64,000 nucleotides of DNA from Candidatus Latescibacterota bacterium. Its GTDB lineage: Bacteria; Latescibacterota; UBA2968. How positions within the stretch are numbered: the first letter of the stretch is position 1; each line of letters starts with the position of its first letter. A program made the position numbers and the translations under genes. The DNA lies in contig OZ242195.1 of NCBI GenBank assembly GCA_965205975.1, forward strand, positions 4,096,001 to 4,160,000. Reading direction: 5' to 3'. Positions 1 through 64,000 of this stretch are shown piece by piece. The notes under the pieces are model-generated. The model saw only the letters and a program-made list of their open reading frames with translations. It had not been told where the DNA came from and did not search any database.

Positions 1-1
1 C

Positions 2-2167
2 TATCGGGTTTATATAAAACATATAAAAGGACGAAACGAGCGCGTTCACGGTGTAACACCCGGCCCTCTCGGACCCGCAATAGCAGAAGCATTTCCCGAC
101 ATGCAAACGGTTCGCTTCACATCTCGCACGGGAAAAATTGGCACGGAAAATCGCGCTTTTCGGGCACAGTTGGGATTTACCGATCCCAACTTCCTCGACA
201 TTTTTTCTTTTCCAATCCTTCGAGGCGATCCATCTTTGCAAGACAAATACGCCGCACTCATAACAGAAAAAACCGCGCAGAAATATTTCAACAAAGCCAA
301 CCCCGTCGGAGCAGTGCTTCCCATTGAATACAAAAATGAAATCCAGGATTACACCATCACGGGCATTGTGAAAAACGCGCCCAAAAACTCCACAATTCAA
401 TTTGACGTACTACTACCCTTTGAACAAAGCAAGGTCGAAGACAGATGGAATTCCTACAGCATATTTACTTTCATGATGCTCCCCCCGAATATATCTCCAA
501 ACAGTCTCGAACAACAATTTCCCAGATGGACCAAAAACTGGTGGGATGAAAAGCGCGAAAACCAGATCAAACTTCAACCACTCACCCAGATGCACTTCGA
601 TCAAACCATGTACGTAAGCCGTCGCAGCAATCCCGTTTATTCATACATCTTATCGGGCATGGCGCTACTCGTCCTATTTATCGCCTGCGTCAACTTCACA
701 ACCTTAACCCTCGGACGACAGGCAATGCGAGCGCGAGAAATCGGCTTGCGAAAAGTCGTCGGCGCAAAACGCTCACAAATCGCAAACCAATTTATCGGCG
801 AATCGCTCTTACTCATCCTTATCGCGCTCACAGCCGGCATTGCCATCGCAGAACTCACATTGCCAACATTCAATAACCTATCTGGAAAATCCCTATCCTT
901 GACCGACGGCCTCAACACCACAACACTTGCATTTCTCATTCTGCTGGTCAGCCTCGTTGGCATCACAGCAGGGGGCTATCCCGCCCTGATCCTATCCCGA
1001 ATGCAACCAACTCAAATCATCGCGAGCAGATTGCAAATCAAAACGGGCAATCGTTTTGGCAACGTATTGATCGTTTTTCAGTTCGCCCTATCCATATTTT
1101 TAATCATCACCACCTTGATGATGGGCAAACAACTCACCTTTTTGAGAACCCAACCCCTGGGATATCAAACCGAACACGTCGTCGCCATTCAGACTCATGA
1201 CCTGCGAAAAGAAAACAAAACCTTACCAACTGTTTTTCGGGACGCCCTGCTGTCTCACCAGGCCGTGATCAGCACGACATGGCTTAACCATCCTCTAAAC
1301 AACGACATGAGCTTGTCAACCCATGTAACATATCGTGGAAGTCCGGAGCAACCCGTTGAAGGTATTGGTATTGACTATGACCTGTTCAAAACGCTCGACA
1401 TGAAACTCGTTGCAGGTCGAGAATACGACAGAGAATTTCCGACCGATCAAACGGAAGCGGTCATTGTCAACGAAGCACTCGTCCAAAAATTCGGCATAGA
1501 AGACCCCGTTGGCAAAACAATCACATACAGCGGCTCAAAAGACAGAACCATCATCGGCGTTGTTCAAGATTTCCACTTTCGCTCTCTGCATCATACAATC
1601 AGACCCGCTGTTCTGCCACTCAGCACATCCACTGGACGCTTATTGGTCCGCATCTATCCCGAAAATGTGCCCGGCACCATCGCATTCATCAAAGAACAAT
1701 GGGAAAAAGTCGCCCCCAATCATGCATTCAACTTCTCATTCATCAATGAAGACCTGGACAAACAATACAAAAAAGAAGAACGCTGGAATCAAATGATCCA
1801 ATACGCCACAGGATTCGCCATCTTCATCGCTGCACTCGGCGCATTCGGACTGGCCGCTCTCGCCACAACAAGACGCACCAAAGAAATCGGCATCCGCAAA
1901 GTCTTAGGCGCATCCCAAACGCAAATCCTATCCCTGCTCTCACGAGAATTTGTCCTCTACATCGCCCTCTCAAGCCTCATCGCATTCCCCATCGCCTATT
2001 ACGCGACCAATCAATGGTTACAAACCTTCGCCTACCGCACGGAATTGGGTATTGGTATATTCTTACTCGGTAGCGTAGCCCTGTTCCTCGTCGTCCTCAC
2101 AACCGTCACTACCCAGACCCTCAAAGCCGCACGCGCAAACCCGGCGGATGCCTTAAGAGATGAGTGA
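2..2167 (+). CDS. MacB/FtsX-family ABC transporter permease (5' end lies outside the window)
   Basis: Frame is open from position 2 (YRVYIKHIKG...FPDM). IACVNF, REIGLRKVVGA and RTKEIGIRKVLGAS motifs; C-terminus NPADALRDE. Confidence 0.92.
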   Translation, partial: YRVYIKHIKGRNERVHGVTPGPLGPAIAEAFPDMQTVRFTSRTGKIGTENRAFRAQLGFTDPNFLDIFSFPILRGDPSLQDKYAALITEKTAQKYFNKANPVGAVLPIEYKNEIQDYTITGIVKNAPKNSTIQFDVLLPFEQSKVEDRWNSYSIFTFMMLPPNISPNSLEQQFPRWTKNWWDEKRENQIKLQPLTQMHFDQTMYVSRRSNPVYSYILSGMALLVLFIACVNFTTLTLGRQAMRAREIGLRKVVGAKRSQIANQFIGESLLLILIALTAGIAIAELTLPTFNNLSGKSLSLTDGLNTTTLAFLILLVSLVGITAGGYPALILSRMQPTQIIASRLQIKTGNRFGNVLIVFQFALSIFLIITTLMMGKQLTFLRTQPLGYQTEHVVAIQTHDLRKENKTLPTVFRDALLSHQAVISTTWLNHPLNNDMSLSTHVTYRGSPEQPVEGIGIDYDLFKTLDMKLVAGREYDREFPTDQTEAVIVNEALVQKFGIEDPVGKTITYSGSKDRTIIGVVQDFHFRSLHHTIRPAVLPLSTSTGRLLVRIYPENVPGTIAFIKEQWEKVAPNHAFNFSFINEDLDKQYKKEERWNQMIQYATGFAIFIAALGAFGLAALATTRRTKEIGIRKVLGASQTQILSLLSREFVLYIALSSLIAFPIAYYATNQWLQTFAYRTELGIGIFLLGSVALFLVVLTTVTTQTLKAARANPADALRDE

Positions 2168-2260
2168 GTTGTATAACCCCTTGTTTTTTCGCTTAAATTG
2201 CGGATATTTGTAAACGCGGATCCAGGGATCTCGAATGGACTTCTGAGAAGTTGTACAATA
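2168..2260 (+). repeat. ~90-bp conserved leader element, copy 1
   Basis: TATAACCCCTTGTTTTTTCGCTTAAATTGCGGATATTTGTAAACGCGG...ACTTCTGAGAAGTTGTACAAT recurs at 5939-6031 and ~10798-10887. Confidence 0.9.
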
Positions 2261-2807
2261 GTGGTATCCCAGGCTCGCACATGCCACCGCCAAAGAAAGA
2301 CGCAACTGGCGATGTACCGGGGGAGGCATCCAATGGCCCGATCTGAACGAAAATCTCAGTGTTGAGACTCTGTTTACAGGCCGTCCCACAGAAGAAAAGC
2401 AGAAGTCCGACAAAACAAAGCCGCCAGTTCTGGACGAGTCTGCATTGGTGGAAGGACGACTGATGGAAGTGAACTGGGCTCGCGGGACAGCGGAACTGCA
2501 CTTCATTCCCCAAAGAGTCGTACCATTGCGTTTCGATCCAGCACTAAACGACGACATGCGTCGGCTGGCGACACAGTATGTCGAGATCAGAGGCCGTGGT
2601 CGCTTCAACGACAATGACGAATGGGATATTATTTACGTAGAGCAGATAACCGACACACGGTCATGGTCAGAGCCGTTTGACCTTGACGCATTTCGCAACG
2701 ATCCCAATCCGAAGATTTTCGATCCTGAAAAAGTCGTCGCCATTGACTTGACAGAAGAAGAGTGGGAGGCTTTCCATCGTGTGATATGTGAAGGACGGAA
2801 TGTCTAA
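2261..2807 (+). pseudogene. 5'-truncated copy of the DUF2442-containing antitoxin-like gene (paralogue of 6044-6697)
   Basis: Sequence jumps from the leader directly to TGGTATCCC (WYP), losing the RBS and about 35 codons; the rest is near-identical to 6151-6620 with a different C-terminal tail. Confidence 0.75.
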
Positions 2808-2896
2808 TGCTTTCAAACGACCACGACTTCTCCGACATTCCCGACCTGGAACTCATCCAGGCACCGGCACCACAACCAGATCAGTTACAGGAATAA
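2808..2896 (+). pseudogene. C-terminal remnant of a PIN/VapC toxin
   Basis: Reads LSNDHDFSDIPDLELIQAPAPQPDQLQE*. The SNDxDF motif is typical of PIN C-termini, and the tail is shared with 6815-6872. Confidence 0.6.
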
Positions 2897-2902
2897 CGAA
2901 TT

Positions 2903-3217
2903 ATGAAACTACATGTCGATAAGGAAGCCAACGCGCTCTATCTGCGCCTTGACGACTCTGCTATCGTCGAATCAGAAGAGGTCTCGCCGGGTATGGTGCT
3001 TGATTACAATGCATCAAATGAAGTAGTAGGTGTGTCTATGAATCAGTTTGCGATTTATGCTTTTGCACGTGAAATTGCCGAGCTTGAAACCACAGCCTTT
3101 TTTCAAAATCAATATGCGGGCAAAAACAAACGAGAAATTCTGGAGGCATTTGACGCTGTTATGAGCAAACAAATCCCCGCCCAAACACCTCCTGATTGGG
3201 ACCAATTGGATAGATGA
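2903..3217 (+). CDS. Chimeric ORF: DUF2283 N-terminus joined to a HicB-like antitoxin C-terminus
   Basis: First ~44 aa are nearly identical to 10902-11102, then the sequence diverges at VVGV|SMNQFAIYAFAREI. Confidence 0.55.
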   Translation: MKLHVDKEANALYLRLDDSAIVESEEVSPGMVLDYNASNEVVGVSMNQFAIYAFAREIAELETTAFFQNQYAGKNKREILEAFDAVMSKQIPAQTPPDWDQLDR

Positions 3218-3245
3218 GTGAGCCAATTTTGCATCCACCCATCAG

Positions 3246-4031
3246 CTACACCTCGGAAACCACACCAGGATACCGATTTTGAATCCACCAATCCGAGTGT
3301 GGCATCCCGCTCGCGCGCGTCTTTTTCACCAGCAAATCGATATCTATTGGCACGCGGCGTAACTCAATACGAAGGCTCTTATTCTCCCATGCAATAACGC
3401 CATATTCTGCCCAGGGAGGATATCCCCTATCGTGTGAATCATCCAATGAACCTCGGAGAACCCGGCGTATCCGATCCTGTGCGGGAACAGGCGCACCAAC
3501 ACTTCCGGGATTGATGATCGTGCTATCTGCATAATAACGAACCATCTGTGTATGCGTATGTCCCCCAGCCAACACCATCGCGTGATACCCAGACAGCATG
3601 CGTTCCATCTCCTCATCTGGCGTGTGAGAAGCGATTCCATCTTCATTAGACCGTGGAGAACCGTGATAGCAAAGAAGATTGGTGGTCGCATCCAGAGGTA
3701 TTTCGACCGTTGCCTGGAACGTCCGCATGTAGTCGAGATCATCAGGTGAAAGCTTACGGACACCCCAGAATCGAACTTCATTCCCTCGCCTGGCATTCTC
3801 GCTCTTTCCCCTACCAGGACGTGGATCAAGACACCACACGTCCATATTCCCCATAACAACAGAACCATTCAGAGATTTCAACTGAGCAATAACCTCACAT
3901 GGTTGGGGACCATCAGAGACGGTATCACCCAGGCACACAATGTGATCAATGGATTCTGTTTTGAGATCTTTCAAGACAGCTTCCAGAGCCACTGCATTTC
4001 CATGAATATCAGAGATGATGGCGATTCGCAT
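3246..4031 (-). CDS. Calcineurin-like metallophosphoesterase, copy 1
   Basis: SDIHGN, LGD, GNMD, HGSP, GHTH and NPGSVG motifs; AAGGAGG RBS. Confidence 0.9.
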   Translation of the reverse strand: MRIAIISDIHGNAVALEAVLKDLKTESIDHIVCLGDTVSDGPQPCEVIAQLKSLNGSVVMGNMDVWCLDPRPGRGKSENARRGNEVRFWGVRKLSPDDLDYMRTFQATVEIPLDATTNLLCYHGSPRSNEDGIASHTPDEEMERMLSGYHAMVLAGGHTHTQMVRYYADSTIINPGSVGAPVPAQDRIRRVLRGSLDDSHDRGYPPWAEYGVIAWENKSLRIELRRVPIDIDLLVKKTRASGMPHSDWWIQNRYPGVVSEV

Positions 4032-4089
4032 ATTTATACCTCCTTATCGTAAGAGAGCTTCAAAGGAATTTTTGTGCATCACTGGCCTT

Positions 4090-4154
4090 AAAAACAAAAA
4101 AGCGCGGAAAATCTACCATAGGAGATGTATCCTCCTATAGCAGCTCCCCCGCGC
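4090..4154 (-). promoter_or_regulatory. Terminator-like hairpin in the 5' leader of the phosphoesterase gene (candidate attenuator), copy 1
   Basis: Minus strand GCGCGG..ATAGGAG-gatacat-CTCCTAT..CCGCGC followed by TTTTTTGTTTTT, lying between a putative promoter (~4197-4225) and the RBS. Confidence 0.6.
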
Positions 4155-4396
4155 CATCGCTTCAGTTGACGCAAATCTGCTATTCATCTACACCAATGGT
4201 ACGCTATAGAGCATCAGAAAACAAGTCTTTTGGATTCGCACATTAAGACATTTTGAACAAGTGAATTTTTGAGTATAATATACTTTATATTCAAAATTCG
4301 CCATGTCCTCACACACGCAGAATACACTCGTCGCACGCGAGAAGGCACGTTGTAAGAAGGAGTACTTGATGGCTGACATACAGAGAGTTTGGTATC

Positions 4397-5109
4397 ATGA
4401 AATATAAGGCCATAATTTTCGACTTATTTGGGACTTTGGTTGATAATTTTAGCAAAAAAAAGCACGACAAAGTACATGCATTGATGGCCGAAACATTGTC
4501 GGTGCCATATAAAGCGTTTAGACAAGCATTCGGCTCTTCTTTTTCTGACCTATGTATTGGGAAATTCAGGTCAATAGAAGAAATTATCGCTGTATGTTGC
4601 GCTCAAATTGGTCTATCTCCCAGTGACTGCAAAATCAACACAGCCGCGCAATATCGATACGACTTCACAATGAAGACACTCAAACCAAAAATTGAAGTCC
4701 TGCTTACGCTTCAAAAACTAAAAGATGATGGCTATAAAATTGGACTCATAACAAACTGCGGTCCAGATGTCCCTCTACTCTGGCACACTTCTCCTTTATC
4801 AGAGCATATCGATTTACCGCTCTTTTCTTGTACAGAAAAAATACAAAAGCCCGCTATTGAAATCTATAAACGGGCACATGAACAGTTGGGACTTCCGTCA
4901 AATGCTGTGTTTATGTGGGCGATGGTAGCAGCCGGGAAATGACCGGTGCGAAAGAAATAGGTTTCTTGCCCGTGCTAAAGCAAGTCGATTTAGAAGATGT
5001 ATATGATGACGCAAGACCAGACATAATTGGGTGGCGTGGGTTATCAATTACTGAAATTGAGGAACTGCCTGAATTACTTGCGCGCATCAATAGCCCGGAT
5101 CATAACTAA
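4397..5109 (+). pseudogene. HAD-superfamily hydrolase, frameshifted
   Basis: IIFDLFGTL, ITN and KP motifs in ORF 4397-4942; motif IV (YVGDGSSREMTGA) continues in another frame from ~4905. Confidence 0.75.
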
Positions 5110-5435
5110 ACAGCAACGACCCGCTGATGGCCGCTTCTATCTTCCGAATGCGTAATGCGAATCTCGATATTGCGGTTCAGCCGATTCAGAAACCCAAACA
5201 GTCTCTCTACACTAAAACGGCTAAAATCACCGTTCTTCAGCCGGGATACATCGGACTGATTGATCCCGAGAATTTCCCCCGCTTTTGCCTGCGTCAGCTT
5301 TCGCCCTTCAAGAATACTATAGATTTCAAATGCCAGATCTGCCTTCAGCAACTCACGTTCAGCCTCTGATTCTGAGAAACCGATGTCCCGAAATACATTT
5401 CCAGAGCTTTGCTCAAATTTGACTTTTTCATTCAT
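5106..5435 (-). CDS. XRE-family HTH antitoxin (HigA-like)
   Basis: SSGNVFRDIGF and LTQAKAGEILGINQSDVSRL HTH; overlaps the toxin stop. Confidence 0.88.
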   Translation of the reverse strand: MNEKVKFEQSSGNVFRDIGFSESEAERELLKADLAFEIYSILEGRKLTQAKAGEILGINQSDVSRLKNGDFSRFSVERLFGFLNRLNRNIEIRITHSEDRSGHQRVVAV

Positions 5436-5802
5436 TTTGGGTCTCCATATTTTTCGCTATTTTCAGCCGCAATTTAATCAGGTCAATTGCCTGCTTAGGT
5501 GTTCTAATGCCACGAGTGGATTTCTTCTGGAACGCATGAAGCACATAGATTTTCTCGCCAATCTTGACGGTATAAACAGCGCGATAGGTATTTGTATCGT
5601 AAGGAACGACAATCTCCAATACGCCAGAACCCACTGATCGTAGTGGCTTTGACTTTGGGTGTTTACCGCCCCATTGAGCAAAACGCAACGCTTCACCCAC
5701 TGTTCTTCTCGCAGCTTTGGGAAAACTTCGGACTTGCTCACGAGAATCCCCGACCCATGTTACACTTTTTATTTTTTCATTCAAAATTGTACCTTCCTTC
5801 AA
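5428..5802 (-). CDS. RelE/HigB-like toxin (Gp49-like)
   Basis: GVLEI..YRAVYTVKIGEKIYVLHAFQKKS..TP motif. Confidence 0.88.
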   Translation of the reverse strand: MKEGTILNEKIKSVTWVGDSREQVRSFPKAARRTVGEALRFAQWGGKHPKSKPLRSVGSGVLEIVVPYDTNTYRAVYTVKIGEKIYVLHAFQKKSTRGIRTPKQAIDLIKLRLKIAKNMETQNE

Positions 5803-5851
5803 TTTATGGCAAATTTACCATATTTATATGAAAAATTCAAGGTTTTTTTAG

Positions 5852-5938
5852 GTATTGTTAATCACATTGACCACAGTGAGTTATCAGGCGTGGAAAATTG
5901 CCCGCACCAATCCCGTGGATGCCCTGCGATATGAGTGA
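5852..5938 (+). pseudogene. Orphan 3' end (28 codons) of an ABC permease
   Basis: Reads VLLITLTTVSYQAWKIARTNPVDALRYE*, matching the C-termini of the four full permeases in the window; no upstream gene body. Confidence 0.85.
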
Positions 5939-6031
5939 GCTATATAACCCCTTGTTTTTTCGCTTAAATTACGGATATTTGTAAACGCGGATCCAGTGAT
6001 CTCGAATGGACTTCTAAGAAGTTGTACAATA
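5939..6031 (+). repeat. ~90-bp conserved leader element, copy 2
   Basis: Near-identical to 2168-2260; contains the ACTTCT-N-AGAAGT palindrome and TACAAT. Confidence 0.9.
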
Positions 6032-6043
6032 TGGAGGCCTGAG

Positions 6044-6697
6044 ATGAATATTTCGACAATTGATATGCCGCAGGCTGAGCGCGTGGAAGTAAGCGAGGAT
6101 ACGCTGACGGCGGTACTCTCCGATGGACGAACCATCTCCGTGCCCCTGAAATGGTATCCCAGACTCGCACACGCCACCGCCAAAGAAAGACGCAACTGGC
6201 GACGTACCAGTGGAGGCATCCACTGGCCCGACCTCAACGAAAACCTCAGCGTTGAGGCACTGTTTGCAGGCCATCCCAGAAAAGAAAAGCAGAAGTCCGA
6301 CAAGACAAAGCTGCCGGTTCTGGACGAGCCTGCACTGGTGGAAGGGCGACTGATGGAGGTGAACTGGGCTTATGGCACAGCAGAGTTGCATTACATCCCG
6401 CAAAGAGTCGTGCCGTTGCGTTTCGATCCGGCACTAAACGACGACATGCGTCGGCTGGCGACCCAGTATGTCGAGATCAGAGGCCGCGGTCACTTCAACG
6501 ACAATGACGAATGGGATATTATTTACGTAAAGCAGATAACCTGCACGCGGTCATGGTCCGAGCCGTTTGACCTCGAGGCATTTCGCAACGATCCCAATCC
6601 GAAGATTTTCGATCCTGAAAAGGTCGTTACCGTCAGTGAACCTTTCGACGTAGATGAGTTCATTCGCGTCATCCACGAAGGCCGAGATGTTGAGTGA
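6044..6697 (+). CDS. DUF2442-domain protein with C-terminal antitoxin-like extension
   Basis: LSDGRTISVPLKWYPRL...GIHWPDLNENLSVEAL is the DUF2442 pattern; GGAGG RBS; overlaps the PIN start (GTGA). Confidence 0.75.
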   Translation: MNISTIDMPQAERVEVSEDTLTAVLSDGRTISVPLKWYPRLAHATAKERRNWRRTSGGIHWPDLNENLSVEALFAGHPRKEKQKSDKTKLPVLDEPALVEGRLMEVNWAYGTAELHYIPQRVVPLRFDPALNDDMRRLATQYVEIRGRGHFNDNDEWDIIYVKQITCTRSWSEPFDLEAFRNDPNPKIFDPEKVVTVSEPFDVDEFIRVIHEGRDVE

Positions 6698-6882
6698 AAG
6701 GAATCTTCAAGTTGGTAATCCTGGATACCAATATCGTTTCATACATCTTCAATAAAGATACCAGGGCACTGTATTACCAGAACCAGATTCAAGGCCAACG
6801 CGTGTTCATCTCATTCCAGACCTGGTACTCATCCAGGCACCGGCACCACAACCAGATCAGTCACAGGAATAACGAAGGGTAG
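6694..6882 (+). pseudogene. PIN/VapC toxin with an internal deletion
   Basis: VILDTNIVSY N-terminal PIN motif, then an out-of-frame jump to the gene's 3' tail near 6815. Confidence 0.7.
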
Positions 6883-6930
6883 AATGATCGAATAAAATCC
6901 CCACGGCTACCATTTGCATCCACCCATCAG

Positions 6931-7716
6931 CTACACCTCGGAAACCACACCGGGATACCGATTTTCAATCCACCAATCCGCGTGTGGCATCCCGCTCTCG
7001 TGCGTTTTTTTCACCAGCAAATCGATATCTATCAGCACGCGACGTAACTCGATCCGAAGGCTCTTATTCTCCCAGGCAATAACGCCATATTCTGCCCAGG
7101 GAGGATATCCCCTATCGTCCGGATTATCCAATGGATCTCGAAGAACCCGGCGTATCCGATCCTGTGCGGGAACAGGCGCACCCACACTCCCGGGATTGAT
7201 GATCGTACTATCTCCATAATAACGAACCATCTGTGTATGCGTATGCCCCCCAGCCAATACCATCGCGTGATACCCAGACAGCATGCGTTCCATCTCCTCA
7301 TCTGGCGTGTGAGAAGCGATTCCATCTTCATTAGACCGTGGAGAACCGTGATAGCAAAGAAGATTGGTAGTCGCATCCAAAGGTATTTCGACCGTTGCCT
7401 GGAACGTCCGCATGTAGTCGAGATCGTCAGGTGAAAGCCTGCGGACATCCCAGAATCGAACTTCATTTCCTCGCCTGGCATTCTCGCTCTTTCCCCTACC
7501 CGGATGAGGATCAAGACACCACACATCCATATTCCCCATAACAACAGAACCATTCAGAGATTTCAAACGAGCAAGAACCTCACATGGTTGGGGACCGTCA
7601 GAAACGGTATCACCCAGACACACAATATGATCAATGGATTCTGTTTTGAGATCATTCAAAACAGCTTCTAAAGCCACTGCATTTCCATGAATATCAGAGA
7701 TGAGGGCGATTCGCAT
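6931..7716 (-). CDS. Calcineurin-like metallophosphoesterase, copy 2
   Basis: Near-identical paralogue of 3246-4031; start placed at 7716 using the AAGGAGG RBS and copy 1. Confidence 0.9.
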   Translation of the reverse strand: MRIALISDIHGNAVALEAVLNDLKTESIDHIVCLGDTVSDGPQPCEVLARLKSLNGSVVMGNMDVWCLDPHPGRGKSENARRGNEVRFWDVRRLSPDDLDYMRTFQATVEIPLDATTNLLCYHGSPRSNEDGIASHTPDEEMERMLSGYHAMVLAGGHTHTQMVRYYGDSTIINPGSVGAPVPAQDRIRRVLRDPLDNPDDRGYPPWAEYGVIAWENKSLRIELRRVLIDIDLLVKKTHESGMPHADWWIENRYPGVVSEV

Positions 7717-7774
7717 ATTCATACCTCCTTGTAGTGAGAGAGCTTCAAAGGAATTTTTGTACATCATTGGCCTC

Positions 7775-7840
7775 AAAAACAAAAAAAGCGCGGACAATCT
7801 ACCATAGGAGATGTATCCTCCTATAGCAGCTCCCCCGCGC
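7775..7840 (-). promoter_or_regulatory. Terminator-like leader hairpin, copy 2
   Basis: Same hairpin and T-run as 4090-4154; upstream TTGCAT-N17-TATCAT promoter at ~7905-7933. Confidence 0.6.
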
Positions 7841-7993
7841 CATCGCTTCAGTTGACGCAAAATATTAGCTCGATCAATAGGTTTTTATTGCCTGTTTACA
7901 CCAATGATACTCTATAGATCTTCGTAATGCAAGCCTTTTGGAGAGATTTCTCAGCCCAATGGACCTCCACCTTTCTTAATAGGACTCGGACAC

Positions 7994-8518
7994 TTACTTT
8001 TTTAACTTTACAAATTCAGCAAATCCCATCCTCTTACCAGTGAGCGAAAAGATGACCATTTCATGACACACAACAACAACACGCTGAAAGGTCCGGTATC
8101 GTTCCAATACGCGACCAACACGACCACGCACACTGGACATCGGCTCCCAATCTCTCGTCTCTCCTATAGGCCACTCACTTCCCAGTTCATGCATTTCTGC
8201 CTCTGTTTCTTCGACAAGCTCCATCGAATCTCGCCATCCGCAAATCCATTCGTGCAGATCAAACTCGACTCGAAGTGGAAGATCGAGTATTCGGCTGAGT
8301 ATAGCAGCCGATTGGAGCGCCCGTGACATTGGGGATGAAATAACAATCTGAGGATCTTCATTTGACAGGGATTTTGAAGCATTCTCAATCTGGCTGATCC
8401 CCTTATCGGTCAACGGAATAATATGGGCTGCCCAACCCTCCTCTGCGCCTTTGAGATTCCCACCAGCAGCTAAATCCCAAATGGGTTCTCCATGTCGAAT
8501 AAGATAGAAAGTCGTCAT
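7994..8518 (-). CDS. Histidine phosphatase (phosphoglycerate mutase-like) family protein
   Basis: LIRHGE, SSPMSRALQSA, LHE and VVVVCH motifs. Confidence 0.85.
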   Translation of the reverse strand: MTTFYLIRHGEPIWDLAAGGNLKGAEEGWAAHIIPLTDKGISQIENASKSLSNEDPQIVISSPMSRALQSAAILSRILDLPLRVEFDLHEWICGWRDSMELVEETEAEMHELGSEWPIGETRDWEPMSSVRGRVGRVLERYRTFQRVVVVCHEMVIFSLTGKRMGFAEFVKLKK

Positions 8519-8576
8519 TCCTCAATCTCCACTTATATGTGAAACTGAAAGACTCTCAACAGCATACGCCATCATA

Positions 8577-8614
8577 CCTGTTGACCGTTCATCAGCCTGT
8601 TAAACCGCTTATCA
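8577..8614 (+). promoter_or_regulatory. Putative LytTR-type direct-repeat binding site
   Basis: ACCGTTCATC (8584) and ACCGCTTATC (8604) direct repeats upstream of the hydrolase-LytS-LytTR unit. Confidence 0.4.
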
Positions 8615-8698
8615 TCTTTTGCTTCTTAAAACGCGATAGATCGCCTACCTTTTGATTGATCACAAAAGAGAAGTATTCACCGTCAAAAGGAGGATGTC

Positions 8699-9562
8699 AT
8701 GTCAAAATGGAAACACGTCATATTGCAAATGAGTGCAATCTTTATAGCGCTTTTAACACCGATTCTCGCATCTGCACAGACAGATAATCCGCAACCTTTC
8801 AAAGTGGAAATAACGGGGTCCGGACATCCGATGATCTTGATTCCCGGTCTAAGTAGCTCTGGAGACGTCTGGCGCGAAACAGTCAGCCGATACCAGAACA
8901 GCTTTGAATGTCATGTCTTTACACTGGCGGGATTTGCCGGACAGCCACCCGTGCAAACAGACCATTATTTGCAAACCATGAGAGACGCCCTTATTGCATA
9001 CATCCAGGAAAACGATCTAAAAAAACCAATCCTTGCAGGACACAGTTTGGGTGGTTTTCTATCGTTGTGGGTTGCTGCAAGCATACCCGAAAGCGTGGGA
9101 TCGCTTATTATTGTCGATGCCGTGCCCTTTTTACCCGCATTACAAAACCCGGCAACAACCGTTGAATTTATGCGCGCGCCAGCAGAACAAACACGCGCCT
9201 GGATACGCTCTCAAACACCTGAACAAAGAGAAAAAGCAACGCCATCTATGCTCAAAATGATGATCACAGACCCCGCAAAAATAGATACGGCTGTCGTGTG
9301 GAGTCTATCTTCGGACCCAAACACAGTTGCCCAAGCAATGTACGAAATGTTCTTGACAGACTTGCGGACCGAAATAAAAAAAATACAAACCCCTGTACTG
9401 GTATTGGGAGCCTGGATTTCGGGGCAATCTCAGGGCGCAACGCGGGAAAGCTCACTATTGGATCTGTACAACTTTTGTTGTGGACACACCTGCTCAGAAT
9501 CATATTCAAAAAGCGGCATTGGGTCACACTGCCTTTGTGGAAACTCTTTATCCGAGTATTGA
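8699..9562 (+). pseudogene. Secreted alpha/beta hydrolase, C-terminally truncated
   Basis: Signal peptide and GHSLGG elbow; hydrolase-like sequence ends near 9460 and no catalytic-His segment is recognisable. Confidence 0.7.
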
Positions 9563-10137
9563 TAGCCGACCTTGTCATCGCGATTATCAGCCAGAGCATT
9601 CAGATCTTTGGTTATTTTTATATCGATGAGATTTCGCTTGAACAATTCCGTTGGAAATTGTATGGCATCCAAATACTCAACACGAACTTTATCCTCTGGA
9701 TATGGTCGCTGTTATATGTCGTGTTCCACATGTTTGACATAACCAAACGCGGAGAACGCGAAAAATGGGAATTGCAAACAGCGGTTCAAGAAGCCGAATT
9801 GATGGCACTAAAAGCCCAGATAAATCCCCATTTTCTCTTTAACAGCCTCAACAATATCCGTGCACTGGTCATTGAAAACCCCGCACGAGCACGCGACATG
9901 ATCTCAAAACTATCTGAACTATTCCGATACGCACTACAGGTCAGCAACACCAGAAGTGTGCTATTGAAAGAGGAATTGGCAATTGCGAAAAACTATCTCC
10001 AACTCGAAGCCACCCAATTGGAAGACAGGTTGCGCTATCAATTTGACATCGCACCGGAAACACGACAAGTCGAAATTCCTCCGATGACCATACAAACTCT
10101 GGTCGAAAATGCTATAACGCCTTGCAAGCGCGATTGA
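9460..10137 (+). pseudogene. LytS-type sensor histidine kinase fragment
   Basis: LKAQINPHFLFNSLNNI and QTLVENAI motifs; stops right after the N-box, so the HATPase domain is missing; N-terminus also missing. Confidence 0.8.
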
Positions 10138-10522
10138 AAAACTACACGCCCAAACGCTTTCTCCTGATGAAGCTGTTGCACCGGCATTGACAGATTCGAG
10201 TCGCGTCTTTGTAAAAGATGGGGACCAGTGCTGGTTTATCAAACTCTCAGATATTCAATTGTTCGAAGTTTCTGGCAATCACACGCGGGTCTATTTTCAA
10301 AAATTCAAACCCCTTATTCCGCGCACCCTCAACCACCTTGAAGAGCGTCTGGACAAACGCATATTTTTTCGCGTCAATCGCCAACAAATTGTCAATTTAC
10401 AGTATATCGAAAAAATTGAGCCCTATTTTCAAGGCAGCCTGAAAGTATTTTTGAAAGGGGGCTATGAAATTGAAATTTCCCGACGTCAGACACAAAAGTT
10501 TCGAGAACGCCTGAGTCTTTAA
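10130..10522 (+). pseudogene. LytTR response regulator fragment lacking the receiver domain
   Basis: RVFVKDG...LEERLD..FFRVNRQQIVNL...ISRRQ LytTR domain; no REC domain upstream. Confidence 0.78.
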
Positions 10523-10565
10523 TCCGCACAATCCAATGTACCAACTGGAAGGAGGTAACGTTATT

Positions 10566-10736
10566 ATGGCAGATTTCGGTGCAGGTATCGCCGTAGGAGT
10601 AGGTGCTGGGAATCAAAGCGCGTACAAGAAACGTGAGAAACAGCTACGCAAAGCGATCTCCGACAACGAGCTTTCTATTCGCGATAAAAATGGGGAGCCG
10701 TTGACAGTCGATGAATTTTTTGAGCTTCTCGACTAA
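10566..10736 (+). CDS. Small hypothetical protein
   Basis: GGAGG RBS upstream; 56-aa ORF MADFGAGIAVGVGAG... Confidence 0.45.
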   Translation: MADFGAGIAVGVGAGNQSAYKKREKQLRKAISDNELSIRDKNGEPLTVDEFFELLD

Positions 10737-10797
10737 AACCATATGGACTTAACCCATTTTAGTGAATATCTCATCTTTTCAGATTAAAAATACGTAT

Positions 10798-10887
10798 TAT
10801 AAACCCTTGTTTTTCCGCTTAAATTGCGGATATTTGTAAATGCGGGCATGCTGATCTCGAAGGGACTTCTGAAAAGTAGTACACAAT
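10798..10887 (+). repeat. ~90-bp conserved leader element, copy 3 (more diverged)
   Basis: CCCTTGTTTTTCCGCTTAAATTGCGGATATTTGTAAATGCGG...ACTTCTGAAAAGTAGTACA. Confidence 0.8.
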
Positions 10888-10901
10888 GGGGGTAATGAAT
10901 T

Positions 10902-11102
10902 ATGAAACTACATGTCGATAAGGAAGCCGACGCACTCTATCTACGCCTTGACGACTCTGCTATTGTCGAGTCAGAAGAGGTCTCGCCGGGCGTGGTGCTC
11001 GATTACAATGCATCAAACGAAGTAGTGGGCGTAGAAATACTCTATCTCTCCAAACGCTCCTCTAATCTGAATCTTTCCGCTCTGCAATTTGAGACAGCTT
11101 GA
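10902..11102 (+). CDS. DUF2283-family protein (putative antitoxin)
   Basis: DKEADALYLRL...ESEEVSPGVVLDY...VVGVEIL pattern. Confidence 0.85.
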   Translation: MKLHVDKEADALYLRLDDSAIVESEEVSPGVVLDYNASNEVVGVEILYLSKRSSNLNLSALQFETA

Positions 11103-11175
11103 TCGTTTCCTACAAGAACTATCATTTTTATTTTTAACATATTCAGCCGCGCACCCTGAAGCCCATGAACGCGAT

Positions 11176-11442
11176 ATGGCAACCGGATCGATAAAGCTGG
11201 AATTTAGCAAACATGCGGTTCTTGCAAGGACAGAACGCATGATCCCTCAGGAGTGGGTCGAACGGGTGGTAGCCGAACCGATGTTGCGTATATCCGACCC
11301 GAATGACCTTGAGGTAGAACGATTTTTTCGAATCATCCCGGAACAGGGTGGCCGCGTGTTGCGCGTAGCCGTGAACACCTCCGTTACGCCCTGGCGGGTG
11401 GTGAGCGTATTCTTTGATCGAAATATGAAAGGCAAACTGTAA
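11176..11442 (+). CDS. DUF4258-family protein (putative toxin)
   Basis: FSKHA...ER.I..EWVERVV..P...GRVLRVAVN...VVSVFFDR. Confidence 0.8.
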   Translation: MATGSIKLEFSKHAVLARTERMIPQEWVERVVAEPMLRISDPNDLEVERFFRIIPEQGGRVLRVAVNTSVTPWRVVSVFFDRNMKGKL

Positions 11443-11481
11443 AACTCCATTGTAATAAATGATAGTCCTACGGCTAACACA

Positions 11482-11519
11482 GCAGGCACATTGTTCTGAT
11501 TTCAATGTGCCTGTTTTTT
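11482..11519 (+). terminator. Rho-independent terminator
   Basis: CAGGCACATTG-N9-CAATGTGCCTG followed by TTTTTT. Confidence 0.8.
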
Positions 11520-11526
11520 ATTTTAA

Positions 11527-11645
11527 GTGTTCATTTTCGGACACTACTGTATCAAAATCGGACACTTATTGAACTGCGCTCATGACACAAATTTTCATAA
11601 CTACTTGTAAAATATAGAGAATAAGTTTTTGGCACAGGAATTGCT
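11527..11645 (+). promoter_or_regulatory. Sigma54 promoter with tandem upstream activator-like sites
   Basis: TGGCAC-AGGAA-TTGCT at 11630-11645; GTGTTCATTTTCGGACAC (11527) and TGTATCAAAATCGGACAC (11548) upstream. Confidence 0.8.
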
Positions 11646-11806
11646 TACTATTTTTATACATTCGCTCTATATGGATGAATGAGTAAAAATAGGGGCTGGA
11701 GATTGATAAGAGGCACACTGACGCAAAACAAAGTTGAATATTGTTCAAAGTATGACTATTTTTCCCATTCAGCTTTCACACCAAACTCTGGATAGAGGAT
11801 TTAAAC

Positions 11807-13165
11807 GTGTCAACACCCGAACGAGATGATGCGCCAAAAAAGAAAGCCGTACCCAGCTTTGTAGGCAGGGGTTCTTCATCGTCCCAACCGTCAACAGACA
11901 CCACGGGCCAGGATGGCATGGACCGCAGGGTCGAAAAAAAAGTATGGACACCAAAGCGCATCGCCAGCATCAGCGGGATCGCCGTATTTGTGTGTGCCGT
12001 GATCTACATGGCGATCTTTGGCGACCACAGCGCCCGGCTCAATGTACAGATCGACCGGATTACCATCTCGGAAGTCACGCGCGGTCCTTTCCAGGAATTT
12101 ACTGTCCAGCGCGGCACCGTATTGCCAATTCAAACATATTATATCGACGCACTGGAAGGCGGACAAATAGAGGAAATCTTCCTGGAAGAAGGAACCATGG
12201 TCGAAAAAGGCATACCCATTTTGAAATTGTCAAACCCCACCCTGGAACAAAATATTTTAACCCAGGAAGCCCGTTTATTTGAACAAATCAACAACATGGA
12301 AAACACCCGGTTGAATCTGGAAAATCGGGCCATTAGCAACCGCCAGGAACTGATGCGCGTTGAATTGAACTTGCGGGAGACAGAACGACAATACGAAAAG
12401 CAGAAAGTTTTGTTCGAACGCGGATTGACTTCCCAAGACCTGTTTGAAAGTGCGCGGGATCGATATCAAAACGATCAAAAACGCAGGTCATTTGCATTGG
12501 AAACAGTACGCCAGGACTCGCTGTATCGCATCAACCAACTCGCTGCACTGGACACGAGTGCCAGGAGTTTGCAACGGCAATTGGAGCATGTGCGCCGTCC
12601 GTTAGAGAACCTGACCGTGCGCGCGCCCATTTCCGGACAATTATCCCAATTAAATGCAGAAATCGGCCAGTTGATGAACAGGGGAAGGCGCATTGGTCAG
12701 GTCGATGTGCTCGACGCCTATAAAATGCGGGTGGGCATCGATGAATTTTACATCACCAGAATCACAAAAGGACTCAAAGGCACCATTGAAATCGACGATG
12801 AAACTTATGAACTAACAATCCGTCGGGTCTTTCCCGAAGTCTTAGAGGGACAATTTGAAGTCGATATGGATTTTGTGGATGCGACACCGCAAAGCATTCG
12901 GCGCGGTCAAACAGAACAGATCCGATTGGAACTCGACGCACCCGAAGAAGCCCTCTTGCTCCCCCGCGGTGGATTTTATCAAACAACAGGCGGCAACTGG
13001 GTATTTGTCATCGAAGGCGACGAAGCCATACGCCGCGAAGTGCGCATAGGCCGCCAAAGCCCCGAATACTTCGAAGTCCTCGCCGGCCTCTCTCCCGGCG
13101 AGCGCGTGGTCACATCGTCTTATGACAATTACGAAGAAATCGACAAGCTGGTTTTAAAGCGGTAA
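11807..13165 (+). CDS. Efflux periplasmic adaptor (HlyD/MacA-like membrane fusion protein)
   Basis: N-terminal TM segment, lipoyl-like halves (EGGQIEEIF, VRAPISG) and a coiled coil; the start may instead be ATG 11918. Confidence 0.88.
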   Translation: MSTPERDDAPKKKAVPSFVGRGSSSSQPSTDTTGQDGMDRRVEKKVWTPKRIASISGIAVFVCAVIYMAIFGDHSARLNVQIDRITISEVTRGPFQEFTVQRGTVLPIQTYYIDALEGGQIEEIFLEEGTMVEKGIPILKLSNPTLEQNILTQEARLFEQINNMENTRLNLENRAISNRQELMRVELNLRETERQYEKQKVLFERGLTSQDLFESARDRYQNDQKRRSFALETVRQDSLYRINQLAALDTSARSLQRQLEHVRRPLENLTVRAPISGQLSQLNAEIGQLMNRGRRIGQVDVLDAYKMRVGIDEFYITRITKGLKGTIEIDDETYELTIRRVFPEVLEGQFEVDMDFVDATPQSIRRGQTEQIRLELDAPEEALLLPRGGFYQTTGGNWVFVIEGDEAIRREVRIGRQSPEYFEVLAGLSPGERVVTSSYDNYEEIDKLVLKR

Positions 13166-13196
13166 ACCAATCGCTTTTTACAAAAGGAGTCTCACA

Positions 13197-13874
13197 ATGA
13201 TCAAAACCGTCAACCTCCAGAAAGTCTATACCACAGAAGAAGTGGAAACAACCGCCCTGAACAATGTCAACATAGACATTGACGAAGGCGAATTCGTCGC
13301 CGTAATGGGACCCTCAGGATGCGGCAAATCCACACTCTTGAACGTACTCGGCCTGCTGGACAACCCGAGCGACGGAGAATACTTTCTAAACGAAGAAGAA
13401 GTATCCAAACACACCGAACGGCAAAGAGCCAACACCCGCAAGTCAAACATCGGCTTTGTATTTCAAAGTTTCAACCTCATCGACGAACTGACCGTCGCCG
13501 AAAACGTGGAACTGCCCCTGTTATATCTGGGCTTACCGGCCAGCGAGCGCAAACAGCGCCTGGATGAATCGCTGGAATACATGGGCATCAAACACCGCGA
13601 AAAGCATTTCCCTCAGCAACTGTCAGGCGGTCAGCAGCAGCGCGTAGCCGTAGCCAGAGCCGTCATAGCAAACCCCAACATCATCCTCGCAGACGAGCCA
13701 ACGGGTAATCTCGACTCGGCAAACGGCAACGAGGTCATGGACCTGTTGACCGAACTGAACAAAAACGGCACCACAATCGTCATGGTAACCCACAACTCGC
13801 ACGACGCGGGCTACGCCCATCGCATCATCCACCTGTTCGACGGTCATGTCGTCACGGAGAACATCAGGGGATAG
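13197..13874 (+). CDS. ABC transporter ATP-binding protein (MacB/LolD-like)
   Basis: GPSGCGKS, LSGGQQQR and [11 protein letters not shown] motifs. Confidence 0.95.
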   Translation: MIKTVNLQKVYTTEEVETTALNNVNIDIDEGEFVAVMGPSGCGKSTLLNVLGLLDNPSDGEYFLNEEEVSKHTERQRANTRKSNIGFVFQSFNLIDELTVAENVELPLLYLGLPASERKQRLDESLEYMGIKHREKHFPQQLSGGQQQRVAVARAVIANPNIILADEPTGNLDSANGNEVMDLLTELNKNGTTIVMVTHNSHDAGYAHRIIHLFDGHVVTENIRG

Positions 13875-13886
13875 CGGAAAAACCAC

Positions 13887-16313
13887 ATGCTCAAAAACTA
13901 TCTCAAAATCGCCATTCGCAACATCGCCAGAAATAAGACATTCTCCGCAATCAACATCATCGGGCTCGCGATTGGAATGGCGTGCTGTGTTCTGATTTTT
14001 TCGACGGTGCATCAACAATGGTCTTTTGATCGGTTTCACAAAAACAGAGATGTGATCTTTCGGGTATTAACGCGGGAAATTACCAGAGAAGGCGAAGTCG
14101 CATTTATGGTATTACAGCCGAAGGAACTCGCAGGCACATTGAAGGACGCATTTCCAGAAATCGTTCATACAACGCGATTTGCCAATTCGTATGTGATTGT
14201 CGGGCGTGAAGACAAGCTGTTTCAAGAACGCATTGCACTAATAGATCCGCCTTATTTGCAGATATTCACCTATCCGCTATTAGCCGGAGATGCAACTGAC
14301 GATTTGCACAGCGTGGTCATCAGCGAGCGCGTGGCGAAAAAATACTTTGGTGAAACAGAAAATTACGCCCGTGTGATAGGCCAATCGCTGCGTATTAAAG
14401 GCGCTCGAGATCCACAAGATTTTGTGGTGACAGGCATTATGAAAGCCTTGCCGTTGACCTCGAGTATGCGTGGAAATGACATTCTCATCCCCTTTGAGAA
14501 TGCATATCGAGATGACACATGGTATTTCAGGACATCGCAGACCCGGAGTGGGAATGTTGTATCGACTTATGTTCAAATCCAGGACGCGAGTCAGGCAACT
14601 GCATTAAATGAAAAACTCGCTTCTTTTACCAGCGAACTTCTGGACAAGCAGCGAAGCAGAAGGATCAAGAGCGGGCGTATTCAAGATCGCGCCGATGCGT
14701 TTCGATTGCAATTGCAAGCACTCGTAGATATTCATTTTCAAAATGAAATGCGCGGAGGATACGCACAAAAGATCAGCCCGATATTTGCTTATATCCTATC
14801 AGCCATTGGTGTGGTGGTGTTGCTGATCGCCTGTATCAATTTTACAACCCTGTCACTGGGACAATCGACGCAGCGGTCACTGGAAGTGGGCATGCGCAAG
14901 GTGTTGGGCGCACATCGCGGTAATTTGATGCGGCAGTTTTGGGGTGAAACCCTGCTGATGAGTTTGCTCGCCCTGATCCTGGGATTGGTACTTGCAGAAT
15001 TGTTTCTACCGGTATTTAACAACCTGATGGGCGGGGCAGTGGCGATTGTGCCGAGTTGGGAATTGGTCGTTGCGTTGATGGGTATTCTCGTATTTGTCGG
15101 ACTCGCCGCAGGCAGTTATCCAGCACTAATACTGTCAAAATTTCAACCCATATCCGTATTTAAGGGCAACACGCGGACAAGACGGCGCAAACCCTTTACA
15201 CGCGCCCTCGTCATCGTACAATATGCCTTGTCGATTGTTTTGATGATCGGCACGGGCATTATGGCGCAACAATTGGATTATTTGCAGTCAAAAAGTTTGG
15301 GATATACCAGCGAACAGGTGGTGGTCCTGGACAAAGCGACGCCGGAAACGCCCCAACGCTTGCGCGATGCCTTACGCGGTCATGATCGCATCGTAAATAT
15401 TGCTGGCGGTGGCTATTCATTTGTAAATAGTCAAGAACAAAGAGGCCATAGATTGCCCAATGGCAAGTCGATCACTATCTGGACCATGTGGATTGATGAA
15501 GCCTATCTGAAAACACTGGGTATTGGCCTGAAGATGGGGCGAAACTTTTCTCCAGAATTTCCGAGCGATCCTCAGCGGGCTGTAATTGTGAACGAGAAGC
15601 TGGTAGATATCTTTGGATGGGATAACCCCATTGGACAACCCTTTCCCGTACTGAACAAAAAAGAGCCGCACCAGGTGGTTGGCGTGGTGAAAAATTTTCA
15701 CTTCGAATCACTTCACAACGAAATCGAGCCAATTGCATTCTATAACTCAATAGGCGACTCGCCAGGGGATCGCGGCCCGAGCGTGATACTCGTGCGTATT
15801 CGTCCAGAAGATGTGAACGGCAGCATTGAGTTGCTGCGAGAAACCTGGAAAAAAATTGCACCCGATCGTCCATTTTCGATCGCATTCCTGGATCAACAGG
15901 TCAACCGGCAATACCACGCAGAGCAACAATGGCTCCAAATCGTCTGGTACGCATCGGGATTTGGCATCTTAATTGCGTGTCTGGGTTTATTTGGCCTCGC
16001 ATCCCTATCTGTGTCGCAGCGCACCAAAGAAATAGGCATCCGCAAAGTATTAGGCGCATCGGTAAGTGAAATCACCGCGCTTCTATCCCGGGAATTTGTA
16101 CTCCTGCTCACCATCGCCAATCTCATTGCCTGGCCCATAGCCTACTGGGCAATGGGCCAGTGGCTCAACAGCTTTGCGTATCGCATTGAACCCGGCATAA
16201 AAATATATCTTCTGTGTAGCCTGTTAGCCGTTGTCATCGCCCTGTGTACCATAAGCCTTCAAGCCATCCGCGCCGCGCGTTCCAATCCCGTTGACGCCCT
16301 GCGGTATGAGTAG
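13887..16313 (+). CDS. MacB/FtsX-family ABC permease
   Basis: MLKNYLKIAIRN start, IACINF, RTKEIGIRKVLGAS and NPVDALRYE. Confidence 0.93.
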   Translation: MLKNYLKIAIRNIARNKTFSAINIIGLAIGMACCVLIFSTVHQQWSFDRFHKNRDVIFRVLTREITREGEVAFMVLQPKELAGTLKDAFPEIVHTTRFANSYVIVGREDKLFQERIALIDPPYLQIFTYPLLAGDATDDLHSVVISERVAKKYFGETENYARVIGQSLRIKGARDPQDFVVTGIMKALPLTSSMRGNDILIPFENAYRDDTWYFRTSQTRSGNVVSTYVQIQDASQATALNEKLASFTSELLDKQRSRRIKSGRIQDRADAFRLQLQALVDIHFQNEMRGGYAQKISPIFAYILSAIGVVVLLIACINFTTLSLGQSTQRSLEVGMRKVLGAHRGNLMRQFWGETLLMSLLALILGLVLAELFLPVFNNLMGGAVAIVPSWELVVALMGILVFVGLAAGSYPALILSKFQPISVFKGNTRTRRRKPFTRALVIVQYALSIVLMIGTGIMAQQLDYLQSKSLGYTSEQVVVLDKATPETPQRLRDALRGHDRIVNIAGGGYSFVNSQEQRGHRLPNGKSITIWTMWIDEAYLKTLGIGLKMGRNFSPEFPSDPQRAVIVNEKLVDIFGWDNPIGQPFPVLNKKEPHQVVGVVKNFHFESLHNEIEPIAFYNSIGDSPGDRGPSVILVRIRPEDVNGSIELLRETWKKIAPDRPFSIAFLDQQVNRQYHAEQQWLQIVWYASGFGILIACLGLFGLASLSVSQRTKEIGIRKVLGASVSEITALLSREFVLLLTIANLIAWPIAYWAMGQWLNSFAYRIEPGIKIYLLCSLLAVVIALCTISLQAIRAARSNPVDALRYE

Positions 16314-16335
16314 GGGCGACCCCCTGTGGTCGCCC
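16310..16335 (+). repeat. GTAG-type REP-like palindrome
   Basis: GTAGGGGCGAC-CCCCTGTG-GTCGCCC overlapping the permease stop codon. Confidence 0.6.
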
Positions 16336-16361
16336 GCTGACCGTTGTTCCGGAGAATCACC

Positions 16362-16619
16362 ATGCCCAAAATCTCTATCAAATTGCCGCCTTTAGACGCC
16401 GAAGACACCGTGGAAGTAACCGTAGTGGTAAACGGCAAAAGCAGAAAATACGATTACCGCATGGAACTATTCGCCTGGGAGGAACACGTCGAACCCCACG
16501 AACAGAGGGTCATGTGTTTGAAACGGATTGTGGAAAACTACGACGAAGACTGGTCGCTCGTAGAAATTGGCGAACCATCCGAACACGAGGTATCTATCCT
16601 GTTCGAACGCCGCGCATAA
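16362..16619 (+). CDS. Small hypothetical protein in the ABC operon
   Basis: GGAG RBS; tightly packed between the permease and the ATPase. Confidence 0.6.
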   Translation: MPKISIKLPPLDAEDTVEVTVVVNGKSRKYDYRMELFAWEEHVEPHEQRVMCLKRIVENYDEDWSLVEIGEPSEHEVSILFERRA

Positions 16620-16629
16620 GGAGACAGAC

Positions 16630-17304
16630 ATGATCGAACTAAAAAACATCGAAAAATACTACGAAAACGGCATCGTAAAAACATTCGTACTGCGGCGCAT
16701 TGATCTACAAATTCGCGAAGGGGAATTTGTATCCATCATGGGACCCTCTGGTGCTGGCAAATCAACCCTATTGCACATCCTGGGCATGCTGGACACCGCC
16801 TCGAATGGAGAGTACCATTTTTACAACCGCGCAGTTCACAAACTGGATGAACGCGCATTGACCGAACTACACCGCGACCACATCGGATTTGTATTTCAAA
16901 GCTACCATCTAATCGACGAACTAACAGTCTCCGAAAATTTGGAAACCCCCCTCTTATATCAAAAAGTAAAAGGTGCCGAGCGCAAAGGCCGCATCGCCGA
17001 AATGCTGGACCGCTTCAACATCGTGGCAAAAAAGCGACTATTCCCCAACCAGTTATCCGGCGGACAACAGCAGTTGGTAGGCATAGCCCGAGCATTGATC
17101 ACACAACCAAAATTGATACTGGCCGACGAGCCAACCGGCAACCTGAACTCGGCAGAAGGCGAGCGGATCATGACCCTGTTCAAACACCTGAATGCCGAAG
17201 GCGTAACCATTGTCCAATGCACGCACTCAGAGAAAAACGCCGCTTACGGAGACCGCATCGTACACCTATCGGACGGATGGTTGGACCGGGACGAGCAGTT
17301 GTAA
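16630..17304 (+). CDS. ABC transporter ATP-binding protein
   Basis: [16 protein letters not shown] and [10 protein letters not shown] motifs; AAGGAG RBS before ATG 16630. Confidence 0.93.
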
Positions 17305-17357
17305 TCCCTCCAATTAAATTCATCACTCGAACATTTTTAGAGAAAGATGGTGCCAAA

Positions 17358-17954
17358 ATGAAAGAACACGTCGATCCAACACTCGCGAACGAATTGGCCG
17401 AAGGCACGTCAGACAAAAAAATAAATGCCCTGTTCGCCTACATGGAAGCGAGGGGCCAGTCCTACTACGACGAAGTCGTAACGCAACTCGAACACGCGCT
17501 CCAGTGCGCCAATCTGGCCCAGCTCGCCAATGGAGACGCGATTCAGATAACTGCCGCACTATTGCACGATATCGGCCATTTTCTGATGGACGAACACGCA
17601 GAAAACGCAGATTTCCACACCCAGGACTTTCTCCACGAAGAAGTGGGCGCCGCGTACATAGCACCCTTTTTTATCGAGGCGGTGACCGAACCGGTGAAAC
17701 TTCACGTTCCGGCCAAGCGATACATCTGCACCACGGATTCGACCTACTACAACACCCTTTCCGAAGCCTCTAAGCATAGTTTCCAACTGCAAGGAGGCCT
17801 CATGTCAGATCGGGAAAGGACCGAGTTCGAAAGCAATCCTTACTACCAGAATGCCGTGCACCTCAGGAAATGGGATGATCTGGCCAAGGTGAAGAACCTG
17901 GAAACCCCAGAGCTCGAAACGTACAGGGACGCAGTGGCGCATTGTCTGAAGTAA
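17358..17954 (+). CDS. HD-domain diiron oxygenase, PhnZ/TmpB-like
   Basis: QLEHALQCA, LLHDIGH, HEEVGA, LHVPAKRY, SFQLQGG and WDDLAK motifs. Confidence 0.82.
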   Translation: MKEHVDPTLANELAEGTSDKKINALFAYMEARGQSYYDEVVTQLEHALQCANLAQLANGDAIQITAALLHDIGHFLMDEHAENADFHTQDFLHEEVGAAYIAPFFIEAVTEPVKLHVPAKRYICTTDSTYYNTLSEASKHSFQLQGGLMSDRERTEFESNPYYQNAVHLRKWDDLAKVKNLETPELETYRDAVAHCLK

Positions 17955-17991
17955 CTGGTTGCCCGACCAATGCACACATTTAAAAAAAATC

Positions 17992-20394
17992 ATGCTCCAA
18001 AACTATCTAAAAATCGCCCTGCGAAATTTGATGCGCCACAAGGGATACTCGCTGATCAACGTACTGGGATTATCGGTGGGCGTGGCCTGTTGTGTCCTCA
18101 TCGGATTATTTATTCACGATGAATTTCGCGTCAATCGGTTTCACACAAAGAGCGACCGAATTTGCAAATTGCTCCGCGAGATGCGCAACGATGACGGCAC
18201 CCGGGACATGGGATTTGGCACATCGGGCGCAGCGGGACCCGCGCTAAAAAAAGACTATTCAGAAATCGAAACAGTCGTGCGATACCTGTCGTGGGGCTAT
18301 ATCTGGACCACGTATAAAGACCGCAAATTCAATCAGCGATTCTGTTTGACAGATCCCGATTTTTTGGATGTCTTCGATTTTGAACTGATGAAGGGAGATC
18401 GCGCGACAGTACTCAAAGAACCGCTTTCCATCCTGGTGACAGAAGCAACCGCGCGGCGATTTTTTGGGGATGACGACCCAATAGGAAAAGTGCTTACCGT
18501 CGATGACCGGTATATGGGCGGGGTATATACGATTACCGGGGTACTAAAAAACGTGCCTCGGCAATCAACCATGCAATTTGACATCGTATGTGCAACCGTA
18601 AATACCTATTGGACGCGGAACGTATTTGAAAACTGGGCGGTGGATTCAACCTGGCGACCGGCACACAATTACATCTTATTGCGAGAAGGCGCAGATGCGA
18701 AAGCACTCGAAGCAAAATTGCCCGAATTCATGGCGCGATACATGGGCGATGAAATCGTCAAAAAGAGCACCTATTTTTTGCAACCCTTAGAGCGAATCTA
18801 TCTGTATTCCAAAGTGGATTATGGCATCTCATTTCACAGCGACATCACGTATGTGTACCTGTTTGCAATCATCGGACTTTTTATTTTACTGATTGCGTGC
18901 ATCAATTTTATGAACCTGTCAACAGCGCGCTCTGCGCGACGGGCACGCGAAGTCGGATTGCGAAAAGTAGTGGGAGCCTATCGCGCCCAATTGATTCGAC
19001 AGTTCTTGGGAGAGACATTTTTGACCGCACTGTTGGCCGGGCTATTGTCGCTAATTATTGTGAAAATTTCACTACCTCTCCTGAACAACTTTGCCAGAAA
19101 AACAATTGCACTTGAAGGACAGACCCTGTGGTATGCGGTTGCCGGACTATTTGTTTTAACCGTGCTGGTAAGCCTGCTCTCCGGAGGATATCCCGCGCTA
19201 TTTCTATCCAGTTTTCGACCCGTAACAGTACTGAAAGGCACGCTTATTTCGGGTACCAGAAGCGGCCGATTGCGACAGATCCTCGTGATATTTCAATTTG
19301 CGATCTCGACATTTTTAATCGCGGGTACATACACCGTGTATCAGCAATTGAATTATGTGCAAAATAAAAATCTGGGATTCGATAAAGATCTCATAGTTCT
19401 AACCTGGTTATTTTCTACAGACCGACGCTTGACAGATAATTATGTGAATATCAAAAATGAATATCTGAAGCACCCAAACATCTTGAAAGCATCGGCATCG
19501 CATTCTTCGATGGGATATGGGGGACAACTGGACAGGGTATTTCCCGAAGGCAGGGGAGGGGAAGACTGGCGGATGCGCGTCCTGGGCGTGGATGAAGCCT
19601 TTTTAGACACCTATAATCTGGAACTCACAGCGGGCCGCAATTTTTCACTATCAGTGACAACCGACACATCTCAGGCATTTATCCTGAACGAAACTGCCGT
19701 GAAGCGATTGGGATGGACCGAGCCGCTTGGAAAGGCGTTTGGATGGGCTGCATCAAACCGGGAGAAAGGCGTTGTGATCGGCGTGGTAAAAGATTTTCAC
19801 AACCGGTCGCTACACGAAATCATCCGCCCCGTGGCGATTGCCATGTGGCAACCCAAGTTCAACGTACTAACACTAAAAATTCGCGGTCAGGATATTGATG
19901 AAACGCTTAAATATATCGGTGAAATATGGCGGAAATATATTCCCGAAAAGCCGTTTGAATATCGCTTTTTAGACGAAAACCTGGCGCGTTATTATCTGGC
20001 CGAACAACGGATAGGAACACTTATAACCGTATTTGCCGGGCTGGCGATTGTAATCGCGTGCCTGGGCCTGTTTGGCCTCGCGGCATTTACAGCAGAGCAA
20101 CGCACCAAAGAAATTGGCATCCGCAAAACCCTGGGCGCATCCGTCCCCAATATTGTGCGCTTGCTCTCGCGAGAAGTTGTGATTCTGGTACTACTGGCCA
20201 ATCTAATCGCATTCCCACTGGCCTATTGGGTCATGAATGAATGGTTGGCGGGATTTGCGTACCGCATAGATCTGGGCGCGCTGGTATTTGTATTGAGCGG
20301 ATTACTAACAATGGCAATCGCGATCATGACCGTGAGCACACAGGCGATTCGCGCAGCCCTGACCGATCCAGCGACAGCATTGCGATATGAATAG
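17992..20394 (+). CDS. MacB/FtsX-family ABC permease
   Basis: MLQNYLKIALRN, IACINFMNLSTARS, RTKEIGIRK and DPATALRYE. Confidence 0.93.
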   Translation: MLQNYLKIALRNLMRHKGYSLINVLGLSVGVACCVLIGLFIHDEFRVNRFHTKSDRICKLLREMRNDDGTRDMGFGTSGAAGPALKKDYSEIETVVRYLSWGYIWTTYKDRKFNQRFCLTDPDFLDVFDFELMKGDRATVLKEPLSILVTEATARRFFGDDDPIGKVLTVDDRYMGGVYTITGVLKNVPRQSTMQFDIVCATVNTYWTRNVFENWAVDSTWRPAHNYILLREGADAKALEAKLPEFMARYMGDEIVKKSTYFLQPLERIYLYSKVDYGISFHSDITYVYLFAIIGLFILLIACINFMNLSTARSARRAREVGLRKVVGAYRAQLIRQFLGETFLTALLAGLLSLIIVKISLPLLNNFARKTIALEGQTLWYAVAGLFVLTVLVSLLSGGYPALFLSSFRPVTVLKGTLISGTRSGRLRQILVIFQFAISTFLIAGTYTVYQQLNYVQNKNLGFDKDLIVLTWLFSTDRRLTDNYVNIKNEYLKHPNILKASASHSSMGYGGQLDRVFPEGRGGEDWRMRVLGVDEAFLDTYNLELTAGRNFSLSVTTDTSQAFILNETAVKRLGWTEPLGKAFGWAASNREKGVVIGVVKDFHNRSLHEIIRPVAIAMWQPKFNVLTLKIRGQDIDETLKYIGEIWRKYIPEKPFEYRFLDENLARYYLAEQRIGTLITVFAGLAIVIACLGLFGLAAFTAEQRTKEIGIRKTLGASVPNIVRLLSREVVILVLLANLIAFPLAYWVMNEWLAGFAYRIDLGALVFVLSGLLTMAIAIMTVSTQAIRAALTDPATALRYE

Positions 20395-20436
20395 CCGACA
20401 CCTGTGCGCCTATGAACTGCTATGATTCGCTGTTCC

Positions 20437-20470
20437 GTTGATTCGTTGATTCGTCTATTCGTCTATTCGT
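20437..20470 (+). repeat. Short 8-bp tandem repeat
   Basis: GTTGATTC GTTGATTC GTCTATTC GTCTATTC between convergent genes. Confidence 0.6.
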
Positions 20471-20478
20471 CCCTTCGC

Positions 20479-22197
20479 TCACACCCCACGCGACATAGAC
20501 AACCCCTCTTGCTCCCGCCACAAATACAACACATGGCGCGACTTCCGCAAATGGCGTTCATACTCCTTGCTAAAATCCCGACGCTTGCCACTCGGCGTCC
20601 TGCCATTGGGTCGCGCATTGCACTTCCCGCGCGCCTGCGTAATGCTTCGGCTGCCATTTTGCACGGCAATCGTCATCACCCGATGCGTCTCATCCTCCGG
20701 CGTCGTAACCTGCATCGTCCAGATTGACGATTTCCCGGTCTTGCAATTATTCGCATAAGACCCCACGCAGTGATGCATCTTGCGTCCCTCGAGGGACAAC
20801 TCTTTGGCCGACAGCAACTCCGTAATCGTCCACCGCTCCTTTTCATTTCCATAATTATCCGTCGCCGTCCAATCCAGTTCATTGAGACCCGAAGGAGCCC
20901 AAACCTTTGCCGGCAAGCGATTCTGCCTCGCCAACTGCCGGTGCCAAAACTCAACCTGTCGCAGCAACTTGACCACACTGCGCCCCTTAATCGAAAAATT
21001 CGGCTGCTCGGGCGGCAACTGCACAACCTCGCCACCAACCGTCTCTTCCCGAGACACGTATTTCTGATTGTGAATATAATCCACAATCGGTCCCACCTCA
21101 TCGGGATCGAGCATTGGATTATTCACAAAGAAATGCACCACCTTATGCCAGAAATCCTCGCACTCAAAAGACGACCCCAACCGCGTACTGTTCACCGCGC
21201 GCACCAGCGGTTCTTCCCCGCCAAGCCCCAGAATTTGACCGTGCCGAAACGCCTCGTAAATCGCGTAATCGTGCGGCGACTCCAAAAACAAATGCGCCAT
21301 CTTCTTCGTCAGCGTCAGCGGAACATCTGCCTTGCGAATATTCCCACCCGTTCCCACATGCACAAACCAGCCCTGCTGCTGCCGCGCCTCATCTTCCTCA
21401 CCGAAAAACCACGCGATATCCATAAACGCGGGCACATCGTACTTCGCGAGCAAATGTCGCGCAAGCGAACCAAATTGTTTGCGCCCATTGTGCGAACCTG
21501 GCCGCCACTCTCCTGGATCGCGCAACCACCGCTTGTGCCAGCGCGCCAGGGCGCCCAACCCCTCGATAAATGTATTGCCATCAGAAGGTCCCAGGCGCAC
21601 AATCGCGGGCTTGACGTCAAAAAAATCGCCCCGTTTTTCCACATGAAGCAACAACTGCAGCAGCGCGCGTCGCCCCTTGCGGTCTCTCCCCAGCCCATCA
21701 AAAGCCCGCTGGATCTTTTGCAGATGGGGACGATTCAACTCTGCCTCCGACAGCTTGCCCTCATAAATCGCCCGAATCGTCTCCTGCGGCCGCCGCGTGT
21801 GGTTTTTCATCTTCGCCAAAACCGCATCGCTCTCTATGCGCTCGGCCAAATCGCGCTCTTTCTTGCGTTGAGCAACACTCTTATGCGTCCCCGTACTCAA
21901 CCCGTGCGCGGTACACCACGCGGTATAATCCGCAACCGTCTCTAACCCCAACGCGCTGATATGGCGCACAAATTCCTGCTCGGCCAATTCCTCATCAATC
22001 GCCCGATCAGCAACCTTGCGCTCCTGCCGTCGCTCCTGCCAGCTCTTATTCAGCGCCCCATTAAATCCATGGTCCCGACACCAAGCCTGATATTGCCCCA
22101 CACTCGTCAACCCCAACGACCGAATATGCGCCGTCAAATCCGCATTCGCCTTGCCAGCAGCCCCTCTGTGTCGTCTCTTTTTTCGCTTTGTTGCCAT
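20479..22197 (-). CDS. PcfJ-domain protein with a duplicated N-terminal repeat
   Basis: EL..EGRKMHHCVGSY...IWTM...TIAV...QARGKCNARP C-terminal PcfJ pattern; GGAG RBS before ATG 22197. Confidence 0.75.
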   Translation of the reverse strand: MATKRKKRRHRGAAGKANADLTAHIRSLGLTSVGQYQAWCRDHGFNGALNKSWQERRQERKVADRAIDEELAEQEFVRHISALGLETVADYTAWCTAHGLSTGTHKSVAQRKKERDLAERIESDAVLAKMKNHTRRPQETIRAIYEGKLSEAELNRPHLQKIQRAFDGLGRDRKGRRALLQLLLHVEKRGDFFDVKPAIVRLGPSDGNTFIEGLGALARWHKRWLRDPGEWRPGSHNGRKQFGSLARHLLAKYDVPAFMDIAWFFGEEDEARQQQGWFVHVGTGGNIRKADVPLTLTKKMAHLFLESPHDYAIYEAFRHGQILGLGGEEPLVRAVNSTRLGSSFECEDFWHKVVHFFVNNPMLDPDEVGPIVDYIHNQKYVSREETVGGEVVQLPPEQPNFSIKGRSVVKLLRQVEFWHRQLARQNRLPAKVWAPSGLNELDWTATDNYGNEKERWTITELLSAKELSLEGRKMHHCVGSYANNCKTGKSSIWTMQVTTPEDETHRVMTIAVQNGSRSITQARGKCNARPNGRTPSGKRRDFSKEYERHLRKSRHVLYLWREQEGLSMSRGV

Positions 22198-22247
22198 AAT
22201 ATTCTCCCGTGTCCTATCTCTACCTACCACTCATAAGGATGCACTTC

Positions 22248-23807
22248 TCAAGAATACTCCGGCAAAAAAACCTCAATCAGCGTCGGTCCCCCGGCCTGCA
22301 ACGCCTCTTCGAGCGCCTCGCCAAACCCCTGTCCATCCGTCACGCGAACACTCTGCATCCCAAAACTCTGTGCAAACATCACAAAATCGGGATTTACCAA
22401 CTCCACGGCAATATTCCGCCCATCACATTCCCGATCCTGCGCCCGTTTAATCGCGTCATAAGTATTATCATTGCACAAAACAACGGGCAATGACACCCCC
22501 TGCTGAACCGCGGTTGAAAGCTCCGTCGCCGTGTACATAAACCCGCCATCGCCACACAGCGACACCACCTGCTTATCTGGACACGCGACCTTGGCACCCA
22601 CAGCCGCTGGCATGGAAAAACCCAGCGTCCCGTAAACCGTTGGCGACAAAAACGTGCGCGGCTGATAAACCGGAAAATGGCGACGTGCCTGATAGCTAAT
22701 CATCGTCATATCGTTCACAACCACCGCATTCCGATCCAGAACATCCCGCAAAATGCCCAGCAACTCTGGAAAAGGGCTCTCCTCCCACTGACCGGACGCC
22801 TGCGACACAGAACCACTGACATCCCACGCGGTCTTTACCCCATCCAAACGCGCGTACAAACCCCTCAACCCCGCACCCGCATCGCCAATCAGCGCAACAT
22901 CTGGCTCAAACGACCGCCCGATCACATCCGGATCGATATCCAGATGAATGAGCTTCTCCGGTGTGCCCTTCCACATCTGCTCAAACCGAAAACCCAAACG
23001 CGTACCCACGGCAATCACCACATCCGCCTCATTCAAACACTTGTTCATCGCCTCACCGCGCACCAGCAATCGGTGATCCGCCGGAACAGCCCCCTGCCCA
23101 TTCGCAGTAACCGCCACCGGCAATCCGAGTTTCTCAGCCAACCGGATCACATCATCACTCGCATCTTGCGTCCCCCCACCCGCGATCAACACCGGCTTAC
23201 GCGCAGACTGAATCATCTCCGCCGCTACATCGAGCGCAGCCTCCTCAGGCTTATGCGGCGGGCGGTGCGCTGGTTCGTCAATCTTTACATCCGCCTCTTC
23301 CTTAAAAACATCCAGTGGAACCTCCAAAATATAGGGCCGGGGACGTCCGTACTTCATCGCCTCAAAACCCTCTGATAGCGCATCCGGTATCTCCTCCACA
23401 CGCGACACGCGCTGCCCACGCCCCGTCACCGAAAACAACGTCCCAAACTGATCGCGCATATCGTGCAACACACCCGCATCTGTGCCATTTGTTTCATCCG
23501 TCGGACCGCTACATATCAGCAACACGGGCGACGACTCTGCGTGCGCTTCCCCAATCGGCGTCAACACATTCACCGCCGCCGGACCCGTCGTCGTCAACGC
23601 CACGCCCACGCGCCCAGAAGCCCGCGCATACCCATCCGCCATAAAACCCGCCCCCTGCTCGTGCCGCGTCGTCACATGCCGAATCCGCGGATGATCGTAC
23701 AGCGCATCGTAAAGCGCCAGCGTGTGAACCCCCGGAATCCCAAACACCACATCCACCCCCCATGCATCCAGCGTCTCAACCACAGCCTGACCACCAGTCA
23801 TCAACAT
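22248..23807 (-). CDS. ThDP-dependent enzyme (acetolactate synthase-like)
   Basis: FGIPGVH, RHEQGAGFMADGYAR and GDGGF..NDNTY motifs. Confidence 0.9.
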   Translation of the reverse strand: MLMTGGQAVVETLDAWGVDVVFGIPGVHTLALYDALYDHPRIRHVTTRHEQGAGFMADGYARASGRVGVALTTTGPAAVNVLTPIGEAHAESSPVLLICSGPTDETNGTDAGVLHDMRDQFGTLFSVTGRGQRVSRVEEIPDALSEGFEAMKYGRPRPYILEVPLDVFKEEADVKIDEPAHRPPHKPEEAALDVAAEMIQSARKPVLIAGGGTQDASDDVIRLAEKLGLPVAVTANGQGAVPADHRLLVRGEAMNKCLNEADVVIAVGTRLGFRFEQMWKGTPEKLIHLDIDPDVIGRSFEPDVALIGDAGAGLRGLYARLDGVKTAWDVSGSVSQASGQWEESPFPELLGILRDVLDRNAVVVNDMTMISYQARRHFPVYQPRTFLSPTVYGTLGFSMPAAVGAKVACPDKQVVSLCGDGGFMYTATELSTAVQQGVSLPVVLCNDNTYDAIKRAQDRECDGRNIAVELVNPDFVMFAQSFGMQSVRVTDGQGFGEALEEALQAGGPTLIEVFLPEYS

Positions 23808-23909
23808 AACCCCATCCTTTCAATCCAATAATAAAAACGCACTCCGCTAATATACATCCAAAATTATCCATCGTCAGACCAAATTTGCAAGGGGTATAAA
23901 TGCTATTGT

Positions 23910-24062
23910 TGTCAAATAACGTGTCAAATAACGTGTCAAATAAGGACAAAATTCACTCCGATTTCTTGTTATTGAAACAAAAACCTATTATTATTTAATA
24001 ACTTACAAATTTGTTACGCGTGTCAAATAACGTGTCAAATAACGTGTCAAATAAGACAAAAA
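23910..24062 (+). repeat. Two arrays of three 12-bp tandem repeats (GTGTCAAATAAC)
   Basis: Array 1 at ~23910-23943 and array 2 at ~24020-24054, each followed by GACAAAA, with an AT-rich spacer. Confidence 0.9.
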
Positions 24063-24211
24063 AATGCTCATACATGGGCATTGTCGTCAAGTGAAACGGG
24101 GCTTATCCTCAGAGCAGAATCTGTGTCTGGACAACCCAAATCGCAATCGCTATATTTCGCAAGCGTTTTGCACTTTCTCTTGAGACGCGATTTCTGTCAG
24201 AGGAAGCGTGT

Positions 24212-25300
24212 ATGATAAACACCATCATTATCGGCGGTGGACAGGCCGGCATAACACTGAGTTACTTCTTGCAACAACGCGGGGTCGAACACCTCGTATT
24301 GGAGCGCGACCGGGCGTTCTCTGCCTGGCACAACTGCTGGGACAGTTTCCGGTTAAACACAGCCAATTGGATGAACACATTACCCGGCATGCAAAAACCA
24401 TTTGCACCGCAAAAAGCGTGGTATGACACTGCCACACGCGAAGAAGCACTCGGCTATTTCCAGGCGTATCGCCAGATGGTCAATCCCCCATTAAAAGAAG
24501 GCGTCACCGTCACGCAAGTTGCCGAAGGAGAAAATACCTGGCACGTACATACAGATACCAAAACCTATCACACAACCAACGTCGCCATCTGCACCGGGCA
24601 TGCAGCCCGACCCTTTGTACCAGACATCGCCAAAAAACTGCCACCATCAATCCTCCAGCTACACTCATCCGCCTATCGAAACCCCGACCAGATCACAACG
24701 GCAAACGTCCTCATCGTCGGAAGCGGCAGCAGTGGGGTTCAAATCTGCCTGGATCTGGCGCAATCGGATCAATTTGAAAACCTCTCATTCGCACTCAGTG
24801 GCAACGGCGTCGTCCCCTGGTCTATACTGGGCATCCCCATCGGTGTATTCTCCCGCATGCTCCCAGTATTTGAAATCCAGCGACAAACGCGAATCGGACG
24901 GCGCATTATGCACCAATGGCAGGGAGGCGACCCCGCCATGGCGCCATCGCCGCGCTGGCTTTCCAAACACCACGGCGTACAACGGGTCGGTCGCGTAATA
25001 GATGCCGACCATCGCGGAATCGTCTGCGCCGACGGCGAAATTATCAGCACAGAAGACCTGACCGTCTTATGGTGTACCGGCTTTAGACCCGACTATGCAT
25101 TTATCCGCGTACACCATCCCGAAACCGCATTTGACAAAAACGGCCCCATTCACAAACGCGGCGTCTGCATCCCGGGCCTGTTCTTCGTCGGCTTGAAATT
25201 TCAACACACCGTCGGATCACACCTCCTGCGCGGCGTGGGACGCGACGCGGAATACATCGCACAGAAAATCGCGGAAAGGAACCATCGCAATGCCTCGTGA
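24212..25300 (+). CDS. Flavin-dependent monooxygenase (FMO/CzcO-like)
   Basis: IIGGGQAG, QLHSSAYRNP, VGSGSSG and WCTGF motifs. Confidence 0.85.
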   Translation: MINTIIIGGGQAGITLSYFLQQRGVEHLVLERDRAFSAWHNCWDSFRLNTANWMNTLPGMQKPFAPQKAWYDTATREEALGYFQAYRQMVNPPLKEGVTVTQVAEGENTWHVHTDTKTYHTTNVAICTGHAARPFVPDIAKKLPPSILQLHSSAYRNPDQITTANVLIVGSGSSGVQICLDLAQSDQFENLSFALSGNGVVPWSILGIPIGVFSRMLPVFEIQRQTRIGRRIMHQWQGGDPAMAPSPRWLSKHHGVQRVGRVIDADHRGIVCADGEIISTEDLTVLWCTGFRPDYAFIRVHHPETAFDKNGPIHKRGVCIPGLFFVGLKFQHTVGSHLLRGVGRDAEYIAQKIAERNHRNAS

Positions 25301-26342
25301 ACAAAACATCCGCCTGGGCCTGATCGGCTGCGGCGGCATCGTCCAGAAATCCCATCTCCAGGGCCTGCTCGACATCCCCGATCTCGTAACCATCTCGGCA
25401 ATAGCCGATCCCATCCCCGAAAACAGAAATCGCGTTGGCACGGCAGCAGACATCGTTTCAGAACAGCGCTACGAAGACCACCGCCACATGCTCGTCCGCG
25501 CCGAACTCGACGCCGTCATCATCGCCACCCCCCATCACCTGCACGCCGAACACGTCATCGAAGCCGCGCAGGCGGGCGTCGCCATCATCTCGGAAAAACC
25601 CATGGCAACATCCCTCGAAGAAGCCGACCAACTCCTCGAATCCGTAAAAAAACACAACGTCCCCTACGCCATTGTACACAACTTCCTCTACACACCCGGC
25701 ACCGCAGAAGCACTCCGACTACTGCGCGAGGAAAACACAGGCACACCCCAAACGGGCCGCGCCCTCTCCCTCTTTGGCAAAACAGAGGACCAGGCAGACC
25801 CCAACAATGTCTGGCGCGCATCCAGAGCAGCTGGCGGCGGCTGTATCGGCGACAGTGCCTACCACGAAATTTACCTCATCGAAACCATGATTGGCTCACC
25901 CGTGCGCTACGTGGAAGCCCGCGTACAGACCAAATTCTTCGACTTCGATGTCGATGACGTCGCCTTCCTCCTCTTTGAACACGAAAACGGCGCAATCTCC
26001 ACCGTCTCGACATCCTGGGGCATGCCCGGCAGCGGCGACCACAATATATGCGAAGTCTATACCCGCACGCACGGCATCCGCATTGTCGGACGTGGACGCG
26101 AACTCCGCTACCTCGACAAAGCCGACCGCAGATGGCAACCCGTTGACCTCGACCACGGCCTCGACAATGACGCCCTGTCCCGCGCCGGTCACGCCAACTA
26201 TTTTGCCGCCACCTTAAAAGCACTCTCAGAAGGCAAACCACCCCCCATCACCGCCGAACACGCCCGCCACAACCTCTCGCTCATCCACGCCGCGCACAAA
26301 GCGACAGCACAGCGCAAAGCCATCGATGTCACCGAGCTATAA
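25290..26342 (+). CDS. Gfo/Idh/MocA-family oxidoreductase
   Basis: GLIGCGGI, ATPHHLH, EKPMA and GGGCIGD..YH motifs. Confidence 0.9.
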   Translation: MPREQNIRLGLIGCGGIVQKSHLQGLLDIPDLVTISAIADPIPENRNRVGTAADIVSEQRYEDHRHMLVRAELDAVIIATPHHLHAEHVIEAAQAGVAIISEKPMATSLEEADQLLESVKKHNVPYAIVHNFLYTPGTAEALRLLREENTGTPQTGRALSLFGKTEDQADPNNVWRASRAAGGGCIGDSAYHEIYLIETMIGSPVRYVEARVQTKFFDFDVDDVAFLLFEHENGAISTVSTSWGMPGSGDHNICEVYTRTHGIRIVGRGRELRYLDKADRRWQPVDLDHGLDNDALSRAGHANYFAATLKALSEGKPPPITAEHARHNLSLIHAAHKATAQRKAIDVTEL

Positions 26343-26359
26343 CGCACAACGGAGGACCC

Positions 26360-27142
26360 ATGAACCATCTCACACCCGATGAAATCGCCCAATTCGACGA
26401 AGAGGGATACCTCGTATTTGAAGGCCTCTTCGATCACGACCTCAACGAACGCATCAAAGCCGACGTCGATCAACTCATGATCGACCGCGAAAAAGGTGAC
26501 CGCCCCATGCTCATGGCGTATCCAGAACTCGGCCTGCTCACATCTGAACCCGGTGTTGTAGATCGCGTGGCGGATCTGATGAAAGGCAAAAAATTCGTCC
26601 ATCACCACATCCACGCCCGATGGCAACTCCCCGGAGAACGCGGAGTAGCGTGGCATCAGGATTACGCACAACTCCCGCAAACAAATCGCTCGCACCTCAT
26701 GGTCCACGTATTCATGTACATGGACGGCCTGAACGGCGAAGTGGGCGACCTCCTCGTCATGCCCGGCACCCAAAAAAAAGTCATGGCCAACGATGCCTTT
26801 CGCCAATTTCAATTCGAAGACCTGCCCGGCTCGCGCACCATCGACAACCTGGCACCCGGATCCATCATCATCGTCCACTCCGCCCTGCAACACGCCCGCC
26901 GACCCAAACCCGGCGGTGGCATTTACAAACGCTACTTCATCGACACCTCCTACTGCGAGGACGGCATCCTCTGGCCCTCCTATCCCAACATCGCCGAAAT
27001 CAACCGCGTCGCCCTCGAAACCGGCTGTGATCGGAACGGCAAATACGTATTTCTCTACGACACCAGCCAATTTTTTGAGCGCAGGGATTACATGGACAGG
27101 TTCAATGAGAAAAATCGGGGCAGTATCGCGTTACAATTGTAG
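26360..27142 (+). CDS. PhyH-family Fe(II)/2OG dioxygenase
   Basis: FDEEGYLV, WHQD, VMPGT and distal His (LQHA) motifs. Confidence 0.85.
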   Translation: MNHLTPDEIAQFDEEGYLVFEGLFDHDLNERIKADVDQLMIDREKGDRPMLMAYPELGLLTSEPGVVDRVADLMKGKKFVHHHIHARWQLPGERGVAWHQDYAQLPQTNRSHLMVHVFMYMDGLNGEVGDLLVMPGTQKKVMANDAFRQFQFEDLPGSRTIDNLAPGSIIIVHSALQHARRPKPGGGIYKRYFIDTSYCEDGILWPSYPNIAEINRVALETGCDRNGKYVFLYDTSQFFERRDYMDRFNEKNRGSIALQL

Positions 27143-27296
27143 CATGCATTCATAGCAGGATACAAAATGTTTTTGATTGGATAAAGGTATTGTATATTTT
27201 TATAGAGTGGTCTCTCGTCTCCTGATCGGGTTTCACGATCTTTAGGAAACCGTGATACAAATTTTTAGATACTCCATTGATAGAACAGTCTGATGC

Positions 27297-27659
27297 ATGA
27301 GTTGGGTGGTTGAATATACAGATCAATTTCGTGATTGGTGGGATGGCCTCAGCGAGGCGGAGCAGGACGATAGTGCTCAAATTGTAGGGCTTCTCGAAGT
27401 CCTCGGTCCCCAGTTGGGCTTTCCCCATTCTTCTGGCGTTAGGGGATCGAAACATTCACACATGCGTGAATTGCGTGTGCAAAGTGGTGGACATCCATTG
27501 CGTATCTTCTATGCCTTTGACCCGCGCCGCACCGCTATTTTACTCATTGGCGGGGACAAAACCGGAAATGATCGTTTTTACGAAGAATATACACCTGTTG
27601 CAGATCGACTTTATGACGAGTATCTTGAGGAAATTAAACGCGAAGGACTAATCCCATGA
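27297..27659 (+). CDS. RelE/HigB-like toxin (Gp49-like)
   Basis: GPQLGFPHS...MRELRVQ..PLRIFYAFDPRRTAILLIGGDK. Confidence 0.9.
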   Translation: MSWVVEYTDQFRDWWDGLSEAEQDDSAQIVGLLEVLGPQLGFPHSSGVRGSKHSHMRELRVQSGGHPLRIFYAFDPRRTAILLIGGDKTGNDRFYEEYTPVADRLYDEYLEEIKREGLIP

Positions 27660-27988
27660 GCGGTCACCATTCTTTTGAAAAACTTCGCGCCCGCATGACA
27701 CCCGAACGCCGGGCTTACAATGCGGCGAAAACCAAAGAATTATTGGCGGAAATATCCCTGCGCGAACTTCGCCAGGCCCGCGCTCAGTCTCAGGCTGATC
27801 TGGCAAAACGCTTGCAGGTTGAGCGGCAAGCCATTGCTGAGATGGAACGCCGCGCCGATATGTATGTCGGCAATCTCCGGCGCTGTATTGAAGGCATGGG
27901 CGGCAGGCTGGAGGTCGTAGCACACTTTCCCAAAGGCAGTGTCACAATCACAAATTTCAGTGAAGTTGACGCTAAAACTGATGAATAA
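27656..27988 (+). CDS. XRE-family HTH antitoxin
   Basis: LRELRQARAQSQADLAKRL...MGGRLEVVAHFP; ATGA overlap with the toxin. Confidence 0.88.
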   Translation: MSGHHSFEKLRARMTPERRAYNAAKTKELLAEISLRELRQARAQSQADLAKRLQVERQAIAEMERRADMYVGNLRRCIEGMGGRLEVVAHFPKGSVTITNFSEVDAKTDE

Positions 27989-28020
27989 CCGCAACCTATA
28001 ACACCCGAAAGGAACCCAAC

Positions 28021-29430
28021 ATGGCAGACAAACCCGTCTTATTGACCGACGAGCAAATGCAGCAATTCATCCGCGATGGATATTTGATCCTCCACCCCGA
28101 CTTCCCGGAGGGATTTCACGAAAAAGTCTATAAACGCATCGACGAATCCTTTGAAAAAAACAACGGCAGAAATCCCGGTAACAACCTCCTCCCAGCCGTA
28201 CCAGAACTGCAAGACGTATGGGATCACCCCATTGTCCACGGCGCATTTTCCAGCATCCTCGGACCCGATTATTATTTGCACCTGCACCGCCACGTTCACG
28301 AAAGCCGTCCGGGCAGCGATGCGCGCACCATGCACAAAGACAGCTTGCACAACAGCCGATTTTGCGCCGACCAAAACCGCCGCCACCACCACTGCCGCTG
28401 GATGATGGCGATGTATTACCCCCAGGACACACCCCGTGAAATGGGACCGACCAGCGTAACCCCCAGATCGCAATACATCACCGCCCGCGACCAGGAAGGA
28501 GAACACCTCTTCACATCCGGACCCGCGGGAACCGTCGCACTCATCCACTACGACATCCTGCACAAAAAAGAAGCCAACTATACAGACATCACGCGCCACA
28601 TGGTCAAATTCCTGTTCACGCGCATGACTGAGCCTACCGAACCGACATGGGATCACAGCGATGAAACCTGGGTCGCATCCGACGATCCACAAGAACCGAC
28701 ATGGCAGGCCATGTGGAACTGGCACCTGGGCAAAGCACCCGAACACGCGAGCAACGGGGCATCCATCGAAACCCTGAGCGGGCAACTCGCCAATCCAGAC
28801 GAAGCCGCCGCCCTCAATGCATCCTACACCCTCGGATTACAGGGCGAAAAAGCGATCCCCGCCATGATTGACGCACTCAGTGATGCGGAAGATGAAGCCC
28901 CACCGCGAAACGCCGGATACGGATTCACAAACGTCGGCGAAATCGCCGTACCCGCACTGCTCGAACTCACCAAAAATCCGGACCCAAAAATCCGCATGCG
29001 CGCAGTCGATGTACTCGGCGACCTGGGCTTGCGAGCAAAATCAGCCACGCCCGACCTCATCGCCCTGTTGCAGGACACCGACGAAGACACACGCGCACAC
29101 GCCGCAGAATCCCTGGGCACCATTAGCCAGAACACCACGGAAGCCGTGCGCCCGCTCGCCGACATCCTATCTACAGATGAAAGCGACTTTGTGCGACGCA
29201 ATGCCGCCCTCTCCCTCGCGCGATTGGGCATCCATGCCGAAGAAGCCATTCCCGAATTGGCAGACGCCATGCGCGATGGCAACCACTACGTTCGCGGATT
29301 TGCGGTACACGGCCTCTATCGCATCGGCACGCTCGAAGCGCTCAGAGCCGCCATGCATCGCCTCCAGGCACTGCGCTGGGACAGCGAACCCAGAGGTCAG
29401 ACACAAAGAAGACCCAAAAAGGTAGCTTAA
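28021..29430 (+). CDS. PhyH-like dioxygenase fused to HEAT repeats
   Basis: FIRDGYL, MHKD and ILH motifs; C-terminal repeats of the R..AA..LG....AIP.L type. Confidence 0.82.
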   Translation: MADKPVLLTDEQMQQFIRDGYLILHPDFPEGFHEKVYKRIDESFEKNNGRNPGNNLLPAVPELQDVWDHPIVHGAFSSILGPDYYLHLHRHVHESRPGSDARTMHKDSLHNSRFCADQNRRHHHCRWMMAMYYPQDTPREMGPTSVTPRSQYITARDQEGEHLFTSGPAGTVALIHYDILHKKEANYTDITRHMVKFLFTRMTEPTEPTWDHSDETWVASDDPQEPTWQAMWNWHLGKAPEHASNGASIETLSGQLANPDEAAALNASYTLGLQGEKAIPAMIDALSDAEDEAPPRNAGYGFTNVGEIAVPALLELTKNPDPKIRMRAVDVLGDLGLRAKSATPDLIALLQDTDEDTRAHAAESLGTISQNTTEAVRPLADILSTDESDFVRRNAALSLARLGIHAEEAIPELADAMRDGNHYVRGFAVHGLYRIGTLEALRAAMHRLQALRWDSEPRGQTQRRPKKVA

Positions 29431-29433
29431 GAG

Positions 29434-31026
29434 ATGGCCTGGAACCCCGTGACCAAACACATCTCAACGCAACCCAACATCATCATCTTCCTCGTCGATG
29501 ACATGGGCACGGGCGACACCAGCGCGTATCAGGACTGGACCGGCAACCGCGACGACGAACAACTCCACACCCCCAGCCTGGAACGCCTTGCGCGCCTGGG
29601 CGTGCGCTTTACCGATGCACACACGCCATCAACCGTCTGCACCCCCACGCGCTACGCCCTCCTCACCGGACGCTACTGCTGGCGCACGCAACTCAAACAC
29701 AAAGTCGCCTTTGGTCCCCACTATCCGCCACTCATCGAAAAAGAACGACCCACACTCGCCACCATCCTCAAAGAAGCCGGATATCGCACGGGCATCTCGG
29801 GCAAATGGCATGTGGGCCTGACCTACACAAAATCCGACGGCTCACCCGCTGAAGGCTGGGACGACGCAGACGTGCGCCAACCCCTGACCGACTGCCCCGA
29901 AGAACACGGCTTTGACTACCACTTCATCACCAACCGAAGCCATGGAACCTCTGGCAATGCGGGCTGGATCGAAAACCGCCGCTGCATCGGCGCAACCGGC
30001 GAAAACCCTCACGACATCGCGGGTTACGACCTGTACAAAACCGGATCCATGAACTTTCAGCACGCCGTTGGTTTTCTCAATGATCATCTCACAAAAGACA
30101 CAAAACAACAACCCTTCTTCCTCTACTACGCCGCCAACGCCAATCACACACCCCACACGCCGTGCGACGCCCTCAACGGCGTACCCATCGCGGGACAGGC
30201 GCACTTCAAAAACGGCAAGCGCGAACTCTCGCGCCCACACGCCACCACCAACGATCCCAATGGCTGGGAAAGCACCGAATGGGGCAAACAGCGCGACCAG
30301 GTCGGCGGCTGCGAGCACAACACGCCCGAACGCCTCGACTTCATATACGAAAACGACGTCGCAGTCGGCCAATTGCTCAACTACCTCGAAACCCACGACG
30401 ACCCGCGCAACCCGGGCCACAAACTCATCGACAACACCCTCTTCATCTTCTCCAGCGACAACGGCGCGGAAAACGCGGGCAAAGAATCCAGCGGCTACTA
30501 CCGCGGTCGCAAAGCCCACATCCACGAAGGCGGCCATCGCGTGCCCACAATCGCCTTCTGGAAACAGGGCAACATCGGCGACGGCAACGACGCGACCTCC
30601 GGGCGCACCAGCCACATCACGTATGGACTCAACGACCTCATATTATCCATCGCAGACCTCGTCGGCATCGAAGCATCCTCACGCCAAGGATTTGCCGAAG
30701 ACAGCACCAGCATCGCGCCCTTTCTCACGGGCCTGAAAGACGATGAATTTGAACCCCACCCCCTCGTCCTCCACGACGACTACATCATGGGCCCCATGCT
30801 CTCGCTGCGAGATGGCGATTGGAAATTGATCGTCGGGCAAGAACTCATTACAGAAGACGCATTAAAACACCACGCCCTCTTCAACTTAAAAGACAACCCC
30901 ACAGAAGACGAACGCCAGAACCTCATCACATCAGAACAACACAGCCACCTCGTCGAATCCCTCTCCGAAAAATTACTCGATATTTATCACCAGAGGAACA
31001 CCCATGCAAACGCCCTTCCCAGCTAA
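29434..31026 (+). CDS. Formylglycine-dependent sulfatase
   Basis: DDMG, CTPTRYALLTG, GKWH and SSDNG motifs. Confidence 0.92.
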   Translation: MAWNPVTKHISTQPNIIIFLVDDMGTGDTSAYQDWTGNRDDEQLHTPSLERLARLGVRFTDAHTPSTVCTPTRYALLTGRYCWRTQLKHKVAFGPHYPPLIEKERPTLATILKEAGYRTGISGKWHVGLTYTKSDGSPAEGWDDADVRQPLTDCPEEHGFDYHFITNRSHGTSGNAGWIENRRCIGATGENPHDIAGYDLYKTGSMNFQHAVGFLNDHLTKDTKQQPFFLYYAANANHTPHTPCDALNGVPIAGQAHFKNGKRELSRPHATTNDPNGWESTEWGKQRDQVGGCEHNTPERLDFIYENDVAVGQLLNYLETHDDPRNPGHKLIDNTLFIFSSDNGAENAGKESSGYYRGRKAHIHEGGHRVPTIAFWKQGNIGDGNDATSGRTSHITYGLNDLILSIADLVGIEASSRQGFAEDSTSIAPFLTGLKDDEFEPHPLVLHDDYIMGPMLSLRDGDWKLIVGQELITEDALKHHALFNLKDNPTEDERQNLITSEQHSHLVESLSEKLLDIYHQRNTHANALPS

Positions 31027-32218
31027 ACTACCACTTGAAAAACCGGACCGCGAACTCAGCGCCTCAATGGAGCGCATGTACGATATATGGAACCCCCATG
31101 AAGATCGCGGCAATGAATTCTTCAGCAACTTCAAATACTCCCCCCTCGCGGGATTCTCACGAGAACCCAACGTCTCCCGCCGCGACCCATCCAAAATCCT
31201 CCGCATTGACGGCACCTATTACGTCTGGTACACATGCCGGCGCACACAAGGCCCGCCCGTCGGACACGAAAACGCCACCGACGAAATTCCCTCTGTCGAT
31301 TGGGACCTCGCAGACATCTGGTATGCCACCAGCGAAGACGGCTTTCACTGGGAAGAACGGGGACCAGCCGCCACCCGCCCACCAAAAGGCGAATTTGGCT
31401 GGCGCTCAAACTGCACCCCCGACATCCTCGTCTGGAAAAACAAATACTACCTCTACCACCAGGCATACAGCGAAGTCATTCAGGGCGGCGACTCGTGCCC
31501 CGTCACCATCGCCATCGCCGACTCTCCCCAGGGCCCCTGGACGCGACTGGGCAAACCCATTGTGGAACCCGGCGAACCCGACGACTGGGATTGCAACTGC
31601 ATACACGACCCATTCCCCCTCATCTACAAAGGCAAAATCCACATGTATTACAAAGGCTCGCCCGGCCAAAAACGCGGCGGCGCAAACATCATCCGCGCTC
31701 AGGGCGTTGCCATAGCCGACCATCCGGAAGGACCATACAAAAAATCATCGCTAAACCCCGTCCTCAACTCCGGTCACGAAACCTGTCTGTGGCCCTACAA
31801 AGAAGGCATCGCCGCAATCGTCAGCCTGGACGGACCCGAAAAAAACACCGTACAATACGCGCATGATGGCCTCCATTTCGAAATGAAATCCCTGCTCCAG
31901 GTACCCCCCGTCGCGCCCGGACCCTTTGTGCCCGACGCATTTGCCGACAACGGCGACGGACGCGGCATCACCTGGGGATTGTGCCACATCAACCCGGATG
32001 GCGGGGGCAGCATGAGCGAATCCATCCTCGCCCGATTCGACTGCGACCTCAGCCGCGACACAGACCGCCCCCTCTTCAAAAACAACAACCTGCGCTTTGA
32101 CGAACCCACCTACTTCCAGCGCGTCCTCAAATTGCCCGAATACCTCCAAAAGCAAATCCTCAGAGAACAGAATGATACTGATCAAAATACCATCGGAACC
32201 TTCAAGGAGCCATCATGA
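31004..32218 (+). CDS. Glycoside hydrolase, GH117-like five-bladed beta-propeller
   Basis: RRDPSKI..YYVWYT, WDLADIWYATSEDG, HDP, YYKG and NSGHET motifs. Confidence 0.8.
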   Translation: MQTPFPAKLPLEKPDRELSASMERMYDIWNPHEDRGNEFFSNFKYSPLAGFSREPNVSRRDPSKILRIDGTYYVWYTCRRTQGPPVGHENATDEIPSVDWDLADIWYATSEDGFHWEERGPAATRPPKGEFGWRSNCTPDILVWKNKYYLYHQAYSEVIQGGDSCPVTIAIADSPQGPWTRLGKPIVEPGEPDDWDCNCIHDPFPLIYKGKIHMYYKGSPGQKRGGANIIRAQGVAIADHPEGPYKKSSLNPVLNSGHETCLWPYKEGIAAIVSLDGPEKNTVQYAHDGLHFEMKSLLQVPPVAPGPFVPDAFADNGDGRGITWGLCHINPDGGGSMSESILARFDCDLSRDTDRPLFKNNNLRFDEPTYFQRVLKLPEYLQKQILREQNDTDQNTIGTFKEPS

Positions 32219-33291
32219 AAACGATCTACCGTTTAACACTCGTGCAAGGGATATGCTGTTTCCTGCTCATCGGCGGACTGCTCGCCCCACCCGCAGAGGC
32301 AGTTAAATTTCGCACCGAAGCAGGTCAACTCCAGCAATCAAAATTCGTCATCGCCATACCGGAGTCCTGGAACGGAAAACTCCTAATGCTGGCGCACGGC
32401 CATCGCTCCGAAAATGCGCCCCTGAGCGCCGATTTTCGCACAGAGTCTCCCACGTACCAGCATTTGCTTGCCGATGGCTGGATGATCGCATCTACCAGCT
32501 ACCGCCGCAACGGAGCGATCATCGTCGATGCGGTAGCGGACATCGAACTGCTACGCCAGCACATTGCCCAAACTTATGGCGCGCCCAAACGTCTGCTTGT
32601 ACAGGGCAGCTCAATGGGCGGTGCGATCGTGACACTGATCGCCGAAACCGCACCCGAAGGTTATGACGGCTTGCTCGCGTTGGGGGCGGCACTGCAAGTG
32701 CGAGATGCAGAGCAACCCCACGAATGGCGTTATACCCCGCGTCTCCCGTTGCTCTTCGTCAGTAACCAGAGTGAAGTGGAGGGACCCCAGGCGTATATCC
32801 AGAAAGCGGCAAAGGCACCGAATGTGCCAGTGTTCTGGTCTGTGGCACGCGACGGACATGTGAACCTCAGAGAGATCGAACGGGAAACCGCGTTGCGCGC
32901 GCTCGACGCCTATCTGGACACCGGCACGATTGAACGAGACAAAGACGCGACCATCGCTCCGAATCATGTGTCGTCTGCGGAATTTGTGGAAGGTGGGGCT
33001 TACACAAAGATAGAGAGCATCTCCTCGACCTACGGCAACATCAACACCGAATTTATCGAAGGCGACCTGCAGCAACTTGGCATCTCTCCCAAAACCCGTT
33101 TTCAGGTCAGCTATGGGGAGCAGACGTTCACAGTGTTGCTTGCCACCACCTATGGAGACGTACCGCGGGGAGAGTGGGTTGCATTCCTGACAGCGGAAGG
33201 TCGCTTGAGGATTGCTCGCAACTACGAAAACGCCTCAAAGACACTTGGGTGTAAGGAGGGCGACAAAATCTTCATCGCGCCCGCCGAATAA
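32215..33291 (+). CDS. Secreted alpha/beta hydrolase fused to a SAM hydroxide adenosyltransferase (DUF62) C-terminal-like domain
   Basis: Signal peptide and GSSMGG elbow; C-terminal YGNINT...TYGDVPRGE.VAF...G.L.IARN..NASKTLG...GD. Confidence 0.7.
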   Translation: MKTIYRLTLVQGICCFLLIGGLLAPPAEAVKFRTEAGQLQQSKFVIAIPESWNGKLLMLAHGHRSENAPLSADFRTESPTYQHLLADGWMIASTSYRRNGAIIVDAVADIELLRQHIAQTYGAPKRLLVQGSSMGGAIVTLIAETAPEGYDGLLALGAALQVRDAEQPHEWRYTPRLPLLFVSNQSEVEGPQAYIQKAAKAPNVPVFWSVARDGHVNLREIERETALRALDAYLDTGTIERDKDATIAPNHVSSAEFVEGGAYTKIESISSTYGNINTEFIEGDLQQLGISPKTRFQVSYGEQTFTVLLATTYGDVPRGEWVAFLTAEGRLRIARNYENASKTLGCKEGDKIFIAPAE

Positions 33292-33313
33292 ACCTTATAA
33301 AAGGAGTTTCTAC

Positions 33314-34540
33314 ATGGAAATGCTGTATCTATTGATCGCATTTGTAATTGGAGGCGTGGTTGGGGGCGTGATTATGAGCCTGCGAAAGAATGGGGATGAG
33401 GCTTTGCGAATTGAGTTGGCGAAGTTGCAGAGCGAGAAGGACGCCCAGGCGGACAAAGAAGAGTGGATCAAAAAAGCGGAAGAAAAATTGCGCGAGGCTT
33501 TTGACTCGCTGGCGGGCAAGTCATTGCGTCACAATGCCGATGCATTTTTGAAACAGGCGCAAACGCAAATGACCGGCGTACTAAATGAGGTCCGCGGCGA
33601 TTGGAAGACGCAGAAATCGGAAATGCAAAACTTGATGACGCCAGTGCGAGAGAATTTGGACAAACTCGACGGACATGTGCGGTTGCTGGAGGAAAAACGA
33701 GAAGGCGCGTATCGAGCACTCGACCAGCAATTAAAGGAACTCATGGATATGCAGCACAAACTTCAAACCACGACCGTCACATTATCTCAGGCACTCAAAT
33801 CATCTTCTGTGCGCGGACAATGGGGCGAGATTCAGTTGCGTCGCGTGGTGGAACTGGCGGGCATGGAACGATGGGTAGATTTTGAGGAACAGGTATCAGG
33901 TGACAGTGGCCGTCCGGATATGGTTGTGCATTTGCCTGGTGGGGGAGCGTTGCCAGTAGATGCCAAAACACCTATGACATCTTATTTGAACGCCGCGGAA
34001 GCTGATGATGATAAAGCATACAAAAACTATATGAGAGCACATGCTCAAGCAGTGCGCGGTCGGGTGCGCGAATTGGGGCAAAAAGCCTACTGGTCGCAGT
34101 TTGAAAAGACGCCAGAGTTTGTCGTCATGTTTGTGCCTGTTGAAGCCAGTGTTGCCGCGGCGTTTGAGGAAGAGCCAGGTTTGTTGGACGATGCCTTGCA
34201 AAGCAAAGTGCTGATTACAACGCCCGTGACACTGTTGGCGCTCTTGAAGGCTGTTGCTTACGGCTGGCAACAACAGGCGGTGTCTGAAAACGCGCGTCAA
34301 ATAGCCGCCGCGGGCAAAGAGTTATACCAGCGCATAACGCCATTTTTTGCCCACCTTAATACCCTGGGAAGTCGTATCGATCAGACCGTTAAGAGTTATA
34401 ATCAGTCCATCGGGTCACTGGAACACAGGGTTTTGCCCTCTGTGCAGCGGCTTCAGGCGTTGGACGTTGGAGACAACGAACTCAATGCGCCCCAGACCAT
34501 TGATCAACGCACCCGGTCATTGCCCGAAGCGTTAGAGTAG
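33314..34540 (+). CDS. rmuC: DNA recombination protein RmuC
   Basis: RGQWGEIQL, RPDMVVHLPG, VDAKTP and FVVMFVP motifs; AAGGAG RBS. Confidence 0.92.
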   Translation: MEMLYLLIAFVIGGVVGGVIMSLRKNGDEALRIELAKLQSEKDAQADKEEWIKKAEEKLREAFDSLAGKSLRHNADAFLKQAQTQMTGVLNEVRGDWKTQKSEMQNLMTPVRENLDKLDGHVRLLEEKREGAYRALDQQLKELMDMQHKLQTTTVTLSQALKSSSVRGQWGEIQLRRVVELAGMERWVDFEEQVSGDSGRPDMVVHLPGGGALPVDAKTPMTSYLNAAEADDDKAYKNYMRAHAQAVRGRVRELGQKAYWSQFEKTPEFVVMFVPVEASVAAAFEEEPGLLDDALQSKVLITTPVTLLALLKAVAYGWQQQAVSENARQIAAAGKELYQRITPFFAHLNTLGSRIDQTVKSYNQSIGSLEHRVLPSVQRLQALDVGDNELNAPQTIDQRTRSLPEALE

Positions 34541-34634
34541 CCGAAGCGCAACATCAGAGTGAAACAGACGATATTAGGGCCTCTACAACAGGATGGTTCA
34601 AATTATGGGTTACAGATCCCTTGTCCCATCCGAT

Positions 34635-36557
34635 TTAGTATTTAAAAATCTCATTACTGCCCGAGAGGCTGTTAAGAGTAACCCTTTTATCCACTGGGTT
34701 CTTAATACCCTCAACTCGCCATCGCTCTAACGCAAAATTCACATATCTTTCCTCGTGTAGATCGAGAAATCTCGTATAGACTAAGTACCAATATTTCCAT
34801 GTCTTATTCTTCCGCTGTTCGTTGTTTTCTATCTCTTCCTGCGCTTGATCGAATAAATCTATCAACTCTCGGATCATCCGCGTATCCGGAACTTTTTCTG
34901 TGTTTCTAAAGTACTCCGTAACTTTTTCTTCGGGTGTTTTTTTTCCCATGCTTAGGTTTATAGATTCTTTGAGCAATATAAAATTTCCAAGGCGCCTTTT
35001 ATTTCTGTCAAGATTACCTTTGTCATTAATTCTCTTTGTATCTGCAACAGCCCAGATGTGTTCTAAGTGATAAAAGTCATTGGGATGTTGAGGATCTCTC
35101 TCAGCCAGATATTGCTCTAATTTTTCCTCTCTTCCCTCCTTGCGTTCCAAATTTCCCTCATAACTTGCCAGAAAGTATTTCAGCCATGACCAGTGATAGT
35201 AGTCTCCTGATTCATCTATATCTAAAGTCAGATTTTTGATCAGGTTTTTGTCTTTGGCATTATTATTTACAAATTCGCGCAATCGTTCTTCCAGCCATGA
35301 TGCATTGATCAGCACATCATCACGAGTTTTTGAATGATGGTTATAGAAATCGTGAGCCAACTTAAAAAGTTCTCCCTGTCCAGAATCAGTCCGGGAGGCA
35401 ATACCTGTTCCGTAGAATCGAAAGTTGAGTTTTTCAACCAATTCCAATAAAGGTACTCTCGTTGAGGCCTCAGTCTCGCGGTTAAATATTGCAAGAATCA
35501 ATGGCAACACGGATGCCAAGACAGGTTGATGCCCAAGACGAGTCAGGCATTCCTTTTCTTTATCTTCAGTTACTCCTTCTCTTGTGTAAAGTTTCTGATA
35601 CGTAAGTGCTGTTTTTTCGAGAAATGCGACGAAATCTTCGAGCCGCTTCCTGTCATTCCCTGTGGTGGGGAACTGATCTTTCAGGTTGTCATAGACGTTG
35701 AAGCTTTTGTTTTTAGTAGCGTCCTGAAATACGATCCAGCAGTTACGAAGGAATCCATTTTCGTCATCGTTGGATGTGTGATTGCAGCGATTAAGGTGTT
35801 CTAATATTTCTGACCACTTGTCATCCACAGCCTTTTTTAAGTCCTGAATGTCATTCTTTTCCGAATAGTACATAAGATAATTTTTCACTTTTTCCAATTC
35901 GCTCAGTGGTTTCCCCCGGTTATTGATAACTTCGAACATGATGCCTATTTCTCTCGTGTTATTAGGGGCGTACATTAGGAATCCGAGTTGGTTTGTAATA
36001 TATTCATAGATTTTAGAAAGAGATATTCCATTTTTAGGTTGAAGCCATTTCTTAAACTGATCAAATGCATCAACAATGTTTTGATGTCCCTTATTTTTAA
36101 CTTTTCCACTGGAGTCTGAGTCAGGTTCCTTAACCATATCCCAAAATAGGTTATCTTGTTCATTTGATAAGGCAAATTTGCGACAGGTGTTTCCGTGTTC
36201 GCTCCCTTCTTCAAGAAAGTAACGTCTCAAATCCTCTGGTTCCGGAATATTCCTTCGTTCACAGACATGAGCCATGCAGGACAAGAGAATTATCAGGGTT
36301 GCCAGTCGCTGTTGACCATCTACTATTTCGAAGTGGTCATTATCCTGAATTGAGTCTTTCTTGACTGCAACCAATGTGCCAGTATAGTGGCTATATCCCC
36401 CGTCCATTCCATATTCTATATCTTTGATTAAGTCTTTGCGCTGGTCTTCCTCCCATGAGTATCCGCGTTGATAGGCAGGGATACTGAATGATCTGTTTCC
36501 CTCAGCGAAAACCTGCTTCAATGTGAGTAATTCAAGACGTTGTTCAATGGTGAACAT
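34635..36557 (-). CDS. GmrSD-like protein (DUF262 plus DUF1524/HNH), putative modification-dependent restriction nuclease
   Basis: IPAYQRGYSW, DGQQRL and FEVINNRG (DUF262); LEHIW...LGNFILL (DUF1524); AT-rich. Confidence 0.85.
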   Translation of the reverse strand: MFTIEQRLELLTLKQVFAEGNRSFSIPAYQRGYSWEEDQRKDLIKDIEYGMDGGYSHYTGTLVAVKKDSIQDNDHFEIVDGQQRLATLIILLSCMAHVCERRNIPEPEDLRRYFLEEGSEHGNTCRKFALSNEQDNLFWDMVKEPDSDSSGKVKNKGHQNIVDAFDQFKKWLQPKNGISLSKIYEYITNQLGFLMYAPNNTREIGIMFEVINNRGKPLSELEKVKNYLMYYSEKNDIQDLKKAVDDKWSEILEHLNRCNHTSNDDENGFLRNCWIVFQDATKNKSFNVYDNLKDQFPTTGNDRKRLEDFVAFLEKTALTYQKLYTREGVTEDKEKECLTRLGHQPVLASVLPLILAIFNRETEASTRVPLLELVEKLNFRFYGTGIASRTDSGQGELFKLAHDFYNHHSKTRDDVLINASWLEERLREFVNNNAKDKNLIKNLTLDIDESGDYYHWSWLKYFLASYEGNLERKEGREEKLEQYLAERDPQHPNDFYHLEHIWAVADTKRINDKGNLDRNKRRLGNFILLKESINLSMGKKTPEEKVTEYFRNTEKVPDTRMIRELIDLFDQAQEEIENNEQRKNKTWKYWYLVYTRFLDLHEERYVNFALERWRVEGIKNPVDKRVTLNSLSGSNEIFKY

Positions 36558-36752
36558 GTAAAGCCTCCCGTGTATTGGTCAACTTAAAAGATAGAGCAAC
36601 AAATGTTCTCGGATAGCCAAAAAAAGGCCGATCTTCCTTATCAATATGAACAGATTCCAATGTATAAAAAATAAATTACAGATGTCAAGATCAATGGTTC
36701 GGACACTTTTTGATAGATTCTCCATTAGATAAAAACCTGAGTTTCTATAATA

Positions 36753-36779
36753 CAAAAGGGGATTATATACAATAGTGCC
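36753..36779 (+). repeat. Left arm of a 27-bp inverted repeat
   Basis: CAAAAGGGGATTATATACAATAGTGCC; 24/27 identical to the reverse complement of 37514-37540. Confidence 0.85.
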
Positions 36780-36792
36780 CAAAAATTACCCA

Positions 36793-37494
36793 TCACTCTC
36801 GTATATACCGCAGAAACACACTTCCGTCCCTATCATCTAACCACTCCTCAAGACTTGTCCCATTCAAAACACTTACAGGAACATCTCTCCATTCCTTCTT
36901 GCTAAAATTCCTGTAACCCATATACTCCAACATACCAGACGCAGGATAATGAACATTTAAAATCTCTACACTACCATCATAATCCTCATCAAAAATGAAC
37001 GGACGACCACTAACACGACTAAAAATATCTCCCGTAATACGCCCCAACCTCGCAGACCCCATATAACGCTTTTCATAGAGAGAATCCATATATATTGTAT
37101 ATGCGCGGCTCTTGCCACTCAACGCACCACGCGGAACAATCAAAACAGAATCTTGATCAGACTCTACACCCAAGTCTGCGACAACACGACCAAACACCTC
37201 TAAATCCATGACCTCAGGCTTCCCCTGATGAACAGTTCCTTTATTGACAATAAAAAAACTTTCCTCTCTCCTAACCCTCCCTTCCCTATCTTTCCAACGA
37301 CCCTTCAGGGAGATAATAAAAAAACTTGACCACAACTTTAACTTTGCCAACAACTTCGCATGTCGCTTTCTCTGCTCCCGACGGGGAATATTGCCTCCCG
37401 TAATATATCTCGAAATCATCGCACAATCATACGTCTCATTGTGTTCCACAATCCGAGATAAACCCTCCAACATCAAACCAGAACGACTATCCAT
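36793..37494 (-). CDS. Hypothetical protein with phage SAM-lyase-like motifs (paralogue B)
   Basis: CAMISRY..EQRKRHAKLLAKL..GRWKD..REESFFI..LGVESDQDSVLI; alignable by eye with 37549-38592. Confidence 0.55.
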   Translation of the reverse strand: MDSRSGLMLEGLSRIVEHNETYDCAMISRYITGGNIPRREQRKRHAKLLAKLKLWSSFFIISLKGRWKDREGRVRREESFFIVNKGTVHQGKPEVMDLEVFGRVVADLGVESDQDSVLIVPRGALSGKSRAYTIYMDSLYEKRYMGSARLGRITGDIFSRVSGRPFIFDEDYDGSVEILNVHYPASGMLEYMGYRNFSKKEWRDVPVSVLNGTSLEEWLDDRDGSVFLRYIRE

Positions 37495-37513
37495 AATATA
37501 ACCCCCAATAATT

Positions 37514-37540
37514 GGCACTATTTTATATAATCTCCTCTTG
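37514..37540 (+). repeat. Right arm of the 27-bp inverted repeat
   Basis: GGCACTATTTTATATAATCTCCTCTTG. Confidence 0.85.
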
Positions 37541-37548
37541 GAAGCATC

Positions 37549-38592
37549 TCAATCGAACAGCAGATAAGAGTCTGTTTGCGCCTGGTATAAGGGTTTCAGT
37601 TCGTGTATATACAGGCCAACGTGCTCAGAAATAATCCACAGATCATTTGGGCGATCCAGCCTGCCACTTAGAAACCGCACCGTGTAAACGTCATCATCCT
37701 GGTAATACGTAATATAGCAAGAAGATGCACCATTCGTTGCGCTCGGTGCCATTGGTAACAACATCCAGAAGTTGCCATACCAATCTACACCATAGCGTTC
37801 ACCTTTTGCACCCATCAGGCGATACAGGTTATCCCGCCCGCCAAATCCATTCATAGCCGTTTCTATAAAGTCATTTATATCGTCGTCACAGGCAACATAC
37901 TCGGGAATCTCCTGAGATGGGATGTAAAACTCACGACGCGGTTCTCTTTTAGCCTGAAGAGAAAAACCGGATAAACAAATTTCTGTTTCTTCCCAGTCTT
38001 CTTGTCCCAGTCGGTGAAAAAAATCAAGACCCATATTATTTGCGGCGTCCCTATGTTGTGTGACAGCCTTTATTTTTTTTATTGAATCGGCGTCTCTGCC
38101 ACCAACGCGAGCAAAAAAGGCTTTAATCTCCCTGTTTATAAGCGTCCGACCAAAGAACTTTTTCTCCTTATTTAACAATCGCAAAAAATTGTGCTCGCAC
38201 GTATTGGTACGGGCATAATATGCCCGACTCTTACCCCTACCTTGCAGCGCACCTTTCGGAATAATCAGAACAGCATCTTGTTCAAAACTCTCCCCAAAAG
38301 AAATGATATTCTCGGCAAACTGTTCACTGCCATGATAATTGAGAACAAAAAAAGTTCTCTCCGAAGAATCCTGCCCACCATCCCTGAATTGACCCAAAAC
38401 CGATATCGCGCGGTAACGCCTGCTCATCAGTTTGTATAACAAATTGGTGCTTCGCTGTAAGTTTTCTCTTTTGGTATATCTCTTGCCCTGCCCACAATCT
38501 CGTGCTGTGCGATATGCCGAAATGAACGCACAATCATGTTGGTTGTCGTACGTGAGAAAGCTATATAGCTCTGATTCCATAAAAAAATCCAT
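37549..38592 (-). CDS. Two-domain protein: N-terminal SAM-lyase-like domain (paralogue A) plus a C-terminal mobile-element-type domain
   Basis: CAFISAYR..ENLQRSTNLLYKL..GQFRDG..SERTFFV..FGESFEQDAVLI; GAAAGGA RBS before ATG 38592. Confidence 0.58.
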   Translation of the reverse strand: MDFFMESELYSFLTYDNQHDCAFISAYRTARDCGQGKRYTKRENLQRSTNLLYKLMSRRYRAISVLGQFRDGGQDSSERTFFVLNYHGSEQFAENIISFGESFEQDAVLIIPKGALQGRGKSRAYYARTNTCEHNFLRLLNKEKKFFGRTLINREIKAFFARVGGRDADSIKKIKAVTQHRDAANNMGLDFFHRLGQEDWEETEICLSGFSLQAKREPRREFYIPSQEIPEYVACDDDINDFIETAMNGFGGRDNLYRLMGAKGERYGVDWYGNFWMLLPMAPSATNGASSCYITYYQDDDVYTVRFLSGRLDRPNDLWIISEHVGLYIHELKPLYQAQTDSYLLFD

Positions 38593-38625
38593 GATCTGTC
38601 CTTTCATAATTGATTCCGTCCCTGA

Positions 38626-39432
38626 TTATGCCTGCTCTGGCGTCATCATCACGGCAATGTCTTCTGGCAATTTCACATCATATTTCTCCTCAAATTCCTC
38701 AACATTTTTGTAATTCTCACAAAATCTCCTGATAATATCCATACCCTTGCTCTTGACAATTGTCAGATCTGCTCTGGCGTTATACCATCTGCCCATGCGT
38801 AACCACGTTTCACCGCGGTAATAATAGGCCACAGTGTAATCCGGGTATAATTCTATGGCCTTGTTAAAATCTTCAATAGCACAGTCATACGCGCATTTAT
38901 CCCTGTAAATTTTGCCACGATAGAAATAGGGGTCGGGATTATCCGGATCCAGTTCCATAACCGCGCTGTGGTCTTCCAGAGCCAGGGCACTCTCACCTTT
39001 AAATTCGTAACAAAAACCACGCAGATAATAGTATATTTGGTCGTATGGGTTTAGTTCTATGGCTTTGGTGAAGTCCTCAATACCCTGGTCAAGGTCGCCT
39101 TCATCACTGTAAGCATTGCCGCGATTGAAATAGGCGTCAGGATCATCCGGGGCTATTTCCATGGCTTTATTGAAGTCTTCTAGAGCCAAGTCATCCTCGC
39201 CTTTATATCTATAAGTCTTGCCACGATTGTTATAGGCTTCCACATAATCCGGGTTCAGTTCTATGGCCTTATTGAAGTCCTCAATACCCCGGTCATAATC
39301 GCCTTTATCGCTGTAAACACTGCCGCGATTGTTATAGACTGTCGCATCAGTCGGGTTCAGTTCTATAACTTTGGTCAGGTCTTCAATGGCAGGGCCATTC
39401 TCGTCTCGATCAAAAATATCTAAAATATCCAT
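38626..39432 (-). CDS. Tetratricopeptide repeat protein
   Basis: About six 34-aa repeats of the AYNNRG..Y...GD.D.AIEDFNKAIELNP type; RBS before ATG 39432. Confidence 0.92.
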   Translation of the reverse strand: MDILDIFDRDENGPAIEDLTKVIELNPTDATVYNNRGSVYSDKGDYDRGIEDFNKAIELNPDYVEAYNNRGKTYRYKGEDDLALEDFNKAMEIAPDDPDAYFNRGNAYSDEGDLDQGIEDFTKAIELNPYDQIYYYLRGFCYEFKGESALALEDHSAVMELDPDNPDPYFYRGKIYRDKCAYDCAIEDFNKAIELYPDYTVAYYYRGETWLRMGRWYNARADLTIVKSKGMDIIRRFCENYKNVEEFEEKYDVKLPEDIAVMMTPEQA

Positions 39433-39452
39433 GACTTGTCCTTTCGCAATGG

Positions 39453-42260
39453 TCAGAAACCTGTCGGGTTGTTGCCGGGTTTTATGCGGCATTCCTCGGT
39501 GAGTGCCTGTGAAATTTGTTCGGGATCGTCCATGAAGCCCAGGACCTCTGCGCGCTTCCGCACGTTGGCAAAGTCCGCGGGGGTGAGTTTGGTCAGCGCG
39601 AGTGCCGAAGACGGTGCTTTGCAGTTGAAAAACAATTCAAAGGCGCGGTTAATGCGCGGTTGGTCCAAAAAGTAAAACTGGATGCGAAATAGGAAGCGGC
39701 GTGCGGATGCCTCGTCGAGGCTGTCTCCCCGGTTCGTGGTGCAGGCAAATGGGAGGGGATGCCGCTCCATCTGGCTGAGCAATTCGTTGACCATGCTCAC
39801 TTCCCAACTGCGTTGGGCAGATTGACGGTTCATCAGAAGCGAATCCACTTCGTCGAAGATCAGAAATGCGTTCTTCTCAAGTGCCGCGGCAAAAGCAGAG
39901 GCAATCTGTTCCTCGGTTCCTCCGACGAATGCGTTCAAAAGATCGGATGCCCGTTTGCATAACACATCCATCCCCATCTGCTCGGCGATGTAGTGTGCAA
40001 AAGCCGTTTTGCCCGTACCGGGAGGACCACACAAGCAGAGCGAGAACTGGCGCGTATCAAGCCCGATGATCCGCTCGACCAGTGTCGGGAGATCCTTATC
40101 TGCGTGGATAAGGGCCGGGTCGTATTGTGCAATGGGCAGCATGTCGGGAGAACGCACGCCATAGCGCAGTTTTTCTTTTTGATCGATGTTGCGCTTGATC
40201 GTCTCACTGAGTTTGTGTTTGGTCGCACAGGTGGAATGATCTCGCACGAGAACAGCCTGTTTGGTCGCTAAAGTGACCTGGCGAGGGGTCACTTTGTTTT
40301 TATGTGCCAGTTCTTCGGCCAGTTGTCTGGTCTCGCTGTCTGACATACCCGCCTGGCGCAGGATATCCGCATAAACGGTTTCTCGGCTGCGAACAGGTAT
40401 GTGGCGAAACTCAATGGCGTATAGAATGCGGTCGATGAAGAACGACTTAAACATGCGGTAGAACTCAATTGAGTTACACGTCCAGATAATGGGCACCGGG
40501 TTCGCTTCGACAATGCGGTTCAGCCAGTGTTTTTGCGGCTGGCGAAAGTCTTCCATCTCATCAAAGAGAATCGCGGCATTTGGTTCGTCTGCCAAGGCTT
40601 CGAGGGCATAATCCAATGTCTCTGTGCGGCCTGCACTCAGGCGTGCCTGTGGACCGATTTCATTTTCCCCGATGGCGTATAAACGCGCGCCGACCTCGCC
40701 GCAAAGGGTGCGCGCAAACTCGGTTTTGCCAGTGCCCGGCGGTCCGTACAGGAGGATATTGATCCCCTTCTCTTTCTTCTCTATCACTGCGGCAAGGGTA
40801 TCTCGCACAGCGTCCGCATCTTGTCCGAGGTGTGAAAATGCCGCCCACGGAACCTTTGCCTCGATGGGTGGTCCCAGGCGCGGACGGGCACTGTGTGTGG
40901 CGATGGTGCGTTCCAGCCGCTCGCAGAAGTGGTAAATATCACGCTCGCCACCACCGATGAGGCGGGTGTTTTCGATAGCTTGTGCCAGAAGACCAGGAGG
41001 ACACTCGAGTTGATCGACCAGACGCCGCGCGCATGCGACCGCATCAATGCCCTCGATATTGCTTTTTTCCAACATCTGTTGCAGAATTGCGGTTTGGCGG
41101 GTCGGGCTGTGAGCTGTGAAGGTGAGGATATAGGTGAAACGCCGCAACATGCTTTCGTCTAAGTGATCCAGACGATTGGCTGTATAGACCACGGGCACGG
41201 GAGTATTTTCCAGCAGGCGGTGGTTCATCAGGCGGGTGCCCCGGATGGAATCCAGAACGTCCTCGGCCTCGTCGCACAAGATCGCGGCATCGGGAACGGA
41301 TCGTAAGAGAACTTGAGCCAGGTGCAACTGGTTGCGGCGTCTGGTGCCAGCCTTGGCCGCGCTATCGAAAGGTTCCTGATCTTCCCGGTTCGGCTCGCCG
41401 ATGGAAAAGAGGGATGTGCCGGCCGCCTGCGATAGGGTTTTGGCAAATTCGGTTTTCCCGGTGCCTGCCCGCCCAACCAGCAGGATATTGACCCCCGGCG
41501 TAGATAGGTCTTTGTGCCGCCTTTGCACAACTGCGCGAAGCAGGCGCACGGCCTCATCCCGATCCTCGAGGTATGCGAAGTCGCTCAGGTGCAGCGTGGC
41601 TTCGCAGGGCTGACCGACCAGACGCGCCACCAATTCATCCAGATCCCGTACGGGCGGATGCCATACGCGGGAAAAATATTTATGTGTGTAGTCGGTGGGA
41701 TCAGTGCGATTAGAGCGCAGATCTTCCAGGTCAGTAATACCCGCATCGGCCAGTTCGCGGAACGCATCCTTGACTTCTTCGCACGCGCAACCCAACAAGA
41801 TCGCAGTCGCTGTGAAATGGTCATGGATATCAGAGAACTCATCCCACAGGTTTTGGGTTAGAGAATCACAGTCATAACAGCATCTCAGGGTGAGTAGGGC
41901 GTGAGCTACGGATCCTAAAGAAAAACGCTGAACAATGAGACGGGTTGCTATCTCTTCAGGGGAAGGTGCGGGCTGCTGTTGTGTTTTCTCTTTAAACGTT
42001 TTTACCGCGTAGTCGAAGAATTGGTTTTGCTCTGGCTGATCGTCTTCCCGTTTTCTCTTCCTGTCAAATATCCTGTCGTACTCCTGTAGGAGAGAAGGGT
42101 CCAGTGTTTCCAGAGGATCATTATAGTGTCCGATCCAGTCGTGTATTGCCTTTTGCACCCGTCGATCCCTCTTTACTTTGCCAAGTGCGTTCAGCATGTA
42201 GATGCGGTTCATGTACAGGCTGTATTCATTGATGTATAGACTATCTTCATTGTCAATCAT
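39453..42260 (-). CDS. AAA+ ATPase with three tandem AAA modules
   Basis: Walker A at 41451-41474, 40722-40745 and 40005-40028; Walker B ILCDE, ILFDE and LIFDE; AAAGGAG RBS before ATG 42260. Confidence 0.88.
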   Translation of the reverse strand: MIDNEDSLYINEYSLYMNRIYMLNALGKVKRDRRVQKAIHDWIGHYNDPLETLDPSLLQEYDRIFDRKRKREDDQPEQNQFFDYAVKTFKEKTQQQPAPSPEEIATRLIVQRFSLGSVAHALLTLRCCYDCDSLTQNLWDEFSDIHDHFTATAILLGCACEEVKDAFRELADAGITDLEDLRSNRTDPTDYTHKYFSRVWHPPVRDLDELVARLVGQPCEATLHLSDFAYLEDRDEAVRLLRAVVQRRHKDLSTPGVNILLVGRAGTGKTEFAKTLSQAAGTSLFSIGEPNREDQEPFDSAAKAGTRRRNQLHLAQVLLRSVPDAAILCDEAEDVLDSIRGTRLMNHRLLENTPVPVVYTANRLDHLDESMLRRFTYILTFTAHSPTRQTAILQQMLEKSNIEGIDAVACARRLVDQLECPPGLLAQAIENTRLIGGGERDIYHFCERLERTIATHSARPRLGPPIEAKVPWAAFSHLGQDADAVRDTLAAVIEKKEKGINILLYGPPGTGKTEFARTLCGEVGARLYAIGENEIGPQARLSAGRTETLDYALEALADEPNAAILFDEMEDFRQPQKHWLNRIVEANPVPIIWTCNSIEFYRMFKSFFIDRILYAIEFRHIPVRSRETVYADILRQAGMSDSETRQLAEELAHKNKVTPRQVTLATKQAVLVRDHSTCATKHKLSETIKRNIDQKEKLRYGVRSPDMLPIAQYDPALIHADKDLPTLVERIIGLDTRQFSLCLCGPPGTGKTAFAHYIAEQMGMDVLCKRASDLLNAFVGGTEEQIASAFAAALEKNAFLIFDEVDSLLMNRQSAQRSWEVSMVNELLSQMERHPLPFACTTNRGDSLDEASARRFLFRIQFYFLDQPRINRAFELFFNCKAPSSALALTKLTPADFANVRKRAEVLGFMDDPEQISQALTEECRIKPGNNPTGF

Positions 42261-42443
42261 GGGTAGAATCTCCTTTCGTGTTCTGCGCCTCATATGCCTT
42301 ATAGCGATGCGACTCCTACGACGGTATTTCATGGGCAAAACCTCCCTTCGCTCTAATTCGATTTTTCTCCTTTATCTTTTATGATCTGACCTTACGCAAT
42401 CAACCGCCCCCGCTGTGTTTTTTGTGTTACAAATGAAAATTGA

Positions 42444-42459
42444 AGCAAATACCGTGCCA
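42444..42459 (-). promoter_or_regulatory. Consensus sigma54 promoter upstream of the AAA operon
   Basis: Minus strand TGGCAC-GGTAT-TTGCT. Confidence 0.7.
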
Positions 42460-42498
42460 AAGTTTGGACAATAGCTCCCTTTGTGTTCTTATTTTTTT

Positions 42499-42540
42499 GC
42501 TTTTCTCTACTTTTCTTTGCTTTTCTCTGCTTTTCTCTGT
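42499..42540 (+). repeat. 10-bp tandem repeat (consensus GCTTTTCTCT, about 4 units)
   Basis: gcttttctct acttttcttt gcttttctct gcttttctct, in the intergenic region. Confidence 0.65.
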
Positions 42541-42596
42541 ATCCTCTATGGTTTGTGTGGTTGCTTTTTATTTTTAATTCCCAACCGGAGACCCCA

Positions 42597-44000
42597 ATGC
42601 CCAACCCCAACATCGTCTATATCTTCTTCGACGACCTCGGTTACGGAGACATCCGCTACCTCAATCCCGAATCCAAAATCCAAACCCCGAATATCGACCG
42701 CCTGTCCGCTGAAGGCATGTGCTTCACCGATGTCCACTCGTGCTCCGCCGTGTGCTCCCCCTCGCGCTACGGCGTCTTAACCGGACGCTATTGCTGGCGC
42801 ACCCGATTGCAAAACGGCGTCCTCAACGGATACTCAGAACCCCTCATCGAACCCGACCGCCTGACCGTCGCATCCCTGCTCAAACAACACGGATATCACA
42901 CCGCTTGCATCGGCAAATGGCATGTGGGATTAAACTGGACGCGCAAAAAAGGCGTCCAGAACCTCGAAAATTACAGACTGGGATGGGATCGAGGCGAAGC
43001 CATAGACTTCACCCAACCATTTACCGACGGACCGTGCGACCTCGGATTCGACTACTTTTACGGCATCTCCGCATCCCTGGACATGCCGCCTTATGTCTAT
43101 CTCGAAAACAACCGCACAATCTGTGAACCAACAGCCCGTGCTCCCAAGGGCCTCTTTGGACGCGAGGGACACGCTGCGCCGGGCCTCAAACCCGAACACG
43201 TCATCCCGGACCTCACAAAAAAAGCGGTCTCCTTCATCGAAGAAACTGCAACAGACAAACACCCCTTTTTCCTCTACTATCCCGTAACCGGACCGCACAC
43301 ACCCATCGCGCCAAACAAAGCATTCACAGACAAAAGCCAGGCCGGCAAATACGGCGACTTCGTCGTCGAATGCGACTGGGCAGTGGGGCAAATCATGGAC
43401 GCTGTTGAAAAAGCCGGCGCCACCGATAACACCCTCTTTATCGTCACCAGCGACAACGGACCCGAACGCTTTATGCACGCGCGAAAACAAGAATACAATC
43501 ACTACAGTGCCTATCACTTCCGCGGCTGCAAACGCGACAACTGGGAAGGCGGGCATCGCATCCCCTTTATCGCCCGCTGGCCCGAAAAAGTCGCCGCCGG
43601 ATCCTTCAGCGACGAAATCGTATGTCTCACAGACCTCATCGCAACAGCCGCCGACATTGTCGGCCATACCCTTCCCGAAAATACCGGCGAAGACAGTTGC
43701 AGCATCTTACCCATCCTGACGAGCCAGAACGCGACATCCATCCGCGAAGCCACCGTGCATCACTCATCCAAAGGCGAATTTGCCATCCGCCAGGGCAAAT
43801 GGAAATTGCTCCTCCACCAAAGCTCCGGCGGCAATGATTATCCCGACGACCCAATAGATGATGCTCCCGGCCAACTCTACGACCTGGAAACCGGCTACCG
43901 AGAACGCGAAAACCTCTACGCGCAACACCCCGAAATCGTATCCCGATTGACCGACCTGCTCAACCAGTACAAAACGAGGGGACGCAGTGTCCCCGCATAA
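42597..44000 (+). CDS. Formylglycine-dependent sulfatase (arylsulfatase-like)
   Basis: DDLGYGD, CSPSRYGVLTG, GKWH and TSDNG motifs; GGAG RBS. Confidence 0.93.
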   Translation: MPNPNIVYIFFDDLGYGDIRYLNPESKIQTPNIDRLSAEGMCFTDVHSCSAVCSPSRYGVLTGRYCWRTRLQNGVLNGYSEPLIEPDRLTVASLLKQHGYHTACIGKWHVGLNWTRKKGVQNLENYRLGWDRGEAIDFTQPFTDGPCDLGFDYFYGISASLDMPPYVYLENNRTICEPTARAPKGLFGREGHAAPGLKPEHVIPDLTKKAVSFIEETATDKHPFFLYYPVTGPHTPIAPNKAFTDKSQAGKYGDFVVECDWAVGQIMDAVEKAGATDNTLFIVTSDNGPERFMHARKQEYNHYSAYHFRGCKRDNWEGGHRIPFIARWPEKVAAGSFSDEIVCLTDLIATAADIVGHTLPENTGEDSCSILPILTSQNATSIREATVHHSSKGEFAIRQGKWKLLLHQSSGGNDYPDDPIDDAPGQLYDLETGYRERENLYAQHPEIVSRLTDLLNQYKTRGRSVPA

Positions 44001-44014
44001 ACCCGGAGGAAGCG

Positions 44015-45670
44015 ATGAACGCTTCGGATCTATTTGTCAAAGCACTGGAAAATGAAGGCGTGGAATATATCTACGGCGTGCCGGGAGAAGAAAACCTCGC
44101 CTTTTTGGAAGCCCTTCGCAAATCGAGCATCAAACTCATCCTGACCCGCCACGAACAGGGAGCCGCGTTTATGGCTGCGACTTACGGACGGCTCACGGGC
44201 AAAGCCGGCGTCTGCCTTGCCACACTCGGTCCCGGCGCGACCAACTTTGTGACAGGTGCGGCCTATGCCCAACTGGGCGGCATGCCCCTGCTCATGATCA
44301 CGGGCCAAAAACCCATCAAAAAGAGCAAACAGGGCCAATTTCAGATCATCGACGTTGTAAGCATGATGGAACCCCTCACAAAATACACCCGACAAATCGT
44401 CAACGTAGATATGATCCCCTCCATGGTGCGGGAGGCGTTTCGCCTCGCACAAGAAGAGCGCCCCGGCGCCGTACACCTGGAATTGCCGGAAGATGTCGCC
44501 GAAGAACCCGTTGACGAACACACCACGCCGGTCTTTAACATCAGCACATGCAGGCGCGGCGACGCCAATGAACGCGCCATTGACGACGCGGTAAAAATGA
44601 TCAAAGAAGCCACGCGCCCCTTGCTCCTCCTGGGCGCGGGCACCAACCGCAAACGCATCTGGGAATCCGTGGCGCATTTCCTCGACAAAACCGGCATCCC
44701 CTTTTTCAATACCCAACTGGGCAAAGGCGTCGTTGGCGGCCTCCATCCCCTATTTCTGGGCACCGCAGCACTCTCCGATGGCGACTATCTCCACTGTGCC
44801 ATTGAACGCGCCGATCTGATCATAAACGTCGGACACGATGTCGTGGAAAAACCGCCATTTTTCATGTCACACGACGAAGGGGCAACCCGGGTCATCCACA
44901 TCAACTTCCAATCCGCCGTGGTAGATAATGTCTATTTTCCACAACTGGAAGTAGTAGGCGACATTGCAAATACCATCCGGCGCCTCGCCGACAAAACTGG
45001 CAAAACAGCCTCGCACGATTTCGACTATTACATGCGAATCCGCGACCAAATACAGGAACACATTCGTCTGGGAGAAAACGACAACAGCTTCCCGGTAAAA
45101 CCACAGCGCCTCGTCTGGGACGTCCGCAAAGTCCTGCCCGAAGACGGCATTATTGCGCTGGACAACGGCGTGTACAAAATCTGGTTTGCACGCAACTACC
45201 CAACCACACAACCCAATACCGTATTGCTGGACAACGCCCTTGCCACCATGGGCGCGGGCCTGCCCTCGGCAATGGAAGCCGCGCGGTTTTATCCCAACCG
45301 GCGGGTCATGGCGATTTGCGGCGACGGTGGTTTTATGATGAACAGCCAGGAATTGGAAACAGCCGTAAGACTCAACCTCAATCTCGTCGTCCTGATCTTA
45401 CGAGACAATGCCTACGGCATGATCCGCTGGAAACAATACGGGATGGGGCTTCCCGATTTTGGACTGGAATTTGACAACCCGGATTTTGTCATGTACGCCA
45501 ACAGTTATGGCGCGCATGGACACCGCGTGAAATCCACAGAAATGACCGTACCCCTGCTGGAAAAATGTTATACCAAAGGCGGCGTACACCTCGTCGAAAT
45601 ACCCGTGGATTACTCTGAAAATCAGAAAGTGCTCGTTGATGAACTACAAGCAAAGACTTGTTTATTATAA
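44015..45670 (+). CDS. Acetolactate synthase large subunit-like ThDP enzyme
   Basis: YGVPGEEN, RHEQGAAFMA and GDGGFMMNSQELETA motifs. Confidence 0.92.
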   Translation: MNASDLFVKALENEGVEYIYGVPGEENLAFLEALRKSSIKLILTRHEQGAAFMAATYGRLTGKAGVCLATLGPGATNFVTGAAYAQLGGMPLLMITGQKPIKKSKQGQFQIIDVVSMMEPLTKYTRQIVNVDMIPSMVREAFRLAQEERPGAVHLELPEDVAEEPVDEHTTPVFNISTCRRGDANERAIDDAVKMIKEATRPLLLLGAGTNRKRIWESVAHFLDKTGIPFFNTQLGKGVVGGLHPLFLGTAALSDGDYLHCAIERADLIINVGHDVVEKPPFFMSHDEGATRVIHINFQSAVVDNVYFPQLEVVGDIANTIRRLADKTGKTASHDFDYYMRIRDQIQEHIRLGENDNSFPVKPQRLVWDVRKVLPEDGIIALDNGVYKIWFARNYPTTQPNTVLLDNALATMGAGLPSAMEAARFYPNRRVMAICGDGGFMMNSQELETAVRLNLNLVVLILRDNAYGMIRWKQYGMGLPDFGLEFDNPDFVMYANSYGAHGHRVKSTEMTVPLLEKCYTKGGVHLVEIPVDYSENQKVLVDELQAKTCLL

Positions 45671-45946
45671 CGTTATTGCTCCTTGATCATTTTTTTAACA
45701 ATATTAGTCAACAAATCTGTTGACTAATATTTATTAGCTGACTTAAAATATAACTTCAAATTTATAAAAAACTCGCAGTTGACTCTTCCCCTGCCCCTTG
45801 CCATAGGCGAAGGTGCAATAGGCTTGTTGAATGAGCCTCAAGAACAACTCATTGAACTGCAAACAAAGACTTGTTTATTATGACGTTATTGCTTCCCTAT
45901 CGTTTTTTTAAAAATATTTGTCAACAAATCTGTTGATAAATATTTG
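45640..45946 (+). repeat. Direct duplication (~95 bp) of the ALS 3' end plus a 32-bp palindrome
   Basis: 45640-45732 matches 45853-45946; palindrome AATATTAGTCAACA-AATC-TGTTGACTAATATT. Confidence 0.85.
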
Positions 45947-45984
45947 CCAACAGTGCAATAAATAACTTGCACCGCTGGCATGTC

Positions 45985-47301
45985 CTAATCCATCAACCTC
46001 ACATTGTATTGTCGCGCAGAGGACCGGTATCCGCGATACAGACTCTCATCCAGAGGATGCGGCGTGTAAATATAGATCGCGGAATCCCACGGATTGTACA
46101 GAACCACCTCTTCCCGTTCATCTCCGCACACATCTGCTGGAATGCAGTGATACCATGCCATGCGCCCAACGGGTTCCGGATCCGGAAGACCCGGCAGAGA
46201 GATAGAGGTCCCCTCAAGAGGCAGCCACAGCATCCCACCATTGTACAGAAGCGCAGGCGCGTCCGCCCCATTCCAGTACACAACCTCCATACCCGTATTG
46301 TTGGGCGAAGGATTGAGGCGAAAACCGTTGAGACAATTCCCTTTTGTATCCACAACCATAACATCCGTATTGTGACCCTGATATCGAATCACCATCTGGG
46401 GAGACGGATCGTGCGCGCTAAACCGCGCCACCCTCACCTCCTGACCGTGGGGAACCTTCTCCTCGCCGAGACGCAGAACTACATTTCCACAACCGTCCAT
46501 CACATGTCCAAACCCAGAGCATATGGCACGCATCTGTCCATTATCCCACTCTGTGATAAACACCGAATCCATATTCCATCCAAGTTGCTCTTCCCAGAGC
46601 ACCGTCCCATCGTGATCTAACAAAAAGTATCCGCCATTCACCTCGTCCCTGCCATCGCCGTCAATGTCTCCGACCGAGGGAATGTACGCAGGACATCGGC
46701 TGTACTCGGTCCATTCGGATTCATAGGTCCAGAGTACCTGAAGATCCTCATCAAAAGCAATGACCTTGCCCCCGAGCTTAATCACAAAATCTCGAGGCGT
46801 ATCAGTCCCGCGGAAATTGGCAATCATAATGCGCTGATGCACCCAATTCGCCCCTTGTCCACGACACGACTGCAACTCAGCGGGATTATCTTGCTTCACG
46901 AGATCGCCATTCGCCCCGTCCCGAATCTGAATGACGACATTTGCCATCGAATCGGGATCGGCCTCAACCGCAGGATCCAGGAAAAAGCAAATAACCTCCT
47001 CAGCTCCATCGCCATCAATATCGCAAATAGCGACGGGACCTGGCCGGCTGGGCTGGACGCCACCCTCTCCCACCCGCCACAGAACCTCGCCATCCGCGTT
47101 AAAAGCACCGAGAAAACACGGCTTCATGCCCCCGCCGTCATGCGCATCGTCAACCGACCGGTACACCAGAAAATCCGCCCGCCCCTTTCCCTCGAGATCG
47201 CCCATCCGGATATCCCCGCCATATATACCCTCCTCTGCCGTAACGCAGAACTCAGGCGGAATCTCCACTCGCTTATATAAAATCGGGCTGCCGTATTGCA
47301 T
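45985..47301 (-). CDS. FG-GAP/beta-propeller protein, rhamnogalacturonan lyase (PL11)-like
   Basis: Repeated DIDGDG.EE, GDIDGDGRDE and ADVCGDEREEVV motifs. Confidence 0.6.
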   Translation of the reverse strand: MQYGSPILYKRVEIPPEFCVTAEEGIYGGDIRMGDLEGKGRADFLVYRSVDDAHDGGGMKPCFLGAFNADGEVLWRVGEGGVQPSRPGPVAICDIDGDGAEEVICFFLDPAVEADPDSMANVVIQIRDGANGDLVKQDNPAELQSCRGQGANWVHQRIMIANFRGTDTPRDFVIKLGGKVIAFDEDLQVLWTYESEWTEYSRCPAYIPSVGDIDGDGRDEVNGGYFLLDHDGTVLWEEQLGWNMDSVFITEWDNGQMRAICSGFGHVMDGCGNVVLRLGEEKVPHGQEVRVARFSAHDPSPQMVIRYQGHNTDVMVVDTKGNCLNGFRLNPSPNNTGMEVVYWNGADAPALLYNGGMLWLPLEGTSISLPGLPDPEPVGRMAWYHCIPADVCGDEREEVVLYNPWDSAIYIYTPHPLDESLYRGYRSSARQYNVRLMD

Positions 47302-47465
47302 CGGGTTGCTCCCCTTGTCTTTATGTAGTTCAACAAAAAAATGCCTTGAAAGAATATATCTCTCTAACTAAGATTAAAAAGACAAAACGTCCGGTGTGTC
47401 AGGGTAAGATGGAAGGTGTAGAAAGTAGATAGGATTTGATGTTTGCTACATATTGAGGATCTCAC

Positions 47466-48137
47466 ATGAGCAGAAAGAAAATTTCTTTTCCAAGTTCAAA
47501 TTTTGAATCTGGTATATGTGGATTAAGGGATAATACGACGGGTAAATATTTGGGACATGTGGAAAAAGAACCAGAAAAACTTGGTTTTTATCCTGTGATT
47601 GACGGATTGTTGCCTGAGAGATGGCTGGTAGATATAGAGGGCCTTTGGGGTGAGAAAGAAGCATTGGATATTTTGTCCAAACATACAGGGATACACAGAA
47701 AAAATTTAGAATTGGTACAGCACAGCGAAAATTTTTCTGTATTATCATTTTATCCTGTTGAGAGGACAAACAAGATGCCCAGACAGCGCTTTTGTGCCAC
47801 AGTTGAAAAAATTTACAAAGAACCGAATTATTGGTTTAAGGGACCGGAAGAATTGGAAATGGTACGTTTATCCGATGTGTTTTTAGTTTGTGATAAGTGC
47901 GGAGAAGTATCAGATACACGAGTGCTATTTCATTATGGCACATTTGGAGAATCTATTACATGTACTTATACATCTGTGAGTAAAGGAAAATGGGCTGAGT
48001 ATATTACTGAAGGGGATATTATACATTTTTATGCTCGGTATAGCCAACGAGGGCGTGAGCCAGAAGAATGGACATTAAAAAATATCACAAAGGTCGAAGT
48101 GCGTCGTCGTAAAGTTATTCGTATGAATACAAGGTGA
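47466..48137 (+). CDS. Hypothetical protein (AT-rich, probably acquired)
   Basis: 223-aa ORF with a GAGGA RBS; composition differs from the flanks. Confidence 0.6.
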   Translation: MSRKKISFPSSNFESGICGLRDNTTGKYLGHVEKEPEKLGFYPVIDGLLPERWLVDIEGLWGEKEALDILSKHTGIHRKNLELVQHSENFSVLSFYPVERTNKMPRQRFCATVEKIYKEPNYWFKGPEELEMVRLSDVFLVCDKCGEVSDTRVLFHYGTFGESITCTYTSVSKGKWAEYITEGDIIHFYARYSQRGREPEEWTLKNITKVEVRRRKVIRMNTR

Positions 48138-48235
48138 TGTGTTCACGAATTTTAATTCTGTTATCAAGAGGGGTATCGTATAATTGATCCGTGCGGCGAG
48201 CGGCGTTGGTTTTTTGGATGACAGCTCAAAACATT

Positions 48236-48270
48236 CTGGATCGCGGCTAAAATCCTGCCGCGATGACGGG
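48236..48270 (+). repeat. CGTC/ATGAC-type REP-like palindrome
   Basis: CTGGATCGCGGC-N9-GCCGCGATGACGGG. Confidence 0.5.
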
Positions 48271-48301
48271 ATCCTCTCTTCTCCCTTTATACCTATATCC
48301 C

Positions 48302-50770
48302 ATGAAAAAAACCCTCTACCTCGCAAAAAACTACCTCACCATCGCCGTCCGCAACCTGCTGAGACATCCGGGCTATTCATTGATCAACCTGTCCGGACTG
48401 GCACTCGGAATGGCGTGTGCGGTATTACTCGCGATCTACATCTCCTATGAACTGAGCTACGACCGGTTTCGCCCAGAAGTAGCGCGCACCTACCGCGTCA
48501 TGAAACAAACCCGCCATGCAAACGGGCGGATAGCGTGGAACACAGGGCAACAGGGACCATTGGCAACCGTACTGACCGAAGAATTTCCAGACGTGGAAGA
48601 CGCCACGCGATTTTGGGCGGGGCTCAGATGGATAACCGCCGGGGAAAAATCGTTTCAACAGATGTTCTGGCTAAGCGACCCCAACGTATTCGCATTCTTC
48701 GGCATCGAAGTCCTGACAGGCGATCTCCAAACCGCATTACAGGACCCCTTTTCAGTAGTTATCACAGAACCCATCGCCCGGAAATTTTTCGGAATCGCCG
48801 ATCCAATCGGCAAAACAATCACCGTAGATCACAACCTGTTTGGCGGCACATATCAAATCACGGGCGTCATTCGGCAATCGCCTCACAACTCGCGGTTCCA
48901 GTATGACTTCATCACCGCCACCATGCCGCAGGGCGTTCGCCAGCGCAGATCGTGGGACCACTGGTTGCCGCCAGCGTACTCGCGCCCGGCAAACACATAT
49001 CTGCGCCTGAAACCTGGAGCAAACCCCGAAGACATCGCCTCCAAATTGCCAGAACTCGTCGAACGCTACGCGGAAATCGCAGAAGACGAAAGCGAAACCG
49101 TGCGCTATTATCTGCATCCCGTCTCGCGCATGCACCTGTATTCCAAAGCCGATATGCCCGGATTTACCGGCGATGCGGGAAGATCCTACAAAGACATACA
49201 GCAACTTTATCTGCTGGGACTCGTGGGATTCTTCATCCTCACAATAGCCTGCATCAACTTCATGAACCTCTCCACAGCCCGATCCGCCAGCCGTGCGAAA
49301 GAAGTGGGACTCCGAAAAGTCGTGGGCGCATATCGCTCGCACCTCATAAAGCAATTCCTTGGCGAATCCCTCCTCTTATCCGCCCTATCCGCCTGTATAG
49401 CCCTCGGACTGGTATATCTCGCACTGCCCCCGTTCAGCGCATTTGTGCAGGAAAATCTCGCCATGAACAGCGGATTAATCCTCTGGATCCTGGGAATCAC
49501 CCTCTTCGTCGGGCTATTATCCGGAAGCTATCCCGCACTCTACCTCTCTGCATTCGAACCCGCAACCGTATTGAAAGGCGGTGCAATCAAAGCCGGTTCG
49601 ACCCCTGCCCGCGTGCGAAAAGGACTCGTCGTACTGCAATTTGCCATTTCGATTATATTAATTATAGGAACCATCATTGTAGCCGATCAAATGCGATTGA
49701 TCCGGGAAAAAGACCTGGGATTTAACAAAGATGAAGTCGTCGTCGCCTCAATCTTCCGGCAAGACCGATATCAGAGCAATGGCGGACAATTGCAAAAGCG
49801 GTATATTCAGATAAAAGACGCATTCTCACAACACCCGAACATCACAACCGTATCGGCAACATCGGATCTGCCGGGAAACAGCTGGCCTAACCGCGAGTGG
49901 TTCTTCCCGGAAGGCGACCCAAACCGGGGCGTTGAAGTGCGCGTATTTGGCGCAGACGAGGCATTTATAGACTGCTACGACATTCCCCTGCTATCCGGAC
50001 GAAATTACGACCGCGCGTATGCGGAACGGGCGTGGGAAAGACGCGGCAAACCCGGCGAATTATTCGTCATAAACGAAACCGCAGCAAAAGCATTTGGCTG
50101 GACAGACCCCGTGGGCAAAATACTGAACTCACACGTTCGAAAAGGACATGTAATCGGCGTAGTCAAAGACTTTCACTATCGGCCCCTCTACGAAACCATC
50201 GAGCCACTGGTCATCACAGCCGCGTGGTATCGCCTCAGCCACCTCTCCATACGAATTCGACCGCAAGGACTCTCAGAAACAATGGCATTTCTACAACGCA
50301 CCTGGACGGAATTTCTCCCCACCCGCTCGCCCGAAATCGTCTTTGCGTCCGATCCGTTGGAAAGCTGGTATCGGGACGACCAGCGCACGGGACAAATATT
50401 CAGCGCGGCATTTGTCATCGCGATCTTCGTAGCGTGTCTGGGACTACTGGGTCTGGCGGCCTTCACCGCAGAACAGCGCACAAAAGAAATAGGCATACGC
50501 AAAACAATGGGCGCGTCTGTCTGGAATCTCGTAATACTCCTGTGCAAAGACTTCGTCATACTCGTCGGAATAGCAAATCTAATCGCCTATCCGATTATTT
50601 ATCTGGCGATGGAACGGTGGTTGCAGCATTTCGCCTATCGGATAGAACTCAGCGCAGCCCCATTTGTCCTCGGAAGCCTCCTGACATTGGGAATCGCGCT
50701 ATTAACCGTAAGCACGCAGGCGTGGAAAGCCGCTCGAACAAATCCCACTGAGACACTGCGATATGAGTGA
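48302..50770 (+). CDS. MacB/FtsX-family ABC permease
   Basis: KNYLTIAVRN, IACINFMNLSTARS, RTKEIGIRK and NPTETLRYE. Confidence 0.93.
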   Translation: MKKTLYLAKNYLTIAVRNLLRHPGYSLINLSGLALGMACAVLLAIYISYELSYDRFRPEVARTYRVMKQTRHANGRIAWNTGQQGPLATVLTEEFPDVEDATRFWAGLRWITAGEKSFQQMFWLSDPNVFAFFGIEVLTGDLQTALQDPFSVVITEPIARKFFGIADPIGKTITVDHNLFGGTYQITGVIRQSPHNSRFQYDFITATMPQGVRQRRSWDHWLPPAYSRPANTYLRLKPGANPEDIASKLPELVERYAEIAEDESETVRYYLHPVSRMHLYSKADMPGFTGDAGRSYKDIQQLYLLGLVGFFILTIACINFMNLSTARSASRAKEVGLRKVVGAYRSHLIKQFLGESLLLSALSACIALGLVYLALPPFSAFVQENLAMNSGLILWILGITLFVGLLSGSYPALYLSAFEPATVLKGGAIKAGSTPARVRKGLVVLQFAISIILIIGTIIVADQMRLIREKDLGFNKDEVVVASIFRQDRYQSNGGQLQKRYIQIKDAFSQHPNITTVSATSDLPGNSWPNREWFFPEGDPNRGVEVRVFGADEAFIDCYDIPLLSGRNYDRAYAERAWERRGKPGELFVINETAAKAFGWTDPVGKILNSHVRKGHVIGVVKDFHYRPLYETIEPLVITAAWYRLSHLSIRIRPQGLSETMAFLQRTWTEFLPTRSPEIVFASDPLESWYRDDQRTGQIFSAAFVIAIFVACLGLLGLAAFTAEQRTKEIGIRKTMGASVWNLVILLCKDFVILVGIANLIAYPIIYLAMERWLQHFAYRIELSAAPFVLGSLLTLGIALLTVSTQAWKAARTNPTETLRYE

Positions 50771-50934
50771 TATATCATTAACTGAGGTTACGTAGTTTTA
50801 AAACACTGTCTTTACAGACTTGCAAGCTGGACCTAAAGGCTTTTTGCTGGCTTTTTGTGATGACACTTTTTATTTTGGAATGTCTGAATACTACATACTG
50901 ATTTGGATATTCGCTGCAAAAGGAGAATTCATAG

Positions 50935-53919
50935 ATGGCTAAAGAAAATCGAGATGAAGCACTGAAACGCGCAGGTGAAGTCGCAAAAGATATCATAGCA
51001 GAACTTGACCACTTCGAGGTTGATTACCAATCCAGTATTCCTACTACTAAACCACCTACAACACGCGATAGAATAGCGGTAACTGAGTCGTCTATAAAGA
51101 GTCATAACATTGTGGCACAAAACATGCGTGAATTAAAAAAAGAACCCTTTATTGCCTATGCCAAATGCCTCCGGAATGGAAAAGAAATCTATTTCCTTTT
51201 TTGCCGAAATTACACGCCACCTACAAATCAAGCCCCCTTAAAGGTCAATAGCCTTTTTGTCAGTTACAAAGCTCCTATTGGTCAAGTCGCATCTCTTGAT
51301 TTAGGTCAGCAAATTCCTGTGAATGGACGGTATATCAAAGTTCTTGAAAAGACTATCTTTAAACCAGTATTCGACAAGAAATGGGATGGAACTGATAACC
51401 AATTCAATTTGCTAAAAGAAGATATTTCAGCCGAATCTCTCCGTAAACTTATAGAACTGTTTACAGAATCCAAGATTGAGAAGCAGGATACGGTAGCAAC
51501 AGCAGACCAACGCGATTTGCTAATGAAATTGATTCGTTCTCGGTCATTTACACCAGAGGAGCGAAACAAAACCGAAAAGTGGCTTGAGACGCCCAAGGCA
51601 ACGGCAGAGCAGGTCTCATTGCTCATTGACAAGGCACGGCACCGTATTGCTACCAATTATCAGGATGAATTGGATGAAGAAGAAGCTCTCAAGGCGTATA
51701 AAGAAGCAGAAGAGTTGGGCAAACTCCGTGAGCTTGAACGAGCGCGCCAGCAGCGTAACCGGAGAGCGATCCGACGAAAACTGGAATTGATTGATAGACC
51801 AGTACTCGACCAACATCAGGATAAGATTTTTCGCCTTTCTCTAAGATCACAGATTATTCTTACAGGCGCGCCTGGTACAGGAAAAACAACTGCACTTGTC
51901 AAGCGCATCTCACAAAAATCTAGAGAAGAGTTTCTTAGTGATGAAGAAAAAAGGGGCCTCGGAGAATTTACCAACCGAGAAGAAATTGCCAACCAATGGA
52001 TTATGTTTGCACCCAGCGATCTTCTGAAGGTCTATCTCAAAGAAGCCATGAACAAGGAAGGAATAGCAGAATCTAATATCGTTACTTGGGAAACTACACA
52101 AACCCGCCTTGCCCGAGAGGGCGTGTTAGATTTCCTTAAAGTGGCTGCTAATAGTAAAGGTCTGTTCCGTTTAGGGCGTGATGAAATCCTTGCAAGAACT
52201 CAGAACCGACAGTTGATACAATACACCAAGCGATTTGAGACGTATGTGACGGAAACCGTCTGGAAGACCTGCCGCGAAATAATGAGAACTCTCAGGACAA
52301 ACAAAACCAGCCCAGAGTTACTGAATCAACTAAAAAGAATTACTGGCAAATACTCACAGAAAATTCTTGCCAATATAGATAAGCAAGTTGATTTCGTAGA
52401 CGAACTTGCCAGACTTCAAAATATTTTTGAGAAGTTGCGTGAAGATCTAAAAAAAGATATGGAAAAGCTCACTGACAAAGTGATAAAAAGAAAAGGTGTT
52501 CTGAACGCTGTCGTTGAATTACTCGAAAAAGAAGCAACTTTGGAGACTCCCCAAATGACTGCGGAAGACGAGGACGAAGATGAAGGTGAATCACTCGAAG
52601 CTTTTGAAGAGATAGAGGAAATATCTTCTTGGGGGCGAAGATCTACGAAACAATACCAACGCGGTCATGCGGTAAACCGCATTAAGCTGGCTATTGCCTG
52701 GTATGTCGAATGGCTAGCAAGAGACCGAAAAAGCACAGAGAGCAAAAAGTATTGGCCAGTCATTCAATGCGTGCAATCGGTACTCGGGAATCAAGGGGTA
52801 GAAATGGCTTTTGGTGACGAAAAAACGCTTGTCGAATTGGGCAAGAGGCATTTGGACCTACGGTCTATAAGCCCATTGACGAAGGGTCATGAGATACTCT
52901 TGGATCAGATACCAGCATATTACAACAGGTTCCGTCGGATACTGCTTCGGGAAAAGAGTGCTTATCTTAAGACTGACCGCGCAACAGATATACGGGAGAA
53001 CAAGCTTTCTCGATCTGAAATTGATTTGTTAATTTTTATTATGCTAAAAAATGCGCGATCAATCTTTAAACGCCATAGCGACCTACTTTTCGACAACACA
53101 TGGCTTTCAAATCAGATTCTTGAAAAGATTCGTGCAGAATATAGAGTTCAGGTACTCGTTGATGAAGCCACTGACTTTTCATCTTTGCAATTGGGGTGTA
53201 TGTTTTTCCTTTCACATCCGAGATTCAATTCATTTGTGCTTTCGGGTGATCTCATGCAGCGTGTAACAAATCACGGACTGGCAGATTGGCAAGAGTGTAA
53301 TCTGTTTCTGAAAAAATTAGAGAAACACACGCTGGACAAAAGCTATCGGCAAAGTGCCAGATTATTGCAGATCGCCAAAAGGCTCTATGTCCAGACTATG
53401 AAAACACCTGCTCCTTTTGAAACTTCATACAATAAAAATGAAAATGCTCCTCCCCCTTTGCAATTCAATGCCAAACAGAATCGAGATGCACTGGCTGAAT
53501 GGCTGGCTGAGCGCATTTCTGAAATCTACAGAATCCATGAAAACCACCTGCCTTCTATCGCTATCTTCGTGCCCGATGAGTCAGATATTGAACCTCTCTA
53601 TGACATTTTGGTAGAACCTCTCAATTCTCGTGCCTTTGAACTCGACAAGTGTATTGATGGAAAATTTGGCGATGGCGAAAAGGTTCGTATTTTCAGTGTC
53701 AAATATATCAAAGGGCTTGAGTTTCAAGGCGCATTTTTAGTAGATGTGGATAAAATTCAGCGAAACAATCCTAACCTGGTGGATAAATATCTTTACGTGG
53801 GATTAACTCGAGCGGCGGAATTTCTGGGCATTACTTACAATGGAAGGTTTCCATCTCGTCTGAGCGCAGTTCAAGAAGAATTCCATACTTCAGACTGGAA
53901 CGACTATATAAGCATATGA
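50935..53919 (+). CDS. Superfamily 1 (UvrD/HelD-like) helicase/ATPase
   Basis: GAPGTGKTT, LVDEATDF, GDLMQR, SYRQ, KGLEF and YVGLTRA motifs. Confidence 0.85.
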   Translation: MAKENRDEALKRAGEVAKDIIAELDHFEVDYQSSIPTTKPPTTRDRIAVTESSIKSHNIVAQNMRELKKEPFIAYAKCLRNGKEIYFLFCRNYTPPTNQAPLKVNSLFVSYKAPIGQVASLDLGQQIPVNGRYIKVLEKTIFKPVFDKKWDGTDNQFNLLKEDISAESLRKLIELFTESKIEKQDTVATADQRDLLMKLIRSRSFTPEERNKTEKWLETPKATAEQVSLLIDKARHRIATNYQDELDEEEALKAYKEAEELGKLRELERARQQRNRRAIRRKLELIDRPVLDQHQDKIFRLSLRSQIILTGAPGTGKTTALVKRISQKSREEFLSDEEKRGLGEFTNREEIANQWIMFAPSDLLKVYLKEAMNKEGIAESNIVTWETTQTRLAREGVLDFLKVAANSKGLFRLGRDEILARTQNRQLIQYTKRFETYVTETVWKTCREIMRTLRTNKTSPELLNQLKRITGKYSQKILANIDKQVDFVDELARLQNIFEKLREDLKKDMEKLTDKVIKRKGVLNAVVELLEKEATLETPQMTAEDEDEDEGESLEAFEEIEEISSWGRRSTKQYQRGHAVNRIKLAIAWYVEWLARDRKSTESKKYWPVIQCVQSVLGNQGVEMAFGDEKTLVELGKRHLDLRSISPLTKGHEILLDQIPAYYNRFRRILLREKSAYLKTDRATDIRENKLSRSEIDLLIFIMLKNARSIFKRHSDLLFDNTWLSNQILEKIRAEYRVQVLVDEATDFSSLQLGCMFFLSHPRFNSFVLSGDLMQRVTNHGLADWQECNLFLKKLEKHTLDKSYRQSARLLQIAKRLYVQTMKTPAPFETSYNKNENAPPPLQFNAKQNRDALAEWLAERISEIYRIHENHLPSIAIFVPDESDIEPLYDILVEPLNSRAFELDKCIDGKFGDGEKVRIFSVKYIKGLEFQGAFLVDVDKIQRNNPNLVDKYLYVGLTRAAEFLGITYNGRFPSRLSAVQEEFHTSDWNDYISI

Positions 53920-53927
53920 TCGCGCCC

Positions 53928-53969
53928 TAGTAATGCGTAATTATTATTCACTAATGTTATGCATTACTA
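53928..53969. terminator. Imperfect palindrome between convergent genes (possible terminator)
   Basis: TAGTAATGCGTAA...TTATGCATTACTA. Confidence 0.45.
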
Positions 53970-54043
53970 CTGATACGCCATCAAGCGCAGTACGCAAACT
54001 AATTGTGCTTTTTCTGCCATCTCTTCAGGGTATTATTTCACAA

Positions 54044-55147
54044 TCAAAATCCCGATTTTTGTTTATCAATGTATTTTCCAAATCCATCAAATTCATAAAT
54101 CACCATTACCATTCCGGTATTAAAGTCTATGCCTTCCGCTTTCACACCCACAGCTTGAAGTTGCCACTTATTGTCAAGAATAAATCCTTTAGTCCAACCA
54201 AGAATACGCGCCCCCTTCGCCAATGCCGTCATATAAAACGGTGGGTCCTTCAACATAGAATCTGCGGCCGGCCGCAAAAAATCCTGCTCAACACCTTTTC
54301 CATACTTCCATTCGAGTAGGTCGCGCAATTCCTCATATTTTTCTCTGATTTTAAAACCATACTCATCTGCTTTTACCTCAAAACTAAACAACACCTTAAC
54401 AAGTCCATCAGAGGGCGGAACAACAAAAGTTGCATTTAACGCACCTATTGGCACCTTAGGGTTAAACTGAGCATAGACACCCTCTCCTTGTTCTTCAAGA
54501 TCACCAAATCCCAAAGCACGTATTTCCGAAATACTCATGCCTTTTTTAAGACCAAAAATATCACCTTCAGTACTTGAGTCTGAAGTAAAAACTATGTTTA
54601 CAACATCCGTTTCTTTGATAAAATTAGCAAACATCGCGGTATCCGTTCCGGAACTTTCACTTGACTGTTTAGCCAAATCCAAAAGCTGCGCTCCTGAAAT
54701 AGTAAGAATTAGGTTATCGCCATCCAAAAAGCAACCATACCTGAAAACAAAATCTTCATCAATAGCTACGACGAGCTTATCACCATCAATACGCCAAGTC
54801 CCTTTATCTCCAATCTTATTTTGCCATGTATTATCCGCGTAAAAACGCCTTTCCATTCCCTCTGATATTTGTATAAAAAAGTCTTCCAAAATGGGCAACA
54901 CGGTATTACTCATCGTCTCAGCCTGAACGGAATCCATGCCTTGAACGCGAAGATAATTTTTCAGATTATCAGCCAACAGCACAGGCGCGTCAGTATCCTT
55001 AAATTTCCATACACCGACAAGGTCGCTTTCTCCAGGTATAGAAACAGCCTTACCTTTAACCTCAGGGTCTTTCTCCGATGCAGAAACAACCAAAAAACAA
55101 CCAAAAGTTAAGTAAAGCAAACTAGTCCATACCAAAAATCTATTCAT
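54044..55147 (-). CDS. Exported hypothetical protein with a lipocalin-like N-terminal domain
   Basis: Signal peptide, LVGVWKF and GTWRIDGDKL motifs; AGGAG RBS. Confidence 0.65.
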   Translation of the reverse strand: MNRFLVWTSLLYLTFGCFLVVSASEKDPEVKGKAVSIPGESDLVGVWKFKDTDAPVLLADNLKNYLRVQGMDSVQAETMSNTVLPILEDFFIQISEGMERRFYADNTWQNKIGDKGTWRIDGDKLVVAIDEDFVFRYGCFLDGDNLILTISGAQLLDLAKQSSESSGTDTAMFANFIKETDVVNIVFTSDSSTEGDIFGLKKGMSISEIRALGFGDLEEQGEGVYAQFNPKVPIGALNATFVVPPSDGLVKVLFSFEVKADEYGFKIREKYEELRDLLEWKYGKGVEQDFLRPAADSMLKDPPFYMTALAKGARILGWTKGFILDNKWQLQAVGVKAEGIDFNTGMVMVIYEFDGFGKYIDKQKSGF

Positions 55148-55294
55148 ATCGAAATCTCCTATTTAACTGATGTTACGCAGTTGCGGATTTATTCTTTATA
55201 TTACGTCGTGTGTGAACTCAAAGCAACCATAGATAAAAGGCAACTGTATGCAACTATCATCTTTACCGCTCTCTCCAGAATCGCGATTTCCCCC

Positions 55295-58273
55295 ATGCAA
55301 TACCACCTCACACAACTGAAAGCATTTTGTGACGCGCATCCAATCGACACAAAAGTCCTGATCGTCCCCACCATGACAGTGGGACACGACCTGACACTCG
55401 CACTTGCGGAAACGGGATATTCGTGGCTGAACCTGCAAATCGAAACCCCGCACAGCCTCGCGGAAAAAGATGCGGGTGCCCATCTCATCGCGGAAGGACA
55501 TTCGCGCATGGCGCAAGACGCGGACTTATTCTATCTGGACGAAATCATCCCCCGGGCCGTGCGCGAAATCGATGATGAGTACTTCGCACAACGGGCAACC
55601 GCGCTCACGCGACCTTTTCTGCGCACATTGCGCGTCCTGCGTGCAGCGGGACTGGAACCCGATTCGATCTCTGGGAAAGGCACGCGACATCGGGTATTAC
55701 GGCGGCTTTACCAGACGTATTGCGCGACATTTGAAAGAGATAACCTCTACGACAACGCCGTATTGTATCGACATGCATTGAAATATCTAAAAACCCATCC
55801 GCCCCCACAAAATACACACTATGCCATCCTCGACGAAACCCCATTACCCGCGCTGGCATTCGAATATCTCAGCGAAAAAACACAGGGACATATCTGTCGC
55901 ATTGGGCGAAATGATATGGGTGTATCACCCCCGCCACACAGCGCAGCAAAACGCTTTGAAAAAGTACCCTATCCCGATACCACGGGCAAAATCGGAGTGG
56001 GCGGAAACATATCTAAATCGAGATTAGACCCCAGAGACAAATCTCAAATCCAACTGTGCGAAACCCTCGGCACCGAAACAGAAATCAGCAAAGTATTGCG
56101 CGACATAAGATCGGGAACCATACCCCTGGATACCGTCGAAATCGCATACACCTCGGAAATGCCTTATGTGAGCCTGTTGTGCGATGCGGTTCAACGATAT
56201 GGGCTGCCCGCCACATTTGCCGAAGGCATTCCGATAGCGACAACCCGAACTGGTCGCGCACTGGTGAACTTCTACCGGTGGGTCGGCGCGGGATATCCCG
56301 CTGACGAACTCGTAATGATGTGCCGCGCGAGCCTGATCGCCTCTGAAGGCGCACCTGTAATTGCAACCGTCCTCCAACACGCGCATATTGGCGAGGGCGA
56401 AGGTCCTCGGCGTTATTTTGCTGCCCTGAACCAGATAAAAGCCGACCTCCGCGATAGAAACGATGAAAACTCGGAAACCGGCCATCGCGGATTAACCCTT
56501 GAGGAAATCGAAACTGTTGAAGAAGAACTCAATGGCTTATTCGCTCTCATCCCCAGAGGACCCCGTGTATCTCTCAGCGCATTGGTCAATGCTGGCTTGC
56601 AATTTCTCGCGCACTTTGTAAACGCCGAAGATGAAGTCCTCACCGCGATCTGGGATCGCCTGCACCATGTGGCCCAATCCGTGCGCCGCAAAGCACCTGT
56701 ACGCCGACTGGCAAACCGTCTATCTGAACTAACCGCCAACCTTTCTTTCAAAGCCGAAGCAGCCAAACCCGGGCATCTGGCTATTGCCCCGCTTTCGCGC
56801 GCGGGATACACCAATCGCGCACATATTTACATCGTGGGCATGGACGAAGCCACCTTCCCTGGTGGCGCAACAGAAGACCCCATACTATTAGACGGCGAGC
56901 GCTCGGGCGTATCCGGTGAACTGGAATTGCGCCGCACGCGACCCGCCGAGCAAGTGTGGCATCTCATTCGCGTATTGGGCATGGCATATAGCAAAGTGAC
57001 ATTATTGTCCTGCCACCGAAGCCTATCCGACAGCAGGGAACGCTATCCCGCCGCACTCTTTCAGCAAGCAGCCGAACAGATGAACATCGACCCTGTACCT
57101 GTTGCACGCGCCTTGCCCCGAACATCTGCACGGGCGCTGGACGACGCAGAGGCATTGATAGCGCACCACGCCTCTGCCGACTACGAATCCGTTGTGCATC
57201 AGACCTTCCCCCATCTGGTCGCAGGACAAAAGGCGCGCCAAAATCGCGAATGGAACGGATTGACGACCTATGACGGATGGCTGGGCGCACGCACACCCGA
57301 ACTGGCGATTACCGCACAGCACCGCATATTTTCACCCTCAAAACTGGAAATGCTCGCCCGATGTCCATACCGGTATTTTTTGAACTATGTACTCGAAATA
57401 CAACCCATAGAAAAAGCCGAAACCGACCCTACGCGATGGCTCGATCCCCTGTCTTACGGCGCTCTGCTACACAGCTTATTCCACAAATTCATGCAACTTC
57501 TGAAAGCGCGAGGCGAACGCCCGGATCGCGACCGACACGGAACACTTATTCGTGAACTTCTGGAACGAGAAATAGAAGCCAAAAAAGAAACCCATCCCGT
57601 TGAACACGAAGCGGCGTATCGCGCCGACGTCAAACGTCTATCGCAAGCCGCGCAAGTATTTCTATCCGTCGAGTCCGAGCAAAAAAACGCCGACCCCATC
57701 GGATTTGAAGTGAGCTTCGGATTTGGCGAATCGGGCGGGCTAAACTGCGAACCCCCTGTGACACTCGAACTCGCAGAAGATGTCGCGCTTCGCATCCGCG
57801 GGCGCATCGACCGCGTAGATCGCGTTGACGACAACTTTGCAATTTGGGATTACAAAACCGGATCCATGGCGCAATACGACGAACAGGACCTGCTCAAACG
57901 CGGCACACATCTGCAATGGGCACTGTACGCCTATGCCCTGAACTCGATCTTGAGACAACAACAGGAACCTGCTCGCGTGCAATTATCCGGCTACGTCTTT
58001 CCCGGCGACAGAGAACACGGCCGCAGGCTTTCAGAAACGCCGCCAGCGCCCGAAACACTCGCCAATGTATTGCGCCCCTTGCTCGAACTGGTAGAGAACG
58101 GCGGCTTTTTTCACATACAAAAATCCCAAGAATGCGACTACTGCATCTACAACCGCGTCTGCAGCAAAGAACGCCTGGACGCCAACGCCCTCGCCGATGC
58201 GCGTGAAGAAATGGACGACGATCCCAATTTCGCACTCTTACTGGACAGCCTGAACCGCTGGATGGGAATATGA
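55295..58273 (+). CDS. addB: AddB-like PD-(D/E)XK nuclease subunit
   Basis: SPSKLE..RCPYRYF, RGRIDRVD, WDYKTG, LQWALY and C-terminal CDYC..C (Fe-S staple); overlaps the addA start. Confidence 0.82.
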   Translation: MQYHLTQLKAFCDAHPIDTKVLIVPTMTVGHDLTLALAETGYSWLNLQIETPHSLAEKDAGAHLIAEGHSRMAQDADLFYLDEIIPRAVREIDDEYFAQRATALTRPFLRTLRVLRAAGLEPDSISGKGTRHRVLRRLYQTYCATFERDNLYDNAVLYRHALKYLKTHPPPQNTHYAILDETPLPALAFEYLSEKTQGHICRIGRNDMGVSPPPHSAAKRFEKVPYPDTTGKIGVGGNISKSRLDPRDKSQIQLCETLGTETEISKVLRDIRSGTIPLDTVEIAYTSEMPYVSLLCDAVQRYGLPATFAEGIPIATTRTGRALVNFYRWVGAGYPADELVMMCRASLIASEGAPVIATVLQHAHIGEGEGPRRYFAALNQIKADLRDRNDENSETGHRGLTLEEIETVEEELNGLFALIPRGPRVSLSALVNAGLQFLAHFVNAEDEVLTAIWDRLHHVAQSVRRKAPVRRLANRLSELTANLSFKAEAAKPGHLAIAPLSRAGYTNRAHIYIVGMDEATFPGGATEDPILLDGERSGVSGELELRRTRPAEQVWHLIRVLGMAYSKVTLLSCHRSLSDSRERYPAALFQQAAEQMNIDPVPVARALPRTSARALDDAEALIAHHASADYESVVHQTFPHLVAGQKARQNREWNGLTTYDGWLGARTPELAITAQHRIFSPSKLEMLARCPYRYFLNYVLEIQPIEKAETDPTRWLDPLSYGALLHSLFHKFMQLLKARGERPDRDRHGTLIRELLEREIEAKKETHPVEHEAAYRADVKRLSQAAQVFLSVESEQKNADPIGFEVSFGFGESGGLNCEPPVTLELAEDVALRIRGRIDRVDRVDDNFAIWDYKTGSMAQYDEQDLLKRGTHLQWALYAYALNSILRQQQEPARVQLSGYVFPGDREHGRRLSETPPAPETLANVLRPLLELVENGGFFHIQKSQECDYCIYNRVCSKERLDANALADAREEMDDDPNFALLLDSLNRWMGI

Positions 58274-61200
58274 GCCTTCGAGATCAACAAGCACGCGATA
58301 AAATATCCGAAGCACTGGATCGCAATATGATGGTGCTCGCAGGGGCAGGCGCGGGAAAAACCCATGCGTTGGTACAGCGGATGGCGAACGCAGTGGAAAA
58401 AGGCGTCGTACCCGTAGATCAACTATCCGCCATCACCTTCACGCGCAAAGCAGCGGGTGAAATGCGCGGGCGCTTCTTCAGTGAATTAAAATCGCGCGCC
58501 CAAAAAGCAGATGGTGAAGCATCGAAACGCATTCAAGCCGCACTCGAAAAAGTAGATCAATGCTTTATCGGCACCATACACTCATTCTGCGGCCAGTTAT
58601 TGCGCGAACGCCCCGTTGAAGCGGGCCTGCCACCCGACTTTTCAGAAGTCGAAGAACGCGAAGAAGCCGTCATGCGCCGCGAAGCGTGGGATCAATTTGT
58701 CCAGCAGAGTTTTCTATCCGAAGACCCGCGACTCGATAAATTTGAAGAACTGGGTCTGCGCCCGGAAGACCTGTATGGCTTTTTTCAAAGACGCTACCAG
58801 TTCAGCGATGTACCGCTCGTACGCGAATCTGTACAAAAACCCGATCTATCGACCGCAGTTTCAGAACTTGAAGCCTTTCTACAACACACGGGAGCCTTTA
58901 TCCCCGATCCCCTCCCAGGCAGACGCGATGCCCTCCAGACAGCATTGGTGCGCACGCGATTATTCCTGTCGAACCGGGGAATTCAGTCCGACGCGGATCG
59001 CATCGAGCTCCTGCAAATACTCAGCGGAAACCTCGGTGTCACCCTCAAAAGCTGGACACCCAACCAGGATTTTGCAAAACACTTGCGAGACACCTTATTA
59101 CCCGAATTTCAAACCGAAATACTCAACCCCACCCTCACCCAATGGCGGCAATACATCTACCGATTCGCTGCCCCTTATGTCGATGACGCAGTTGCAGAAT
59201 ACGCCAGAACCCGCCGCGAAACCGGACGCCTCACATTTCAGGACCTGCTCGAACTCGCCGCGCGATTACTGCGCGACCACCCTGAAGTGCGCCGTCACTT
59301 TCAGGAGCGCTATCGCTGCCTATTCGTAGATGAATTTCAAGATACCGATCCCATCCAAGCCGAAATATTGTTGTATTTAACCGGCGAAAATCTGGAAGAG
59401 ACCGATTGGCGCAAACTCACACCCCGCCCGGGCAGCTTATTTTTAGTAGGCGACGGCAAACAATCGATCTATCGCTTTCGCCGCGCGGATGTCGAAACCT
59501 TTGACCTCGTCCGCAACCGCATTGAAAACACCAATGGCGATATCGTCGGCCTGAACACAAACTTTCGCTCACTGGGCCACCTCTGTGATTGGATCAACGC
59601 GGCATTTGAACCCCTATTCGCCGCGCATGAAAAACCCTATCAAGCTGAATTTGCTCCGCTATTCAAATACAGATCCAATGATGAAACAGATGCAGTCCGC
59701 CGAATCTCAATCGACAAAGTCTATCGCAACAGCCGAAGCCAGATCGCGGAGGAAGACGCCAGGCGGATTGCAAACTTCATCGCAGCGGCCATAGAAGGCA
59801 AAACGGAATTTAATGGGGAAGCCGCCAACGCATCGCCGGGCGACTTTCTCATCTTAACGCGCACCTCTGGCTATTTGTCCCATTACGCCCAAGCACTGGA
59901 GGAACGCGGCATACCCTTTGAAATCACGGGAGGCGATCGCCTGGGCGAAGCAGACGTATTGCACACACTCGCGGACTTTTTGGAAACCGTTTATATGCCT
60001 GACAATCCGCTACCGCTACTCGCCTATTTGCGGGGGGATCTCGTCGGCCTGGGAGATGATGCCCTCTATGCCTTCAAAAAATCAGGCGGCGATTTCAACT
60101 GGACACGCGATTTGCCCAAAGGAATGGACCCAGAATTGCGCCAAACATTCGAGCAGGCTTATGACCATCTCAAAAAAGCGTCGGAATGGTTGCAATCTCT
60201 ATCGCCCGATACCGCCATAGCGCGCTGTGTAGAAAGCCTCGGCCTCCTGCCTTTTGTGCGCACTCTGCCCATGGGAGAAACACATGCCGGCAATCTCATC
60301 CGAATCTTATCTCTCGTCCGAGAATGGAGCGCACAGGGAATGCATTGGGGGCAGGTAGTGACCGAACTACGCGCCCTCATTGACGACAGAGACTACAAAA
60401 TTGAACAAATGACCATTCCCTCCGCACAGGAAGACGTCGTGCGATTGATGAACCTGCACCAGGCCAAGGGGTTACAGGGCAAAATCGTCTTCCTCGCCGA
60501 CCCCTATGACACGAGTTACACGCGCTATGGTCCCGAATTTCACGTATCCCGCACCCGCGACGAACCCTTTTTGGCATTGCCCATTACAAAACCCCGCGGA
60601 CCATATCAACGCGAGGTCGTCGCCGAGCCTGTAGGTTGGGAAGACGCCGAAACCGAAGAAACGCGATTTTTGCAAGGCGAAGAACTGCGATTGCTCTACG
60701 TAGCGGCAACGCGCGCAGAAAATTTGCTCATAGTATCCACCTACGAGGAAAAACCCGACCATGGACCGTGGTCGCCGCTCTATCCTCATCTAAAAAACGT
60801 GCCCGAACTGGCGCACGGCACCCCTTCATCACAACCCATCCCAGAAACCCCATCAACCAAAACACCGTCTGTAGAACTGGAACGAAAGCAACGGAATCAA
60901 TTCTGGCAAGCTGTAAAAAAACAATCCTTTGAAATCACACAGGTGACAGATGACCGGGTGGACATCACGTATTCAGACGAGGGAAGATCAGCAACACCAG
61001 CAGGAAAAGGAGCAGCGTATGGCATCGTGATCCACCAGATATTCGACGATGCCATCAACAGGCGATTGCCCGATGATCCAACGCCTTATGTCGCGCATTT
61101 GCTGAATGATGCAGGTTCAGACGCCGGGTTTCTACCGCACGCACTGGACGCCTTGCAGCAATTTCGCAACTCGGAGATATGGGCGGAAATACAGGCTTCA

Positions 61201-61485
61201 GAAACCGTATATACCGAAGTCTCCTTTGCGGTATCGCAAGCGGAGAACAACACCAGCGAAATTATTCGCGGCGTCATCGATCTGGTCTATCGCCTGCCCG
61301 AAGGATGGAAAATCGTCGATTACAAAACCAATGTGGTGAAAACCGATGAAGATGTACAGGCACTGTGTGAGCAAACAGCCGACCAGGTGAACACCTATGC
61401 CAGACACTGGGAGAAATTCACCGGTGAAACAGTTATTGCAAAGGGATTATGGCTCGCGGAAAGACGTGTATTTTTAACCATTTAA
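58270..61485 (+). CDS. addA: AddA-like UvrD helicase-nuclease
   Basis: AGAGAGKT, TFTRKAA, VDEFQDTD, GDGKQSIYRFR, YVAATRA and C-terminal GVIDLV..DYKT. Confidence 0.88.
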   Translation: MSLRDQQARDKISEALDRNMMVLAGAGAGKTHALVQRMANAVEKGVVPVDQLSAITFTRKAAGEMRGRFFSELKSRAQKADGEASKRIQAALEKVDQCFIGTIHSFCGQLLRERPVEAGLPPDFSEVEEREEAVMRREAWDQFVQQSFLSEDPRLDKFEELGLRPEDLYGFFQRRYQFSDVPLVRESVQKPDLSTAVSELEAFLQHTGAFIPDPLPGRRDALQTALVRTRLFLSNRGIQSDADRIELLQILSGNLGVTLKSWTPNQDFAKHLRDTLLPEFQTEILNPTLTQWRQYIYRFAAPYVDDAVAEYARTRRETGRLTFQDLLELAARLLRDHPEVRRHFQERYRCLFVDEFQDTDPIQAEILLYLTGENLEETDWRKLTPRPGSLFLVGDGKQSIYRFRRADVETFDLVRNRIENTNGDIVGLNTNFRSLGHLCDWINAAFEPLFAAHEKPYQAEFAPLFKYRSNDETDAVRRISIDKVYRNSRSQIAEEDARRIANFIAAAIEGKTEFNGEAANASPGDFLILTRTSGYLSHYAQALEERGIPFEITGGDRLGEADVLHTLADFLETVYMPDNPLPLLAYLRGDLVGLGDDALYAFKKSGGDFNWTRDLPKGMDPELRQTFEQAYDHLKKASEWLQSLSPDTAIARCVESLGLLPFVRTLPMGETHAGNLIRILSLVREWSAQGMHWGQVVTELRALIDDRDYKIEQMTIPSAQEDVVRLMNLHQAKGLQGKIVFLADPYDTSYTRYGPEFHVSRTRDEPFLALPITKPRGPYQREVVAEPVGWEDAETEETRFLQGEELRLLYVAATRAENLLIVSTYEEKPDHGPWSPLYPHLKNVPELAHGTPSSQPIPETPSTKTPSVELERKQRNQFWQAVKKQSFEITQVTDDRVDITYSDEGRSATPAGKGAAYGIVIHQIFDDAINRRLPDDPTPYVAHLLNDAGSDAGFLPHALDALQQFRNSEIWAEIQASETVYTEVSFAVSQAENNTSEIIRGVIDLVYRLPEGWKIVDYKTNVVKTDEDVQALCEQTADQVNTYARHWEKFTGETVIAKGLWLAERRVFLTI

Positions 61486-61547
61486 GTTGCTGTTTTTTTT
61501 TCTGATAATTCTTTGGGACACAGAGGGTTTTATAAGAAAAAGTAAGG

Positions 61548-61576
61548 TTGACAAAACCGTTAAAATTCAGTAAATT
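61548..61576 (+). promoter_or_regulatory. Sigma70-type promoter for dnaN-recF
   Basis: TTGACA-N17-TAAATT. Confidence 0.6.
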
Positions 61577-61691
61577 ATGATGTTTGTAATTGAACAAAAA
61601 ATCAGCCATTTTTGAACTTGAAAAAACGCGCTATTCAACACCATAAAAAATCATTTACAAAGAGCTTCACGCGCTTGGGAGAGACGCATTC

Positions 61692-62867
61692 ATGAAAGTA
61701 TCAATAGAAAAAGATGAACTCCTCAAAGGTATCCAGGCTGTGATTGATATTGTGCCCTCTAAAACCGCATTGCCAGTATTGTCCAATATCTTGATAGATG
61801 CAAACAATGGTAGCGATGTGTGTTTGAGTGCCACAGATCTCGATATATCAATAACATGCAAACTTTCAGCCACCATCGAAGACGCCGGGGCAACAACGGT
61901 GCCAGCGCGCAAATTCTCAGAAATTGTGCGCGAGTTGCCCGAAGAATCCCTATCCCTCACCGCTGAAGAAGGTCGTGTAACGCTTCAGCGCCAAAGTGGT
62001 GCCGAAGGAACTTATGCCTTGATGTCGGTGCCAGCCGACGACTTTCCCGAACTGCCTGAGGAGATTGACGGTCCCGAGATCGCGTTTCTATCCGATGAAG
62101 ATGAGGAGTCTCAGGACTCTTCGGCCGATAGCGATGTTCTCAGCGAGATGATCTCTAAGACGATCTTTGCCGTATCTCGCGATGAAACTCGCCCGATACT
62201 CACAGGAGTGCTCTGGCAGGTTGGCAATGGACGCATGACCATGGTGGCAACAGATGGTCACCGCCTGGTCAAATATTCGCGGATTCAGGATGGATTACCC
62301 GAAGAAAATAAAGAGGCGATTGTTCCCCCTCGCGCTTTGAATCATGTGGTTAAACTCATGGGGGGGGGGATAGATCTTCAAAAAGTCCAACTCGGGCAAA
62401 GCCATGTGCTCTTTTCACTGGGCGACGAAGACGCCATCCAGATTTTCTCTCGACTAATTGAAGGTCCTTATGTCGATTACGAACAAGTGATTCCCCAAAA
62501 CAACGGCAAGCGCCTTCGCGTTTCGAACAGCCAATTGCTACCTGCTGTGCGACGCGTATCCATTCTGGCAAGTGCCCAAACCCATCAATTGCGGCTCGAA
62601 CTCCAAAAGAACGAACTCGCATTGTCGGCTACCAGCCAGGAAATAGGAGGCGAAGCGCGCGAATCTATGGGCGTTGAATACGATGAAGATGAAATGACCA
62701 TTGGATATAATTCCGGCTATCTACAAGACGTGCTCCGGCGCATCAATTGTGACGAAATCCTCTTTGAACTCGACAGCGCTGTTGCCGCGGGAATCATCAG
62801 ACCTGGAGAACAACTCGAAGGCGAAGACTATCTTTGTCTCCTTATGCCCTTGCGGCTCAATGAATGA
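61692..62867 (+). CDS. dnaN: DNA polymerase III beta sliding clamp
   Basis: LPVLSNIL, ATDLD, ATDGHRL, RLIEGPYVDY and LLMPLR motifs. Confidence 0.96.
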   Translation: MKVSIEKDELLKGIQAVIDIVPSKTALPVLSNILIDANNGSDVCLSATDLDISITCKLSATIEDAGATTVPARKFSEIVRELPEESLSLTAEEGRVTLQRQSGAEGTYALMSVPADDFPELPEEIDGPEIAFLSDEDEESQDSSADSDVLSEMISKTIFAVSRDETRPILTGVLWQVGNGRMTMVATDGHRLVKYSRIQDGLPEENKEAIVPPRALNHVVKLMGGGIDLQKVQLGQSHVLFSLGDEDAIQIFSRLIEGPYVDYEQVIPQNNGKRLRVSNSQLLPAVRRVSILASAQTHQLRLELQKNELALSATSQEIGGEARESMGVEYDEDEMTIGYNSGYLQDVLRRINCDEILFELDSAVAAGIIRPGEQLEGEDYLCLLMPLRLNE

Positions 62868-63952
62868 TGTATGTCTCCTCTCTTAAACTCACCAATTTTC
62901 GAAACTTTGAGCATGCTGAATTTACATTTGATCAGGCAAAAACGGCAATTTGGGCAGATAATGCCCGCGGGAAATCAAATGTTTTAGAAGCGTTGTATTT
63001 TTTGGCACTGGCAAAATCGGGTCGCGGTGCCAGAGATCGGGACGTGCTCAGGTGGGGTGCTAACTATTTCGTGATCGACGCCCAGATAGAGCGCGAAGAT
63101 CGTTCCTTTCCCATTCGCATTGCCTACGATCCCCTCGTCGGCAAGAAACAAGCCTCTCTTGCAGAGACATCTCTTCCCCGCCTTTCAGACCTTATTGGCG
63201 CATTCAACGCTGTTTTATTTTCCCCCGAAGATGTAGATCTCGTATTGCGGGAACCGGCTCAGCGCCGCCGTATTTTAGATATTCTCGTTTCGCAATCAAA
63301 CGCATCCTATTTGGCTGATCTGGAAGGGTATCAGCGCGTTTTGGCGCAGCGCAATCGGTTGTTAAAAGACCGCCGTTCAGCATTATTATCACATCCCGAA
63401 CAAGTTGAACCTTGGAATGAGCAATTGTCCAATTTGGGTGCTCGCATTATATCTCGCCGTCTCGAAGCACTGAATGATATACAACATCTTCTGTTGGAAT
63501 ACTATCGGGCTATCGCGCCCACACCCGAAAAAATGAAAGCGAGTTATCGCAGTCCCATATCCATGGAAACGCGCGACCAGGGCAGGGAAATACTCTTCGA
63601 AGCACTGACGACCCGATTGCCACAAGAAGTCGAATTGCGATATACACTTACGGGACCACACCGCGACAATTTGATTTTTACACTCGATGACAAAGCTGTA
63701 CATCAATTCGCGTCCCAGGGCCAACTCAAAACCGTTCTCCTTTCCTGGAAACTGGCCGAAGCAACATTTTTAGAGCAACAAACCGGGTGGCGCCCTGTTT
63801 TGCTGATGGACGATGTGTTTTCAGAACTCGATCCCAATCGGGCAAAAGCCGTATTGAACCTGATCCCCGATTTTGGGCAGGTGGTCGTAACCTCAGCACG
63901 CGATCCGGATTTGGATTTTGAAGCCCAGGGGTTTCGGCTGTTGAAATTGTGA
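62864..63952 (+). CDS. recF: DNA replication and repair protein RecF
   Basis: NFRN, NARGKSNVLEA, GPHRD, SQGQ and LLMDDVFSELD motifs. Confidence 0.94.
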   Translation: MMYVSSLKLTNFRNFEHAEFTFDQAKTAIWADNARGKSNVLEALYFLALAKSGRGARDRDVLRWGANYFVIDAQIEREDRSFPIRIAYDPLVGKKQASLAETSLPRLSDLIGAFNAVLFSPEDVDLVLREPAQRRRILDILVSQSNASYLADLEGYQRVLAQRNRLLKDRRSALLSHPEQVEPWNEQLSNLGARIISRRLEALNDIQHLLLEYYRAIAPTPEKMKASYRSPISMETRDQGREILFEALTTRLPQEVELRYTLTGPHRDNLIFTLDDKAVHQFASQGQLKTVLLSWKLAEATFLEQQTGWRPVLLMDDVFSELDPNRAKAVLNLIPDFGQVVVTSARDPDLDFEAQGFRLLKL

Positions 63953-64000
63953 ATAACGTTATGGATGCCGAGATTGATAGACGCAAGAGTGGTGTTTACA

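Follow-up and report, generated by a model that had tools for sequence, protein, structure and literature searches.

The window (the whole stretch of DNA that was analysed, 64,000 nucleotides from a Candidatus Latescibacterota bacterium) was found to carry an insertion (Table 1) with five co-oriented ORFs, predicted to encode a triple AAA+ ATPase, a TPR protein, two proteins related to SAM lyases, here designated L1 and L2, and a fused GmrSD-family protein. The initial annotation had described these genes as lying between rmuC and a sulfatase gene; the five genes are as it described them, but rmuC belongs to the same insertion and is not a flank. The first four genes were said to be closely spaced, and the gaps are indeed 20, 18–33 and 30–54 bp (the ranges reflect the choice of start codon), with 235 bp between L2 and gmrSD. 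The AT-richness ascribed to the distal part holds for the genes for GmrSD, L2, L1 and TPR (GC 0.40–0.44 versus 0.54–0.58 in four flanking genes) but not for the ATPase gene, which is host-like at 0.545. The flanks abut, leaving the site empty, in 11 of the 20 genus relatives compared, and the joint 33299–42581 is present in a contig of run X1. At the far end of the corresponding island in genome G015 stands a copy of about 40 bp of the sulfatase start. ORF and domain searches detected no integrase or transfer gene inside the insertion, and a prophage origin was rejected because phage structural and integrase genes are absent from the block.

Table 1 Features of the insertion, in coordinates of the window.
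Feature	Position	Strand	Remarks
Whole insertion, ~9.3 kb	33300..42581		alpha/beta-hydrolase gene on one side, sulfatase gene on the other
RmuC gene, convergent	33314..34540	+	within the insertion only in this genome
Fused GmrSD-family protein (DUF262-DUF1524), 640 aa	34635..36557	-	Pfam and motifs
Sigma70-like site before gmrSD	36659..36688	-	10/12 match, 18-nt spacer
L2 ORF	36793..37518	-
L2, single-domain divergent L1 homologue	36793..37494	-	alternative start GTG 37518; seen in this genome only
L1 ORF	37549..38607	-
L1 linker and C-terminal alpha/beta domain (~115 aa)	37549..37977	-	absent from the viral rows aligned
L1 N-terminal SAM-lyase (PII-like) domain, ~205 aa	37978..38592	-	G67, F69, E78, Q105, D106
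Stand-alone TPR protein, 268 aa, optional	38626..39432	-	Pfam TPR_1, 166 bits
Triple AAA+ ATPase, 961 aa from TTG	39453..42338	-	likelier start ATG 42332
Sigma54 -24/-12 consensus facing the ATPase gene	42444..42459	-	~110 nt before ATG 42332
A-rich direct repeats of 10 bp, on the upstream side of the sigma54 consensus	42490..42540	-	kept in G012 and G015

Nucleases and further genes of defence type occur as neighbours, in line with the defence-island setting first proposed, and a phosphorothioate-type cluster lies nearby in the island region of G015. The domain calls of the initial annotation were recovered as Pfam matches, that of L2 through its homology to L1. As had been suspected, the combination matches no named system: L1 and L2 have no model in PADLOC 2.0 (model library of 2023), the ATPase and TPR proteins gave partial domain matches only, and a literature search, mostly outside subscription papers, found no description of this combination of genes.

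Gene content was compared among the 20 genus relatives and 168 genomes of the phylum, in which orthologous islands were those of G012 and G015. The ATPase and L1 genes are kept together in all three genome islands and in one further contig, and the order ATPase-TPR-L1 is likewise found in 3/3 islands. L1 and GmrSD are both present in two of the three; neither orthologous island has L2, and one of them also lacks GmrSD. The TPR gene is cleanly missing between the ATPase and L1 genes in contig 13 of X5, from another study, and at the sister and Desulfovibrionales lyase loci, and in G012 the protein is two repeats shorter. Co-occurrence of the ATPase with a lyase is repeated; TPR is optional. The insertion is very probably a mosaic of defence type, in which TPR, L2, GmrSD and RmuC would be exchangeable cassettes. 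The stable core, as it emerges from this comparison, is the sigma54 site, the predicted triple ATPase and lyase 1, under purifying selection (dN/dS 0.18–0.27).

It had been suggested that the five genes act as one system, with TPR as the sensor, the ATPase as the remodeller, and two lyases and GmrSD as joint effectors. The close packing of genes one to four, the constancy of ATPase-TPR-L1 in the genome islands under purifying selection (dN/dS of TPR 0.27–0.30), the co-presence of L1 and GmrSD, and a homologue (P0006) in which a TPR stub is fused to an L1 homologue are consistent with such a unit. It is nevertheless very improbable: the full set was seen in this genome only, TPR, L2 and GmrSD are each missing elsewhere, the number of TPR repeats varies, and gmrSD is set off by its longer spacing and a promoter-like site of its own. 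Kin of the TPR protein are mostly TIR-TPR-TaqI_C fusions.

GmrSD exceeds the Pfam cut-offs for both halves (GmrSD_N, PF03235, 123 bits; GmrSD_C, PF07510, 27 bits), and its best PADLOC match is the single-gene HEC-06 (E 2e-48, residues 21–552). Like GmrSD type IV enzymes and HEC-06, it has the fused two-domain form and carries DGQQR and FxxxN, motifs of the GmrS domain, together with EH and LGN, of which E/D-H and LGN belong to the HNH domain of GmrD (PMC4619093). It differs in that the (E/D)H-x-x-PQ motif reads EHIWAV, and it is a predicted nuclease with no sign of obligate linkage to lyases. Its dN/dS, measured against G012, is 0.44. The sigma70-like site before it is by itself not above chance (16 matches found, 11.9 expected), but G012 retains both its -35 and its -10 hexamer.

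The sigma54 promoter noted upstream of the ATPase gene was verified as a perfect match to TGGCAC-N5-TTGCT that lies inside the insertion and is identical in the G012 and G015 islands. The window holds three exact sites, one of them inside gmrSD, so that a single site alone is weak evidence; genome-wide, 41 exact sites stand against about 8.6 expected, and the genome encodes RpoN and 22 activator-domain matches. Sigma54 promoters require an activator. The A-rich repeats upstream, whose longer words occur only once in the genome, could possibly form a bending or activator region. The genome also encodes a CARF-sigma54 activator at a type III-B locus, the promoters of which share an upstream inverted repeat; because this repeat was not found upstream of the ATPase gene, control by that activator was rejected. 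With 14 N6-methylase matches in the host, eight of them strong, a lyase without control would come at a price, in keeping with an activator-dependent promoter. Loss of SAM would in addition disable type I systems belonging to the host itself (bioRxiv 2023.02.27.530186, available part), which counts against a defensive role.

Pfam recognises three AAA stretches in the ATPase (148 bits), and all three modules are intact, with Walker A and B motifs, the sensor-1 Asn and the arginine finger region. The part N-terminal to them is helical and winged-helix-like, although the fold assignment is weak: winged-helix rows gave Z 4.4–6.3, a further lead pointed to a WHD, and Foldseek returned no match at E 0.001. 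The protein matches phrog_10401 (E 2.6e-78), which makes it a member of a tandem-AAA family, and is 38% identical to double-AAA relatives; between orthologous islands its dN/dS is 0.18–0.21. The same ATPase family occurs at WYL-regulated defence loci of the BrxR and CapW type, from which the island differs in having three AAA modules rather than two, a sigma54 site and no adjacent WYL gene. A WYL gene stands upstream at all 17 non-island triple-AAA loci read and is absent beside the ATPase in all three island copies. At sister loci an HTH-WYL-WCX gene lies upstream, and a variable cargo of nucleases and toxin-antitoxin genes downstream; the sister ATPase of G025 has an internal stop. The family was also found on plasmids (17 records), with an adjacent WYL gene in 4/5 homologues read. 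By homology and gene neighbourhood, the ATPase is a member of a WYL-linked family heading variable cargo arrays. This tandem-AAA family is widespread and appears to be unnamed, since the literature search disclosed no paper naming a WYL-AAA module. The last AAA module has IetA as its best PADLOC and NCBIfam match; as compared with IetAS, the score is 90 bits where the cut-off demands 510, the match covers one module only, and the insertion holds no protease gene.

The proposal of a SAM-lyase fold was supported by a model of L1, for which the first seven Foldseek ranks are SAM lyase chains, at E values of only 0.009–0.04. T3 SAMase (gp0.3; 7OCK, 8BB1) and Svi3-3 (6ZM9, 6ZNB) are the top structural matches, and the model matches the ferredoxin/PII-like monomer fold of these phage enzymes (PF23780) with Z 8.9 and rmsd 3.9 over 127 residues for 7ock_L. 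A sequence search of the PDB with alignments A1 and A2 gave no lyase match, and its Pumilio rows were dismissed as spurious. L1 scores 32.5 bits with S-AdoMet_lyase PF23780 (cut-off 28) and L2 15.4 bits, below the cut-off; the same profile is matched at E 0.05 or better by 46/46 aligned family members. L2 is 28% identical to L1 over 236 aa (E 1e-19) and scores 225 bits with the subfamily profile. Unlike T3 SAMase and Svi3-3 (13% identity), L1 and L2 belong to a subfamily of about 205 aa (phrog_30877-like) with an extra subdomain, are chromosomal and have no prophage genes around them, and L1 is linked to a WYL-type ATPase and adds a C-terminal domain, for which no usable Atlas match was obtained and fold matches were middling at best (Z up to 7.2).

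The reference residues of SAM lyases are Gly56, Glu69 and Gln104, with Tyr58 packing on the sulfonium and Glu105 as a partner, according to the available text of PMC7877911. L1 has G67, E78 and Q105 as equivalents of the triad, with the same letters in L2, an equivalence deduced from motif order and secondary structure; these columns are conserved in 45, 45 and 46 of the 46 rows, respectively. The SAM-binding Gly/Glu/Gln thus appear to be kept in both proteins, as in the phage enzymes. Both have Asp at the position equivalent to Glu105. At that of Tyr58, where 32/46 rows have Tyr, L1 carries Phe and L2 carries Trp, so that the aromatic ring is kept and the hydroxyl lost. The Y58F variant destabilised the Svi3-3 trimer (PMC7877911, available text). 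The dN/dS of L1 is 0.20–0.27, and 0.15–0.24 for its lyase domain alone. Catalytic activity on SAM is judged somewhat probable from these residues and the predicted fold.

The replaced tyrosine, the position of L2 below the Pfam cut-off and its Arg where Ala stands in 44/46 rows would fit another explanation, that the lyases are non-catalytic or drifting cargo. On this view they would attach to SAM, or to a partner protein such as SAM synthase, with no turnover, or would simply travel with a hotspot, and L2 in particular may be decaying. T3 SAMase also acts via MetK binding (available part of bioRxiv 2023.02.27.530186), the sister lyase of G084 is broken at its N-terminus, and lyases are patchy in the phylum, with 5/168 genomes having one. 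The retained triad, the low dN/dS of the lyase domain and the full length of 13/15 members of the sister cluster argue the other way, and we consider this explanation quite unlikely.

Homologues place the lyase family among viruses (68 IMG/VR loci and 11 phage records), and the subfamily of T4-type phages comprises 2884 representatives at E 0.001. L1 and L2 descend from a lyase family of T4-type phages, the core lyase by a past capture in this lineage. Rows P0002–P0011 of the lyase tree have no origin on record and were grouped with the bacterial lyases by similarity. In all five Latescibacterota genomes with a lyase, this gene lies 0.7–4.4 kb downstream of a triple-AAA gene on the same strand, although the five are related to one another and represent two placements. 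A Desulfovibrionales contig carries a separately branching lyase, a second capture, beside a WYL gene and a double-AAA gene of the same family. No lyase occurs at 15/17 non-island triple-AAA loci or at any of the five plasmid loci read; because most ATPase loci and the plasmid loci thus lack one, the link between lyase and ATPase may reflect a general cargo hotspot. A plasmid search with a viral lyase query gave no match, and none of the 33 loci (30–40% identity) from a metagenome scan, many of them on short contigs, had homologues of AAA, TPR, GmrSD or WYL.

We tentatively favour the reading of the core as a domesticated phage SAM lyase that serves as inducible defence cargo, to which we give not quite an even chance. 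The operon would stay off as long as no activator acts on its sigma54 promoter; at sister loci the trigger would be single-stranded DNA, sensed by a WYL regulator. Once made, the lyase would form its usual trimer and split SAM into methylthioadenosine and homoserine lactone, and the fall in SAM would halt methylation, so that the infected cell stalls or the phage is denied DNA methylation. Weapons independent of SAM, such as GmrSD here and the phosphorothioate-type cluster in G015, would keep working, and the ATPase is probably a protein remodeller for a stress regulon. A net protective role of the locus for its host is possible, with a chance somewhat below even.

The main rival is captured anti-restriction cargo, in which the induced lyase would retain its phage function and lower SAM-dependent restriction by the host, helping incoming DNA, or the island, to establish. 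This function is shown for T3 SAMase (available parts of PMC7877911 and bioRxiv 2023.02.27.530186), and the viral lyase family, the many SAM-dependent methylases of the host and the plasmid-borne ATPase relatives would suit it. The insertion, on the other hand, lacks an integrase or transfer gene, and the lyase has no plasmid match. Lyases of the bacterial clade have diverged from one another and acquired a C-terminal domain, and purifying selection acts on them at one fixed position in the chromosome, with nucleases and further genes of defence type as neighbours. This rival is rated as rather unlikely. Were it true, hosts would deliberately shut down their own restriction.

A role as SAM-AMP lyase, serving or opposing type III CRISPR in trans, was also considered. 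The bacterial SAM-lyase-fold case in the literature, from Clostridium botulinum, sits inside type III CRISPR loci and, like candidate AcrIIIB4, shares with L1 and L2 the fold and the Glu/Gln pair, and such enzymes do not cut SAM (available part of PMC12255297). A type III-B locus is present in this genome. The insertion, unlike the C. botulinum locus, contains no cas genes; the partner CorA (PF01544) was found in none of the five lyase genomes (control 13/14) and Cas10 in two of them, and the CARF-type genes of the local type III-B locus indicate cyclic oligoadenylate signalling instead. We regard this role as extremely improbable.

The SAM lyases known so far serve phages in counter-defence, and a selected, CRISPR-independent chromosomal copy would differ from them; the same literature search, mostly outside subscription papers, found no SAM depletion as host defence. 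If the domesticated-lyase reading is correct, a phage counter-defence enzyme has been turned to host defence, SAM joins the metabolites that bacteria sacrifice, and SAM-independent nucleases are left working.

The viral relatives begin with a short basic propeptide like that of prohead-protease substrates, a feature suggestive of injection with the DNA. L/I-x-E, the gp21 cleavage motif (PMC9026906), stands directly before the domain in 55/61 full single-domain viral members, and a loose full propeptide pattern occurs in 29/61 members versus 25/586 other ORFs (rows not independent in either count). A search for virion proteomics of one cultured lyase-carrying phage yielded none. A broader proposal is that a phage SAM lyase delivered with the virion was domesticated by bacteria on two or more occasions and placed at WYL- or sigma54-controlled tandem-AAA loci as an inducible SAM-depletion immune effector; it is offered as a conjecture of low probability. 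The propeptide end resembles that of the T4 internal head proteins IPI, IPII and IPIII, a likeness that concerns the phage relatives as known from sequence; the bacterial copies retain at most a remnant of it.

The five minus-strand reading frames that the initial annotation had proposed as one defence or counter-defence system, with a TPR protein and an AAA ATPase controlling two lyases paired with a GmrSD nuclease, were all found as located in the table, and Pfam agreed with its domain calls, returning three AAA stretches, TPR repeats, PF23780 (32.5 bits in the first lyase, L1, cut-off 28; a weak 15.4 bits in the second, L2) and both GmrSD domains. The distal part is indeed AT-richer, with a GC content of 0.40–0.44 in the four distal genes versus 0.54–0.58 in four flanking genes; the ATPase gene (0.545) is unlike the distal four. 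The proposed sigma54 promoter is an exact consensus, of which the genome has 41 against about 8.6 expected, and the host encodes one RpoN and 22 activator-domain matches; gmrSD lies beyond a 235 bp gap with its own sigma70-like site. Contigs of sequencing run X1 span the block with zero differences from the window and, as X1 is possibly the source sample, check the assembly rather than give independent support. None of the PADLOC and NCBIfam systems fits the block, consistent with the earlier view that it matches no named system; no account of the combination was found in the literature searched, and passages of PMC13069673 and PMC9239159 hold nothing on this module.

Locations of features (window coordinates unless a compared locus, L with three digits, or a contig is named)
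Feature	Location	Strand
Hydrolase gene (left flank)	32215–33291	
Insertion	33300–42581	
rmuC	33314–34540	+
gmrSD	34635–36557	−
L2	36793–37518	−
L1	37549–38607	−
TPR gene	38626–39432	−
Triple-AAA ATPase gene	39453–42338	−
Exact sigma54 site	42459–42444	
Sulfatase gene	from 42597	
X1 contigs	34495–42635	
TPR and L1 start regions	39425–39460, 38585–38620	
G015 island	L205:1157–8022, L007:11425–19861	
WYL + tandem-AAA pairs	L010:7459–11376, L034–L047, L163–L167	
DUF2779 downstream of WYL-AAA	L034–L039, L044, L045	
Phage lyases with propeptide	L054–L121, L124–L156, L211:3986–4564	
TIR-TPR-TaqI_C fusion	L012:6368–8992	
CARF (NE0113)-sigma54 activator	L168:1900–3561	
Type III-B sigma54 promoters	G000:C1:3481730, 3482911, 3496261	
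Sigma54 promoters sharing an upstream element	11630–11645, G000:C1:4084758	

The hydrolase gene directly abuts the sulfatase gene in 11 of 20 genus relatives, two carry an island, and in the remaining seven one flank or both have no close match; the empty joint (33299–42581) also occurs in X1. From the empty-site boundaries, the insertion takes in the sigma54 site and rmuC, which had been read as a flank. It contains no integrase, and in the relative G015 a copy of about 40 bp of the sulfatase start lies at the island's far end. The left flanking gene, an alpha/beta hydrolase fused to a SAM hydroxide adenosyltransferase C-terminal domain, is core and present at empty sites too, so its SAM theme is probably coincidental.

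The content of the insertion varies. A second relative, G012, has AAA-TPR-L1-GmrSD without L2 or rmuC, and G015 has AAA-TPR-L1 followed on the opposite strand by other defence-type genes, including HATPase, PLD-helicase and DndB-like genes and a putative phosphorothioate-type cluster, so labelled by its sequences and not by a profile. The G015 island, at the same insertion site, measures 20 kb and also has genes that, by their sequences, look cysteine desulfurase-like and PAPS-reductase-like. In X5, a run from another study, one contig passes from the ATPase straight to L1, lacking the TPR gene, and a second joins gmrSD to the left flank. All five genes occur together in one genome only, and this, with the absence of L2 in G012 and of TPR in the X5 contig, makes a single five-gene unit quite improbable; the original observation was real, the five-gene system is unsupported, and a smaller, testable core remains.

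In each of the three AAA modules of the ATPase, Walker A (residues 289, 532 and 771) is accompanied by the Walker B DE pair, the sensor-1 Asn and an Arg downstream; the N-terminal part is predicted with a confident fold (pLDDT 84.8) weakly resembling a winged helix. Among 168 genomes, triple-type homologues were found at 21 places (20 examined for neighbours) in 18 genomes of two families, and shorter double-type matches reach a third family, giving 39 genomes in all. The three island copies group in a clade of their own (support 100), none with an adjacent WYL gene; an HTH-WYL-WCX gene stands upstream at all 17 non-island loci examined. Downstream of these the genes change, including DUF2779, PD-(D/E)XK nucleases, NucS, peptidase M48 and one GmrSD, with a lyase at two of the 17 and a TPR homologue at none, two of the stretches ending early at contig ends. 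DUF2779, present at eight loci, is far commoner there than the lyase. A sigma54 motif occurs in 6 of 15 usable non-island upstream regions, at a different distance. Double-AAA relatives were found in 17 plasmid records; at the five loci examined WYL is adjacent in four and within about 4 kb in the fifth, ADP-ribosylglycohydrolase, RtcB, PD-(D/E)XK and UvrD genes are nearby, and no lyase is annotated. WYL and tandem-AAA pairs head variable cargo rows in Latescibacterota and on Proteobacterial plasmids. A short inverted repeat at the WYL gene end, before the ATPase, is a possible operator; WYL repressors of the same type are described as sensing ssDNA and controlling immune genes (PMC11662680, PMC13622015).

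The lyase occurs in 5 of the 168 phylum genomes, always co-directional with a triple ATPase gene that lies 0.7–4.4 kb upstream of it, the five cases representing two placements rather than five independent events. Scanning one genome per species with one short pattern, by which members can be missed, gave six lyase loci: four had gene orders already counted, one was a T4-type viral fragment, and the sixth, a Desulfovibrionales contig, carries in a row WYL, a double AAA of the same family, a SLOG gene, a lyase and PD-(D/E)XK. Recurrence of the proposed set elsewhere holds for ATPase and lyase, not for all five genes. By FastTree (198 rows, midpoint root, weak deep branches) the Latescibacterota lyases group in a single clade (support 97) that has no IMG/VR members; the Desulfovibrionales lyase sits among viral rows in another part of the tree. 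This suggests that a locus of this type has captured a lyase twice. Speaking against an obligatory pairing, a lyase is missing from most ATPase loci and, at sister loci, the G084 lyase is broken at its N-terminus and the G025 ATPase has a stop.

L1 and L2 are homologous (28%, E 1e-19). Foldseek bore out the lyase fold, the top seven rows for the L1 model (pLDDT 73.6) being T3 SAMase and Svi3-3 (E 0.009–0.04); against T3 SAMase the model gave Z 8.9 and rmsd 3.9 over 127 residues. According to Guo et al., SAM-binding Gly56, Glu69 and Gln104 are conserved, and Tyr58 and Glu105 close the site (PMC7877911); Chi et al. report Glu71 and Gln108 as common to SAM-AMP lyase (PMC12255297). Judging by motif order and strands, L1 G67, E78 and Q105, kept in 45, 45 and 46 of 46 rows respectively and with the same letters in L2, would pair with Gly56, Glu69 and Gln104; the Tyr58-equivalent position is Phe or Trp. 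The dN/dS values were 0.18–0.21 for the ATPase, 0.27–0.30 for TPR, 0.20–0.27 for L1 and 0.44 for GmrSD (one pair), compared with 0.11–0.14 and 0.02–0.04 for two flanking genes. Beside these values and the kept residues, non-catalytic or drifting cargo, which the altered Tyr58 position would favour, seems unlikely. Turnover of SAM-AMP, which a lyase of this fold might perform, is very improbable, since CorA is found in none and Cas10 in only two of the five lyase genomes.

The lyase subfamily is viral (68 IMG/VR loci, 11 phage records, 2884 representatives), and four viral loci checked have T4-type ssDNA-binding, late-promoter, exonuclease and thymidylate synthase genes among their neighbours; a phage carrying a relative has T4-like genes (PMC9239159). 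At their N-terminus phage members, like T4 internal head proteins, have a short basic propeptide that closes with L/I-x-E. In T4 this is the motif cut by gp21, and short propeptides direct internal proteins to the head (PMC9026906, PMC10229621). The motif directly precedes the domain in 55 of 61 full single-domain members, and a looser propeptide pattern is found in 29 of the 61 versus 25 of 586 other ORFs, the 61 rows including many near-copies and 137 of the 586 controls having some L/I-x-E in their first 25 residues. T4-type phage lyases may therefore be packaged and injected; an injected counter-defence enzyme is the probable ancestor, of whose propeptide a remnant survives in L1 orthologues. 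Tandem two-domain lyase proteins also exist (P0013, P0014, P0016).

T3 SAMase, which cuts SAM and inhibits MetK, thereby disables type I restriction as well as BREX (bioRxiv 2023.02.27.530186), and that the island lyase is likewise anti-restriction cargo is conceivable, if rather doubtful. As the host has 14 N6-methylase matches, 8 strong, a constitutive lyase with such effects would do harm, and one expects it to be tightly controlled. Island architecture and variability, the lyase fold, selection and the ATPase linkage are what the analysis shows. We tentatively favour, over all rivals, inducible SAM depletion as defence cargo, in which the operon would be induced through sigma54 and the lyase would cleave SAM to the benefit of the host.

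The TPR and L1 genes have near-identical ribosome-binding and translation start regions, a plausible route for TPR gain or loss, and in P0006 a TPR stub is fused to an L1 homologue. Longer kin of the TPR protein are mostly TIR-TPR-TaqI_C fusions, a large family (most of 93 matches), of which one 874-aa member adjoins an SMC-like ATPase. The island GmrSD is an ordinary type IV member by its motifs (PMC4619093). Elsewhere, an upstream element of about 40 bp is identical between two sigma54 promoters, which probably form the regulon of one activator. A CARF-sigma54 activator gene stands in front of a type III-B locus, where three sigma54 promoters have a common paired upstream inverted repeat and one adjoins the CRISPR leader.

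Follow-up and report, generated by a model that had tools for sequence, protein, structure and literature searches.

A chromosomal island encodes two tandem lyase-like proteins

The window analysed here, a 64,000-nt stretch of contig OZ242195.1 from a Candidatus Latescibacterota bacterium, carries an accessory island in which two adjacent genes, here termed LONG and SHORT, encode proteins resembling phage SAM lyases. The locus comprises the following features (window coordinates):

33300..42580, no strand: accessory island of ~9.28 kb, between core genes for a 358-aa hydrolase and a sulfatase
34635..36557, minus strand: GmrSD-type (type IV) restriction endonuclease gene, downstream of SHORT
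36753..36779, no strand: inverted-repeat arm of 27 nt (pair I1), downstream of SHORT
36793..37494, minus strand: SHORT gene, 233 aa, likely ATG at 37494
37514..37540, no strand: inverted-repeat arm of 27 nt (pair I1), upstream of SHORT
37549..38592, minus strand: LONG gene, 347 aa from the Met at 38592
38626..39432, minus strand: TPR-repeat protein gene, 268 aa, ATG at 39432, ORF open from 39492
39453..42338, minus strand: triple AAA+ ATPase gene, 961 aa, first of an apparent operon

A sequence-only reading had described LONG and SHORT as tandem, homologous but diverged ORFs with a shared series of motifs. Both ORFs exist at the positions it gave, on the minus strand, and every motif it listed was found in both translations, in the order FISAYR, ENLQRSTNLLYKL, GQFRD, SERTF and EQDAVL in LONG and MISRY, EQRKRHAKLLAKL, GRWKD, REESF and DQDSVL in SHORT. 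BLASTP aligned the two proteins with E 1e-19 and 28% identity over 236 columns, in keeping with diverged homologues. The LONG ORF extends upstream to an ATG at 38607 (37549-38607, 352 aa), and LONG residue numbers refer to this 352-aa frame; its Met6 lies at 38592, the end coordinate of the earlier reading. The LONG homologues P0001 and P0002 have 347 and 348 aa, the length of P0001 equalling that of LONG from Met6. Similarly, the SHORT ORF is open from a GTG at 37518 (36793-37518, 241 aa), and the database entry P0013, with 233 aa, equals SHORT from its ATG. LONG is a maintained gene under purifying selection in three chromosomes, with a dN/dS of 0.18-0.24 against its two orthologues (in genomes L003 and L004), similar to the values for the AAA gene (0.18-0.21) and the TPR gene (0.24).

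The island, with the gene order RmuC–GmrSD–SHORT–LONG–TPR–triple-AAA, occupies a site that relatives leave empty. Of the 6 module-free genomes of the same genus that were examined, 5 have the hydrolase gene directly next to the sulfatase gene, and contigs in sequencing runs X1, X2 and X5 join position 33299 to 42581, 42585 or 42593. The GmrSD, SHORT, LONG and TPR genes have a GC content of 0.40-0.44 (0.43-0.44 for TPR, LONG and SHORT) against 0.56 in the flanking genes; the triple-AAA gene is host-like at 0.54. Gene assignments rest on Pfam matches for the triple-AAA protein (AAA, three stretches, E 2.4e-43), the TPR protein (TPR_1, E 5e-50) and the endonuclease (GmrSD_N, E 2.4e-35; GmrSD_C, E 4.4e-6), the last also matching PADLOC HEC-06 (E 2e-48). 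Genes for integrase, capsid, tail or conjugation proteins were absent from the island, as were tRNAs and flanking direct repeats, and no Rfam family was found in 33000-43000. LONG and SHORT are thus not phage early genes by location, lying in a chromosomal island between core genes.

The AAA, TPR, LONG and SHORT genes share one strand with gaps of 18-30 nt. No terminator-like site was found between them, in promoter and terminator scans that did not rise above shuffled controls. The TPR gene is directly upstream of LONG, as it is in L003 and L004, and the two share a 29-nt start region (repeat D5, 83%). The inverted repeat I1 brackets SHORT, with arms that are 89% complementary and 734 nt apart, and homology to the SHORT-less relative L004 restarts within the downstream arm (36753..36779). 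Contigs of runs X1, X2, X5 and X22, which drop rare variants, showed no strand-changing joint at these arms. The RNA run X22 yielded contigs with 93-96% similarity to LONG, in three pieces (37543-38251), and to the AAA gene, in two; the depth on SHORT and GmrSD was 0. As the X22 contigs come from a relative, with unclear strand and possible DNA carry-over, they give a mere hint of LONG and AAA expression.

Both proteins are predicted to adopt the SAM-lyase fold

The fold prediction and structure search suggested by the earlier reading returned the SAM-lyase fold that it had proposed. AF2 models of LONG and SHORT (pLDDT 76.8 and 79.0) both contain a PII-like ferredoxin core, β1–α1–β2–β3–α2–β4, formed in LONG by strands 26-30, 66-76, 79-89 and 112-116 and helices 46-62 and 97-107. 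Among 48,161 chains, T3 SAMase (7ock_L) was the sole chain at Z of at least 8 for either model. LONG aligned to it with Z 9.6 over 129 residues (chain residues 6-144 of 152), and SHORT with Z 9.7 and rmsd 3.4 over 134 of the 152 residues (chain residues 4-144). Foldseek ranks 1-7 for LONG, and 1-6 and 9 for SHORT, were T3 or Svi3-3 SAM lyases, all at E > 0.001. The domains and candidate active-site residues, all on the minus strand, are placed as follows:

38059..38553, minus strand: LONG SAM-lyase-like domain, residues 19-183 (VIA-align to 7ock_L, Z 9.6)
38392-38394, 38386-38388, 38359-38361 and 38275-38280, minus strand: LONG Gly72, Phe74, Glu83 and Gln110-Asp111
37561..37902, minus strand: LONG C-terminal alpha/beta domain, residues 236-349, pLDDT 73-90, lineage-restricted
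36955-37458, minus strand: SHORT lyase-like domain, residues 13-180
37300-37302, 37294-37296, 37261-37266 and 37150-37155, minus strand: SHORT Gly65, Trp67, Glu77-Glu78 and Gln114-Asp115

T3 gp0.3 SAMase (7OCK, 8BB1) is therefore the best structural match to both proteins, with nearly all of its 152 residues covered and 11-16% identity in the structural alignments. It is a 152-aa early phage protein, whereas LONG and SHORT have 347 and 233 aa and are encoded in tandem on a chromosome; LONG also carries a 115-aa C-terminal domain that T3 gp0.3 lacks. The second solved lyase, Svi3-3 (6ZM9, 6ZNB), has a PII-like trimer fold (eLife 2021, PMC7877911) and was Foldseek rank 1 for SHORT, although its VIA-align scores (Z 6.2 for LONG, 5.9 for SHORT) are weaker than those of T3. 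Svi3-3 comes from an environmental phage, lacks an accessory domain and has proven activity, while that of LONG and SHORT is predicted.

Profile searches agreed for LONG, which matched Pfam PF23780 (S-AdoMet_lyase) with 32.5 bits (E 9.7e-8; positions 9-86 of the 133 in the profile), clearing the curated gathering score of 28 bits, and scored 34.1 bits in a whole-genome scan. SHORT remained under the gathering score (15.4 bits, E 0.018). The precomputed PF23780 label is carried by 11 of 12 LONG homologues, 39 of the 45 matches of the SHORT search and 4 of 9 close SHORT homologues; the copy in genome G058 scores 26.4 bits. On this evidence, LONG is placed in the family by profile, and both proteins are placed there by predicted fold. 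LONG also scored 21.1 bits (E 5e-4) against DUF3293 (PF11697), under its gathering score of 25 bits, through the same residues that match PF23780, and both labels occur on many phage-clade proteins; SHORT gave no DUF3293 match. LONG further matches phrog_2226 (5.4e-5), as does a fused viral protein in L006 (5.4e-15). We take T3 gp0.3 to belong to phrog_2226, on the basis of a common 'SAM-dependent methyltransferase' label. SHORT matches phrog_30877 (E 4.8e-6). PADLOC models cover neither LONG, SHORT nor the module, and NCBIfam models neither of the two proteins. Searches of PDB chain sequences with LONG, SHORT or a 51-row family profile found no solved SAM lyase; the only match, from the LONG and profile searches, was an unrelated thioesterase (E 0.43), which we rejected.

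The C-terminal domain of LONG has a dN/dS of 0.24-0.32. Its fold matches were non-specific (Z 5-7: Med17C, capping protein, AcrIIA11 and PsiB). Among 1.84 billion representatives it had 8 sequence matches at E ≤ 1e-3, three of them LONG-type members; the weaker matches P0059-P0061 were set aside as multi-stretch alignments in unrelated repeat proteins. An ESM Atlas search with the domain gave no usable match, and a search with alignment A4, covering only proteins of 659-2000 aa, found no longer fused forms, which is weak evidence.

LONG and SHORT form clades apart from their phage relatives

The wider family is mainly phage-borne, with 46 confirmed IMG/VR loci; all 11 surveyed phage loci match phrog_30877 and lie amid T4-like replication genes. 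Proteins of phrog_30877, or 'PF23780 + DUF3293' phage proteins (~200 aa), are the closest relatives outside the LONG and SHORT clades (27-36% identity). They share an extension past β4, including a Gly-Arg-Pro-Phe motif seen in SHORT, and are encoded among replication genes in T4-like and other large phages. In the tree, the phage proteins group separately (support 95/80), and LONG and SHORT each belong to a clade of their own, with stems 0.76 and 1.03 substitutions per column long. The best explanation is that the two proteins are anciently diverged paralogues within the phage-type SAM lyase family (PF23780; T3 gp0.3, Svi3-3; PII-like fold). The large unannotated phage family phrog_30877 probably consists of SAM lyases.

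Within the phylum the family is patchy, occurring in 5 of 168 genomes. A 90-100% identical AAA copy is found only in the three genomes of the genus that carry LONG. Two of these, L003 and L004, keep AAA–TPR–LONG with LONG lacking SHORT; because the three genomes are close kin, they count as one event. The variable genes beside AAA–TPR–LONG in L003 and L004 include a PLD-helicase, a DndB-like gene, HATPase, GmrSD and an AAA_21 + DUF4276 pair. In another genus (G056 and G058), a lyase-like gene is likewise preceded by a WYL regulator and by a triple-AAA protein with 54% identity to the one here. The stretch downstream of triple-AAA genes is generally variable, so this recurrence could mark an insertion hotspot and not a functional link. 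Further LONG homologues (43-63% identity) were found on ENA and Logan contigs, and a scan of metagenome contigs with the LONG alignment confirmed no locus. Equal longest-contig sizes suggest that the database proteins P0001 and P0015, P0006 and P0014, P0004 and P0019, and P0005 and P0007 are adjacent on the same contigs.

Candidate active-site residues are conserved across the three clades

The motifs given for T3 SAMase in the earlier reading are present in T3 gp0.3 (L051:901-1356) and align to the same columns, in the same order. The Glu and Gln-Asp that it had singled out share alignment columns with T3 E67/E68 and Q94-D95, and the Gly likewise shares its column with that of T3. Aligning the 51-row family alignment with T3 SAMase in hhalign (E 1.3e-4, 82 columns, probability 54%) paired LONG G72, F74, E83 and Q110-D111 with T3 G55, Y57, E67 and Q94-D95. 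All 34 aligned family rows carry the Glu and the Gln, and at least 90% keep the Gly; the rows cover all three clades.

In PMC7877911, only Gly56, Glu69 and Gln104 (Svi3-3 numbering) are given as strictly conserved in SAM lyases. Their counterparts are G72, E83 and Q110 in LONG, and G65, E77 and Q114 in SHORT. In the models, the Glu follows the β2–β3 hairpin and the Gln lies between α2 and β4; these sites match those of E71 and Q108 in PMC12255297, at the end of the T-loop and in the B-loop, respectively. One discrepancy concerns T3, in which the functionally important Glu is E68 as judged by mutation (PMC7877911). Since hhalign places the invariant Glu on E67, not E68, a one-residue register shift must be assumed.

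Two residue changes set the proteins apart. The aromatic site two residues past the Gly, a Tyr in T3 and in the phage clade, is Phe in the LONG clade and Trp in the SHORT clade. In Svi3-3, the equivalent Tyr58 makes a cation-π contact with the sulfonium, and Y58F lowers activity fivefold (~20% kept) and destabilises the trimer (PMC7877911). As this substitution costs only fivefold activity, Phe or Trp at the site appears compatible with catalysis. The first motif also differs, ISAYR in LONG being ISRYI in SHORT, with loss of the Arg.

Possible role of the lyases in a defence-type island

Phages are known to deploy SAM lyases against restriction and BREX. To our knowledge, the only use of these enzymes by cells to date is within CRISPR loci, as SAM-AMP lyases. 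In this case, an uncultured phylum keeps two diverged copies in a defence-type island, beside an ATPase and a TPR protein, which raises a testable question: has the SAM-depletion trick of a phage been turned into host immunity? Because the genes lie in a small anti-phage island and not in a phage, the host may use the lyases itself. Weighing sequence, models and analogy to solved enzymes together, we consider it probable that LONG and SHORT are active lyases of SAM or a SAM-like substrate that have been co-opted into a defence-type module. Weighing against this reading are the sub-threshold Pfam score of SHORT, the failure of sequence searches to reach a solved SAM lyase, the 54% hhalign probability and its register shift, the Foldseek E-values, the altered aromatic residue, the host-like GC of the AAA gene beside the lower GC of TPR, LONG and SHORT, and the largely phage-borne wider family.

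By analogy, each protein would oligomerise through its four-stranded sheet, as in the trimers of solved enzymes, and bind SAM or a close sulfonium relative in clefts between subunits. The substrate would be held by the β2 Gly and aromatic residue, the Glu past the β2–β3 hairpin and the Gln-Asp loop before β4. Attack on the gamma-carbon by the substrate's own carboxylate would then yield methylthioadenosine and homoserine lactone. Because SAM lyase activity without restraint is toxic to E. coli (PMC7877911), a control mechanism is required, and one is assumed here. A single operon would comprise the genes for triple-AAA, TPR, LONG and, in genomes that have it, SHORT; phage attack would free a normally restrained lyase, and SAM would be drained. 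The C-terminal domain of LONG and the TPR protein are likely candidates for control or partner binding. Such a metabolite-depletion defence would reverse what phage T3 does to its host.

A more specific proposal, which we put forward tentatively and regard as possible at best, is that triple-AAA, TPR and LONG constitute a previously undescribed anti-phage system with a SAM-destroying effector, SHORT being an optional subunit or regulator. If true, the infected cell would drain its own SAM, and hence phage DNA methylation and other SAM-dependent steps. A phage counter-defence enzyme would then have been captured by the host, and SAM would join NAD+, ATP and dNTPs as immune depletion targets. 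The proposed logic is that of abortive infection by depletion of NAD+, dNTP or ATP (for example, as outlined in the ATP nucleosidase preprint), although those effectors have no homology to LONG or SHORT. The literature searched, mostly as abstracts and outside subscription journals, contained no report of SAM as a depleted metabolite and none of a SAM lyase as a defence effector beyond the CRISPR SAM-AMP case; within the same coverage, DUF3293, PF11697 and PF23780 were not mentioned.

Among other explanations, the one that survives best is that the genes are counter-defence cargo of a phage or mobile element, working or leftover, and not host immunity genes; we judge this unlikely. Acting as T3 SAMase does, the lyases would drain SAM, and perhaps block SAM synthetase, so that SAM-dependent restriction or BREX is switched off in a newly entered cell. 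Anti-restriction and anti-BREX activity is the role of SAM lyases in the literature available to us, the nearest large family is phage-encoded (the 46 IMG/VR loci and 11 of 11 phrog_30877 matches above) and a phage-borne wider family fits such an origin equally well. The low GC of 0.43-0.44 points the same way, as do the position of SHORT inside a 27-nt inverted repeat and its absence from two relatives, which are expected of a mobile cassette. Against cargo stand the lack of integrase, capsid, tail and conjugation genes in the 9.3-kb island, its defence-type neighbours, the separation of the LONG and SHORT clades from the phage clade (stems 0.76 and 1.03), purifying selection on LONG in three chromosomes, and co-orientation and tight spacing with an AAA gene of host-like GC. 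Even as counter-defence genes, they would define two new bacterial clades and a new C-terminal domain.

It is improbable that the two proteins instead degrade a signal, with SAM-AMP, another SAM conjugate or a nucleotide-like immune signal as the substrate, and so reset or tune a signalling defence. The fold, Glu and Gln are those of SAM-AMP lyases, and the β2–β3 hairpin, which sets SAM versus SAM-AMP specificity in solved enzymes (PMC12255297), differs among the LONG, SHORT and phage clades. The closest precedents are the Clostridium botulinum SAM-AMP lyase, which serves a CorA-linked type III-B CRISPR system, and the phage candidate AcrIIIB4 (NAR 2025, PMC12255297); both share the catalytic Glu and the B-loop Gln, and AcrIIIB4 is an example of a lyase domain that accommodates a fused second domain. 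In the C. botulinum enzyme, which profile searches of PDB sequences did not retrieve, SAM-AMP binding involves the T-loop residues Trp64 and Cys66 and an AMP pocket. The two precedents leave SAM intact, and their genes neighbour those for type III-B Cmr and CorA. LONG and SHORT, by contrast, lack the adjacent cmr and CorA genes of a CRISPR-associated SAM-AMP lyase; with no CRISPR or CorA gene nearby, their partners are the triple-AAA ATPase, the TPR protein and GmrSD. The genome does have a type III-B Cmr locus, but the sole Cmr2 match is some 650 kb distant, at 3.485 Mb. Accessory genes of the CARF type accompany it (Cas_NE0113, in fusion with a sigma-54 activator, and Cas_APE2256), and the CorA family was not found among the 14 ORFs scanned there. 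Nor does the island contain a nucleotide cyclase or Cas10-like gene.

Least probable is that LONG, SHORT or both no longer have lyase activity and serve as PII-like binders, whether as a ligand sensor, as an inhibitor of SAM synthetase (the second activity of T3 SAMase) or, in the case of SHORT, as a regulatory subunit in LONG oligomers. In favour are the Tyr to Phe or Trp change, the missing first-motif Arg and sub-threshold Pfam score of SHORT, the T3 SAMase structures in complex with SAM synthetase (7ock, 8bb1) and the adjacency of paralogues whose active sites are expected at subunit interfaces (PMC12255297). Against it, the Glu and Gln are invariant and the Gly nearly so in all three clades, Svi3-3 Y58F retains a fifth of its activity (PMC7877911), and LONG, standing alone in L003 and L004, needs no SHORT.

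Two homologous SAM-lyase-like genes in tandem

The two genes, hereafter LONG and SHORT, lie back-to-back on the minus strand with 30 nt between their open reading frames (ORFs); LONG residues are numbered in a 352-residue frame.

37549–38607, minus strand: LONG ORF; a likely ATG at 38592 gives 347 residues, as in homologues P0001 and P0002
36793–37518, minus strand: SHORT ORF; a likely ATG at 37494 gives 233 residues, the length of database entry P0013

The sequence-only reading had described five ordered motifs common to both ORFs and homology of the pair. All five motif pairs were found in the translations, and BLASTP aligned the proteins at E 1e-19 with 28% identity over 236 columns. A whole-genome search recovered LONG and SHORT as the only two lyase-family copies in the source genome. 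Pseudogenes or chance ORFs are argued against by purifying selection and conserved homologues: dN/dS of LONG among three chromosomes is 0.18–0.24 (N-terminal domain, 0.14–0.22; C-terminal domain, 0.24–0.32), similar to the neighbouring AAA (0.18–0.21) and TPR (0.24) genes.

The pair had also been interpreted as relatives of phage-type SAM lyases, which is supported computationally by the Pfam match of LONG, the fold of both proteins and their Gly, Glu and Gln residues. With 32.5 bits (E 9.7e-8), LONG exceeds the curated cut-off of 28 bits for PF23780 (S-AdoMet_lyase); SHORT reaches only 15.4 bits. A DUF3293 match on the same LONG residues falls under the DUF3293 cut-off. Within PHROGs, SHORT matches phrog_30877, a family of unknown function, and LONG matches phrog_2226, labelled ‘SAM-dependent methyltransferase’. 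This label is identical to the gp0.3 product name in the T3 record, and from it we assume that T3 gp0.3 belongs to phrog_2226. PADLOC and NCBIfam gave no match for either protein, and sequence-only searches against PDB chains found no SAM lyase. Aligning a 51-row family alignment to T3 gp0.3 with hhalign gave E 1.3e-4 and a probability of 54% over 82 columns, with a similar outcome for a phage-clade alignment.

Positions of LONG and T3 gp0.3 paired by hhalign
FISAYR in LONG, LVSAFR in T3 gp0.3
G72 in LONG, G55 in T3 gp0.3
F74 in LONG, Y57 in T3 gp0.3
E83 in LONG, E67 in T3 gp0.3
Q110-D111 in LONG, Q94-D95 in T3 gp0.3

Predicted fold and active site

AlphaFold2 models built with family alignments (pLDDT 76.8 for LONG, 79.0 for SHORT) both contain a b1-a1-b2-b3-a2-b4 core followed by an extension. 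In a structure scan of 48,161 chains, independent of Foldseek, T3 SAMase (7ock_L) was the top chain and the only one at Z ≥ 8 for both models, so the SAM-lyase fold proposed earlier was predicted rather than a different one. LONG aligned to it at Z 9.6 (rmsd 4.2, 129 residues, model residues 19–183) and SHORT at Z 9.7 (rmsd 3.4, 134 residues, model residues 13–180). Svi3-3 (6zm9) scored Z 6.2 with LONG and 5.9 with SHORT; the next unrelated chains reached 7.1 for LONG, on its C-terminal domain, and 6.1 for SHORT. Foldseek placed T3 or Svi3-3 SAM lyases at ranks 1–7 for LONG and ranks 1–6 and 9 for SHORT, all with E-values of 0.003–0.07.

PMC7877911 names only Gly56, Glu69 and Gln104 (Svi3-3 numbering) as strictly conserved in proven SAM lyases; there, E69Q almost abolishes Svi3-3 activity and Y58F lowers it fivefold and loosens the trimer. 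For SAM-AMP lyases, PMC12255297 places the catalytic Glu at the T-loop end and the Gln on the B-loop between a2 and b4. Across the three clades of our 34-row alignment, Glu and Gln are invariant and Gly occurs in at least 90% of rows, in agreement with the 51-row alignment. Their positions in the models are as expected: b2 carries the Gly and the aromatic residue, the Glu directly follows the b2–b3 hairpin, and the Gln falls between a2 and b4. One caveat is the identity of the aromatic residue, which is Tyr in the phage clade, Phe in the LONG clade and Trp in the SHORT clade.

A second caveat is that hhalign sets the invariant Glu opposite T3 E67, and the functional residue of T3 is the adjoining E68 according to PMC7877911, so that the match requires a register shift of one residue. 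The proven enzymes Orf1 and T3 differ by the same kind of shift: of two adjoining acidic residues, Orf1 uses the first and T3 the second, as that paper states.

LONG carries an additional, confidently modelled C-terminal domain (residues 236–349). Its fold matches are generic alpha/beta proteins at Z 5–7 (Med17C, capping protein, AcrIIA11, PsiB and an immunity protein). A sequence search of 1.84 billion representatives returned eight matches: three family members, three spurious repeat matches and two small proteins at E ~6e-4. Beyond LONG-type proteins, the domain has essentially no relatives in that set, and it may be a lineage-specific partner-binding or regulatory domain.

Relatives among bacteria and phages

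Database searches gave LONG 12 relatives at E ≤ 1e-3 (32–93% identity), 11 of which carry a precomputed PF23780 label. One of its homologues, P0006 (398 residues), has a 45-residue N-terminal extension resembling the start of the TPR protein, which suggests a miscalled start or a TPR fragment fused to the lyase gene in a metagenome contig. SHORT has 45 matches (39 labelled PF23780): about ten are close, and the rest are ~200-residue proteins at ~30% identity. This ~200-residue family is strongly conserved, with a mean column identity of 56%; of 50 candidate stretches on IMG/VR viral contigs, 46 were verified as members. We surveyed the neighbours at 11 of the 46 loci, picked for long flanks (93 ORFs, most of those below ~100 residues omitted). 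The lyase-like ORF matched phrog_30877 in all 11 (E 1e-17 to 3e-33), among genes for DNA polymerase, clamp loader, RegA-type repressor, dUTPase, single-strand DNA-binding protein, RNA ligase and endolysin. Two phage proteins are fused forms.

L006, 6936–8588: phrog_30877 protein of 550 residues with an N-terminal extension
L027, 7482–8591: phrog_30877 protein of 369 residues with an N-terminal extension

The L006 protein also matches phrog_2226 (5e-15) and, in its N-terminal half, phrog_12788.

An unrooted maximum-likelihood tree of 34 rows, from which fragments and near-duplicates were omitted (20 phage-type rows, 9 SHORT-type rows and 5 of the 12 LONG-type proteins), resolved three clades with support of 100/100, 100/99 and 95/80. 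The branch that separates the phage clade has SHORT and LONG on its other side, with long stems of 1.03 and 0.76, a topology compatible with an old duplication within bacteria. Within the phylum Latescibacterota, the family occurs in 5 of 168 genomes, the source genome included, and 2 of 49 genera.

An accessory island with defence-type neighbours

On the minus strand, the genes read triple-AAA, TPR, LONG, SHORT and GmrSD, and RmuC lies beyond GmrSD on the plus strand.

39453–42338, minus strand: triple AAA+ protein, 961 residues, first in reading order
38626–39432, minus strand: TPR protein, between triple-AAA and LONG
34635–36557, minus strand: GmrSD type IV restriction enzyme, 235 nt beyond SHORT

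The 235-nt gap holds a conserved promoter-like site. GC content is 0.40–0.44 for GmrSD, SHORT, LONG and TPR, 0.51 for RmuC, 0.54 for the AAA gene and 0.56 for flanking genes.

In five of six same-genus genomes examined that lack the module, a 358-residue hydrolase gene abuts the sulfatase gene; the sixth, G083, has the sulfatase, and the hydrolase was not seen within the 16 kb fetched. Contigs from three runs of two studies join 33299 directly to 42581, 42585 or 42593. Together, the abutment and these junctions identify 33300–42580 as an accessory island. The same three runs also contain the island or parts of it. Island-free contigs (depths of 62.9 in run X1 and of 22.8 and 12.9 in run X2) share their samples with island-bearing contigs (depths of 48.9 and 23.3), so close relatives with and without the island live together. 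A prophage is spoken against by the absence from the island of phage or integration genes, tRNA and a flanking direct repeat.

In the two closest relatives, L003 and L004, the gene order sulfatase, triple-AAA, TPR, LONG is retained and SHORT is missing. The genes that follow are variable and of defence type: HATPase, PLD-helicase, a DndB-like protein and a transposase fragment in L003, and GmrSD, DUF4276 and AAA_21 in L004. Two repeats lie beside genes of the island.

36753–36779 and 37514–37540: 27-nt inverted repeat, 89% complementary, bracketing exactly SHORT
38582–38610 and 39422–39450: 29-nt stretch, 83% identical, at the LONG and TPR starts

Homology with L004 restarts inside the downstream arm of the inverted repeat. 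Elsewhere in the genome, its 19-nt core recurs as two near-copies (one and two mismatches; reversed control, 0). The inverted repeat could delimit a small cassette, act as an inversion switch or form a shared regulatory site. The 29-nt stretch spans the ribosome-binding site and ATG-GAT start, suggesting modular gene cassettes or a common translational signal.

The core flanking hydrolase (32215–33291, plus strand) is an alpha/beta-hydrolase whose C-terminal part matches SAM_HAT_C, the SAM hydroxide adenosyltransferase C-terminal domain (E 5e-11 in the L004 orthologue), with weak matches to fluorinase and SAM hydrolase models. Its proximity to the lyase-like genes seems coincidental, since in island-free genomes it directly adjoins the sulfatase gene.

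Recurrent association with a triple-AAA ATPase

Triple-AAA homologues occur in 12 of 21 genomes of the genus. A 90–100% identical copy is confined to the three genomes with LONG; a 62–69% paralogue occurs in these three and eight others, and G085 has only a C-terminal fragment (70%).

G000:C1:3975459–3980043 (L070 5459–10043): second triple-AAA gene of the source genome, 67% identical; also in L071

At the two places examined, the paralogue order is NfeD, FloA, WYL regulator, triple-AAA and outer-membrane beta-barrel. The regulator in L070 and L071 is WYL/WCX, and variable genes, including a NucS-like nuclease and a transposase, follow the conserved order. This second type has homologues in 11 of the 20 other genus genomes, one a fragment.

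G056 and G058 belong to a different genus within the same order. Both encode a WYL regulator and triple-AAA (54% identical to the island copy in G056), an HTH-like gene, and then a lyase-like gene with a conserved 209-residue partner; G058 has extra insertions between triple-AAA and the lyase-like gene. On PF23780, the G058 lyase-like gene reaches 26.4 bits. Its G056 counterpart (L063 9441–10160) lacks the N-terminus (~25 residues fewer than in G058), has no start codon ahead of the first strand and carries Asp for the conserved Glu (motif RDRFFF); this copy is probably decaying. The strongest evidence for a putative functional link between ATPase and lyase is this recurrence. However, an insertion hotspot would also account for it, the stretch downstream of triple-AAA genes being variable in general.

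Predicted role

Family membership itself is retrievable with current Pfam. The novelty lies in the setting: the genes are chromosomal and in tandem, one has gained a domain, and they follow ATPase and TPR genes within a defence-type island. LONG and SHORT are probably catalytically competent SAM or SAM-like lyases, as predicted here, maintained by the host within the module. The boldest reading, a SAM-depleting immune effector, we regard as rather unlikely.

A less likely alternative is that the pair act as SAM-AMP lyases linked to type III-B CRISPR. A type III-B Cmr locus is indeed present in the source genome, but at a distance of ~650 kb; its accessory genes are of CARF type, and CorA was not found among the 14 ORFs scanned there.

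G000:C1:3479900–3499500 (L074, L075): type III-B CRISPR locus with Cas6, Cmr2, Cmr3 and RAMP proteins

The CARF genes encode two Cas_APE2256 CARF proteins and a CARF-sigma54 activator; further along the locus are a TPR-AEP ‘TOTE’ primase-like protein and Cas1.
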